A stretch of 59,181 nt of DNA, filler included, from Circinaria calcarea (lineage: Eukaryota), in the NCBI GenBank assembly GCA_051942165.1. It is 7 parts of 7 records of this genome, joined end to end, with 100 filler letters (N's around TTAATTAATTAA, not from the genome) between each part and the next. Parts side by side here need not be neighbours in the genome. Positions count along the whole stretch, not along the records: positions 33,959 to 42,305 come from JAVECS010001128.1; 6 more parts are not named here. One strand, 5' to 3'. This document shows, one piece after another, positions 1 to 59,181 of this stretch. The notes under the pieces are model-generated. The model worked only from the letters and a program-made list of their open reading frames with translations, did no database searches and was not told the DNA's origin. Position 1 is the first letter of the stretch. Each line of letters starts with the position of its first letter. The position numbers and the translations under genes are program-made.

Positions 1-462
1 GGGTGAGATTAATGGGGGGAGTGGTGGGTTGAAGGGGTGAATGAGACGAGTGGGGAGTTGAAAGGGTGAAAAGATGAGGGGTTGGGAGATGGTTGGCTTC
101 GGCCTCGCGGTGATACCCTTTCCTGGATTTTGTGGGATATAGAATTGGGATTTGTGGATTTATTTGGATGCTATCTTTGCTGGGCAATGATTGATGCTTG
201 TAAAGCTGAGAATGTTCATTATTCCAGCTTCATAAGCTTCCCGCTAGAAGAGCAAAGAACCATAGGGTTTCCAAAGCTCCAGCTAGTGTATTGAATAATC
301 CTCGAGTGATACGGCCTGCACCTTCGTCATTGACTATTTCCTCTTGCCAGAGCTCGTTTTCTTTATTCCACACCCTGAACCTGAGGCCAATGAAGCGACC
401 AGACCAGAGCAACCTAGCTCTGGGCCAGCCCCCCCGGGTCACTCATACGCCCATGACCTACA

Positions 463-2106
463 TCACAAATAGAGTTTCTTATCCCTCCTCAGCACATCCG
501 GCATGATAGCCACCGCCTTGGCCGCCACACTGTCCCCCGCCGCCAGCCTCGGAAAATCCACCAGCGCCTTCCTCAACGCCAGGATACCCGCATCGCCGAA
601 GAACTCGAGGATCCTCGCCTCGTTGTTCTCAATGAGATTCTTCAGGACGATGAAATGCGTCTGCGTGACTTGTTGCCGGGGGGTGTTGATAATCGCCGCC
701 AGCGCCCGCCAGAAGTGGTGGATGGGATAGGGGTTCGAGGCTTTGGCTTTGTCGTAGTTGCGGAGCGCGAGGGCTGCGAAGCCGGCTCCGAGTCCGGTCA
801 TGCGTTCGGAATGGCGCTGCTCGGACACGAAGGCGCCGTCTTTGGATTCGCGCTGCCATCCCAGCCGCAGTTTACCCTCGGTCGTTTTCTCGTCGCCGTA
901 GATCCCAAAGAGAACCGGGCACACGACGTGGAATTTAGCGATGAGAATGTCAACGAGGGAGATGCCGTTCCAGAGGAACTCGGCGCTGGAGAAGATTTGG
1001 CTGGCGACGATGCCGACGGGGTCTGCGAATTTGGGCGAGACGCCGGCTTCGTCGATAAACTGGGAGATGATGGCTTTGGCGAAGATGTTGAGTTGGTAAA
1101 TGAGGAGGGCGGAGCCTTGGGTGTTTGTTGCGTTGGGTGGCGAGGAAGCGAGGAAGAGGGTTATGTCGGCTTGGGGGTGAGCCACTAAGGCTGCTTCTTT
1201 GAGGATGTTCGAGATCTCTAGGAGCTGCAGATCCTTGTATCAGTACGTATATCCAAAGTCGGTGCGTATATTACGCACCGGTGCCTTGTTGGCACCCCTT
1301 CCTTCGGTCAATTGACCAACACACTTTCGTATCGACCTTCTCATATCGCCCATCCGTTTCTTCAATAGCGCATTGTGCTTCACCTGGTCGGCTAGAAAAC
1401 TTCGCAGTCCCTTTAGCCTTTTGTGAATCTCCAAGTATCGGCGGTGTTCGGCCTCTCTTGCCGGATTACCCTGGACTGGCTGTGGAGTTGCCTGGACTGG
1501 CCGTGGAGTTGCCTGAACTGTCTGTAGTTGAGTTACGACAGGTTTCGACGGTGGTTTTGCCTTCAAAACAGCAGCTGCAGCATCTTTGGTCCTTTTCTCG
1601 GCATCGGCTGCGCGCTTGTCCGCCTCTTGTTTCTCTGCGACCTTCTTTGCAGATTCGGCGTCTCTCTTCTCCTTAGCAACACGGTCCTTTTCGGCAGCCG
1701 CTGCTGCTGCGGCCTGTCTTGCTTCCGCAGCCTTTTTCTCCTTAGCTTCAGCAGCCTGTATCCTTTCAATCTCCTTTCTCTTCTCGGCCAATTCCCATTC
1801 CGCCTTCTCTCGACGTTGCCTTTCCAACGCCTTGCGATCCTCCTCTTCTCTCCTTGCCCGCTCCTGCTGTACCTGCAATTCTAGTTTTTCGCGCTCAACT
1901 TCGGCGCTTCTCCGGATCCGGTCATGTTCGAGAGCGGCAGCGGCCAGTGCAGCCTTGTGTGTCGCCTCTCGATCATGGTTTTTTTGGTCCAGCCGAGCAT
2001 AGAAGGCTTCTCGATCCGTGAGGTTGAGTCTACCCAGTTCCCAGAGCAGCTGCCTCGAAGGCTCGTCCAAGGCTTGCTTGTGAGGGCTCTCCATCACTTC
2101 CGTCAT
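463..2106 (-). CDS. GLE1: mRNA export factor Gle1 (coiled-coil N-terminus plus GLE1 domain)
   Basis: ORFs 1240..2115 and 463..1185 join in frame across intron 1225-1278 (GTGCGT...CTGCAG). An E/K/A-rich coiled coil precedes the motifs AKFHVVCPVLFG, GKLRLGW and HSERMTGLGAGFAA. The first in-frame ATG is at 2106. An alternative start at 2199 via a 51-nt intron (2146-2196) is possible. Confidence 0.85.
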
Positions 2107-3130
2107 ATCGTCCAAGCACTCGACGGTAGGGGGGTGGATGGTATGCTATTTCAGTACTGAGCAGCAGTTAGAGGGGTGCACAGCAGAGCGTTTCACCATC
2201 ATATAATAAATTGATGGCTCAGATATGTCGGTAAGAATCTCCAATGAATATGATGAGCGCGTCTGACTCGAAATAGATACTCCGACTACAATATGGACAA
2301 AGCGATGAAGAGGCTGGTCATCTAGGTTATGAGCACGGACCCGACATAAGGCTGAAGCTTCTTAGGCAGTTGCGCTAACTCTAAAATTCGGCATTGCTCT
2401 TATTGCTGCGCTAGCTATCCCCATGCACGAAGGCATACTCAGCAGTCATGGGCGGTCAGGTTGAGAAAGCACCAATGAATGGTAAGAACCAGCCCCTTTG
2501 TTCGCCCAAATCTCAGGGACTGAGTCAAATATAAAGTTCAGTCCGTATCCATGGACTGCCCGCCACACATTGATCCCGTCCCGTGTTATATGCTATGCTG
2601 TCTGGCAATTAAGGAGGATTTCTACCGCTTATAGTCTTACCAGAATGCTCTTTGGGCCCTTCTTGTATACAGTGGCGGACAGGTACTTTAGCTGCCACTT
2701 CACATATATCACACCGTTAGCCCTATTGGATCTTCACAGCTTTCGGAAACCATAATAAGGATTCAATACCTGCTATTTGTAACCGCCGCAGGGTCGCTTC
2801 AGTGGAACCAATCATGGCGCACAGAATATGAACTAATCAATCGAGTATCGAGACCGAATACTCAATATTACATGCCCATTGCCGTTTACTACGTAGATTT
2901 CAGCAGATACCAAGTTGACGCATGTACTCGGTACTCCGTAAAGTAGCGTGGTAGCCTAAGAATGCCAAGATTGTGCGGGCCCGGCAGCACAAATCGTCCC
3001 CCGTATTTTACATGCAGGACTGACACCACTCTAAAACGGACGGCATCCCCATAACCCTCTTTTGCATCTCATCAAGCCTCATTCTCCCACTCCCCGCAGC
3101 ACCCTCATCATTCAGTCCTTCCATCCCCTC

Positions 3131-3249
3131 CACTCCCTCCTTCATACTCCTCAGTCTGTCCTTTATTCGCATTACACACACGGAAATCCAATCTGTCCCT
3201 CGTCCAGCCTCGTTCCTTAGCCGAGTAGCAGCCGAAGTAATCACTCCTT
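3131..3249 (+). promoter_or_regulatory. Four CNYTCNYT (Ssd1-binding-type) motifs in the probable SSD1 5' leader
   Basis: CACTCCCT at 3131, CCCTCCTT at 3135, CGTTCCTT at 3211 and CACTCCTT at 3242. No ATG was seen between about 3020 and the start at 3547. Confidence 0.4.
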
Positions 3250-3546
3250 GGGCCTATTCGCAAGCAACCATCAAAATTATCCTCTAACCTTTCTATTCTG
3301 TCCTTGCCGAGTCTGGAAACGCTTCTATAATCTCCAATACGGCAACGTAATCAATACGGCTGGCTCATTCGACAAGCTGTAACAGGCGCTTTCCACTGTC
3401 AGATCTGACATCCAGACTTCATTCACCACCACTTTGGCACAAAGCTATCCGGTCCGGAGGTATAGTTTTTGGACGTCCGCCATCAGCTACGGACATCATC
3501 TCTCATCAGCTTCCGAATTCGTAAACGAATTGGAAGAGAACTCGCC

Positions 3547-6500
3547 ATGGATCAACAGGGGCAGCAACTTGGGGTCCCTGGTTCTAACGGGCGGAGACCT
3601 CTGCATATTGCACACAGACGAAGTCCCTCCGAGATGACTCCCATGATCAGTGAGTTCGGCTTCCGTTTATCCCCTCATCTGCAAAGACCCTCAGGGACAC
3701 TGACATGATTGTAGTGGAACAACTTGCTTTACAACAGCAAATCGAGCTTCTACAGCAACAGCAGCAGCAAATAGTGGCTACCCACCAACAGTACATGAAT
3801 CTGGGAATGATCCCCCAACAGCAGCAATTACCTACTGTTAACTTTGCAAGTACCCAAGGGCAGGTCTCGATGGCAGGGTTACAGCCAAATGTGAATACAT
3901 TTCAGTTTCCTCAACAGCTTCAGCAGCAACAACTCGGTGTTCCAATGGGTGCACCTACGCAGCCGTCCTCACATCGCCGACATCAGTCGGCACTACCAAA
4001 CACGAGCATGGGCCCACCCCCAGCACCCTCATCTGGCGCTTCAGGCTCCGCTTTCGGAGATTTCAACCAACCAAATTCCAATAATCAGTCTCGAGAAAAT
4101 GGAGGGCAACGAGGAGGACGCGGTGGGGCTCCTCCGGGCGGAGGACACCAACGCCGTCATTCTCTCGCCCTGCCAGAAGCCAAGAAAGCAGCTGAGTTAG
4201 CGCAACAAAAAAGAACTACCTCGGGCTTTCAATTCCCAATACCCGGTGCGGGCGGTGCTTCCCCTTCCGGTACCAACCGATCAACAAGCCCGTCTGAATC
4301 GGATGACAAAGGTAGTCAGAGTCAACCGTCTCTCCCAAGTCAGCCTGGTCTAAGCGTCCGTGGTCCAGGAAATCGTGGTTCCATCGGCCATGGTCGAAGC
4401 CAAAGTATGGCGATTGGTCCCGGTCGAGGTACTACGCAGGGTCGTGGCGCCAGCAACTTTCAATTCCCGCCTCCTATGGCCACCAATGATGCTGGAGCTT
4501 CAGCTGGGAACCAGTCTGACTTTCAACGGCGGGGTAGCTCTAATTCAAATGGCCATGGCCGTCAGTCTTCCAGGAATTTTGATGGCAACTGGAGACAACA
4601 GGCCAATCTTCAGCCCCAGATGCAAGACCAGCAACAGACCATGGGAAACTTTAGCCAACTTCAGAACCCGAACGCTGCTGTCTTTCAGCCGGGGCACAGG
4701 GTGAGGGGTTCGATGAACCAGTCTGTCGGCTCCGTTGGGTCATTCCAGTTCCCTCAGCAGCCGCAGCTGGTACAGCTACCGCAGGGTCAGGTTGTGATAC
4801 AGCAGCCACCGATGTTTGCTGGCCAACAAATTAATCCGCTTCAGCTAAGTCAGCTCCAGGCTCTACAAGCTGCCCAGATGAGTGGTCAGTTGAATGGCCA
4901 GCAGTTTGGTCTTCAAGCTAGCCAGCATGCTCAGCCTCAAATGTCTCTACAGCAACAACAGCAGCAGCAGCAGCAGAGAAAGACACTATTTACACCTTAT
5001 CTTCCCCAAGCTAGCTTACCTGCGCTACTTTCTGATGGTCAGCTGGTTGCTGGTATTTTAAGGGTCAATAAGAAGAATCGGAGTGACGCCTATGTCACCA
5101 CCACTGACCTTGATGCGGATATCTTTATTTGTGGCAGCAAAGATAGGAACCGTGCACTCGAAGGAGACCTTGTCGCGATTGAACTTCTTGATGTCGACGA
5201 GGTATGGGGACAGAAGCGAGAGAAAGAGGAGAAGAAAAAACGAAAAGACATTACCGATACCAGAATTAGTAGTGGGACCAGTAATGAGAGACCTTCGAGA
5301 AGCGACTCGAGTCCCCACGGTGACAGTGGGCAAACAGGGAACGCTGAGGGTGGTTTGAGGAGGAGAGGCAGTTTGAGACAGAGACCGACGCAAAAGAAGA
5401 ATGATGATGTCGAGGTTGAAGGCCAGAGTCTCCTACTCATGGAGGAGGAAGAAGTCAACGACGACCAAAAGCCATTATATGCTGGTCATGTCGTTGCGGT
5501 GATTGAGCGTGTGGCAGGACAGATGTTTTCAGGGTATGTCTCGCAGCTTCACAAACCGAAATTAATAGCACTTGCTGACTTTGTAAAGGACACTTGGACT
5601 GCTTCGACCCAGTAGCCAAGCTACCAAGGAGAAGCAGGAGGCCGAACGCCAACATCGCGACGGTAGCTCTGGTCGACATCAACAAGATCGACAGCAAGAC
5701 AAACCGAAGATTGTGTGGTTCAAGCCAACAGACAAGCGTGTGCCACTTATTGCTATTCCGACAGAACAAGCTCCTCGTGACTTCGTTGAAAGACATCAGG
5801 ACTACGCCAATCGCATCTTTGTTGCTTGTATCAAGCGCTGGCCCATTACTTCGCTTCATCCTTTCGGGACTTTAGTGGAACAGTTAGGAGAGATGGGAGA
5901 TCTCAAGGTGGAAACAGATGCATTATTGAGAGATAACAACTTTGGCCCAGATGACTTCTCCGATGCGGTGTTGAAGAATATCGGATTCGATGAATGGTCT
6001 GTTGGCAACGAGAGTGAAGACTCGTTGTCAGCTCGGCGTGATTTCCGAGAGGAAACCACATTCACAATTGATCCTAACGGAACCCAGGAACTCGATGATG
6101 CTCTTCATGTCAAAGATCTTGGCGATGGTAAGATTGAAGTTGGGATTCATGTCGCCGATGCTGCACATTTCGTCAAGGCTAACTCCTTGGTCGACCGTGA
6201 GGCGAGAAAGAGGGGAACCGGCGTATACCTCATGAACCGAACAGTCAACATGCTCCCGCCCAGACTGTCATCTGATATCTGCTCGTTGAGTCCAGGAGAA
6301 GCCAGATTTGCTGTCAGCGTAGTCTTCAAGGTCGATCTCGAGACTGGTACTGTCAGCAATGACGAAACCTGGATCGGAAAGTCCATCATTAATAGCTCAG
6401 GGAAGTTGACGTATGAAGATGTTGATGCGGTGATTCATGGGGATAGCAATGTTAAACTGCAAGGAGCAACGGTTAAAGATATTCAGATCTTGAAGGTATA

Positions 6501-8063
6501 CTATGAACCCTGGTTTTAAGTTCATCGAATATTGACTGAGTAATTTAGGCCATTGCCCAAAAGTTCCGAGAAGCACGGTACGGATTAAAGTCCAAGGATA
6601 TCCCTTCGCTACGATTACTCTACCAGCTCGACGACGAGAATGTACCCGTTGAACACAATATATTTGACTCGACTCCAGCTCGTGAAATTATTGAAGAGCT
6701 AAGCTACAAGGCAAATCTTTTCGTTGCCCAAAAGATTGCCTTAGCTCTGCCTGAGAAAGCACTTCTACGCCGCCATGCTTCTCCGAAGCCAGGAAGGTTG
6801 CAAACGTTTGCCGAAAGGATGACAAGAATTGGTTATGCGATTGACACTACCAGCAGTGGTTCCCTACAGCAAAGTCTGTTCAACGTTGAGGATAATGATA
6901 TGCGAAAGGTTGGTAGTAGTTCATACATCAAGTAGCATACGTACTAACAATATTCAGGGTATGGAAACCCTTCTAGTCAAAACCATGTCGCGGGCGAAGT
7001 ATGTTGTTGCCGGGAAAACACGGCCGGAACAGTACCCACATTTTGCCCTCAACCTCCCTCTGTACACACATTTCACTAATCCATTCCGCCGGTATGCCGA
7101 TATTATTGTACATCGTCAGTTGGAAGTCGCCCTGTCTGACGGCACCTTGGATTTCTCTGAAGATATTGACAGTCTCGCCAAAATTGCCGAACAGTGTAAT
7201 ACAAAGAAAGACTCGGCTCAAAGTGCACAAGAACAAAGTGTTCATATCGAATCCTGCAGAATCATGGACAAAAAGAGAATCGAACTTGGCGATGATTTGA
7301 TTAGTGAAGGCATTGTTATCTGCGTGTATGAATCTGCGTTTGACGTGTTGATCCCAGAGTACGGTTTCGAGAAGCGTGTTCATTGCGACCAACTACCTCT
7401 AAAGAAAGCAGAGTTCCGTAAGGAGACTCGCGTGCTAGAGCTGTACTGGGAGAAGGGCATCACCTCGTCAGCTTATGTTCCGGAGGATGAGCGCCCCAAA
7501 GGCGGAGCGGGGTCTCGTCAAACCAGTGGGGCAAACGGCGGGCGGTATGGACAAACGTCACAAGCGCCAGCAAAAGAGAAGCAAGAGTTGGAGCGGAAAC
7601 AGACGGACACCAGGACCATGTCGACAGATGACGTCGATGCCCTCTTTGATGATACTGATGATGGAGCCTCGGAAATCACCGAGATGGCATCTGGTGTATC
7701 ATTGGGTCCGCCAAGCGCCAGTGAACGTCCTTCGCAAAGCATGCCTCAGTCACCCACACGGAAAAGCCCGGCTAACAGCCTCAACCGCACACAATCAGAC
7801 TCAAGGATTACCAATGGCTCGGGTGATGCTTCAGGAACCCAGCTCACCAACAAGCAGAAATATCAACACCTCTTTGCGCTACGCGAGGAAGGAGGCGAGT
7901 ACATTCAGGATGTGACAGATATGACCAGGATACCTGTGATCTTGAAGACGGACTTGACAAAGAGTCCTCCGTAAGGCTTCTCCCCTCCATGAAACCGACT
8001 AGATCGATGCTAACTACTCACAGATGTCTGACGATCCGGTCAATGAACCCATACGCTCTGTGA
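3547..8063 (+). CDS. SSD1: Ssd1/Gul-1/Sts5 RNA-binding protein (RNase II/RNB-family pseudonuclease)
   Basis: Six exons, introns 3650-3714, 5534-5588, 6496-6548, 6909-6957 and 7971-8023, all GT..AG and frame-restoring. The Q-rich N-terminus has five HxRxxS NDR-kinase sites and four FQFP docking-type motifs. Downstream motifs: RKTLFTPYLPQ, DIFICGSKDRNRALEGD, YTHFTNPFRRYAD and C-terminal SPPCLTIRSMNPYAL*. Confidence 0.95.
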
Positions 8064-8401
8064 GACGACCGCGTCTCAACCGCCAAAGATGGCAAAGGGC
8101 GTTGATGAAGTTTGTCCCGTCAGCTTGCACGAACTCGCCGACAGGAGACGAAAACCAGATTGAAGAAATTGAGAGTGGACGTTTGTAACAGTAGCTTTGG
8201 CGAAATGCGAAGTTTGTTCCGAAAAAGGCTTCCGAGACAGGAGTGGACCCCGATTTGAGTGATGGCTTGCATATCTTTGTTATATAGCTGGGGCCACGGT
8301 GCTTTGTAGCTCAGACTGTCTAGACCTTATCTACATACTATTAGCTCGAGGCTGTCGCCATGACTACTCACGTATTGAAAAGCTCCATGGCTGATGCAAT
8401 A

Positions 8402-8501
8402 NNNNNNNNNNNNNNNNNNNNNNNNNNNNNNNNNNNNNNNNNNNNTTAATTAATTAANNNNNNNNNNNNNNNNNNNNNNNNNNNNNNNNNNNNNNNNNNN
8501 N
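8402..8501. other. Artificial contig linker (N44-TTAATTAATTAA-N44)
   Basis: 100-nt spacer with stops in all six frames, identical to the other five. Confidence 0.99.
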
Positions 8502-11500
8502 GGAGTGGAGGTGGAGGGGAGGTTCAGTTTCGAGGATAAAAACAGTTGAGACGTATAATATGAAGCGTCTGCGGGATGAAAAGTTTGGAAGTTTACGGGT
8601 ATGAAGACGACATCCGGTGATGAGCTCATTCTCTCCCTGATGGCAACTGCGCATACTGGTAGTCGTGAGCTTGGGGCTTCGGTGGTTTTCGAACGAAAAA
8701 TTTGGGAGCACGCTCAGGAGCTGGAGTAATTTGCAACACGGCGAAGAGGTTCGAGGGCAGAGTTTCCGGAAGACGGGAACGAGAATTGGTAGGGGGGCCT
8801 CAAGATCTGGATGGGGTTTCTGATTTGACGAATTAAGGTAGCTAGCTATAGTGTGGCAGGGCCTGCAGTTGGAGGCATAGCTCGAGTGGTGTTTTGATGT
8901 GCAGTCATTCTTCTCGCGATATCACACCTAGAAGTTTGGACTTCCACAGCTCGATGGTGGAGTAGGTAGCTCTTTCACAAAGTGATGATATATGGTAAGC
9001 GCCAAGGCGAATTTGGTCTGGGCTTTCAAATTGGTGCTCGGTCAAACTCTCTTAGTTCTACGGTTTGGACGGCTCGGTCATGGAGTGTTGCCGTTATTAA
9101 CGTTCGGCGGAGATTCCAGAAAAGATTCAGGGAAGAACATGGATGGAAGCATGATCTGCTTGTTGCGGAAGATGATGCTGTACTTGAAGAACTAAGACAG
9201 ATCTTCGTCAGGAGTAATGGAAAGCAGAAGAATAAGATACGAATGGAGTCTTCGCCAGAAGGACCTTGGGCTAAAGAGAGGGTGATAGATTTTGTAAAGC
9301 TGGTGGCCTTGGATATCTGATTTCGACTTCGATCTCGAGCGAAAGCCAGCAACAGAATAGGAGACTGCATGCCTCAGCAGAGTAGATCTTGGCACTGAGA
9401 AGACTATTGTTATTCTTTGATAGCAAGATAGAAAGTCTATCCGTAGGAATTCTCTTCTGCTTGGTAACCCCAGCACCTACATCAGAGTAGTCAGTGAATA
9501 CGAAAAGGCCAGAATGTTGAAGTTTGTACTAGGGGAGCTAAGACGTACGATGTAGCGAGTATGACTTCAAGCCAAGGCTGGTTGTAGATTCCCTTGACTG
9601 AAGAAGATGGACAAAGTTGGCAGGACTGATGATTTTGGGATATCATAGGAAGAAAGGAGCATTCGACTTGAACTATATTTGAATTGGTTGCTGTAGGAAT
9701 TGTAGGGAAGAATAAATTCTGAGAATATGGTAGCTTGCTGGAAGCAAGATCTGTGGTGCTCAACTAAAGATGGCTCGTTTCGTCGTAAGACCCTTGTATC
9801 AAAACCTTCATGCAGCATCTGCCGTGGTCGAGATCTGTGAATACTTCTTTTATTTCATGCTGTTGGTTCGCCCTGTAACAAGCTTGGTGTATGCAGAAAG
9901 TGGCTCATGGCCTTACAGGGTTCAAGTTAGAAAAGGACTCAAGGTGAATAGAGAAGCATGGTTGGAAAATATCCTTGTGTGGATAGTCAAAGCTCGTGAT
10001 TCCTCGTAAGAGAGTGTTGTGGTCTAGAAGTGGATTAGGCGTTAATCTTTGGTGGGTCGAAGGAGAAATGTGGTTAAAGAGGACAGGTTTGCGAAGGAAA
10101 TTGAACATCCTCTTGTGCTGATACTACGCTGTTCCTGAAGCGCTTGTGTCACATAGTAACATCCTCTGAGCTTGTATTCAGTAGCCATGACAATGACAGC
10201 TGAATATCGGTAGCTTGTTGAGTAACATATCTGGCTCGCATTAATGAAGAAGATATACCCGTGAACTGTTGTGACTGGCTTGTCGAACTTTTCTTCTGCG
10301 TGCTACCACCGTAGATCTCTACCCCTTTCCGTTTCTTTTCAACGTAGTGGTATTGCCCCTGAGATCAAGGGAAAATAGATTATCTACACCGTGATTGGTG
10401 TCAGGGTACGCTTGGAAATGGAAAAATGGTTGTAATAGAACAGATAGTGGATTCGTAAAAAGTGTCAACTAAAAGTTTGCCCTGTAGCTATGGCTACCGC
10501 CAAGGGGTGAGACCAAACAAATAACTTTAAGTTGCACCCCTGCCATCGTAATTCATTGTCCATCTCTATTCGAGGGAATGAAAGCATAATCAGTAATAGG
10601 ATGTCATAGTCTTGGTAGAGGGCGGGAATTAGGTTAGCCAGATCACGCCAAGGACCCCGGTAAGACTGCTTCGATCGTAACGCCATCTCCCGTCCGCAAA
10701 AGCTTGATACATGGTTGGGGTCGTTTAAATTTACTCCTTGGAGAGTAGTCAAGGTTCGAGAGCGACGCGGTACCTTGGCAGGCCGGGGATGATTCATGCA
10801 GCAACGGGTTTTATGCATCATATTGACTGGAACGAAAAAGCTGCGGCGCGGAAATCGCAGAAGAGAGATGCACCAAGATGACGAATCAACAAAGGGTGGA
10901 ATCGGGGACGAATATGGAGTCCCGGGTTTCACCTATTGGTATTCAACACTGCAGGATCCAGAATTCCTGATATTGACAGCGGAAAGCTCATCTGCGAGCC
11001 AAGTAAAACGGTGTTGAAAGCCTTTTCGTCTAGGCGCAAGGTAAGCTGTTTACGCGGTTAGAGGATAGGTAGACCAATGCCCTGATAATCTCTACTGCAT
11101 ATTTGGAGGGTTTCAACCAAGTCCTGCGGTACCCATCCTCTGCGGCAGGAGAGGAGGCGAAAGAGAGCCTAAATTTTGAATGCACAGAATTTCCCCCCAA
11201 TTAGCCGCCGCGATCGACCGATTAGCCGCCCCGAGCGATCTGCGGGGCGAGCCGTTAGCGTGGTGACTTTTGGTGGCGCTTGAAGGTAACTACCCATGGC
11301 AGTGGGGTAAACCTATCGAAGCTGCATTGGCGATATTATGCTCTTCTGTATTCTGCGCAGCGCTTCGTACTGATTCATCAGAGAGCCGTTGTGATTTAAG
11401 ACCCGAGGCAGCTCTGAATACCAGGCTAGCAAGGTCTCCAAATCGACGTTTCACTAAATAACTCGGTTGGTTCTCAGCGTATCGGAGTACTCCGTATGGA

Positions 11501-13374
11501 TGATTCAACGCACAAATTACTTCTGCCGTCGTTTGCACACTCCATACTCTATTACAGAGATCATGACTGGCAGCGAGAATATCAAGTTCTGAAGGCGGTT
11601 TGCTACTCAACTTAATGAAATAAACTTAAACTGTCGACTTTACTACGATTGGACCTTTTTAAAGGGGGCCCTTAGCACGGCTATTGCTAATATCGACGGC
11701 AAGTAGAGACACGAACAGTCAAAGAGTTTCACTCAACAGCCAATAACTGCAGGTTAGAAGTCTGCAAGACCGTTGAAATAACAGCATCGATTGTCTTTTC
11801 GCTTTTCTTCGCCACAATTCTTGCATACGGCTTGGTCATCGGGGTACTCCGTACCTGCTGCGCATGTCGCGTATGCATCTAACACGATCTCGATTGAAAG
11901 CACCTTGGTGGAGATATGTACGACGGCAGGGAGTAGATTTTGCCGGCTAAGGTTTTAGCTAACGCAGTTATGATACAAGGGTAAGTACGATGAAATGCTG
12001 TTTACCTGTTCTTTTCATTTAGTTTCTTATACTTTCAAAATATGAGAGTACTGTTCTTGGGAAGCTAAAAGCGCTTGCGCAACGAAGCATATTATTCTTA
12101 GTCTGAAAGATTACCGCTAGAGAAAATGCTCAAATTTTGCAATAAAAACATGATATCCAAGGACCCCTGAACATTATCAGATCAGTAAAATTACCCACCT
12201 AGCGGAGTTTGCCTTCTGATCTAGATCCAAGAAAAGGAAACATTTAGCTGACACGCTAGGAATGGGAATAAAAGCTGCTGAAGGAGATTTGTCGACGATT
12301 CTGTGTTAAATGAGTAGATGAACAGCCCAGCTTTGTGCCCGTCCAATCAATTTCTTCTTCATCTACCGCAGAGAAAAGTCCAAACCTAGAGTTTAAGGAA
12401 ACCGTGCAAAATACTTGGCTCGAATATTTGAAGGATACAAGACAATCAGCAATTTCAGAAAGGTATGGAAACTCTACTAACTACCCAGAATGTCGAGGTT
12501 TCTTCACTAGGCGTGGTTGTAAATTCGTGGCTCGAGAATAGATGCACAGGCATGGAGCAAGAAAAAGCTTCATGACACGCAAGAAAGACTTTTTCCAGTA
12601 TTTCCTGTAGCATTACTGCCGGCGCTTCAATCTCGAAGGCGTCTGTAAAACCCACTTGCCCACGTCGATGACGTTTTGCTGTCACAGAGTCTGCAGTGCA
12701 TCGAACAACTGTATGTCTAAAAGTGTTGATGTAGATTGACAGATTAAGATGGACAAAAATAGGTGACAACCCATGTCTTCGTGGGTGCAAATGACTAGGA
12801 ACGTGCATTCCAACGGTTATACTCGCGATACGACGGAGCAATGCGGTGGGTTAATGTCGATCACCGTACAGAAGCCATCCAGTTCATTTTGCTCTCAGCC
12901 TTCATGGGTTTCACCAGGGATACAGCTTCCTGCCTTGTTTATTCCCGCTTTGATAGATATTGGCATCAAATGACGATGATCGAGACTCCGAATGATCTCA
13001 ACGAGGCGCGCTTGAGGATTGAAATCGTATGAAAGTTCGCTTCAGCGTGGGAGTACAGCATCCTGACAGGGAATCAGCATGCACATGAGGATATAGACCA
13101 ATGCTTGGAATAATAACGAACCAACCAGAAGTCTTGCGCCAAGCGGACATCATGAACTCGCAGCGATGGTAGAGGCATTCTAACAAAGCGATTACCTATT
13201 CACCAGCCGCTGACGTCTGTCTTGGTGCAAGCATGATACACCAAGACATGGATTGGGTGCGAACGCTCAGGAACGTGAAATAGTGTGACGACAGTGGCGA
13301 TTTCTTTCTGCTTGACACAGTGGCAGTAGCCGATAAGCATGATGCTGTCAGCTGGGAAGGCTCTCCTCAATCTG

Positions 13375-13382
13375 TATATAAA
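13375..13382 (+). promoter_or_regulatory. TATA box of the hydrophobin gene
   Basis: TATATAAA about 150 bp upstream of the ATG, followed by a C/A-rich leader. Confidence 0.6.
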
Positions 13383-13522
13383 GAGGGTCGTTCACCTCTC
13401 AATCACTCATCATCCACCATTCTCAGTCCATCCTTCCAAATTAGCCAGCCTTCCACTCAACCCAAACATACCAACCTCACCAACGACCCCTCGAGCCCAT
13501 AGCCCGAAAACAACATCCCAAA

Positions 13523-13945
13523 ATGCAATTCTTCAAGACCATCTTTGCTACTGCCACCATGGCCATGGCCGTTGCTGCTTCCCCAATGGCCGAAATGGAG
13601 TCGCGTACCGCTCCTACAGAATCATGTGCTCCTTCTTTCAGTGCCAAGTGCTGTTCATCGGTGGTCGACAAAATCGTCACCATTCTTAGCATTCCTGTCA
13701 CCGTTCCTGTTGGCCTTAACTGCCTGCCAAGTAAGACCACTTCCGTCTCAGCATCATCTTTGTTGTCCAGAACTGACAAGAAATAGTTCTTTCAGGCGGT
13801 ACATGCACCCAAACCACGGCATGCTGCAAGTCTACTGGACCACAGGTAAATGACAGCATCCTGTTGTCGGATAATGATATACTGATAGGACATTTAGAAC
13901 GGCCTCTTGAACGTTGGCAATGTCTGCCCCCAGGTCATTGCATAA
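13523..13945 (+). CDS. Class I hydrophobin (104 aa)
   Basis: Exons 13523-13730, 13787-13845 and 13898-13945. A signal peptide is followed by eight Cys spaced C-X7-CC-X22-C-X8-C-X5-CC-X15-C, which fits class I spacing. Confidence 0.92.
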
Positions 13946-16689
13946 TCAGCTTTTCAGCAGCTCCGAAACGTCGACTTGAACGAGTGGATGGATTTGTAAC
14001 GATAGGATAGAATTGGGTGGACAGCCAACTTCTTAAGTCTTCTGTACGGTTGTTAGAATCTGGCCAGTTCGTTGCAAGACATTCCTTGATTTGATTTTGC
14101 TATTATGTTTCTGTATTTGTATCAGAGGTCGTGGCAACCAGCGGTATCTTGATGCACCAAACCCTTGGGGGATCAATAACACCACTGTGTGAAGGAGGAG
14201 CAAAAACCCTGTACTTAGCAAGTAACTATAGAATAGCATAATAGAATGAGAGACTTCCGAAGTAAATATCAGGTCCATCCTGTAAGCTATATATCTGCAG
14301 AGCTGCTGATGCACACCAGAGAGAGTCATCATCTTGTCATAAACTAACAGTGATCCGATCTCACTTAGCCCTTTCCGACTATCCATGCACGAAGCATGAG
14401 CGTCATACTGCTTCTGTACAGCACCGCTCTCCTACTTTGATAACCCGAACAGGCACTTATGCATGTAGCATCTTGACAGCTGCACTGCGTCTGCCGCTTT
14501 TGTCCTGACCAGTGACCGCCTTTTAGAAATGTGGTCGATGTTTGTTCATCCAACAAAACCAGGAGACAGTTGGCCCTTCTTGACTCGGGTATTCAGACTG
14601 CTTTGGGCATTGAATCCGTCGTGATATATCTATCATTTGTATCATTCAGGCGACCCTTTGAGAGTGGATTAGTATGTAGGAACGGTCCAGCTTCTTGATG
14701 GTTGCCCAGAGAAGTCCATTCTATAGGGCTTAGCGAGACACGGCACAATCAAGGAATGGCTTCGAAGGAAAGAGGAGCGAGGCGCGTTGGACTGCCAAAT
14801 ACACATCCTTTGCCATCAACCTGCATCCTCACATTCTCTTGTGACCTTCCAACAGCCAAATGTGATCTGGCATCCAGCAAGGCGAGTTGATCTTCTTGTA
14901 TGCACGACTTTTCACGGAGTCATTCGTAGAGTGCGGGGCTCATATACAGTTGCAGTGCGCCAAATGATTGAATGTCTGTCCACCCATCACTCACTTTCGG
15001 CCAGTCCTTGCAGAGCTTGCTGGTTCATAATGCATCGCTGTCAATAGAGGAGAGTCTATAAACTTGCTGGTTTCTCCTTTCAGCTATTCTTTCAAATGGG
15101 CAATCATTCTTTCCCAATTTCTCCAAATGACGTTTCCTCGAACACATTGCGCACGGACATCCATTCCACTGCCCCAACATCCATGCTGCCAAGGAATGAC
15201 AGTGTTGTATGCTCGTTAGTCCAAGAACAGTGTTCACTGATTTTGATTCCTACTTAAGCAGTCCTCCTGCACTTTTTCCAGCTCTTTGGGACTTTGGTGA
15301 ACGATGAGCACAAAGTCCCCGCGCAATATATGAGGAAGAATGGCAAAGGTTGGTTGCCATAGATATATAGAGATGATGCAGAGCAGTTGGTATGCCACAG
15401 TATCTTTCTTGTCTCTGTGTTTCAAAGAGCTCACACTTTTCTATTAGGCTCCTCTGCTCAATATTTCGTGGATTCGGAGCTCCGTTACACTCCGTTCTCA
15501 TCCACGAGCCAGTCCTAAGCCAGACGTTCAGAGCATTCGTGATCATCATCATGGAGAGGTATCTGGTCTGCCAGGTACTCTTGGGATACAGTGTTTTCAC
15601 CTCGTTTTGTTGCTTAGGGTGATGGTGGACGAGGAATTCTCGAGATTCCACTTCCAAAGATGGTACCAGGTGACGCGCCAGATATCTGTCGTCTTTCCGA
15701 GGTTCGATGGCTCAGAGACAGAGACTTCTCCTATACCGGCCTATGCTGACTGTCAGTAAGGTCATTATACGGTAATTAAGTATATAACAATGGTATGCTT
15801 GGTCGCTTCTCCTCTGTCATCCCTCTTTTCACACGTGGAGTACATGCCGTTGCTCGAATGTTCGAGAGGTCCGGTCGTGGCTCGAAGCAATTGTGGCACC
15901 AGCAATGCAAGAAAAGCGAAAAGCTGCATTACCCTTTCGGCTTCTAGCCAAGGATTCGGTGTTGCTATCTTGAATTACGCTCTTGTATCCCTAAGGACTG
16001 TGCCTTGGCTTCGCAGCCTCTCTCATCATCTCGGATGGGTTTAGCTCAGCCCTCCGATAGTGTTTGATTCATCGCCCGGGCTAAGCGAGGCCTCTAAAAA
16101 CGCCCCACAATTTCTGAGCTTCTTTCTTTCTTCCCATCAGACTTTATCAGACCTGAATCGACAGGTTATTGCACACACAGGTTACTGATACTGAGCTTCA
16201 GGTACGTTCATTCTAATTCGCTGAGGATATCTCGCGGCCTCCAGAGTTACCTGGACCAAAGAAGGCCAAACAGCCAAGTGGACGGAACGTGTCATTCATT
16301 CTCCTTCCTCCAAGCTGCACATATCGTGAAGGTTGTCCCTCGAGGATCCAACCTCTCTTCACACCACGTTCATTGCAACACTTTTACCAAACTCTAGGTG
16401 GTCCTTCAGATCATCACTTTTTATCATGACCTGCCAACCGCTGCAGAAACGAATCTGACAAATACCACAACATAAGCACACATCACACTGTCTATCATAT
16501 CTCTCTACTCTCCTTCTGTCTACCTTGATCTTCGTCTTGTAACAACGGCGAGGTTATTCTATGAATAACTGGCTTATCTTGTTGATGTTCTGTATTGACT
16601 GGTCTCACAAGACACTCACGTATTGCGAGCCACATCAGCGATTACGATGGCTGATAGACTTGTCCAGTAGGAAAGGTCGAAACCCGAAG

Positions 16690-16896
16690 ATGTCTTCAAC
16701 TGAGAACGCGTTCGCCGCTCTGAGTGTGAAAGAAGCAGACCAGGCTACTGCCCCCACAGGTCTTACGAGCGCCAAAACTGATGCAAACCTCAAAGACTTG
16801 GAGTCGGCTCAGCTTGCTCGCGCAAAAGGATGGGTTGAGCCGGAGCTCTACGACTACGATACTTACAACGCTAGTCGTGGTCGTGAGGAAGCCAAG
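16690..16896 (+). CDS. 5' fragment of a probable Ded1/Vasa-like fungal DEAD-box RNA helicase (truncated by contig end)
   Basis: Open from ATG 16690 to the linker. ARAKGWVEPELYDYDTYN resembles the N-terminal segment I recall for a filamentous-fungal DEAD-box helicase subfamily. No helicase core motif is visible. Confidence 0.45.
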
Positions 16897-16996
16897 NNNN
16901 NNNNNNNNNNNNNNNNNNNNNNNNNNNNNNNNNNNNNNNNTTAATTAATTAANNNNNNNNNNNNNNNNNNNNNNNNNNNNNNNNNNNNNNNNNNNN
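16897..16996. other. Artificial contig linker
   Basis: N44-TTAATTAATTAA-N44. Confidence 0.99.
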
Positions 16997-18871
16997 CGTG
17001 ATCTTGCTGAGCACCTCGTTCGCCCGGTTGCCCTGCGCAATGTTATCCACGCTCAACTGCGCCAGGTAGTTGCTGTGGCTGCGACTGAGCATCTTCTCGA
17101 AATGGCCGAGGTTGCTCATCATGGTGACGACGTGGTCTTGGATGTCACCGAGGTAGAGGCCGATTTCGCCCCGGGGCGTGACCGAGTACTGTTCGTTGCA
17201 GCGTTTCGCGAACCCCTTGATGACGTCCGCTTTCCCTCCGAGGAGACGCATCAGGGACATGACCTTTTTGCGGCAGACGCCGATTTGGCGCAGGAGAGAG
17301 GAGAAGTCTTCGGAGCGGGCAACAAAGACTTGATCCTCAATTTGATCGGTTTCGAGTTCAATGGAGCGAATGACAGGACCAAAGGAATCGACAATATTAT
17401 CTCTTGAAAAAGCTGTTAGCAAACTAAATGTATCATGGTCAGAGTGATGACAAAGTACGTACACCATAGCGTAGCAAATCCAGTCGCTGGTCAGATCAAT
17501 ATAATTCCTCAAAGTACCAATGCGCTTTCGAACGTTTGCTGCATGGGGGCTAAGTGCATAAGTAAAGGTAATGATGCCATCGCGGAACACGACCATGTAA
17601 ACATTGACTGGTTCCATGTAGTCGTCGCTGTTTTTGTCCATTTGGTAAAAGGATCGGAAACAGACAAAATAATATTGCTTGAATAATTCCACTTTCTCCC
17701 GGATCTCTTGGCTCTGAATGTCCTCCGCCGTGAGTCTATGAATTCCGAAAGCTTTCTGAAACATTTCCAGTTCGTCTTCGGAAGGGTTCAGCACATCCAG
17801 CCACCAAGCACCACCGTCTTGGGGTAACTCGAAAAGATCTCGGAAAGTTTCACCGGGCATTATCAAATCCCCTAATTCGGGCGCGTGAATGGTGTGTTCA
17901 GTCTCTGATGAGAAGAAACTGAATCGGTTCGTCTCTGCAACACTCGGTCTGCGGTCAAATGGAGGCTTCTCGCCTAGAAAATCATCGCAGTTCTTCTCCT
18001 TGCTTAGTGAAAGATCATCGGCAGCGGTACAGGTGACACCAGATCCACGGCCCATCGGACTTGCAGCATGTGTGACAATTTGTGGCACTCCCTTGTGTAT
18101 ATTTGTGCAATCATCAATTGACTTTGGCTTCTGTCCCTGCGAACTAAAGCTATGGCGCTGTCGAACGGGGACAGCGGTGCGTCCACGAGTACTCTCAGCG
18201 ACGAATTCTTCCAATTCCTCAAAATCAATTCTGAATGTCTTAGATGGCTCTTCTGGCTGTGGAAAGCAGACATCTTCTTGTGGACGAACTTCAGCTTCAT
18301 TATTATCAACTGGTCGTATACTCGCATTGCTGAAAGTTGGCCGACGGTGATGAGTTCCTCCAGAGACAGTCCTTTGTAATGGGAGATCAACTTCAGAGCG
18401 TCCCCTGCTTCCGAAAGTATTCGCGCGCTCGCGACGTCGACCATCCGCAAAGGCGTCCACGGAGTTGCGAGGTGAAGTTGAGCGGGAGGAGGAGGGCGAC
18501 CGGTCTCTTGATCTACCAAACTTCTCCATGGTATCTTGTATCCGGCGTGATAGGCCGCGTCCGGGGCTTGGAACAGGACTTGCAGGGTCACCTATGGTGG
18601 CATCTTCGTTTCTGCTTGCGTCATCATCGGTGACAGCCTGCTCGAAATCCCTCGACACCGGTCCTGCATCTCGAAGCCTTTCGTCGACCTGTAACAAATC
18701 CGGCCTGGCATCATATGTACTTGTAATCGTGCCGCGACGGCTAGCGTTTTCTCGGCGAGAGCTGTTATTCGTATTCGCCATTGGGATTTGTTTCTGGTTT
18801 CGATGGTCATCCAGATTTGACACCGGAGTGCTGAACCGCGTCTCTAACTTCTCAGACCTAGGGGAATCCAT
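16997..18871 (-). CDS. ALR1: CorA-family Mg2+ transporter, Alr1/Alr2-like (3' truncated)
   Basis: Motifs WWLDVLNP, FGIHRLTAEDI, REKVELFKQYYFVCF, DWICYAM-VDNIVDSF, GLYLGDIQDH and LSRSHSNYLAQL. The in-frame 60-nt intron 17403-17462 is read through in the ORF track. The gene is cut before the GMN motif and TM helices. Confidence 0.9.
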
Positions 18872-19907
18872 TGACGCCAAGATTTCACGGTGGTATGGCT
18901 TGTTCCTGCCTCTTTGCGTGATAGTACCTCAAGCAAGCTTATTTCGCGGTCTAGAGGACACGGTCGGCTTAGTCCCTGATCCTTTAGAGCTTTGCTTTAT
19001 GATGATGGTGTTGAGTATCCGATATTCGACACACAACACCTAGTTGCCCCACTCGTAACTGCAAGAGTGCTTTGCTAACCCATCTATGAACCTGATTTGC
19101 CGGGTATATCTCCGGACCTTTTACAACCTCTGCGAGGCAGGTTGTTTCCTGTACTGCTTCTAAGTCGCTGCGTTGTGCGATGAGTTTTCTTTCCAAAGCC
19201 CCAGTTATGGAGGCTTAAGGTCGCCTCCACAAAGGACCCGGACCTTTGGACCCAGGAGAGGTCGAATGAAGGAGAAGTGGTGGAAGTGAAGTCCCGCCAA
19301 CTTGATGGTATTAACCACTGAGAGCCGTACGGTGGCCAGACTTTGAGTGATTACGTGGTCTTGTTGTTGCGACACTCGTTCGTACCCTTTCGTATGGCAA
19401 CAATTGCTGCCGGCTGAGTTTGCTGGAGAGTAGTTTGATCTGGATTTGTATAGTAAAGGTCTGCTCAGAGAACCTTCGGGCGTGGACGGGTTTTATAGCT
19501 CGGCTGTGGAATTCTGCACCAGAGATCTGTGTGATCATGTACACGACATGCCGAACAAAGCCGTCGTTAAAAAGGTGCAGGAGAAAAGAATAGAAGTGTT
19601 AGAGTGAGAGAATTTGGAATTTGGGCATTTTTTTGACGATTAAACGCTAGAGACGCGCCTCGGCAAGCTTCCTCTGCGGGCGGACCCCCATCCATCAATA
19701 TCCCACCCGCACTCCTCCCTTTATTGTCATCTACGCTGATGCACTACTCTCCGAAAGGCAAAGGACAGGGACTTCCTGAGATATCGAGGGCTGCAATCAT
19801 GCATCACACTCATCATGCATGCATGCACCTTTTGCTGCCGTATTGTATAGCTGCATGCACCTAATATGGACCTTTTGAAGTCATGCCAATGACATACAAT
19901 CAGCTCA

Positions 19908-21000
19908 TCAGATAGGACAGTACATCCGGTTTCTCCAACTGCCATGCCATCGACACCCTTCTGTTATCGCTTTCAGCTGTTCGAGCGCTTCGTCGACCTT
20001 CCCGACCCCGCTCGCTTCCTTCTTCCCTTCGAACTCGACGAAGAAGATGTAGTGCCAGGGACTGATGCGACTAGGCCTGCTGTTGATACTCGTCAAATTG
20101 AGATCATAGGCCTTGAATATCATCAGCGCATCCGCCAGCGCGCCCGGCAATTGGTGATTGATAGTAAAAGCAACCAAACTCTTCCACCGGTTTCCGGTCC
20201 GATCAGTCTTTGAAGGCGCACTTTCGGATGATGGCAGACTCTGGGGGCCCCGGCATAAAATGAAGAACCGAGTGGTATTATCGTCTCGGTCCTCAATTCC
20301 CTTGGCGAGTGTCCCCAGTCCATGCACTTGAGCTGCAACTTTGCTCGATATGGCTGCTGTGGACCTGGTGGCGTCTTGGGATACAATCTCCGCTGCTTTA
20401 GATGTAGACGACACCTCTTGCCGCTCAATGCCTCGTAGATAAGTAGCCAAGAATGCTTCGCATTGGCCGAAGGCTTGCGGGTGCGAATAGATACGCTTGA
20501 TATGCTTCAGGCTCGTCACCGGGCGTGTCTTCGGCTTCAGCGGACTCGGTGTTTTGGTGGTTGGAGTCGAGTCCCCTGAGTTGAGATGATCATCTTGAGG
20601 CACTCCGGAAGGGTAGCCGAGCAAATGATGGTGGACATTGAGGAAAACTTCGCCACAGACAAGCACATCGGGATAATGCAGTTGGCGGTCCGCGAAGAGA
20701 TCAAGAGTATAGACGACAGAGCCGTTTGTCGAGTTTTCAAAAGGGACCACTCCGTAGGTAGAGGAGGAAGACTGCACGGCACTAAAAATGTCTGACGATA
20801 GTTGAGATCGGGTTGCCGATGAGAATAAAGAAAGGGGAATCACCTTGGAGGGCCGCACGCGGCTCAAGCAAGAACTGTTCCTCCTGGAAATCTTCCAGGG
20901 CAGCCTATGAAGATCAGCGGCCAAAACCTTCGTCCTCGATCCATATACCCACTTGATGGGTATATGACGATGGAGGACCCAGATAAGCAACAGTCTCCAT
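19908..21000 (-). CDS. PHA2: Prephenate dehydratase
   Basis: METVAYLGPPSSYTHQ, then introns 20905-20952 and 20792-20843. Motifs GVVPFENSTNGSV, IYSHPQAFGQC, NTTRF and an ACT domain (PGALADAL...NLTSINSRP). Confidence 0.95.
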
Positions 21001-21518
21001 GATCGGCCTGATCACCTAACAAGAAGTCCTAGTCACCTATGCTGACTTCCTCGTGTATATTTGCAATCGGTTGCTGTTCGTCTAGCCCGGTATTGCTGCG
21101 AGGGATTTCATAGTTTCTGAATCCCCTAACCAAGGTTTGATCTGTAAGGCCATAATTCAGTTATGAAAGCTCCTGTTTATCTCCGATGCAGCGAAATTAG
21201 GTCAATTTTTAATTCCTGAAGAGCGAGGTTCTATGCTAGAATCAAAAGTTACGCACGCTGAATCTTCTACAACCTTTTGGACAGCCTTCCAGGAATCAGG
21301 ATTTAGCAATATTAGCAAGTCAAAGCTTGAATTGCCAAGAACTACTGTTTGATGCAGTTATGAAGCTTTGATTCAGCTTTAATACGTTATTGTCCAGTAT
21401 TTACCGACCATGACCAAGTTCCATAATATATACGAAAATGCTCCCCTAATAAAACTTATGCCGCTAAAACGCAGAGACTACTCATGTCAAATGTGAATAA
21501 AGAGACCAAAAATGCGTA

Positions 21519-23810
21519 TTAAATTGCACCAATCTTGGATTTTGGGAGAAACGCCCACACTGTCCCTATCACAGCCATGATCGAGCAAATTATTATGAGA
21601 AACCAATCGAAGACCCTCTCCTTGAGACTTATGTCACTGCCAAAAAGCTTTAGGTAGAAGGCCAGAGGCAGGATGATGCATATGGTGAAACACAACGCAG
21701 ACCCCATCAATGCCATGATGCGATCGAACGATGAGAACAGGATTGCGATGATTGTAATGATGATGACAGTTAAGATTCGGATGCTGAATTTGAGCAAACC
21801 GCGGTAGAAGCCAGACATACCCACCAAGCTCGGTGAGCTAGACAGAGCTCGAACGTCGAGCCCACAAGCGATTTCTACTGTAGTAATAATCGGCCGGGCA
21901 CTGGCATAGTTATTAGCACAGATTCTGTTGTAGAATCCTAAAATACTCACTTGAGAGGAAGCTTAGTCAAAGGAATGACTGCAATAAAAAGAACAATGAC
22001 AATGGATATGGCCCTTGGGTAACCGGGCGTCAAGAGGATGTTGGAGGTTACCTCGTCACGAACAATATCGCCAAACATGAGAAGGCCGATAACAGCCATG
22101 CTCAAATCCAGAAGATACTACGCATTGTCAGTCGTGAACTTTGAGTGATGGTGACAGATTCCTCACGGTAAAGCTAAAGGTAACTTGTAATGCCTTGCCA
22201 TACTTGTATGGATGCCGCATATCCCTATAGATATTCGGAAAAACGCTGTGACCTCCCCAAGGCGCTAGGCGACTGATAAGTAAGGTTTTGCGGTGACTTT
22301 CGCTGATGGAACTTACACATCAAAAGGCCAAAGCTCAGTGGCAAGGTAGACCACTGCCGAGGAAAAGGGTATGTTTTGGCTGGCTCTCGTAATGACCCAG
22401 GCGTGTGGCACTTGAGAAGCCCATCAATGAAAATGAGTGTAAGAACTGCGTGACTCTTAGTATACGGCTTTGAATTCGGAAGAATCTCACACATACTCCC
22501 GAGGCAACATCCAATACCGAACAAACTTGAATAGCTCAGCAGCCGAAGAGGAACAAAACACAGGGGCAACATAATGACCCCACAAAATACTTTCCATTCA
22601 ACAATACCCCAGCCAGGGATCAACACGTCAAGACTATCCGCAAAGAGCACGACCAACGCCACACAAGCTGCCACCAATTCAACGCTAAAGAGAATACTTG
22701 TCACAATCCGCGCCTTGGAACCAAAGGAAACGTAGGCAATATCTGCAAAGGTAATAAGAGAATCATCCACGTCGAGACACTTCGCGAGTAGACCAGCAGT
22801 GTACCTGGTTACAAGAGCAGCAAAGAGGAGGAATGTCAGACCGACTAGCCAGCCGGCATATTTCATTCCGAGCGGTAAACTGAGAAGGCCGATTCCAATG
22901 AGAACATTCACCGAGTTTAGGACTGTTTGAGGAAGAGTAGATTGCCCAACCACGACGTTTATAATTTTCCCATCATCCCGTTCAACTCGCTTCACAAGGA
23001 GAGGTTCTCGTTCTTTATCCGGCTCCGATACACCTTTGACTTGCTGTTCCCGATAGAGACGGGCGGCATGCCTCTTGGAAGAGTCATTTAGATTTGACGA
23101 GAGTGAACCATATATGCCCCCAAAGTCCGAATACGGAGAGGCTAGATGAGGTGCGTGAGCAAAGATGTCGTTGCCTCGACCGTGAAGGGAGTCATCGTGA
23201 GGGGTAACAATTCCGGAGGCGTTCTGTTCGGCGTCTTCGCCCAAGTTATCTTCGTGTACGGCTGATTCCGGTGAATTCCCTTGCTGCTCTAGCTGCTGAC
23301 GGAGAAGGGACTTGTGCTGGGATATATGCTGTGCCGGACCGCGTTCCTCATCAGCTCGACCAAACGGGGCCTCGCCGTCCTGTTCGTCTGAAACGACAAA
23401 CGACGAGCGGGCCGGCGTGATCTCGTAAAATCCGGCGGCACGCTGCCATGAGCGTGCGAAATTCTCAAGACTGTTGACACCTCCGAGCTGCGCTAAGGAG
23501 TTGATTCGTATAGAGAGAGATGACCTACAAGAAGCATCGAGGGCGTTAGTATATAATGCGAATTCTCGGATCAACCGAGAAGAGTCCAAGGGGCATACCT
23601 TCGATGTCGAAGGCCATGCTCTGAGCCACCATTGCCATTCGTCCCCTCGCCGCTCTGGCGGTGGCGATCAGATGGCAATGCCCCCTGCGGTGGGGAAGCA
23701 TCAAATCGAATGCGACTTCCACTCGACCCTACTGAGCCGTGTCTGCGTGAGGATCTTCCATATTCATAGTCTTCCCAGTTAACGGGCTTCCTAGGGGTAG
23801 GTGCGGCCAT
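21519..23810 (-). CDS. AVT1: Vacuolar amino-acid transporter, Avt1-like (AAAP family)
   Basis: Multi-exon gene, first intron 23525-23598. Motifs GGVNSLENFARSWQRAAGF, GQSTLPQTVLNSVNVLIGIGLLSLP and C-terminal FDRIMALMGS, with many TM helices. Confidence 0.9.
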
Positions 23811-24656
23811 ACCTTCCTCCAGGGAACTCGAGCTGATAGGAGAGGTAAGGTGACGAGAACCACCACGATAATGAGCTTCGGTAGAGGCAGGAGTCTTGTT
23901 GAACTACCTGAGATTTATATCAAGGCCCAGGATAAAATCTTTGCAGGCGGCTTCGGTTCCTACCTCCCCGCACAGCAATTGGGGTAGTGTGAGGGGTGTG
24001 GTAGATTTATATGTGGATGGGTGGGGGAAGTGATGATGGCATATGTAGGTCTAAGGTGGACGGTCCAATAAGGTCTCGGCGCAATCACGGCACGACAGGA
24101 CAGTGAATGACTCTGCAACATCCGAATGATGGAGATCGAATTGGAGAGTCATAAGAACAGCCATCGTCGCAGAGATTGAGACGATCTCGAGGGGCTGATA
24201 AGATAAGCTCTCTCTCTCAATTGAGGTGGGGGTTCCCTAGTCCGGCACTTGGGGAAGAGGAATCTGGACCCTGCCATCGCTAAACCTTGTATGGAGCTCT
24301 CTGTAGTTCGTTCTCCTTTGAGGGCAGGGCCGTTTCTTGCACATCATCTCTCCCGTTTCGTGCCGAGAGATGGAAAAGGTACCGAGATCCTAGTGCTGTG
24401 TGTCATCTGAGTCGGTTGTGGGAGTACCTTTTTAGTCAGAATTGACTCGTCTTGCCTGTCTGACTCGCCTCGGTTCAACAGTGGGCCGCCGTAGTAAAGC
24501 TCCCCACACTCCATAAAGTTGTCAGAAATCCCAAAACACAGCCTCATTCCATACTCGAGGCTACCTTCTGTCAGCAGAGATAACTGAATCAGATCGTATC
24601 GAGTGTGCTAAGACTTGGAAGTTGGAACTAGAGTAACTCCTGCATCGTTGCTCACC

Positions 24657-25388
24657 ATGAGCGCTCCCCAGGCGAACGAGGCGGAGAAGAATATTGAAAT
24701 ATGGAAGGTGAAAAAGCTGATCAAGCGTCTCGAGGCGGCGAGAGGAAACGGTACCTCGATGATATCGCTCATCATTCGTGCGTCCCTAGTGACCTGGTGC
24801 CGCTCGCTCTGTATGACTGACTGGCGTCGCAGCGCCCAAGGATCAAGTCTCCCGAGCGGCCAAAATGTTGGCCGAAGAATTTGTACGCCCAGTCCGATGG
24901 GAGTCTTTTTAGGAGTCCCGTACTGATCGAACCAGGGTACGGCGTCAAATATCAAGTCCCGGGTGAATAGGCAGTCGGTGCTTTCCGCCATCACCTCAAC
25001 ACAACAGCGGCTCAAGCTATACACCAAGGTACCCCCTAATGGCCTGGTTGTGTATTGCGGAGAAATCATCACGTCCGAGGGCAAGGAACGAAAGATTAAC
25101 ATTGATTTCGAACCGTTCAAGCCTATCAATACATCGCTCTACCTATGCGATAATAAATTCCACACCGAAGCCTTGAGCGAGTTGCTCGAGTCGGACCAGA
25201 AGTTCGGCTTCATCATCATGGACGGAAACGGTGCGCTCTTTGGAACACTTAGTGGCAATACCAGAGATGTTGTCCACAAGTTTTCTGTCGACCTTCCTAA
25301 AAAGCACGGTCGTGGGGGACAATCGGCTCTTCGATTTGCGCGATTGCGGGAAGAGAAACGTCACAACTATGTTCGCAAGGTCGCGGAG
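24657..25388 (+). CDS. SUP45: Eukaryotic release factor 1 (3' truncated)
   Basis: Introns 24778-24832 and 24883-24935. Motifs [28 protein letters not shown] and [11 protein letters not shown]. Confidence 0.98.
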
Positions 25389-25488
25389 NNNNNNNNNNNN
25401 NNNNNNNNNNNNNNNNNNNNNNNNNNNNNNNNTTAATTAATTAANNNNNNNNNNNNNNNNNNNNNNNNNNNNNNNNNNNNNNNNNNNN
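25389..25488. other. Artificial contig linker
   Basis: N44-TTAATTAATTAA-N44. Confidence 0.99.
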
Positions 25489-27475
25489 TTTTTGAAGAAG
25501 GGGGGTTGGGAGTCGTGAAGAAGGCGCCGGTGGGGGAGAGGAAGGAGGAGATTTGGGATTCTGTGAGAAGGGGTGTTGGTCTGGGTTTGGAGTTTCATGA
25601 GGCAGAGGGGAGGGGGGAAGAGAGAGAGAGTGGGAGACGTACTTTGAAGGGTATCTGCGAATTGAAGGTAGCTGTCATCGAATGTAGCTTCGTAAAGGTC
25701 TATCAACCCCTTTATGAAAAAAGCATAATCGTCCGCCAAACCGTGCGCATCCCCTCTTCCCTCCCGATAGATCCGCCACAATGTCCCGGTCGATTCGTCA
25801 AAGAGTTCGCGCCGGATAAAGGCAACGGCCTTTTCGGCTGCAATCCTGCATTCTTTGGCTTTAGGAGGGTCAATGTCTTCGAGAACGGCACTCGTGCGCG
25901 CGAGAGCTCCGATCGCAAGGCCATTCCAGGCGGTGACGATTTTATCGTCGAGCGCCGGTCTCGGTCGGTATTTCTCCCGATGTTCTCGTAATTTCCGTCG
26001 TCCGTCCTTCAGGATCTTGACAATCTCTTCTTCGGCCATACCAAACTCCTTGGCGAGAACACATGGTGGAAATTTGATACCGAGGACGTTCTGTCCCATC
26101 AACTCGTCATGCGGGTCATTTTCTCTCTCAATGTTTCCGTCGGCCGTCACGCCGTAAAACCGGGCACATACTTCGGCGGAGCGGTGACCCAAAATGTTTT
26201 GAAAGTCTTTGAGCGTCCACACGTAATATGCGCCTTCCCGCTTTTCAGTGTCATTGCTGGAGGGATAAGAGTCTGCATCTTCGGCTGAGTAGAATCCACC
26301 TTCCGGGGCCGCCATGGGTGGACTGGTGAGGTATGTAGCTATGTCACAGACTGCACCAAGCATTTCTGGGTCATGGCTGATGAGGAAGGCATCTAGGTAA
26401 GCGTCAAGAAGCTGGGCTTGATCGTAGAGCATTTTCTCAAAGTGAGGGAGACTCCAATCCTTCGTGACCGAATATCTTGCAAAGCCATATCCTACTTGGT
26501 CTCGAATGCCACCTCTTGCCATTTTCCGCAAGGTATTGATAGCCATTGCAGCGGCATCGTCACATTCATCGTTACCTACAATATCTTTGACTGCATCCGG
26601 CCATTGGCCCAACCTCAGCAAGAAGATGAGATTGACTGGAGTGGGGAACTTTGGGGCAGTGGAAAATCCGCCGTTGACTCTGTCGTATTTCTTGGCAAAA
26701 TGCTGATACGCCTCCTCCATGAGCTCTATATCCAATTCGTCCGATTCCCCCTTCTCGCCCATCTGATGGCTATGCACTCCTTCTTCGGCAAACTCCCTCA
26801 GTTGCCTCGTAATCTCCTTTGCGCTCTCTCTGCACTTTTGTTCTTGTGTATTCCAGATATCTCTCATTTTCTCCAAAATGTCCAAAAACCCCACCGTGTC
26901 TCCCCTTATCATTGCTGCCGTTGAGCTGCTCGGACCCGGCCAATAGGTTCCGCCAAAAACCGGCTGGAGATCAGGCGTGAGGAAGACGTTGAGCGGCCAG
27001 CCTCCGGAGCCGGTCGTTGCTTGCACATAATTCATATAAATGGCGTCTATGTCGGGTCGTTCTTCTCGATCAATCTTGATCGGGACGAAAGAGGTGTTGA
27101 GAATATGCGCGACCTCTGGAGAGAGAAAGGACTCCCGTTCCATGACATGGCACCCTGGCCTGTATCAATGAATCACTCCAAAGTCTTACATGGCGTCGCC
27201 CAAAGCTAAGACAAAGACGTACAGTGGCATGCGGCATAGCCGATACTAACAAACAAGAGGCGATTGTGCTTCTTTGCCAGGGCAAGAGTCTCGGGGTTCC
27301 ACATCTGCCATGCGACTGGATTATTCATATGCCCCCGAACCTAATAATCGTTGGAGGTTAGAATAGCTGTAAATACACCTGAACTAGGTCCTATAGAAAA
27401 ACTTACGTACGGACTCCTACTCTCGCTCAACTTATTCACCAGAACCAAGTCTTCATCCTTATGAAAGCTACCCAT
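25489..27475 (-). CDS. SPATA20/YyaL-like protein (thioredoxin-like DUF255 plus six-hairpin glycosidase-like barrel; 3' truncated)
   Basis: The spliced N-terminus reads LVNKLSESRSPYVRGHMNNPVAWQ...IGYAACHWCHVMERESF. Further motifs: IKIDREERPDID, GGWPLNVFLTP, PHFEKMLYDQAQL and DDKIVTAWNGL. Confidence 0.93.
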
Positions 27476-28512
27476 AGTCTCTTAAAGGTGGTGTTTTAAT
27501 TGAGGTGGGCAAGCACAAGTCGTCGCCGAAAACAACAGTATGACACTAGGGAGCCTCTCACGCAGGAACCACAGCTGTCAAATAACGTAAACCTTTAAAC
27601 CTATATAAGCCCGGTATAAAAGGCTTGATTTGTAGATAATAAGTAAGGAAGCCCCTCATGTATTGATGGTCCCTCATCTGCAACGACTTTGCGCACCAGA
27701 TTCGAATTTCGTAATAAGGGTCACGGTTTTCGAATGCGCAACTGTTATTATTATCTGAAGGGCCCCCTCCGCAATCGATGGTTTAAACTGATGCTTCAAG
27801 TGATAATAATTATAGAAGATCGTCATGATTACATATCAGCATAGACCCTGTCAGATTGTCGATAAGATAAGGCTGAGTATTAAGGCTGACAGAGACGCCA
27901 AGACGCGATAATTGATTGCTGGCGGCTATTTTAGTCTGGCTTCATATGACGTGGAAGTCAAAACACAACCACACTCCTTTGATTAGACGATGCTACAGAG
28001 TTAAATGGGAGCATTGGCAACGGTTGGCCGTGGACAGGTTGCAGATGAGATTGCTCATTAACCTCACAGGCGATGCTACACTCACAGTGCACAGAATCGT
28101 GAGAAGCAAGCTTTTCTATTCGCAGCCATTAGACGGACTACATGCTAGGGGAAGAACCGAATGTGATTGAGCCTTTAAGCCCAAAGAGACTCTTGCAAAG
28201 AGCTCAATGCAAATAATTATCCACAAGAATCGAAGCATGGTCAGTAAGACACAGGGTCAGACTTGCTGCGCATAAAAAAGTAATGACCAAATGTCTCGTC
28301 ACAAGGCTGTGTGAGACTCCCCAAACATCCTAATGCATCTAAGCCCATCTTCATAATATGGATTGTAGGCTCGAAGCTAGTACCAGACAGTTGACTAAAT
28401 GGTCCACGATGCACTCGAGGCTCGGAAGAGAACAAATAAGTCGTCTCCAGAGTCTATGCTTGAAAGCCATGCAGCGCCAATCCATGCTTCCGATGTTGAT
28501 GCGTTGTACAGT

Positions 28513-29514
28513 TTAGACACCGACGATTTTGTGGCCAATAACCTCGACAGTAGGATTACCCTTTGGCTTGCCTACGTCGGTGAATTGCCCTAAGAAATTG
28601 CCTGTTTTGAAACTATGTTAGCTCATTACCAAGCTGAGATCAATATGCTCGAGATAAGTCTTACCTGGTGGGTAGTACATGCAAGCAACAAAGTAGCCTG
28701 AGCTAATGGATGTGCTGGGAGCGCAAGGTGCAGAACCACATCCGATAGATTCGGTGGTGCTCCAGACAACTTGAGAGAAATGGCCCCATCCTTGAAACGC
28801 GTCTCCAGAGGTATCTAGTTTGCCTTGACCATATGCAGGGAAATTTAAGATTTCGCCGTCGTACCACATGTTGCTAACAACCATGGAGAGGTTACCGGCT
28901 CCGAGGTAGGTGCCTTGAGCAATGTTCATACCAACACCTGAAGCACCCGCGGGCCTACAAAAGGTTAGCGAGGGCAAGGATTTACAATAGTAAAACGCCA
29001 GATCTTACATAGACTCGTCCCAGACACAACTTTCGGCCTTGGCCTGAGCCCAGCGTGCTAAGGTGCTATTGTATGTGACGTCCGGAGCGGAGTGATTGCT
29101 ACGATGAACGTTGTGGTGCGCAAGCGCAATTGCCGTGTAGGTTGGCGAAGTAACGTCGAGGTCTGGAACAATGGTTGTTGGAGCATTGAATGATGCAGGT
29201 TGAGGTGGCTGAGGGGCAGCGCTTGTCGTAGGAGCTACCGTAGATACTGGAGCAGGTGTTGAAGTCGAGATTGGGGTCTCAATGACCACAGGAGTCGAGG
29301 TCGAGGTCGGTGCGACGATCTCCACAGGGGAGCTTGAAGGCACGGCGACAGTCTGGACAGCCGGGACTGTAGACGGAGCAACTGGTACACCTTCGGTGAC
29401 ATAGTCAATGACCGTGACAACAACGATTTCGGTAACCAGGTCGCGTTTCTGATTGATTGGCGTGCTCAAGGCACCAACGGCGAAGAGAGCCGAGATGAAG
29501 ATTGAAGAAAGCAT
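28513..29514 (-). CDS. Secreted CAP/SCP (PR-1/Pry-like) protein with S/T/P-rich stalk
   Basis: Signal peptide MLSSIFISALFAVGALS, then a KR site and an S/T/P/V-rich region. CAP motifs HHNVHRSNHSAP, GHFSQVVW, IGCG and VACMYYPPGNF. Introns 28955-29008 and 28602-28664, plus a probable 5'-UTR intron 29666-29738. Confidence 0.9.
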
Positions 29515-29562
29515 CTTGGCTTGTCTTTGATGATTTACTAAATCTACTTGAGATTTTTCTTG

Positions 29563-29897
29563 AGCGAGGGATCTCTGATCTCCAAGTCTTCGAGTTGTAA
29601 GGACAGTTGGTGTGCAGTTAAACGACTTATCTTCCACAGAAGACAGATGCTCTTGCAGTGAAACACTACAAGTTAGAATTGTCTATAGAAGTTATATATT
29701 AGTACGTAAGATGGGTAAGAACACAAACTGGATCCTACCTGTGTTGTGCCGTTCAGCGGAAGAGTGAATGTGGGCAGTTCGACTGGCGAAAGAGTGGTTG
29801 AATGAATGTAAAAACGTACACTGAAGGGAGTGGCAGTGTAACGCGATTGTGTTGAGGAACAAGTATGTAAGTGAAAGTATCTGAAGGAGAGTGAAAG
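29563..29897 (-). promoter_or_regulatory. Cluster of eight CNYTCNYT (Ssd1-binding-type) motifs in the PRY/CAP 5' leader
   Basis: ARNGARNG on the + strand at 29563, 29763, 29789, 29801, 29825, 29870, 29884 and 29890. Confidence 0.55.
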
Positions 29898-31317
29898 GGA
29901 AGAGGAAGAGGAAGAAGACAAACAAGCGTGAGGCGGTTTTGTGTGAGATGCGAAATAACGTGGGGCTCGACTAAGAGATTGGGGCCGGATATGGTCAAGG
30001 GCGGGTGAGGGTTGTTTATGCGGGACCCGGCTACGGGAAATCAGACTAAGGTAAGGTATTCACACGTGTGGCATGCATACCCGAGTCTGGTAGAGTGCTC
30101 GAGAGACATAGAGGGGGAGACGAAAGCCTTTACATACATTCATCCCAGGTCCTCGTCTTTACACTGACGCTGGTTGGCATGTCCATTGTCTCCAGCCAAG
30201 AATGCAGGAGGCGGTCGTTCTAAACGCCAGCAGCATTTCTATCAGTGGCAAGCCGACCCATGGAGGCCACGAGACTGCCGCACATAGTTACGCTCTAATT
30301 CTAAAGGAGTTTCACACATTTGACTGGTGATGGATATCAGGGGAAACCAAAGGAGGTTGAAAGGGACAAACGCCTAAACACGACCCTTGTCTCGTTTCAC
30401 TAGCAAAATGTCTTGCAGGCAGGCTAGCGATTGGTTACCCGGCGCGTTCCTGGAAAAGTGGAGGGAATGGCTGCCGCAGGTGAGAAAATTTAGCAGGGAT
30501 TCGGGAGATCTTCTGCGCATTAAACGTGTGTCGTAGGTTTTAGGGAAGACAAGGGGCACGACTGCGGTTACGAGTATCCAACTGAGCAAGAACACTCCAT
30601 GTGCCCCGCCTGAATGATCTCGGGAATTTGTGTAATCATCATCCCTCGCATGGTACTGCGGGGAAATATTCTTCATGCGCCTGTCCCTTCCCATCCTGAT
30701 TGCCGTGTTTCACTTCCAAAGGTGGCAAATTGCAGCCACAAATTCATCATAGTACCGTTTTGACCTAACAAATCCGGCACCATCTACAAAATAGACATAT
30801 ATAACAAACATCCGGGAAAGATTCCCACGAGTTAAATTCTCACACTCCAATCCCCAACACTCAAGATCTACCGTAACGGAATGCATGCAATAAACCGTCG
30901 GTTCCTAGTGCCGCGGTATTAATTACACGTCTCGAAACGGCCTTTTTAGGATGATATGCAGACACGCCGGATCTGGCAAACAGTGGAACTGGTGGTTTAT
31001 GGAAATTTAGAAAAATCTATTCTATTCGCTAGGTGCTCGAGGGTATAATCAGCCTGGAGTGGTGCCTCCTTAACTCATCACTTTCCATCCCTCGCTGCAT
31101 TCTTACACTTTATATACATCCTCGAGCACTGTCAACTGCCAGGCCGCCAGCTTACCCGCTCACCCATCCTACCCCATCCATCGGTCATCTGCAGTCTGCC
31201 GGTCATTTGGTCGAAGAGTAACTAGGCATGATAGCAGGGTGTTTTGTGAATGTTTTCGTGATGCTAGCGGCAGCAATTTTACTTTCGATGTAGTACTAGT
31301 ACATGAACCCAAAAAAT

Positions 31318-32770
31318 CTAATGCTTAACCGCCTTCTTGCCTGCCAGAGAGCTCGGTGGTGCTTTCAACCCACCAAAAACCAAGCCAGCTACCCCCAGCA
31401 TTCCGACCCCGCCAACCAGATATGCCACGTCTCGTCCCGCCCACCAGTACAAGGAGCAGAAGAGTAGCGGTCCTGAAGCTCGGCCGACTTGCCCTACATA
31501 CCGTTAGCACAGCTTGTAAAAGGCCCGATCGCGAACGGAATGACTTACCCCAACTCCGATGATTCCCCAGCTTACCTCCCCTTTCCCCTTCGGCCGCCTC
31601 GAAGCTGCTCAGGCTATTCAATCCTGTAACCACGGTCGCGGTCGTGACGGCCAGTAGAGTAGCTGCGGCGTACAATCCGCCTTCCGTTGTTAATCTTGCC
31701 AGCAAGAAGAAGCTCAATGCACACGAAACTACTCCGATCTGCACTACCCTGAGTGGGTGCAACCGCCGCGTCACGGAGCCTTGGAGGACAGAGGCGATGA
31801 GACCCATGAATCCCAGAAGTTTGCCGGATTGGGAGGATGTGTAGCCGAAAAGATCGTAAGTCATGAAAGGGAGAGAGAACTCCATACCGCTAAAGAAGAG
31901 GATGAATATGAAGTGGGTGAAATTGAGAAGAAGGTGGGAGTTTGTGCGGGTAGGACCATTGCTTGACAGAGGTTTCTCTTTTGTGGTAGAGCCATTGGTT
32001 GCGGCTCTGGCTCTGGACGAGGGCAGCGTTTCCGGAAGATAGATATATAAATACAAGGTCTCGGTCACAATGAGAAAGAGGGAGAAAGCGGCGGCTGTGG
32101 CAAAGGGATTTGCTGCAACGGTGCTCACATTTGCAAGTGCGGCGCCGAGGGCAGGGCCGAACGTAAAGGCAATGGAGAAGCAAGCGCCTACGAGAGCCAT
32201 CGTGGCACCGCGCTGTTGCTCGTCGCTGACGTCTGCCGCCATGGCTGTTGCCAGTTGAACGTTCCCTTCACTCAGCCCTCCAACTATTCTGCTGGCCAGA
32301 AATGTCCGGAAATCCGTCGCTGCCACCCAGAGAGCCACGGATGCGATGTTTCCAGCCATTGACCAGAGCAGTGCCGTCCGGCGGCCATATTTATCCGATA
32401 ACCGGCCGATTATCGGTGAGGCTATGGCTTGGAGAAAGGAGAAGAGAGACCCCAGGGCACCTCCCAAGAGGACGATGTCGTAACGGTCGCTGATGGGGCG
32501 GGAGAAGGATTGTTTGTAGGTATTCAAGCCGGCAAGGATGCGGTTGAGGACGGTGTTCTGAGAAGACGGGGAACTGGCGGGTTCGAGGTTCCGGTAGAAC
32601 TCGAGGAGTTTGGGAAAGAGGGGGAGAATGAAGGTAAAGGATATCTTGGGTTGGTTTAGTAAACGTCTGTTTGTCTGGTTTCGGGTACCTACTAGATCTA
32701 GCAGCAACGAGATGAAGATGACGCGCAAAATCTGTTTCCGTTTGGCGGAAGAGAGCGGCGCGGCAGCCAT
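31318..32770 (-). CDS. MFS transporter, MFSD10/TETRAN (tetracycline-transporter-like)
   Basis: Motif A GRLSDKYGRR and RIVGGLSEGNVQL, with multiple TM helices. Introns 32645-32692 (in frame) and 31494-31548. The last exon ends ...GKKAVKH*. Confidence 0.9.
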
Positions 32771-33840
32771 GTTTGCGAGGGGAAAATGAGGGGACCGGGA
32801 ACTCGATTTTGGGCTCGATGGTCGATGGCGGCTTGGGGAGACTCGTTATAGAAAAGCAGAATGAATAGACATGTGTTAAGATCGATTTGATCAGGTCAGC
32901 ATTAGAGTAACCATTCCCGCCTCCATGTAACACAGATGCAATTGTCCAGAAATGCCACCCCAGCCCTACCTGATCTATTCTAGGAGGTTACAGTGGCGTT
33001 CGGCACAGTGGGAGGTGTATGCCTTAAGGTCACGATACATGTGCGCCAGTAATTAATTACTTTGCCTCCATGTCATGCTGTTCTCTATCTGTCCATTTCC
33101 TCGATTTTACATATTTATCGTTTGGCTCACCATCTCACTTTGCCGTATCCCAAAGGGGTGTAGAATGTCAGCAATCCATCTCACTCTAGGTAGCGATAAA
33201 TATGATGTTATCATTGCACACTCTGAGTTTACGAAATGTTTACGATAGGTCGTTCAATATCTTTGTACATCGAAGGCTTTAGCCTGAGAACAAGGTTTTT
33301 TTGTCAATGCGGTTTTGAACCTGTATTGGAAGCTGAGCTGAAGATAGCAAGAGCATTCTGGATTTAGCCAACTAGATATTCAATGGCGTTTAGCCTAGAG
33401 TACATGAGTTTCGTTTCGACGCAACCCACCTTGAAGGTTCGTCCGGACTGGGAGAAGTAAGGATGACACAGCAATTCAGGATTGATGGGACAGAGTTCCC
33501 ACCCCAATTCGCTCTACTCTATCGGCCTACTCCATTGTGAAGACTGTCAATCTAGCTTGCTAGAGCGGTCTTAGCCTGCAATTACAACATCTCTTGATCC
33601 CCGTTAGCTCTGTGTTTGCAGACGAAATAATGTCAGTACAATGAAAATTACACGTGTGTTTTCTAATCGCTGGAGTCTGCCCTCTAGGGTCATCCAGAGT
33701 GCAAACCGTCAGCAGCCCAATCAATTGAAGTCCTTTTACCAGCCATAGATTCTATTCCGGACGCTACTCGTCTTGAGACACCATTGTTACTCCCTCGAAT
33801 AGCATTGGCAAGGAGAGCAAAGGCACAGTTGATACGCTAA

Positions 33841-33858
33841 CCCCCCCCCCCCCCCCCC
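33841..33858 (+). repeat. Poly-C homopolymer at contig end
   Basis: C18 immediately before the linker, probably the cause of the assembly break. Confidence 0.9.
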
Positions 33859-33958
33859 NNNNNNNNNNNNNNNNNNNNNNNNNNNNNNNNNNNNNNNNNN
33901 NNTTAATTAATTAANNNNNNNNNNNNNNNNNNNNNNNNNNNNNNNNNNNNNNNNNNNN
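33859..33958. other. Artificial contig linker
   Basis: N44-TTAATTAATTAA-N44. Confidence 0.99.
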
Positions 33959-36629
33959 ATGTTGCGTAGTAAGCTTGTGCCATTAGCAACCGATGCTATA
34001 GGTGGACCAGTTGTGTCTGTTGTCAAGCCGGTTGTAGCATAGCCTGTTGAGCCTTGGACGCATAGTGAGGAATTGCTCCATATTGCGCTTGCCGCATAAT
34101 TCCACAAGTTGGTAAGATTTAGAATGGTTTGTGGGGTAAAGAAAATCCTGCAATCGGTTGCCTCATAAACGAACTGCAGAGGAACATTCTGGCCTTCTCT
34201 AACTTGATCACGAAGATTAACACTTGCGTAGGTGATAAGGACATCTTCAGTTCGGTTAGGGAGGAGATAGCTCGTGGTGGCGTTGATTTTTTCTGCTATA
34301 TCAATGTCGGTATCGAGCGCCCCTACGGAGTAAGATCTAGCGCCACGATTACCACTCGGGGCCTGCATAGGACCCGAGGTTGGACGACCACCCACACTGA
34401 CCGTGCGAACACCTACTTCGTGATGCATCATCTCCATAAATAAAGCGCAGGCTGAGGCACACAATCCATCGCTGAGCTACAACAGTTAGCAGAGCAATGA
34501 AATCACCGCAAGGGAGGATTTGCCCACTATAATGATATTATCGGCCGAATACGGCGCTGGGGTTCCGATAAGAGAGCCACCCAGCCCTTGAAGTATATAT
34601 CCTGCCAATGCTTGTTCGTTGAAAGCCTGATTGCTGAAGTTATACCGTTGCTATGAAGTTCCCGGTTAGCCCTAAAGTACTTTCACCATCATTCCCCTAA
34701 AGACCTACGGTTTGTGTAAAATAGTCTCCGTTGTAAAGTAAAGGCCCGTAGAATTCGCCCCACGAAGTGAAGTTTTCACCAGTTGTTGCATCTAGACGGG
34801 CTGAAGCCACCCATTCATCAACGAGCAACCCATAATAATCATAGTCATCCGTCGATAGGCTATTCCAATAGCTTGTGAATGTGTTCCCTAGTGTGTCTGC
34901 TGTGGCATGGGCCCGCGATCGGCTTCCACCATAAGGGGTTTTCTCTGGAAAGAACTTAAGTTGTGGTTAGCTAATAGAAAGTGGTCAAGGAATACCGGCA
35001 CTTTACTTGTTGAACAGTATCAATAGCTAAGAATGTGTCACCTCCGCTGTTTTGCTGTAGATCAATAACAACATGCGCTAAACCTCCTTCTCGGCTGCGG
35101 TGTAGAAATTCGCGGACAGCATTCGAAAAAGTGCCGATAGCATCTCCGTATTCCTGAAAGCTCGGAATGCTTAGGACCGCTGTAGACGTGTCGTTGAGGA
35201 AATATCCGGTGACAAATCCTCCACCATTGACAGCGCCACTTATTGCTAAGTCTGGTTGAATCACATCGGCTGAAGGATAGGGAAAGATGGGCCAGCCGGT
35301 AGGTGTAGCCGTAACGGAAAAAGAGCTTGTCTCAGAAGGAACACTGGAGGTTGCAGTAGCTGCAAACGTAGAAGAGTTGTCAATTGCCGCAGGCTCTGAA
35401 TTAAATGATGCAGGATAAAACCCTAAAACCTATTGTGTTCCATTCAGCATGAAGTTGCATTTTAAGATGTGAACTAGGGACGCACAAAGAAATTATAAAA
35501 GTCTCCTCCGGTTTCTAGTGGTCCCGTGGGTCCGGGGCTATTGTAAACTGCAATGAAGTTTTCTGGACCAACTTGAGTGCCATTTTCCAACACAAAGGTC
35601 ACAGATTCTCCGGGATAAAACGACCCGAAGCCATTAAAGACGCTATAGTAACCCTGAATCTCTAAAGCTGGAGAATACATGAGAGAATTCCAGTCGGCAT
35701 GGGGCTCGACGTATGCGAAGGCATTAATAGCTGCGTATTGCGTGAGATACGAAATCGCATCTTCCCCGTTTATGGTCTTGATTGCTGAGAGTTGAAAGCT
35801 AGCTCCATTTTCCTGAATGGCAGACAGATCATCTGTTACTCGGTCAGCTCCTTGACTGGATGTAGCCCTGGGTGGAGATACATACCGGTAAGATAAACCT
35901 TGGGAACTTGTATGCCGTCAATGGATACTGAAGATATTCCGTGTCGCGATCCAAAGCTAAAGGCCGCAAGCACGCCCGCCATAAGGCTGAGATGCCCGTC
36001 GTGGGCAGAGTAGACAAGACTCTGAAGGGACGCCTCGAACTCATACTGATTCTGGAAGACTCCTGTATTGATTTGTTGTTGCAGGTACTCCAGACCTCCA
36101 ACGAAGTCCACCGGTTGCTGCTGATAACTCGCTGGCGGATTTTTTAAATATGCCAGCGTGCTTTGAAATTGGAGAGTATCGTTGTAGTATTGGAGAAATC
36201 GAGTAGCCACGGCAGGGTTAAAAGGAACGCTAGTAAGACCTATTGAATATAAATAGATATAGTGGTAGGACGCGAATTCACTCACAATCATAGGCCTGCT
36301 TGGCTGGAAATAGGTAGGTACCTATGATCTGGTCAACAATTATATCCCTTGGACTTTTGAAGGATAAGCTGAGGCCGGAGATATTAAGCTGTCTATGCTA
36401 ATCACATCTCGAGAAATCTCAGGACGTGACACAACCACGGACAGCTCGAGGAGAGGATGTTTCGGGAGATGCCCATTGCAAAGTTACCATTATGTTGGCT
36501 CTCGTTGACAATATCGCCACACACCGACGAAAGAGGTACAGGAGCACTGGATATCGGAGAAGATTCTGGTGTAGGGACCGCAAGGGCCCTGGCTAACAGT
36601 AGGAGCGGAAGAACAAGGGAGAGGTGCAT
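33959..36629 (-). CDS. Secreted fungal peptidase S41 family protein (multi-exon, 3' truncated)
   Basis: Signal peptide MHLSLVLPLLLLARALAVP. Motifs AYDCLTSVPFNP, QFQSTLAYLKNPP, AHDGHL, VIDLQQNSGG, catalytic-type DGLCASAC and VSVGGRP...GPMQ. Confidence 0.88.
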
Positions 36630-38192
36630 TATGGCACGCTGTGCGCGGATATCCAGAAAAAGGTAAAGACTGTGTTTGGGTGAGGAAAAAGTGCCGTTTG
36701 AAGGCAGAAGGCGAGAGATAAGAATTTATAAGTCCATGATATCAGAGGTTCCTACTGCTCCTAGGTAATTGCTGCCGTTCAGCCTCATCAACGACCCCAT
36801 ATGTGGTGCTGCTCATTTCCCGTGGACCCCAGCCGCCGAACGGCCCGTCCCATGGGGGCCGAGGTGAAGGTTGGGTCCACGAGTTGTGGGATGGATGATA
36901 GTTCCGTAGTTGTCCAAAGATTCGTGGCTGTTGGTGCGCTTGAATGCTCGTCGCAGCAACAGATTTAATTCGCAAGCCCTTCTATTCCTTTGGCTCTTTC
37001 GCTTTGACGCGTCAACCCACCCACCCATCGTAAGGCTCCAGCCCTAGTTTGCCTTATGCAGGAGAAGATCAGCGCGCCGGCCTAGTCTGGTTATTCAATC
37101 GCAACGTGGGGGTCGATGCTCGATTCCTCCGTCCTGGCCTCAATTATTTTTATAGTGTATTGGCACTGTCTAACTCATAATTCCCGCTTTACCCTAATAC
37201 GTATTGCTCTTATTCGGGACTCGAACTCTTTCGCACTCGAGAGAGCTCTGCGGGATTCATCAATTTCACCAAAGGGAAAGGATCAATCCTCGGGCCATGA
37301 GCGTTCTAGGCGTTGTCATCAGGATCATCAGACGTCAAGGCTTTTCCCGAGTAGGGTACTTACCACAGTACAGTGGCTCGGAGTGTATGTTGTAAGTAAT
37401 TGGCCCGCTGCCCAAGCGAGTTATGCAGCGTCCTTGTCCAGTGATGAGTACGGAGGTACGGAGTAATCAAGCTTTGCCACTCGGACGCAATCGGAGGCGC
37501 TCCCACAGTAGTGCTGATTCATTCCCAAGCAGCCCCTTAGATGATGGTTAGAATAATAAAAATAGGATCGGCATAAAATTATTCGACCTTACGTATTCGA
37601 CTATTCGATTGCCGACTATTCCGACTGAGCGTGACGAGCGTTGAAACGCTTAGCAATGAAATTTCCGGCGGGCATTACTCTACGTGACATGTCCTGCATA
37701 TGCTCCGCCACCATTAGAATATGCGAGGATAAGGCACCACTCTAACACCATCCCTATCATTCGTCAAGACTAATTAGGAAAACCCGCTACTGGGATGCAA
37801 TTCAGGTGGGGCGTAAAAATCTCCACCGACATCTATTCTAGGCGCCACTGCAATCGAGTCGGCGATGAGTTTTCCCATCCAGCCTCGATTGGCTCCCCTT
37901 AAATGTTCCTCGTTTCCTTTCCCTTCCTTTCCCTTCCTTTCGAGTCCTCCTGACCACTAATGTTATCATATCCAAAGTACGAGTTTTCGGGAAGCTAAGA
38001 TAAGCGGTACTCAAATGTCTTTGCACACCGGATTTTTCGTGCCGTGGTTATGCATTATCGGAGTTATTAGAATTTGTTCTCCCTCACACTTTTGAGCTAT
38101 GCGAACTGAGTCCGCTTTCTGTAAATTGAGACTCAGTATATAGGCGGCACGGCACCTTCGGTGTGATTCCGGTCGGCATTTCGGCAGTAGTG

Positions 38193-41100
38193 ATGGATCC
38201 CCTCAGCGTATTAGCCTCTACTGCTGCTCTTTCTCATGTTGTGCACAATCTATATGGAATCTGCAATAGCATACGGAAAGAAACCGAAGAACGCAAAGTA
38301 CTTGGCAGAAGTTTAGACCTTGTGCAATCCATCATCACAGCCTTGGATCGCCGCAAACAGGGCTCTAAGCTCGGACAGGAATGGTATCAAGGTTTGAAAG
38401 CTCTGGAAACGCCTCAAGGGCCTCTTGAACAGCTGAAAAAGGCTTTGGAAGACTTAGAAGCGGAGTTGAAGGCCACTCAAGAGGGCTGGAGGAGACTGGG
38501 CCAGAAGGTCCGCTGGCAATGGGATAAAGAAAAGTTTAGAGGCACTCTCGCAGATATCGATGATTTGTGTCGTAGAATCGATGTCGTACTAAGTCAAGAT
38601 CAGTGGACTCTATCCGTCGCCCATTATGATCTGTCAGCTCACCAGCAAGAGAAACAACAGAGGGACGAGGACGAAGCATTGAAACGAGAAATCGTGGCCT
38701 GGCTATCGCCACTCCACTTTCTAGCCAGGCAAAAAGAGATTTTTGAGAATAGTTTCCCAACCGGGGACCTACTATTAAAGTCCGATGAATTCAGGTGCGC
38801 TTATTTACTTTTGATTACGATAAGGAAGTCTACCTACGTGGGAGACTTTTAAGCCAGATTTATTTCCGTCACCCTGTGTTTGCAGCTTACAGCTACTTAG
38901 GTATTGGACGGTAGGACGTCCTTGGCAACTTCGATGCTATGGTCAGCCGGGATCAGGCAAGGTATGTATTTGAATCAAAGCCTACTGAGTAAAATTTACG
39001 ATATGGCCAAGATGCATTTTCGTAAGTTTATGTCGTCCGCCTGATTGTCGAGACCATCCTTGCTAAGCCATGGTCGTTAGATATTCTACCCGATAGCCCT
39101 GCAACCTGCCCAAAATTTCCTGAATCTGACTCTTCTCCTAGACAGTGCTTTCATCCATAGTGGTGGATCATTTGCAGAGGAAGAGCCAGGATCCAATCAA
39201 CCCCGTAATCTGCCTTTATCTCAACGAAAAGGAGTCCCGGATTCACACACCAGAAAATCTTCTCGGAAGCCTGCTTAAGCAATTGGTTCAGCTTAGGGGA
39301 CCCGAGGCTATATCAGAGAAGCTTAAATCGGTATATCGGAGAGCGAAGAATATAGAAGCTCCTCCCGGACTCAAAGAAATTCGTCAGACTCTATCGGAAT
39401 ACATTGCAGATTACGACAGAGTCTATCTTATTGTGGATGGCCTGAATGAATGCTCATCATCGGCTCGACCGTTGCTAGAACATCAGCTTCTCCATTTGCA
39501 TAAGGAGAAACTGAGTTTATTGGTTACGTTGAGAAACGTCGAAGGCAGAGCTCTCGGTTTTATGGAATGCGACAAATGTCACAAGAGGGATATCAGAGTC
39601 TATTGGAATTGCGAGATTTGCCGCTCTCTACCAAACCATAAACGTTTCGACGTATGCCAAGGCTGCAAAGATAAGAATGTGACTTGCAATAAAGACAAAT
39701 CCCATGAGCTCTCAGAACCGTACACTAGAATTGAAGTTGAGGTGATAACCTCTGACGCTGATCTTAAACAATACATAGGATCCGAAATCGAGAAAGAAAT
39801 TGGGAACAAAGGGTCGGAGATCAGGGATCCGGGGAGATATCCAATGCGTCATGGTATATCAAAGTTTGGGAGAGAATGCGATGATCACCCTGACCTGGTA
39901 GAAGAAATTTTCACCGTTGTTGTTGCGAAAGCACAGGGTAATTTCATCTTTGCAAAGCTATATATGAATTCTCTGAAAGCCAAGAAAACCTTGAAAAAAA
40001 TCAAACAAGCCTTGGAGAACCTACCTGAGAAATTAGACAACCTATATGAGGACGCTTTGAAGCGAATCAAATCTCAAGAAGACCGCGAATCGGGTTCTGT
40101 CGCCATAAAGGTTTTGTCTATTGTTGCCCGCACGCATCGACCTCTCAGTTTTGCAGAGCTTAAGCATGGCTTAGTTGTTAAGGCTGGAGACACCGATTTT
40201 GATCCGGAGGAGGACTACGACAAGGATGATATACTAGCCATGACCCAAGGACTCGTTACTATTGGCAATGATGACATTGGCATTGTACGACTCTTCCACC
40301 ACTCCCTGCAAGTATATCTTACCGATAACAGTACTCGCTGGCTTCCCACGGCTGAGGTCGACATAGCCCACACGTGTTTAGCGTATCTCAAAGATTTGGA
40401 CGCTTTTTCAGAACCTTGTAAGGGAGCTGGAGATTTCGAAGGGAAGAAAAAGAAGTATCCGTTCATTGCATACGCTTCTCAATACTGGGGGGATCATGTG
40501 CGAGGAGCCATGTCTGATCCGGGCATTCAAAGTGCGACTATGGAGTTTCTCCAAGATCCCCAGCGTGTTGCGGCATACATACAAGCAGCATGGTATACTG
40601 CGCAGGGCTTTGACGGCTGGGATGTGCGTGAGGGAATTGATCCTCTCCATATATGTGCTTGGTTTGGACTATCCTCCATTATCAAGGCATTAGATGAAGA
40701 AGATGATGATTTCAACGTTCATGTTGGGGATAGTACGCACTGGCAGACGCCTCTGATGTACGCTTGTCGGAGAGGGCACATTGAGGTTGTGCGCCAGTTA
40801 CTGGAACTCAGCGATCGCCGAATTCAGCAAGGAACGCGGCTTGTGAATCTCGTCAGCGGAAGGGGACGGACAGCCTTGTTTGAATGTATCATGCAGAACC
40901 AGGAAGAGATTGCCGAGTTTCTTTTAACCAGAAAGGAGCTTGAGATCAATGCAGTTCAGGCCAAGGAGTCCAATCGTACAGCTCTCATGGTTGCTGCGCA
41001 ATTGGGACACACTAGGATCGTCCAACATCTACTTGGCCATCCAGATATTGATGTAAACCTTCAGGATACGTCAGGATACACGGCGCTATACATAGCCGCT

Positions 41101-42305
41101 TTCAAAGGCTTCCCAGATATCGTTGAGCTTTTATTGGGGAAAACTGGAATTGATGTCCGACGTGTCGATAATGAGGCCGGCCGTTCCGCCTTGACAATTG
41201 CTGCCGAGACAGACAGGCACGAGGTTGTTAAGTTGTTTCTGCAGCATGATATCGCCATGGCATCCCTCATGGATCATCATGGAGGTACTGCTATGCTACG
41301 CGGCATTGAGAAGCAGCGTGACTCAGTTATAAGGGTGATGCTGGAGTTTGATTTGGATTTTAACTGCATCGACAATAACAACCGCAGCCTGCTCCATGGT
41401 GTCAGTGCCGCGGGGTATTTCAATTTCATTCGCCTACTAAAAGTGAAAGGCGTCAATCAAGACGCTCAGGATAACGATGGTTTTACTCCGTTGCATGACG
41501 CCAGCATGAATGGCAGACCGCAAGCTGCAAAGGTCCTGCTTGAGGAATTAGGGGCGAATTCCAGCATCAACGATAACTATGGCAGGACGCCATTCAGGGT
41601 GGCCTGGGAATACGGACAGACACAACTCATGAGCATTCTCAAGGCGAACAACACGAACCCGCAGGCTGATCCTATGCTGGTCCCATCATCAGCGGAACTA
41701 CCTATTTGGGCACTCGTAAACCAAGGACGCTTAGACCTAATCACAAAAGCACTCACAACGAGGAAAAGCGACTTCAGCCAGAAAGAGCCCGGCACGGAAA
41801 ATAATATCTTACACTGCGCAGCAGAAGGAGATAGCATTGCCATACTCCAAACCCTCCTCCAGAACACCGACATATCTCCCGATGACATCAACCGGACAGG
41901 CCGCACGCCGTTACACCTAGCAGCTTACTATGGCGACTTAGCAACCGCCAGTGCCCTGATCGAGCACCACGCCAACCTTGACGTCCAGGATCTCTACACC
42001 TACACCCCTCTGTATGTAGCCCAGATGGAAAAGGGTTTGACCGTTGCAATCGCGTTGATTGAGGCAGGTGCGAAGATCGATGCGACCAAGATTGACGTGC
42101 AAGACATGTTCTTCGCCGCGGTGGAGCTTGGCAACGTGAAGGCGATAGGTATCTTACTTGCAACAGGGGCGGAGGTGCTGGGTAGGAACGAGGAAGGGCA
42201 GACGGCAATGCAGCTTGCCACAAAGGCGACTCATTCTGAGATGATCCAGCTGCTGGAGGTGGAAGAAGAGAAGGCGAGCGAGAAGAGGGGAGGCGAAAGG
42301 CAGAC
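38193..42305 (+). CDS. Fungal NLR-like STAND protein: helical N-terminal domain, NACHT with inserted Cys/His zinc finger, winged helix, ankyrin repeats (no stop before contig end)
   Basis: MDPLS-type N-terminus and introns 38795-38900 and 38962-39141. The spliced Walker A reads GQPGSGKT and Walker B reads YLIVDGLNEC. Further motifs: KAQGNFIFAKL, RPLSFAELKHGL, YPFIAYASQYWGDH and more than ten ankyrin repeats (TPLMYAC, TALMVAA, TPLHDAS, TPLHLAA). Confidence 0.92.
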
Positions 42306-42405
42306 NNNNNNNNNNNNNNNNNNNNNNNNNNNNNNNNNNNNNNNNNNNNTTAATTAATTAANNNNNNNNNNNNNNNNNNNNNNNNNNNNNNNNNNNNNNN
42401 NNNNN
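42306..42405. other. Artificial contig linker
   Basis: N44-TTAATTAATTAA-N44. Confidence 0.99.
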
Positions 42406-42998
42406 CCGTGTGTCGGATATGTTTTAGAATAGGATAAGCTGGAACTCGAAGTGAAGCTGCCATCATGTGGGGTATTCTCGGTCCTTGGACTCGGGAATGA
42501 GCTTGGGATTGGCACATTTGAATAGGGGGAAGTAGTGAGGTCTGGTAATTTCTGTAAGCTTGAGCTTTTCATGGATGATGTCCTACCACCCAAGGGATAC
42601 ATACCACCCGCACTTTGACCGAGTAGTGGCTTTATCAGATCGATGACTGCAGATAGCCGCAGCTTGATATTTCTGTTCTCGGCCTCGACAACTTCCTTCT
42701 GCTGGAGGACCTGGCGCAGCTCCTGATACGGCTGCTGAGAGGTCAAATCGCGAATCGTCCTTTCCAGCGTCTCGATCTGAGTTTTGGTCCTCTCCCTAAT
42801 GGCCCGCTGGGCTTCTCGATCATTTGCCCGCTTCTTGGCCAATTGATCCGGTGTGAGGTTGGCCACGCCTCGAGAGCCCGAGGCCGACCCTCGCCGCCTC
42901 TTGTTCGACCGAGGCGCGCTGGAGACGGTGTCGGTGGGGGAGGGCGCCGCGGTACTGGGCGACAGTCTGCCATCGTCTTTATGCGCGTGGTCGGACAT
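42406..42998 (-). CDS. bZIP transcription factor, fungal bZIP/DUF3425-type (3' truncated)
   Basis: Basic region and zipper LTPDQLAKKRANDREAQRAIRERTKTQIETLE. A probable intron starts GTATGT at 42604. Confidence 0.85.
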
Positions 42999-43582
42999 GC
43001 CCAGCAGGACTAAAATCCTGCCTACCTCATGAAGTTACTCCGCACCCTGCAATTGCGGTAATGCGTTGATGGAGGATGCTGTTTCGGTCAGGATTCATCC
43101 CCTTTCCCGCTCTGCTCGAGTCATGTTGGGCCGGATGAGGCTAGACGATAATATGATTATTCTCCGAGACGAGAGCTTATTGCCTTAGTCGAGGGAGCAC
43201 GCAGCACTGGTGACCGGAGAGAACCCTTGTTGAATTGGCACCCTGCCTTTCGATAGGTATACGATTATTATCAGCTAATCAACCTTTCCCTCCCGATCCT
43301 TCTCGTCAACTTTCCCGCTTACTTTGCTTCGACTCACAGAGTCATTGTGGTGGGCCGCGAGCTTGGCTCCAAAGAGGAATTTGTCCAACTCGACGACGAA
43401 CATCAGGGAGTTACATTCTACAATCACTAAACCGAAATTGCTCTTTGGAAGGGGGAATCCATTCGAATTCGCAGTAACTGGCCAAAGCTCTACATCAGGA
43501 GGAGCTCTATTCTGTGATTGAAACATTCATCTATCTCATCCTCAAGTACCCTCGTCTCGTACGACCTGCCCTGCACCAGGAC

Positions 43583-44697
43583 TCATTTTGCCAGTCCCGC
43601 TGCCTCCCACCCCCACGCTGCAACAAACACAGGATCTTCATTGAGGAACTTGGGCTGGTCATCCTGGAGATGGTTCGGAACAAATTCGAGGACGTCTCTG
43701 GATTTCTCGTCACCCGGCTTTCTCCAAGTACCACCACCGACGTAATGACTGGAGGTCATATAGAAGCAGATAGGAAGCTTGACAAGGCCCTCGAGTGCTG
43801 GGCCAAGGACTTCAGCCCTGCTTCCAAATCCAGCAACACACTTTGCGGATTGAACACATACATCGGCGTCCTCATAAATCGAAAAGCAAAGCCAAGCGGC
43901 GCCCCAGCGAAGTCAATGGCAAGGACGTTCTCTTATAACACTTCCCTCTCTTCTTCGAGGCAAGCCTCAAAGTTGATGTAATTCTCACATAGACCAAGAC
44001 CGTAAGGGGCAAACGCAGCCTGCAAGTTATTGGACTGGCGTGTGACATCGTGGCCCCATAGGCACTTGATGCCAGCATACTCGCAGGGGTCATAGGTGTC
44101 TTCATTATATCACGCCGGAACATTGGGCAGGACGGAGCGTGCAAGGTCAATGGCATGACGTAGGTGTTCCCGTGCCTTGTAACGTCGCTCAATCATCATT
44201 TTTCTGAGGGAAACACCGGCCGATGCCGGCAATCCAGCACTTTTCCGTGCAACGCGACGTAGTCGACGGAGTTTACCCTTGATTTGCTCCACGCCGCTGT
44301 TATATGGTGGTCTGGAGAAAAACTTTTAGTAGTTTAGTACAAGCAGGGCAAGAATCCTTCTTTACATGGGGTGCTGAGTTGACTGTAAGCTCGATTGTCG
44401 CATAAGTCCCACAAATCACCTTGATTCAGGCAATGTTATCTATAAATCCATCCTCGTTACGAATAGCTATCGCTTCTGCAGCGAGTGTGTAAGTCACGAC
44501 GTAAGTTTCAACGAATAATAAGGTGGGGAAGACACCCACGTGTGCCGGTCAAGGCAAAGCCAATACCAGGACCGTCCTAATGTCATGTCTTCCTCCTAAT
44601 CGATTTTGCAATATCATCCCCAGGAATCTCGAGAAGTCATACATAATGAATATACTCGCTAAAAGCAGATTCGTGCAAGTTGCAGCACATAAGCCAT
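43583..44697 (-). pseudogene. Decayed gene of an uncharacterised Pezizomycotina family with actin/Hsp70-like ATPase-fold motifs
   Basis: Reading through lesions gives GIGFALT..., RKSAGLPAS, PNVPA*YNEDTYDPCEYAG, AAFAPYGLGLCENY, EVL*ENVLAIDF, ITSVVVLGES and, after a frameshift, DPVFVAA. In-frame stops lie at 44110-44112, 43933-43935 and 43756-43758, and relic introns are present. The 5' boundary is approximate. Confidence 0.65.
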
Positions 44698-45269
44698 GAA
44701 AGAATTGACGATAGTAGGTAATGGAAGAATAGATACAGCTTATGGACAAAGCAAGTGACAAACCCAGTGGGAAGAGAAAGAAACAGTAGGCGGGAGAAGC
44801 ATGTGCTGATGGCGCCGGACATATAATCACACCGGCGATGAGGTTTGCTTAAATCATGAGGCCCTTTAGCCAGCGGCTCCCGAAACAGGGATAACGCCAT
44901 GACATCTTGAGAGATTGTAACTGCCAGCTGATTGTGATTGCATGCCGCCTGGATAAGCTGACTATGAATGCCTGTAATGGAAGATATCTTCAAACTCCGT
45001 ACACCCATGCAGCAAATAGGTCAAACCCATACTAACCCCTGAAACCTGCTTGAATTGCCCAAGTCTATTTTCAATAGAGGAGTACCCTCTCATATACAAA
45101 AGCTGGATATCTATATGCATTCCGGTCATATAGTAAAGAAGCCACGAAGCCCAGTAAGTCATGATGCCTGAGTTGATACGAATTTGCCCGAAGGATGTGG
45201 TATTGTACCCTACCCAGAACGCCGGCGCTGAATACAGATATTTATAACGTATCGGCTCTTTTGGATGAA

Positions 45270-46384
45270 TCACCCTATCATGTGGCCCATTTTGCCGATC
45301 TGGTACAGTTAGTTTAGTGTTTTAAATAGCTGCAAAAAGTAGGACTTACCTTGGTCCGTAAATAGTTCTCTATCTCCACGCCCTTTATGCCCTGCCCGCT
45401 GCCCTTTTTCCAAGCCAGGGGCACCATTGCTACTCTTTCCTTAACGACGATTTCTCGTTTAGGACCTTCAACTGCGCGAACCTTGTCGGGATTGTTCGTG
45501 AGAAGCCTAATACCAGCATCACCCCCAAGTCCAAGATCCAGTAAAATTGCCGTGGCGAGCCCATAACTCCTCGCATCTGCAGGATGCCGCAGCAGTAGAT
45601 TCGCTTCTACAGTGTCTGACCCTAAGTCTTGAAGGTTATAGGCCTTAAGTTTTTCTCCAAGACCAATCCCTCGCCCTTCCTGCCGCAGATACACAATCAC
45701 ACCGCCAGAAGAAGATGGGAGGGACATCAATCGAGCTGCCTCATCTAATTGCTCGCCGCAATCGCATCGAGCAGACCAGGCAGTTTCTCCTGTGTAGCAC
45801 TCGGAATGTATCCGAACAAGGGGTGCTAATTTGTTCGACGGTAGTGCCAGCAAAGAAGACGGAGCTGAGGTAGGGCCTCTAACTCTCTGTTGTATGGGTT
45901 GCGGCTCTAGGCGACTTGACGTCCTTCCCGGATGTAGCCTACCGGTATATGCTCCTCGTATCATGCGATCAAGTTCCGTTTCGCCAGGCCGTGGAGCGTC
46001 TAAAGACCTGGACCGTATTTCTTGTCCGAAGACGATGGCGAGATGCTCTTTGTCATCCACATTATTTTGGTATAGGTGCAGGAACATTTCAGCGCCAGTC
46101 ACCGTAGGGATCCTAGCCCGAACTACGCAATTGACTTCTGGGAGTGTCTCGAGGAGCTTAGGAGGCTTCTGATTTGTAGTGTCGACTGGTACAGACTCCG
46201 CCTCCCTTTGCAACGCCGGGGTACCTGTTCCTGGTGTTGCTGGCGGAGTGAAGGCGGGGCTAAGGAGCGTCGCAGGTGGGGAGTCGGTTCTGTCATGATC
46301 GAGGCGATAGTGCGATATTGATTTCGCTGATAGTGGTCGGGGTGAGTAAACGGGCGATGCGTGTGAAGGAAGGAGCTCTGGCAT
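45270..46384 (-). CDS. RIB1: GTP cyclohydrolase II
   Basis: Motifs [42 protein letters not shown] and RLLTNNPDK. Intron 45300-45349 precedes a last exon IGKMGHMIG*. Confidence 0.96.
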
Positions 46385-46902
46385 TGCGGTTTGAGAGATT
46401 ATTCAGGTGTGCATATATGTTGTACCTAACGACGAACAAGAATGAAGGTTACTCTATAAATTCCGTGGCCGATGACGAAAAGTGATCCCGTAAGCAGGTG
46501 TCATTGCTGAATCATTTAGATAGATGTACATCCTACAGCTTCCAGAACTGCTATAATCACGTTGGGTATATTTAGAAGTCTCCTTCATGTAAATGAAATG
46601 TTACTATTCCTCACTTCCACAACCTAACCAACCAATGAGTCTACATTGGACCACCCGTGGTGGATTTATAATTGCAATAAGTGACGATCCTTGACGTGTG
46701 CCCCGTAACCGTTAATCTATACTGAGTCCTCTCATGAATCTTTGAGTGTTGTAATACACATTGAACACAGGATATCTTGGGACCAAACGCCCTTCGTTAT
46801 GCATCACAATCGCATCTCCCAGTTCCATCCTGGGACTAGTATCACAACCTCTCCAAGTATCAAAGACATCATAGGAAATGCGAGCGGCAATTTGCAGGAT
46901 GA

Positions 46903-49785
46903 CTAGGCTGCGACGGTTGTCGTGCGGCCCAATTCACGAGCACGATTTATTTTCCTTTGCTTTTGTGAACCTGGCCTCGCAAGGGTATATCTAGCAAAAC
47001 ATTAATGATTACATTCATGGCATTTCACAGGAGAAGCAACTTACTTCGCAAATGCCCTGGCAAGCGCTTTCTTGCAACTGACTTTCTGGCTGCCCACAAA
47101 GCTATCGACAGTAACAGCAATGGCGCGGTCAATATCTTGTGACGTGCAGTACTCGGAGAGTCGCATCTTACAAAATGCCTCGCTGATACGCATGATGGCC
47201 TCTAAATGGCGAACCTGGAAGCAAGGGTTTAAAAACTAATCTTCAGTAGGAGAATGCAGATAGGTTACTCACAGTAATGGGGTATGCACCAGTGGCTAGA
47301 GACTCTCGCCTCATATCCGCAAATAGCCTTGCTACCTTATCCTGATCAATCTGGTAAAGTTTCGGGACACATTTCTCTCGCGCATAGAGAATGTACTTCC
47401 TCAATAACTCTTGCGGTATCTCTCCTTCTTGTTTTGGCTCCCCACCGTTAATCTGCTGGTCTCGAATCTCCCCGTTATGCTCGATATCCATAGCGGTCTG
47501 ATTGGCATCTGAGGAGTTCGCTGAAGGATGAGCACGCCCATGTGAGTTAACGACAAATTTTGCGAGACGCTCGTCCTCTATAGGATCGACCGTGTCCCGG
47601 ACAACACACAAGATATCGAACCGAGAAAGGATAGGTTCGGTAAGCTCGACATTTTGAGAGAAGGGGATCGTGCTATTGTAGCGGCCGCCGATAGGATTAG
47701 CAGCTGCAATTATGGCGCAGCGAGCCTGAAGCGTCGTTACTATGCCTGCTTTGGATATCGAGATGGTCTGCTGTTCCATAGCTTCGTGGATGGAGGTGCG
47801 ATCTTGGTCGTTCATTTTATCGAACTCGTCAATGAGGCAAGTTCCTCGATCAGCGAGTACAAGGGCACCACCCTCTAACGTCCATTCGCTGGTGATGGGA
47901 TCCCGTCGAACACTAGCAGTCAAACCCACAGCACTGGCCCCTTGGCCAGTAGCAAAAACTGCGCGATGCGCAGTCTTCTCTATGTACTTTAGTACCTGGG
48001 ACTTTGCGGTCCCAGGATCACCAAGAAGAAGAATGTTGATATCACCACGAATCTTATGTTTCCCCTGAGCCTCCTTACTGACGCCTCCGAACAATGACAG
48101 CGCTACAGCAGTCTTGATGTCTGTATGTCCGTAGATGCTGGGAGCGATGGACGCAACAATCTTGTCAACAATTTGGGGATCTCTGGATAATGCCCGAATT
48201 TCTCTCTCGTCTTCTTCTGTGAGGCGAAAGCCTGCCAATTGATCATGCGACTTCACCACATGATTAGCTTCAAGGATGGTAGCAAAGACAGGAAATCCGT
48301 TCCGATTGTTGAGTTGGGCGTCGTAATTGTTGCGGTAGATGCCGGTCACTTCTATCTCTTCCCCAGGCTTGGCTGAATCAATGAGATCCCATAGAAGGAT
48401 GACTTCTCGATGACGCGGTAGTCGACCGGCCGGTACGGTGCCGGGCGACTCTTGAAGAGTCAACTTTTGGTAGTTGCGGTAGACGGTTTTCTCCGAGTTT
48501 ACAGTAAAAGGACCGCGAGATTGACAGTTCTGACAATAATTGATGCGAACTTCGACATTCGATTCTTGTTCGAATGGACCTAGAGTAACGCCACATTTGG
48601 TGCAATCAAACTTGACTTGCTTGAGTTGTGGAAACACTCCTGTTCTTCGAGTGACGACACCGCTGACTCGGACAAGGCAATTGAGATGGGTTTGGCGCAG
48701 TTGTCGGAGAGTATAATGTACGGGTAAGTCGGAAATTCGAACGTGAATCTCTGAATGGATTCGCTCGTAGTCAGGATAATGGAGTAGGGTCACATCCATA
48801 GCGACCTTATCAAATATGCTAAGCACTTCTGCCGGTGCATTGGCGAGGAAATATGCGAGGATAGCTTTCGATGCGGACAAGTGATCATAAGAGACCTCTA
48901 ATGACTCCGCATTAACTTCTCCTAGAGTCCTTACACGAGTGCCATAAACTGACGTTCCGTTGTCATCGGTATACTCGGTCAGGAATGTTTTGAACTCTCT
49001 GAAGATAGTACGGTAAACCGCTGGTTGAGCGACCCAATCAGTTAGGCTTGAAGCTTTTACATCTTGTAGAGTTTCAAGAGACAGCTCTTCCTCCATAATG
49101 TCGTCGGCCATATCTTCGTCCTCTTGGTCCTCGTCGTAGTGATGTCTTCTACGTCGCGGTTGCCTAGTGAGGTCAAGTTCGCCCTCGTCATCGTCGTCCT
49201 GAAGGAATGCAGCTGGTAAACGTCGTCTCCTTGCAAGTTCCCTATCGCGCTTATTCAGGCGTGCTTCTAGTTGTCTCCGAGTAGCCACGTCAAGGTCATC
49301 GTAGTCTCCCTCATCGTCGATATCAGCGCCAGCATAAGTATCATTCTCTCGTGATTTGTAGTCCCGTTCGAAATTGTCTGCGAACAAGTCGATTCCGTCC
49401 TCGTCTTCCGCCATTTCATCTGCGTCGTCAATGTCACCAATAAGATCGTTCTCCGGATCCATTCCGTCGTCTTGTTCACCGTCGAGTGGCAACATTGGAG
49501 GAGAAGATGGTGGAGCTACTGGCGTATTAGTGGTGATCGAGATAGTAAGATGAACATCAAGACTCACGGCTGGAAGGAGGGGCGACAGATGAAGAAGGGA
49601 TGTCATCGTCTGGCTCTCTTGAGCGCTTTCGCCGGGTCGTATTCGACATGCCTCGATTGGCGGCAGCCATATTTGGTCGAAGTGGTGAGCTGGAGAGTGT
49701 CAGTGGAATTTCCCTTTGATTACAACTCTGTTCGCCGGTTTGTGCCGGATAATGGAATTATAAAAAATAACTCGATTCACCTCAT
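46903..49785 (-). CDS. MCM2: DNA replication licensing factor Mcm2
   Basis: Spliced start MSSPLRP and an acidic histone-binding N-terminus. Zn finger CTKC..CQNC, Walker A GDPGTAKSQ, IDEFDKM and arginine finger ILSRFD. The terminal exons run VRHLEAIMRISEAF...TTVAA*. Confidence 0.97.
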
Positions 49786-49903
49786 TAGTGTCAAATGTAG
49801 CCGTTGCCTGAATGTAGAAGGGCGATTAAATAAGTTGAGGAACGTTGCGCAGGAGATGTGTGATCTGGCAAAGTCAACGACGGGGGAGGGAAGAGATGAG
49901 AGT

Positions 49904-49913
49904 ACGCGACGCG
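49904..49913. promoter_or_regulatory. Tandem MCB-like (ACGCG) cell-cycle elements in the MCM2/MLO2 bidirectional promoter
   Basis: ACGCGACGCG about 120 bp upstream of the MCM2 ATG, within a 294-bp divergent intergenic region. Confidence 0.65.
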
Positions 49914-50079
49914 CCGCAACTTCCAATCACGAAATCCAAAACCACTTTACGCCCTTTTCGGGGGGGTTTGGACGGAAAGTGTATTCGCTGTTACAGCCAA
50001 CTCCTAAGCCCATAGACAGTCAACACATATATTGTCATCACCTAAAGCTGAGACAATTGTTCTGCTCATCACTTCCATC

Positions 50080-50746
50080 ATGGAACCAACATTGAGAGGC
50101 GCATCAAATGTAGAGGAAAATGTCCCTCAGGCTGAAACCCAGCCATCAATTAACGGCGAACCTTCAAGTGATTCACAGACTGCTTCAGAGTGAGTATTGC
50201 TTTGAACAAAAGATTGACTACTAGCTGTCTTGCGCTGTATGCTAATAGAAACTGGCTAGGTTCATTAATAGCCAGCTCCAGCTCGAGATGGATGCGCGAG
50301 AGGCTCTTCCATACGTACGCAAAGCTCTTCTTTCCATTCCCTTCGAATATCATAGCTGATATGTGGTAGACTTTCGATCGATGCACGCAGCCATTAGGAC
50401 CCCTTCGCCAAAGCGTCTTCTCTTGTCTCACCTGTAATCCGCCGCCAGCCTCACCTTCAGAGCCATATAATCCCGCTGGCGTCTGTTATTCCTGCTCGAT
50501 TGCTTGCCATGGAGAGCACACGCTTGTCGAGTTATTTAACAGGCGCGACTTCACGTGTGACTGTGGAACCACCAGAATCCCCTCCATATCACCATGTACA
50601 CTACGAATCGATTCTGCCACTGGGAGGAAGGGCCCTGTCCACTCACAGACACCGGCAGAGGGCAACACATATAATCACAACTTCCGGAATAGATTTTGCG
50701 GCTGCGGGGAGTGGTATGATGCGCAAAAGCAGAAGGGAACAATGTA
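50080..50746 (+). CDS. mlo2: Mlo2/UBR7 UBR-box zinc-finger protein (3' truncated; absent from the ORF track)
   Basis: Exons 50080-50189, 50260-50314 and 50370-contig end. They read SQTASEFINSQLQLEMDAREALPY-TFDRCTQPLGPLRQSVFSCLTC...AGVCYSCSIACHGEHTLVELFNRRDFTCDCGTT...NTYNHNFRNRFCGC. Confidence 0.92.
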
Positions 50747-50846
50747 NNNNNNNNNNNNNNNNNNNNNNNNNNNNNNNNNNNNNNNNNNNNTTAATTAATT
50801 AANNNNNNNNNNNNNNNNNNNNNNNNNNNNNNNNNNNNNNNNNNNN
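50747..50846. other. Artificial contig linker
   Basis: N44-TTAATTAATTAA-N44. Confidence 0.99.
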
Positions 50847-51442
50847 AGCTCACTCGCCGTGAGGCTGATTCTGCCAATCGGTTATCACCGCCTCCATTGT
50901 GCGCTATATGGATTTCTGGATAACCTTCGACGGTTGGTCCTACTGGGTGTATGCTGAATCTGCCAAAGTAGCTGCAGTACTCGAGGATTTGTGGGACGGG
51001 GAGGTCCACAAAGTCTTGGTTCCGAAAGACGACCACCTTGCGTTGGGCAACGAGCAGAGCGAGCTCATCCTTTCCCTTGTCTGATAGGGAATTGATTTGT
51101 ACACCAAGGACCTCTGAGCCCGTTGCGGGCGTGATGTGGCTTGTTTTCGTCTCCTGACTTAGAAGATGAGGGAAGGTTGGATCGGCATCCTTGCCGTGCT
51201 CGTAATACTCGAAAGGTTTGAGAGTAGCAATTTTCTGGTTAGGAGTCCACGTTGGTAGGTAGTTCGGGTACTGTGAAGCAATTAGTAAGCAGACTCAGAC
51301 AGTTACGGCCACGAATATCCAGTCTCACTTTTGTTTCCGCGTATTTCGGAGCCAATGTCTCTTTGGGGTCCTCCCCATGTTGAGCTCCATTCTGCACCGC
51401 GTCATAGGCTTGAGCCGAGGATCCGTTTGTTGTAGAAGCCAT
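50847..51442 (-). CDS. TauD/Jlp1-like alpha-ketoglutarate-dependent sulfonate dioxygenase (3' truncated)
   Basis: After one intron it reads YPNYLPTW, EHGKDADP, ITPATGSEVLGVQ, KDELALLVAQRKVVVFRNQDF, YFGR..IHP and GYPEIH. Confidence 0.88.
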
Positions 51443-52479
51443 ACGAAGTTGTTTCCCTATCGAAATAGAAACGACTAAGCGTCGCACAAGAATATATAAT
51501 CAGGACCTCAGGAGTACTCTTCTCCAGCAGATTCCCCGCAGCGAAAATTGCATCATTACAGCAAGTAAAATGCAATGCATGACTTCTAATTGCGAACCAA
51601 TAAGGGCGACAGAGCTGCATGTAGGGTGATTCCCAGTTAGTGCCAGGCAGAATGCGCAACCGGATAAGTTGCTGGTTGCGATCTTTTAGCCTTTACATCG
51701 TAATAGACTTTTGAGCATATAAAGCTCCGAAGACAATGGATAGATCATACTGAAATCCTTGAGGTAAGGTCGGGAGTGAAAGCATATATGTAATGTCAAG
51801 AGCGCTAGTTTCGGTGGGGTCCCTGTTTTCTGGGAGGATCGATAATCCCTGGGCTTGATCACCCGAGCGATTCAACGGGGACGATCGCGCTTCTAGAATA
51901 ACACCTAAAATAGAAACGGCACTAAAATCACTAAAGTCCCTGCTCAGACTATTAAAAATTTTCAGGTATTCAAGCTCCAGTTCATATTCTGATTGGTTCA
52001 AATGGTATGCATACGAAATACTAGAAGTAAATAATAAACTGAACTGGGCATTGATCTGCTAGCGCTGAGCTATGAATTATTTCCCATGCCACGTTGGTGG
52101 ATGGATCTGATCCACTATGCTAAAGGGATTGATTGTCCTAAGTTACTAGTGTGTATTATAAACAAATCAACAGGGCCGGATTAGGACTAGGAGTTGTAGC
52201 AGTATCCACGTGCTATTGCAGCATAACGAGAGGCTTCTAGTTAGAGGGTTGAAGTTGTCTTCCCCTCGAGGTCTTTTGAAAAATTATTCGAAGAGCCTTG
52301 CCTATGACAGCATTACATATCACCAGTTTTCCCCAAAGCCGAAATTATTTTTTAACCTGGAATTACTCCCCCTTTACACATAATCGTGCAGTTGGCTAAG
52401 TTGGCTGTCGAGAACAATGGATATCTCTTTTGGTGGACGAAAGCCTATCTATAAGTAGTGTACCACTGGACCGCGGCAT

Positions 52480-53260
52480 AGTCAGCCTCTGCAGCTTCTT
52501 TGCCGGCTGAGATTGTTGAAGCTCAAACGGTCTCAATGTATGTCGCATCTTACCCGACTTCTGTAGGACAACGATGGCATATGTGCGTATTTTGTATCAT
52601 TTGCACATAGGTGTGTTGCTTTATCGTACTGTTCGCAGACAGGGTACTTCCCATGCTTGAGTGTTTTGGGGGCTTTTTCATCATGGTTGGTATACTACTC
52701 ACCATTGTCGTTTGTGCCATTATGCCGCATGTCAATGGAATCCCCGACGCGACCACGGTTGTTTCTGGCAAGATCGGGACAATGCAACGGGCTACACAAA
52801 CAACAGGTCCTTTTTCATTCTCGGAATGCTTAACGAAGCTTTCGCTGTGGGTACCGCCGAAGTCGTTTTGCATCTGCCAGAGTAGCTTCCAAGGTACGTA
52901 ATTCAACTGGAAATAAGGCCCGCCCACAATTTCTGACACAGAGGCAAACCTAGCGCAAACATCCTCTAAGCGATTTTAGCCCAATTTGTGATAGGCTTTT
53001 TCGCAGCATTTTTCTACCTAATCGCAATCATCTATAACATTTCCGATTTCGATGGCTTCCTGAACGGCGGTGGTCTCATCCCACTCGCAACCATCTACCG
53101 CCAAGCCACTGGTTCAGCAGGTGGATCCCTTGGCATGTTGATTCTCGCCTTCCTACCTTCGTTATTGCGTGTACTGGCTACTATCTTACTGCCAGTCATA
53201 CCTTCTTGACGCTGGCTCGTGACAACGCAACGCCTTTTAGCAATACCTTTGCCAGGAATC
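52480..53260 (+). pseudogene. Pseudogene of an APC-family amino-acid/choline/GABA permease (Hnm1/Uga4-like)
   Basis: Fragments in shifting frames: QRWH..IICT*VCCFIVLFADRVLP, GMLNEAFAVGT..LHLPE*, PLATIYRQATGSAGG and TLARDNATPFS. Stops at 52608-52610 and 52883-52885, several frameshifts, both termini lost. Boundaries are approximate. Confidence 0.8.
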
Positions 53261-53644
53261 AGATCCGCAATCCAAGCCAATAAGTAACCTCCCAATAAAT
53301 GGTCTAATCGACAAATATTTAAGATTATGTAGTACTGACTATTGGATCGGGCATCAGTACAATGTAAGGAGGTGAAGCGCGGTGATGGTACATCGAATGA
53401 AAAAGGGCGGTGTTTATAGGAAACCCCAGAAGATTGGCTTCACGGAGCGAGTCAGTCCGAAGGCTCGGATGATCGGTAAATATAAGCCGCGAACGCTCAC
53501 CGGCAAGACTATTTCGTGAACAAAAAGCACTCCGTGCACAATAACTTTCAAACCACACACTTTACTACCTGTTACCATCACTTCGTGTCCGCTTCAAAAT
53601 TCATCTCAACCGCATTACCTAAAGTTCTGTGACACTCAGCTAAA

Positions 53645-54295
53645 ATGTACCGCATTATCACTCAGGTTCTCGGCCTTTTGCATCTAGTCTCATATGCCGT
53701 TGGTGCTCCAGCTATGACTCGAGACGCCATAGTCTCCAAGCGCTCCATCCCTGCTCTACAAGGCTGGTCTCAAACGAACTTTGGTGTACGTCTATTTTAA
53801 ATCGTGGCAGACTATACAAGTCATTCCACTTACGGCTGTGTAATAGGGAACAAAGGTTTATGAGATCTTCTGCACAGCCGACTTCTGCTGCCAAATCAAA
53901 GACATCCCAAGCAATCCCCAGAGCCCGATTCATTACACGACTCCAGTGCAATCCTTCAGCACTCTTCATGCCTCAGTCTCTCTCAAATGTTACAGCGAGG
54001 CTACAGTTTACATAAGTAGTGACTGCTCTGGCACAGTATGCAAAACACTTTCTTCTACTCTGACTTACGTTCAATTCCTGCTCCCATCTTCAATAATAGC
54101 CCAACAAGCTACTTTCCTACCACTTACAAAGACTAACAGACCGTTCCTTCCGTATAGCCCGTCGCCGCCTTCAACGCCTTCGCCGGCAACGACAATCTGG
54201 GTTATCCCATCGTTGCAAACTCCGTGAAGTTCATCACTAAGCCCGTCGGCGTGGCAACGGATGAAACTTGCATTTCTCAAGCAATCACTAAGTAA
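53645..54295 (+). CDS. Small secreted Cys-containing protein (155 aa; signal peptide, Kex2 site, six Cys); unknown family
   Basis: Exons 53645-53785, 53847-54035 and 54158-54295. Phase-0 introns GTACGT..TAATAG and GTATGC..CTAAC..TATAG. The start reads MYRIITQVLGLLHLVSYAVG/APAMTRDAIVSKR/SIPALQGW. Confidence 0.75.
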
Positions 54296-56389
54296 TGGGG
54301 CGTTGAGTTTCGGCTCTGCAGCCGCGTTGGAGATGACTGTCTGTAGACCCGTACTTAACATTGAAGGTGGTATGCTAGGAGAGGCTTCAAATACGGAGAC
54401 AGATTAAGGGATACGAGCTAGATTGATAGGTGGACAATAGACACACTCCAGTCTGAAAGCATAGGTTACAATTCAGTAGGCCGATTCAATTGCGTGAATT
54501 TCCCAAAAGATGCCATCTTCTATGTAGTGAATTGGGTGTTGGCAATGACCTTACAGACAAACGGTTTTCGATATATTGATTATGATGTGTCCGATTCAAT
54601 ATGCTATCCCTGCTCATGATATTCTGTAATAGAGGAGGTACCCCGTCATAAAATACGTATTTTATGCTAGAAATTTCATCCTGCCTATAGTGGATGCTCT
54701 TTAGCCATAGTTCTTGCAGTAGATGAATCTTCCACAAGGAGAGAATAGAGTATTGCTTATTGTCGAGGCATTTTCTTTACTGGAGGTGTGCAATGACTTC
54801 AAACCCCTTTTCTTACAAACTTAAAAAAATCCAACCCCGGAAGCTTCCGCTTGCATCAAGTTGCCTTCGAACTCTAAGCTGCAAGCGGTGTCGGGAAAAA
54901 TGCTTGCACTCTTCAAAAGCTAGGACTCTCTTGCCTAAATCTATGCGCATCGATGGCGGACTAGCTGTATGCGGAATCCTTGATATAATCATGATCGGGA
55001 GCCGCCATACTTCAGGGCTATGTGAAAGGGGAAGTTTACCTTGTTGGACGCTAACCCCAGTCGGGCTTTCCAATAAACTGTCTGAATCATCGTCGAGGCC
55101 TAGAAGGGTTGAAACAAAAGCCAGGCTAAACCCAGGGATGGTTGTATTTGAAACCCCCGAGAGGGTCGTATTGTAACAAGCGTCAGCCTTGAATTGTAGG
55201 TTCCCCACACCGATGTCCGTGAAAGCTATGAAATGGTGTTAATAGATAATACATGCTTGAACTTGCATGTACTCAACAGATCCTGTCAAAGGGGAGGCCT
55301 GGTATGATTGCCGCAAGCCTTTGGGATAAGATTAGAGATACCACCTTACGCGGTAGTCAGTAGAATCATATCTTCCTACTTCCTCAGATTATAGAGAAAT
55401 GTACTTTTAGAAATGGCGTTGTTAGTTACTGGCATGGTTTTGAGAATAAGCACAGACACACATACCATAGGCTAAGTTTATTCACTTAGAAGCAGGGGCG
55501 CGCGCCCCAATGTAGAGCACGACATTCCCTAGAATCGAAACAAAGTAATGAAAATGGATTAGCAAGATCATGAACGTCCCTAGCTATGACCCCTTGACGC
55601 TGCTTGCGGGGACGCTGTGGCCGAATCCTATAGTTGGCGCCGATGATAAATGTGGGGAGAAATTTTCTTTGATCTTTGAGTCTTTGTCCTTCCAGACAAG
55701 CAGCCGTCGCAGTGGATTTAATTATCATTTCGATCTTAGCCGCTGTGGCTTGCTTTATTTACAATCGTGTACACCAACTCACAAGCTCCTTTGTGAGTAC
55801 TTACGTTCACCGCTCTTGGGAAAGAAGCTACCAATCCCAGGACGCCTGGTTTTGATTCTCCCCTTTCAGTCGTTACCTTCGATCTCTTTTCATGGTCAAT
55901 AATGTTGTTTGTTTTCTCCCTTATATTCCCCTCTACCTAATAGTATTCCCCCACTATTATCTTATTCTCTCCGGCAACAAGCTGGTGATGAACTTCCGCG
56001 GAAAGCTATGAAGTGGAATCCGAGTTCCAGAGACGGTCTCACTACCTGCTGGTTCGAGGTAGACTGGCTGGTCCAAAGACCTCCAGATAGACTGCAGTCC
56101 ACGGATACTGCCTGACACTCTGGACTGAGAGCCAAACTCGCTAAGTCCCTCACTTATAAACTGGAAAGAGCTGATGACCATGAGTCATGTGATTAGGGCT
56201 TTAAAGTCATATGACTAGCCCTAGTGACTTCGGATTCTGAATGACGTAGTACGAGAACCCAATCCGGGTTGAAAGGCTTCAAGTCGCGTGGGCTAAGCCT
56301 CAAGTCATGCGAACCATGGTCTTGGGACATCCGTGCCCTAAAAGAGAATGTTAGGTCTATTCAAGCCTTCGGACTGGAAGATCACACTG

Positions 56390-56695
56390 TGTAAGGAAAA
56401 AAGTTGATGAAGCTCTGGTGAAGGGCCTTGGGGGATGTTCTTCTTGTTAACATTTTATATAGGACCAAAGTATCGGAAGCAGGACCTAGTAAGAAAAGGG
56501 GTGCAGTGGTTGAGGGGTTATTGTAAGAGGATATGCAGGTTATATGGGAAGCTATATTCATCCGTCAGTGAATTCGTAGTCTATATAAACATAAGTAAGA
56601 AAGATGTACAGTTCCGTGTTAGACTTTATCTCACTCTATTTTTCTCCTGTTCCTTCGGCAGAAGAAGCACTTGAAGACATTTCTCCTATCTTATA
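56390..56695. mobile_element. Possible degenerate solo LTR
   Basis: Starts TGTAAG and ends CTTATA (CTTACA with one C>T). Flanks are acactg/acaccg, with an internal TATATAAA, in an AT-rich 306-bp stretch. Confidence 0.25.
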
Positions 56696-56898
56696 ACACC
56701 GGGTCCAGCGAATATATATGATGAGTCAGGTTGTGTTGAACTGGTTGAGCCACATGATCTATACCTAAGACATACCCCTATTCTAATCAGCCGCTAGTCC
56801 TAAAGAAGGAAAAAGTATCTGATACATAACACTGATAGGCAACACCGGTGGTGATGTGGAACTTACCCGGGGCTGGCTAAGCGAGGGCTTTTGGGAGG

Positions 56899-56906
56899 TA
56901 TATAAA
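56899..56906 (+). promoter_or_regulatory. TATA box of the downstream DUF7730-like gene
   Basis: TATATAAA followed by a C/A/T-rich leader and a probable 5'-UTR intron (57182-57228). Confidence 0.5.
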
Positions 56907-57295
56907 CCATCTTCCACCCTGCTTCCTCCATCCTTCCTACACATCACACCTCCATCCTCAAACCTCCACGAAACTGGTTAATCAACCAGCTTTCATCCAC
57001 ACTTCGAAGTTACCATCATACATCCTTCCAACTATCAAGGCTTCTCTATTAGAGCTTCATCATTCAAGCTATCATAGAGCTAACTACCACCATCAAGCTC
57101 TGGTCGATACAGCCTTAATCCGTCATCCGCTACTTCAGAATCTTTCGGACCCCAAAGCTCTGAGTAGAAGCATCTGAACAGGTAGGTAGAAGCTCTTCTC
57201 TGGATGGTATCAAACTAATGGATAGCAGGCAAAGATTCCACTCTACGCTTCTTGCCCCCATCAACGAGCATCTGAAGATCCACTTCGTACCAGAT

Positions 57296-58424
57296 ATGTT
57301 CCCATTTCAGTCTGGTCTCTTCTCCACACGTGGAATGGCGAACACTCCCGCCACACAGCCAACACCTGCATTCTCGTTCACTCCACCCACGGTCCCTGGC
57401 AGCAGCCTAGGGAATACTCAAGTGCCAGAGCCAGCTGCAGTATTTCCATTCAGTCCAGCTCAACCAGCTGTTGGCTTGCAAGGAGTCTTGGGGAAGAGAA
57501 AGTCATCAGCGATAATTCATGGTGTTGCCAAATCATCAAACAAGCGTCATTGCACAACACAGTTGTCTAACCTGAGGTAAGCGAGATATATTCTTTTTTT
57601 TTAAAAAAAAAAAATCTTTACTAACTACTGATAGCCTGAGCAACACCCCATCAGTCACATTCCCCTTCCAGCGGTTGCCTGCCGAAGTTCAGGAAATGGT
57701 ATTGACGGCGATTCTCGGAAATCGTATCCTCCATATTTCGGAGCATGAGGACATCTGCCATTCCATTTTGAAGGAGAAGTGTTGGCCTCACTATAGGCAC
57801 TTCAAGCACATCGGCGCGGATGGGGTTCCCTCTACTGACCAGACCCAACTTGGAATGCTTCCTCGCATGAAGATCCACAAACTCGAAAACACGAGCATCC
57901 TGAAGACCTGCCGCGAACTTGCCGAAGTCGGAACGCTGGTGTTGTGGAAGACAAGCAGCTTCACATTCGACAAGCCGAAGAACTTTTCCCGTTTCATCGA
58001 ACTCCTGAAACCAGCGCAAGGATCCCTCATCCGAAAATTGCGGTTCATTATCGATGAACGGTCCGTTAAGCCAGAGTGGAACGACCAGGGCGTCCGCGAG
58101 TGTTCGGATTGGAACTCTGTCCTTACCACCGCGAATCTCAAGGCTTTCCCGCGCCTCCGCTCCGTACACGTCGATCTGTGCGTTCGGAAAGAAACCCCGA
58201 CCGGCCAACACCAACGGTTCGAACAAAGCTACATTTCCGGTCTGGCAGAATTCGGTAAACTGGAATTGGAGGTGAAGGTGGAGGTCCATGAATTGGGAGA
58301 GCACGGATTCGGTGGTCTGCGGTCGCACAACATCAAATGGGGCGAAAAGCAGAGGATTGACTATGGCGTTCAGGTGCAGAAGTTGATGGAGGGTGAACTT
58401 CTGCTTGCTCCTCCTGCGTCATGA
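57296..58424 (+). CDS. F-box-like/DUF7730-type uncharacterised fungal protein
   Basis: Exons 57296-57576 and 57635-58424, intron GTAAGC..CTAAC..ATAG. Motifs FPFQRLPAEVQEMV and ILKTCRELAEVGTLVLWKTSSFTF. Confidence 0.7.
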
Positions 58425-59084
58425 GTGCGGCAGTGTACATGGGAAGGAGAGGAAGGGGGGGAGGGCAGAGATGGGAATGGGGCTAGCAAGCAGGAATTTT
58501 GGAAAATTGAAGCATGCGTGACTCGTTTTGTTTAAACATGCGCGTCTCGGATCTTTGGGCCATACCAGGACATCGAAAAGATCGAGTGTTGGCCCATCGA
58601 AGGAGAAAATTTTGCATTTGTTCCACCAACAACATGTGTCCAACATACACAGGAACACATGTTGCAATTTGCTTTCATCGCGCAACTTAGATCTTCTAAT
58701 GCAAATGAACAAAATGCCAAACCATGATCTTGTGATAACGTGATAAATCATTGTAGTGGATGTTTATATGTGGGAAATAATCGGTAAAAGAGGCACGTGA
58801 CGCTAGTAGCCCTAACCCCTTTTTTAATATAAAAACCCCTTTTTTACCAAAATCCTTCGCATCCACTTCCCGTATAACGACCCCTTCATCTCGTCCACCC
58901 GGTATCCTAGACTCCCTAAAAACAATTATGGGCATTGTAAGTTATAATCAGAGCAGCCAAGATATTTAAATCTGAGGACACTGGGTAATACGCATATTTA
59001 TTAACTATAGATTAAAGCTGCAGCAACAAACAATGCCTCCAAGATCACTGCTACTCCCCGCACACCTACTACTCCCTTATTATT

Positions 59085-59129
59085 CCCCTCCTCATCTTCC
59101 CCCTCCTCATCTTCCCCCTCCTCATCTTC
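59085..59129 (+). repeat. Tandem repeat 3 x 15 nt (CCCCTCCTCATCTTC)
   Basis: Three exact copies near the contig end. Confidence 0.9.
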
Positions 59130-59181
59130 CTCCCTAGCCTCCGCTTCCTTCTTCCTTCTCTTCCCTCCCTCGCCCCGGTTC

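What the first reader, a model, noticed from the sequence alone, without database searches (positions are those of the whole stretch)
39568..39705. ZZ-like zinc finger inserted inside the NACHT domain of a fungal NLR
Seen: right after the sensor-1 strand lies CDKC-x10-CEIC-x11-CQGC-x6-C-x5-H, and then the NACHT helical region resumes (ITSDADLKQYI...KAQGNFIFAKL). Known: fungal NLRs are usually effector-NOD-repeat, ZZ fingers can read N-terminal residues/N-degrons, and plant NLRs use integrated sensor domains. Inference: an integrated sensor or regulatory module inside the switch domain, defining a possibly undescribed NLR subclass. This is the strongest lead in the window.
Basis: partly seen in the sequence, partly recalled or inferred. 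Interest (0 to 1): 0.7.

Follow-up and report, generated by a model that had tools for sequence, protein, structure and literature searches.

The report
Nbr1-like ZZ finger inside fungal NLR
A lichen-fungus immune-receptor-like gene carries a real two-zinc ZZ finger, closest to the cargo-binding finger of the autophagy receptor Nbr1, spliced into the middle of its ATPase switch domain, and the same layout is shared by a large, old clade of ascomycete receptors.

Summary
It lies between the sensor-1 strand and strand beta5 of an NPHP3_N/NACHT domain. The gene is a HeLo-like/SesA-type N-domain, NACHT, ankyrin NLR of Circinaria calcarea.

It is a genuine ZZ finger. The window's own copy is below Pfam's threshold. 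However, the family profile hits p62, BIG, Nbr1, p300 and other solved ZZ domains, and the AlphaFold model superposes on Nbr1 ZZ1 and p62 ZZ at 1.6-1.8 A.

ZZ-less relatives bridge the same gap with about 11 residues, so it is a true insertion. All eight ligands are kept in 160 of 195 aligned relatives, from three classes of Pezizomycotina, with one inferred gain and rare loss.

New here: the nearest non-NLR relative is the first ZZ of fungal Nbr1, with the same CxxC-x6-C-x4-H ending.

Function is inferred only. I read it as an integrated peptide or N-terminus binding module coupled to the switch.

ZZ fingers in fungal NLRs are in print, but as C-terminal domains. I found no description of this intra-NBD placement or of the Nbr1 link. 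Verdict: new variant of a known kind, interest 0.6.

The parts
38193..38794 (+). Exon 1: N-terminal helical domain (about 200 aa, starts MDPLS), HeLo-like/SesA-type putative effector domain
   Evidence: Translation. Only a weak MLKL_N hit (E 0.15). Full-length relatives give sub-threshold SesA (2.4e-4) and PigL_N/Helo_like_N (2.8e-6, 5.3e-5) hits.
38795..38900 (+). Intron 1 (106 nt, GTGCGC...TTAG)
   Evidence: Read from the sequence. Placed by homology to Lobaria P0022 across the P-loop.
38901..38961 (+). Exon 2: strand beta1 and Walker A (…WQLRCYGQPGSGK)
   Evidence: Translation. The deposited model P0003 uses another acceptor and loses the P-loop.
38962..39141 (+). Intron 2 (180 nt, GTATGT...CTAG)
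   Evidence: Read from the sequence. Exon 3 then starts in phase 0 with TVLSS.
39142..39537 (+). Exon 3, first part: rest of the NBD, with Walker B (LIVDGLNE, 39427-39450) and the sensor-1 strand LSLLVTLRN (39511-39537, R131)
   Evidence: NPHP3_N at 54 bits (cut-off 24.8), residues 1-129 matching profile positions 36-162 of 164. V98, D99 and R131 are at least 90% conserved. Strand E124-129 in the model.
39538..39567 (+). Variable N-side linker into the finger
   Evidence: Mean pairwise identity 0.117. pLDDT 63 for residues 131-140.
39568..39705 (+). ZZ-type zinc finger (46 aa, eight ligands C143 C146 C157 C160 C172 C175 C182 H188), Nbr1-ZZ1-like subtype
39706..39753 (+). Conserved C-side linker (x-L-x-E-P) and strand beta5 (RIEVEVI)
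   Evidence: After the last His: L in 112, E in 105 and P in 116 of 163 distinct fingers. Aligns with the beta5 segment of ZZ-less relatives.
39754..40098 (+). Helical domain 1. Includes a second family-specific Arg-rich loop at 39802-39876.
   Evidence: Helices 205-220 and 241-330. The loop is modally 31 aa, against 8-11 aa in ZZ-less relatives.
40099..40332 (+). Winged-helix domain of the NOD module (nearly invariant H386)
   Evidence: GPIID_WHD is weak in the window (E 0.15) but above threshold in relatives. H386 is at least 90% conserved.
40639..42305 (+). Ankyrin repeat region, cut by the end of the contig (N/linker from 42306)
   Evidence: Ank_2 1.4e-75 and other Ank families. N runs.

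Best explanation
Shown. The segment is an exonic, two-zinc, cross-brace ZZ finger. It is inserted in the short loop between strand beta4 (sensor 1) and strand beta5 of the NACHT (NPHP3_N-type) nucleotide-binding domain. The host protein is a tripartite fungal NLR: HeLo-like/SesA-type N-domain, NOD, ankyrin repeats. The insertion is the hallmark of one large clade of Pezizomycotina NLRs. Its finger belongs to the same subtype (CxxC…CxxC…CxxC-x6-C-x4-H) as the first ZZ domain of the fungal autophagy receptor Nbr1.

Inferred. The finger was copied from Nbr1 ZZ1, or from a common ancestor, into the NLR once. It has since been kept as an added ligand-binding module. Like Nbr1 ZZ1 and p62 ZZ, it would dock a protein N-terminus or short peptide plus adjacent surface in the groove between its hairpin and sheet. 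It hangs directly off the sensor-1 strand at the nucleotide face of the NBD. Occupancy would therefore bias the ADP/ATP switch or the protomer-protomer contact, and so gate oligomerisation and firing of the N-terminal cell-death-type domain.

The ligand could be an external cue: a neo-N-terminus, or a factor that normally targets Nbr1 (sensor or decoy reading). It could also be a host regulator. This cannot be told from sequence.

My odds: real conserved ZZ insertion 0.95 or more; Nbr1-ZZ1-type origin about 0.7; ligand-coupled control of the switch about 0.4.
For: Identity of the finger:
- The family profile (30 sequences) against all PDB sequences gives p62 ZZ as best hit (E 1.8e-5). BIG, S. 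pombe Nbr1, dystrobrevin, p300/CBP, ZZZ3, PRT1, KCMF1, MIB1, Ada2 and HERC2 ZZ domains follow.
- 24 of 30 family members match PF00569 at E up to 1, best 1.4e-6.
- The ZZ-only AlphaFold model has pLDDT 81.9. Its top Foldseek rows are all ZZ domains, TMq 0.55-0.64.
- VIA-align puts the Nbr1 ZZ1-Ams1 complex 7dd9 first (Z 6.5, rmsd 1.8 A over 50 residues), then p62 ZZ (Z 6.3, rmsd 1.6 A over 48). 39 of 168 chains have Z of 5 or more.

Insertion:
- ZZ-less relatives P0084, P0085 and P0086 join sensor 1 to beta5 in 11-12 residues; the family uses 51-76.
- The finger lies between the NBD and HD1 matches in 174 stored proteins.
- The NOD model has pLDDT 90.3 and pTM 0.83, with the finger at pLDDT 85-93. 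It matches CED-4, NOD2, MalT, NLRC4 and Apaf-1.

Conservation and origin:
- 160 of 195 aligned relatives keep all eight ligands.
- On a tree built without the ZZ columns, presence or absence needs 2 changes over 198 rows: one split, plus a loss in P0191 nested in a 97* clade.
- Named members come from Lecanoromycetes, Dothideomycetes and Leotiomycetes.

Nbr1 link:
- A ZZ-profile search of longer proteins returned the NLR family, fungal Nbr1 homologues (PF16158), and one Death-NACHT-ZZ array protein.
- In 28 of 29 Nbr1 homologues the best match is the first ZZ. It carries the same x6-C-x4-H ending in 27 of 29. Median score is 35.2 bits, against 11.6 for the next ZZ in the same protein.

Pocket and added function:
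- The Asp equivalent to p62 D149 / Nbr1 D83, which anchors the alpha-amino group, is kept in 137 of 163 fingers.
- The D129/N63 position is D or N in 108 of 163. Residue roles come from PMC6197226 passages and bioRxiv 2021.02.07.430097 sections 8 and 10.
- The same subtype also sits C-terminal of the ankyrin repeats, the usual sensor side, in P0226, P0245 and P0266.
- ZZ-less relatives have only a short loop at this site, so the finger is an addition and not a replacement of a fold element.
Against: - No functional, binding or expression data exist. No RNA run was listed.
- The window's own finger scores only 10-11 bits against PF00569, whose cut-off is 21.4. Only 1 of 16 full-length relatives passes that cut-off.
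- In the window's protein the position equivalent to p62 D147 / Nbr1 D81 is Arg. D81R abolishes cargo binding in S. pombe Nbr1. Family-wide this position is acidic in only 51 of 163 fingers and basic in 35. p62 R139 is replaced by Tyr in 116 of 163. A canonical N-degron pocket is therefore not generally preserved.
- Non-ligand positions of the finger are poorly conserved: mean pairwise identity 0.24, against 0.35 for the NBD. This fits diversifying specificity, but equally fits a weakly constrained surface.
- One ancient gain with long retention is unlike the sporadic distribution typical of plant integrated decoys.
- Structural scores are modest: no Foldseek match at E of 1e-3 or better, and all VIA Z values are below 8.
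- The NOD model lacks beta1 and the P-loop (exon 2 was not included). No coordinates or PAE were available, so the finger's orientation relative to the nucleotide site is not shown. Its proximity to the switch rests on general P-loop/STAND topology, which I recalled.
- Sampling is biased. The queries contained the ZZ, so ZZ-less relatives are under-sampled. The tree is FastTree on 166 columns, with 80 of 195 inner branches unsupported.
- The direction Nbr1 to NLR is not rooted.
Confidence: 0.55

Rival explanations
1. Internal regulatory or assembly module with no external ligand. The finger contacts another part of the same protein (WHD, ankyrin repeats, the N-domain or the co-occurring Arg-rich loop) to hold the closed state. 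Alternatively it forms part of the protomer-protomer interface in the active oligomer.
For: - One ancient gain, with retention in 160 of 195 relatives, suggests an integral part of the machine.
- The C-side linker x-L-x-E-P is conserved.
- A second family-specific Arg-rich loop co-occurs with the finger. It is modally 31 aa, against 8-11 aa in ZZ-less relatives.
- The insertion site corresponds to the beta4-alpha4-beta5 region, which is intersubunit in AAA+ rings (recalled knowledge).
Against: - The finger's non-ligand surface is the least conserved structured part (0.24). That is unexpected for a fixed intramolecular interface.
- The Arg-rich loop has low pLDDT (65-75), so no docking is predicted.
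- Coupling of the loop to the finger is not strict. 11 of 160 intact-ZZ rows have a short loop, and P0191 lost the ZZ but kept the loop.
- The same subtype also works as a C-terminal appendage.
Confidence: 0.3
2. Essentially structural or neutral. A zinc-stabilised knob was captured once and is kept because its loss destabilises the surrounding loop. It has no binding function.
For: - The weak conservation outside the ligands.
- The altered pocket residues in many members, including the window.
Against: - ZZ-less relatives fold with an 11-residue loop, so nothing structural needs it.
- Purifying selection has kept eight ligands and the alpha-amino-anchoring Asp (137 of 163) across three fungal classes.
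- Decay events are scattered and rare.
Confidence: 0.08
3. Zinc or redox sensor. Oxidation of the cysteines, or zinc starvation, unfolds the finger next to sensor 1 and releases the switch.
For: Seven cysteines hold two zinc ions directly adjacent to the nucleotide-sensing strand. This is inference only.
Against: No specific evidence. ZZ domains with known function are peptide-binding modules. The conserved groove Asp is not explained by this reading.
Confidence: 0.05
4. Not a real protein feature: an unrecognised intron, a pseudogene remnant or an assembly artefact of the metagenome-assembled contig.
For: - 138 nt is a multiple of three.
- The deposited gene model is wrong elsewhere (P-loop exon).
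- No RNA data are available.
Against: - No stop codons occur in a 1055-codon frame.
- The segment does not begin with GT or end with AG.
- Independent gene calls in many other assemblies keep the same segment. Its ligands are conserved at 33-78% overall protein identity.
Confidence: 0.02

Closest known systems
Nbr1 ZZ1 (first ZZ domain of the fungal selective-autophagy receptor Nbr1; S. pombe structures 7dd9 and 7dde)
   Same: - It is the best structural match: Z 6.5, rmsd 1.8 A over 50 residues.
- Pezizomycotina Nbr1 ZZ1 shares the full ligand spacing, including CxxC-x6-C-x4-H. It scores 31-43 bits end to end against the NLR-finger profile.
- The conserved F/Y-D-L-C motif and the D/N after the first Cys correspond to the N63/D83 pocket that reads cargo N-termini.
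   Different: - Nbr1 ZZ1 is a free-standing domain in a receptor with three further canonical ZZ fingers and an FW domain. Here the finger is a single copy embedded in an ATPase domain.
- Mean identity NLR finger to Nbr1 ZZ1 is 0.369, against 0.439 among NLR fingers.
- The D81-equivalent is variable, and is Arg in the window.
p62/SQSTM1 ZZ domain (N-degron reader)
   Same: - Best sequence-profile hit among solved structures, E 1.8e-5.
- Superposes at 1.6-1.8 A.
- Ligand binding to p62 ZZ controls higher-order assembly (PMC6197226, passages read). This is a useful analogy for coupling to NLR oligomerisation.
   Different: - p62 ends its finger with His ligands. In one search the alignment to it stops at profile position 34 of 41.
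- R139 and D147 of the p62 pocket are mostly not kept in the NLR fingers.
Fungal NLRs with C-terminal ZZ or other treble-clef fingers (Sordariales survey, PMC12258605)
   Same: ZZ as a non-canonical domain of fungal NLRs: 17 ZZ among 57 zinc-finger NLRs (section 14). My data also hold three such proteins with the same finger subtype after the ankyrin repeats.
   Different: - There the fingers are described as C-terminal.
- The one ZZ row I saw in Table S3 (part 2 of 35) has ZZ(1091,1124) after TPR(500,991) in an NB-ARC NLR.
- Here the finger interrupts the NBD itself. I could not search the other 16 rows.
Plant NLRs with integrated domains (integrated decoy or sensor model; e.g. HMA in RGA5/Pik-1, WRKY in RRS1; recalled)
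   Same: A domain copied from a host protein involved in defence-related processes is built into an NLR. NBR1 is both antiviral/antibacterial and engaged by pathogen factors in plants (PMC9582228, passages read).
   Different: - Plant integrated domains sit at the termini or between major domains, not inside the NB domain.
- They are usually lineage-restricted, whereas this finger is ancient and clade-wide.
- No effector is known.
Canonical fungal HeLo-like/SesA-NACHT-ANK NLRs (T-NACHT/NPHP3_N type)
   Same: N-domain, Walker A, Walker B, sensor 1, WHD His and ankyrin repeats are all present.
   Different: They carry an 11-12 residue beta4-beta5 loop where this clade carries a 46-residue zinc finger. 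They also lack the Arg-rich HD1 loop.

Membership tests
ZZ-type zinc finger (Pfam PF00569) | Eight zinc ligands in the cross-brace order CxxC…CxxC…CxxC…[CH]x[CH] | tested here: met
   C143, C146, C157, C160, C172, C175, C182 and H188. Invariant or at least 90% conserved in 51 sequences. 160 of 195 relatives keep all eight.
ZZ-type zinc finger (Pfam PF00569) | Score above Pfam's gathering threshold (21.4 bits) | tested here: not met
   The window's copy scores 10.0 and 11.3 bits. Only P0060 of 16 full-length relatives passes, at 23.5 bits. As isolated fingers, 24 of 30 match at E up to 1, best 1.4e-6. The family profile does hit solved ZZ domains significantly, so I treat the threshold miss as a sensitivity limit and not as an exclusion.
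ZZ-type zinc finger (Pfam PF00569) | ZZ fold: N-terminal hairpin, small antiparallel sheet and short helices around two zinc sites | tested here: met
   Model pLDDT is 81.9, with strands at 16-20 and 33-35 and helices at 21-25 and 36-40. Top Foldseek rows are all ZZ domains. VIA gives Z 6.5-5.0 and rmsd 1.6-2.5 A to Nbr1, p62, BIG, KCMF1, HERC2, CBP and Ada2 ZZ domains. Zinc itself is not modelled.
ZZ-type zinc finger (Pfam PF00569) | Conserved aromatic-x-Cys before the second pair, and D-[YF]-D-L-C motif before the third pair | tested here: met
   The family consensus aligns to p62 across these motifs. In 163 fingers: F/Y in 128, D in 137, L/I/V in 153. The first Asp of the motif is variable.
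N-terminus-reading ZZ domains (p62, Nbr1 ZZ1, p300, ZZZ3 type) | Acidic pocket: residues equivalent to p62 D129/N132/D147/D149 or Nbr1 N63/D81/D83 | tested here: inconclusive
   D149/D83 equivalent is D in 137 of 163. D129/N63 equivalent is D in 77 and N in 31. D147/D81 equivalent is D/E in 51 and K/R in 35. The window reads D, R, D. Peptide binding is not testable with these tools.
Nbr1-ZZ1 subtype | Terminal ligands as CxxC-x6-C-x4-H, with an end-to-end match to the same profile | tested here: met
   27 of 29 Nbr1 homologues carry this ending in their first ZZ. Median 35.2 bits, against 11.6 for their other ZZ fingers. The modal NLR spacing is identical (74 of 163). The window has x6-C-x5-H.
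NACHT / STAND NTPase (NPHP3_N type) | Walker A, Walker B, sensor-1 Arg and winged-helix His, with the family HMM above threshold | tested here: met
   GQPGSGK in exon 2. LIVDGLNE, R131 and H386 are conserved. NPHP3_N scores 54 bits against a cut-off of 24.8. Foldseek finds CED-4, NOD2, MalT, NLRC4 and Apaf-1.
Fungal tripartite NLR | N-terminal effector-type domain plus NOD plus C-terminal repeats | tested here: met
   Ankyrin repeats score 1.4e-75. The N-domain is only weakly typed: MLKL_N at 0.15 in the window, and SesA and PigL_N/Helo_like_N below threshold in relatives. The effector class is therefore provisional.
NLR with integrated decoy or sensor domain | The extra domain is homologous to a domain of a separate host protein | tested here: met
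   The nearest non-NLR relatives are fungal Nbr1 ZZ1 domains. The direction of transfer is not rooted.
NLR with integrated decoy or sensor domain | The extra domain binds a pathogen-derived or danger ligand and thereby activates the receptor | not testable with these tools
   No ligand candidate and no expression or functional data are available.

The most novel reading that the evidence does not exclude
This clade of fungal NLRs carries a decoy or sensor copy of the cargo-binding ZZ1 finger of the autophagy receptor Nbr1, wired directly into the beta4-beta5 loop of the ATPase. The receptor would then sense protein N-termini inside the switch domain itself. Candidates are protease-generated neo-N-termini, or viral or microbial factors that target Nbr1-dependent autophagy. 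This would be an integrated-domain mechanism at a position not known in plant or animal NLRs. It would also give the first generic ligand class for a fungal NLR outside allorecognition.
Probability: 0.2. Interest if true: 0.85.

Novelty: new variant of a known kind. Interest (0 to 1): 0.6.

Why it matters
To my knowledge (recalled, not from a call), what most fungal NLRs recognise is unknown. Their non-canonical domains have so far been catalogued only at the termini.

A clade-wide, zinc-dependent, Nbr1/p62-type peptide-binding finger sitting on the sensor-1 strand gives a concrete experimental handle. The isolated finger is small enough for peptide-array, pull-down and structural work. Pocket or Cys mutants give clean tests of whether ligand binding is coupled to the nucleotide switch.

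It also shows that standard Pfam thresholds miss this domain in most members (15 of 16 full-length relatives). Surveys of NLR architecture therefore under-count it. It further links NLR surveillance to selective autophagy in fungi, as a hypothesis.

Tried and rejected
- Expression: no RNA holder was listed for 38193-40600.
- No whole genome is held for this window, so paralogues in the same genome could not be counted.
- Earlier-findings look-ups by words and by sequence returned nothing.
- Pfam on the window's own finger is below threshold.
- Foldseek with the ZZ-only model gave no match at E of 1e-3 or better. I used VIA-align as a second look.
- Foldseek with the whole NOD model found STAND ATPases but no separate ZZ rows.
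- I tried to find the 17 Sordariales ZZ rows in the supplements of PMC12258605. Searches for PF00569, zf-ZZ, ZZ-type, zinc, IPR000433, 'ZZ Ank' and 'NACHT ZZ' found nothing. Two-letter terms are not accepted. Reading part 2 of 35 of Table S3 showed one ZZ row, which is C-terminal. The remaining rows were not seen, and file s005 cannot be read.
- My first identity comparison of NLR against Nbr1 fingers was contaminated. Nbr1 proteins were counted as NLRs because the classifier query held the ZZ. I discarded it.
- I considered the Arg-rich HD1 loop as a cis-ligand of the finger. Co-occurrence is common but not strict, and the loop is low-confidence in the model, so I left it as a side note.
- I considered the protein's own N-terminus as a ligand. 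It begins Met-Asp, which I recall is usually N-acetylated and so would not fit a free-amine pocket. I did not pursue it.
- Model coordinates and PAE are not available to scripts, so contacts of the finger with the NBD or WHD could not be measured.
Full report
**What is there**

The window is seven contigs of about 8.35 kb joined by N-ttaattaattaa-N linkers. The finding lies in the contig 33959-42305.

On the + strand a three-exon gene starts at 38193. Exon 1 (38193-38794) encodes a helical N-domain that begins MDPLS. Exon 2 (38901-38961) encodes strand beta1 and the Walker A loop, …WQLRCYGQPGSGK. Exon 3 (39142 onward) is a single 1055-codon open frame that runs into the contig end.

The exact protein is on record as a partial hypothetical protein of a Circinaria calcarea metagenome-assembled genome. 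Circinaria calcarea is a lichen-forming Lecanoromycete. That deposited model uses a wrong acceptor for exon 2 and loses the P-loop.

Pfam gives the following on exon 3:
- NPHP3_N at 54 bits (cut-off 24.8) over residues 1-129.
- A weak winged-helix hit.
- Strong ankyrin repeats from about residue 500.

Walker B (LIVDGLNE), the sensor-1 Arg (R131) and the winged-helix His (H386) are present. They are at least 90% conserved among relatives.

**Check of the observation**

Residues 143-188 of exon 3 (bases 39568-39705) read CDKC-x10-CEIC-x11-CQGC-x6-C-x5-H, exactly as reported. The motif sits 11 residues after the sensor-1 strand LSLLVTLRN. It is followed by ELSEPYTRIEVEV and then the helical region.

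No other such motif exists in any frame of the window.

The pattern recurs in 68 of the 87 homologues. In a 51-sequence alignment that deliberately included nine regex failures, C143 is invariant and the other seven ligands are at least 90% conserved. Among 195 relatives whose NBD-to-HD1 region could be aligned:
- 160 keep all eight ligands.
- 31 keep two to seven.
- 4 have none.

**Is it a ZZ finger?**

The window's own copy is below Pfam's threshold: 10-11 bits against 21.4. Only 1 of 16 full-length relatives passes it. This explains why the domain is rarely annotated.

The family as a whole is unambiguous on three lines of evidence:
- A 30-sequence profile of the finger was searched against all PDB sequences. 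The sequences had been chosen by the regex, so ligand invariance in that alignment is by construction. The profile hits p62/SQSTM1 ZZ best (E 1.8e-5). BIG, S. pombe Nbr1, dystrobrevin, p300/CBP, ZZZ3, PRT1, KCMF1, MIB1, Ada2 and HERC2 ZZ domains follow.
- 24 of 30 isolated fingers match PF00569 at E up to 1, best 1.4e-6.
- An AlphaFold model of the finger alone (pLDDT 81.9) finds only ZZ domains at the top of Foldseek. E-values are weak (0.04-1) and TMq is 0.55-0.64.

In the VIA-align second look it superposes on the Nbr1 ZZ1-Ams1 complex 7dd9 (Z 6.5, rmsd 1.8 A, 50 residues) and on p62 ZZ (Z 6.3, rmsd 1.6 A, 48 residues). 39 of 168 chains have Z of 5 or more, and none reaches 8. These Z values are modest for so small a domain, and they agree with the sequence evidence.

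**Is it inserted in the NACHT domain?**

Yes. Relatives without a finger join the sensor-1 strand to the beta5 segment through 11-12 residues. These are P0084 Pseudogymnoascus, P0085 Lambiella and P0086 Fusarium. The family uses 51-76 residues.

In 174 stored proteins the finger lies between the match to the NBD part and the match to the HD1/WHD part. 29 more are N-terminally cut models with the finger just before HD1.

A model of exon-3 residues 1-486 is confident, with pLDDT 90.3 and pTM 0.83. The finger is at pLDDT 85-93, and the N-side linker is flexible at pLDDT 63. The model's fold matches CED-4, NOD2, MalT, NLRC4 and Apaf-1.

Limits of that model:
- It lacks exon 2 (beta1 and the P-loop), which is probably why beta5 is not assigned as a strand.
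- Neither coordinates nor PAE were available to me, so the finger's orientation is not shown.

**How wide and how old**

A phmmer search used residues 75-300, finger included, against 1.84 billion cluster representatives. It found 446 proteins at E up to 1e-3, 169 at 1e-10 and 22 at 1e-30. 95 of the 138 new representatives listed carry the strict eight-ligand motif.

Named members belong to three classes:
- Lecanoromycetes: Circinaria, Lobaria, Xylographa, Gyalolechia, Puttea, Bacidia, Loekoesia, Usnea.
- Dothideomycetes: Cryomyces, Bathelium.
- Leotiomycetes: Halenospora, Venustampulla, Rhexocercosporidium.

I built a FastTree tree from the flanking columns only, with the ZZ columns removed. 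On it, presence or absence of the finger needs two changes over 198 rows. One is a single split from the ZZ-less rows. The other is a loss in P0191, which is nested in a 97* clade of 24 ZZ-bearing rows. Partial fingers are scattered (21 changes). Some are 88-92% identical to intact neighbours, so they may be gene-model errors.

Caveats:
- The queries contained the finger, so ZZ-less relatives are under-sampled.
- 80 of 195 inner branches are unsupported.
- The root is set on two distant rows.

I searched the finger profile against longer proteins in the 5.8-billion set. It returned, besides the NLR family, fungal homologues of the autophagy receptor Nbr1 (Pfam PF16158 with ZZ) and one Death-NACHT protein with about 15 tandem canonical ZZ fingers.

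In 28 of 29 Nbr1 homologues the best match is the first of their four ZZ fingers. It aligns end to end, and in 27 of 29 it has the same CxxC-x6-C-x4-H ending. The median is 35.2 bits, against 11.6 bits for the next-best finger of the same protein.

Mean identity over the 41-residue form:

| Comparison | Mean identity |
|---|---|
| Among NLR fingers | 0.439 |
| NLR finger to Nbr1 ZZ1 | 0.369 (maximum 0.561) |
| Among Nbr1 ZZ1 | 0.647 |

An earlier version of this comparison was contaminated and is discarded.

So the NLR finger forms its own group, and Nbr1 ZZ1 is its nearest outside relative. Copying from Nbr1 into an NLR is the likelier direction, because Nbr1 is an ancient conserved receptor (PMC9582228, passages read). 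The data here do not root it.

The same subtype also occurs C-terminal of the ankyrin repeats in three other NLR-like proteins: P0226 Geoglossum, whose NBD has no insertion, and P0245 and P0266.

**What the relatives do**

- p62 ZZ binds N-terminal Arg in a groove lined by D129, N132, D147 and D149, with R139. Binding drives p62 assembly (PMC6197226, passages read).
- S. pombe Nbr1 ZZ1 binds the free N-termini of the cargo hydrolases Ams1 and Ape4 through N63, D81 and D83, plus cargo-specific surfaces. N63R or D81R abolish binding (bioRxiv 2021.02.07.430097, abstract and sections 8 and 10).

I mapped these positions through the alignment onto 163 distinct NLR fingers:

| Position (p62 / Nbr1) | In 163 NLR fingers |
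|---|---|
| D149 / D83 | Asp in 137 |
| D129 / N63 | D in 77, N in 31, S in 26 |
| D147 / D81 | D/E in 51, K/R in 35 |
| R139 (p62) | Tyr in 116 |

The window's protein reads D, R, D at the first three positions. It also has a loop four residues longer than the mode before the third Cys pair. The anchor for a free alpha-amino group is therefore largely kept. The specificity-determining rim is variable, and in the window's own copy it is non-canonical.

**Mechanism**

Shown: a conserved zinc finger of a peptide-binding class is added to, and does not replace, a short loop that starts at the sensor-1 strand.

Inferred from general P-loop/STAND topology, which I recalled and did not measure: the C-terminal end of beta4 lies at the nucleotide gamma-phosphate face. 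The beta4-beta5 connector is at or near the intersubunit face in AAA+-type assemblies. A domain hung there is well placed to couple binding to nucleotide state or oligomerisation.

My preferred reading (about 0.4) is a ligand-binding module whose occupancy gates the switch. The ligand would be a protein N-terminus or peptide. This reading covers both a sensor and a decoy of Nbr1.

The main rival (about 0.3) is an internal regulatory or assembly contact without an external ligand. It is favoured by the single ancient gain and by the conserved x-L-x-E-P C-side linker. It is disfavoured by the poorly conserved finger surface (0.24, against 0.35 for the NBD).

The other rivals are unlikely for the reasons given with each: a purely structural knob, a redox or zinc sensor, and an annotation artefact.

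**Comparison with the literature**

Four full-text searches found no paper describing a ZZ finger inside a NACHT domain or an Nbr1-like domain in an NLR:
- 'zz-type' + NACHT + fungal: 0 papers.
- zinc finger / NACHT / fungal NLR / domain architecture: 85 papers held at least three of the four terms, 20 listed.
- 'ZZ domain' + NOD-like receptor + fungi: 2 papers, both irrelevant by their titles and abstract openings in the search listing.
- NBR1 / integrated domain / NLR / ZZ domain: 22 papers, 12 listed, none relevant by their titles and abstract openings in the search listing.

The closest paper is the Sordariales NLR survey (PMC12258605). I read section 14, passages of section 20, and parts of the supplements. 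It reports:
- 57 NLRs with zinc fingers, 17 of them ZZ.
- 52 in the C-terminal position.
- 16 treble-clef fingers next to C-terminal repeats.

The one ZZ row I could see in its Table S3 is a finger after the TPR repeats of an NB-ARC NLR. The other rows could not be searched, so I cannot exclude that some lie inside the NACHT span.

A UniRef name, 'ZZ-type domain-containing protein', exists for the Cryomyces minteri member.

**Verdict**

- The feature is a new variant of a known kind: an NLR with an integrated domain, at an unusual intra-NBD position and with an Nbr1-ZZ1-like origin.
- Function is untested.
- Interest 0.6.

Noticed in passing
window 8402-8501, 16897-16996, 25389-25488, 33859-33958, 42306-42405, 50747-50846: The window is not one locus. 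It is seven contigs of about 8.35 kb, joined by 44 N + ttaattaattaa + 44 N linkers. Neighbours across these joins are not physically linked.
   Followed up: partly
window 38795-39141: The deposited protein model (P0003) uses a different acceptor for the 61-nt second exon. It reads it out of frame, which removes strand beta1 and the Walker A loop. With exon 2 at 38901-38961 the P-loop …WQLRCYGQPGSGK is restored, in agreement with the Lobaria homologue.
   Followed up: yes
window 39802-39876: There is a second family-specific insertion: an Arg-rich, low-confidence loop in helical domain 1. It is modally 31 aa, against 8-11 aa in ZZ-less relatives. It usually co-occurs with the finger, but not strictly. 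11 of 160 intact-ZZ rows have a short loop, and P0191 lost the finger but kept the loop.
   Followed up: partly
window 33959-36725, minus strand: The upstream neighbour on the same contig is a multi-exon gene for a CPAF-like S41 peptidase (PDZ_CPAF_rel 1e-22, Peptidase_S41 1.6e-5). Its first ORF has a signal-peptide-like start. No link to the NLR is evident.
   Followed up: partly
protein P0228, unnamed Logan source: A 1729-aa protein carries Death and NACHT domains followed by about 15 tandem canonical ZZ fingers (H-x-H type). This is a ZZ array in the place where NLRs usually carry LRR, WD40, TPR or ankyrin repeats.
   Followed up: partly
proteins P0226 (Geoglossum umbratile), P0245, P0266: The same Nbr1-ZZ1-like finger subtype occurs C-terminal of the ankyrin repeats in NLR-like proteins. 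It is tandem in P0245. The NBD of P0226 has no insertion. The finger has therefore been placed at two or more positions in fungal NLRs.
   Followed up: partly
window 42408-43034, minus strand (next contig): A 209-codon open frame with a basic, coiled, bZIP-like stretch gives no Pfam hit at E up to 0.01.
   Followed up: no
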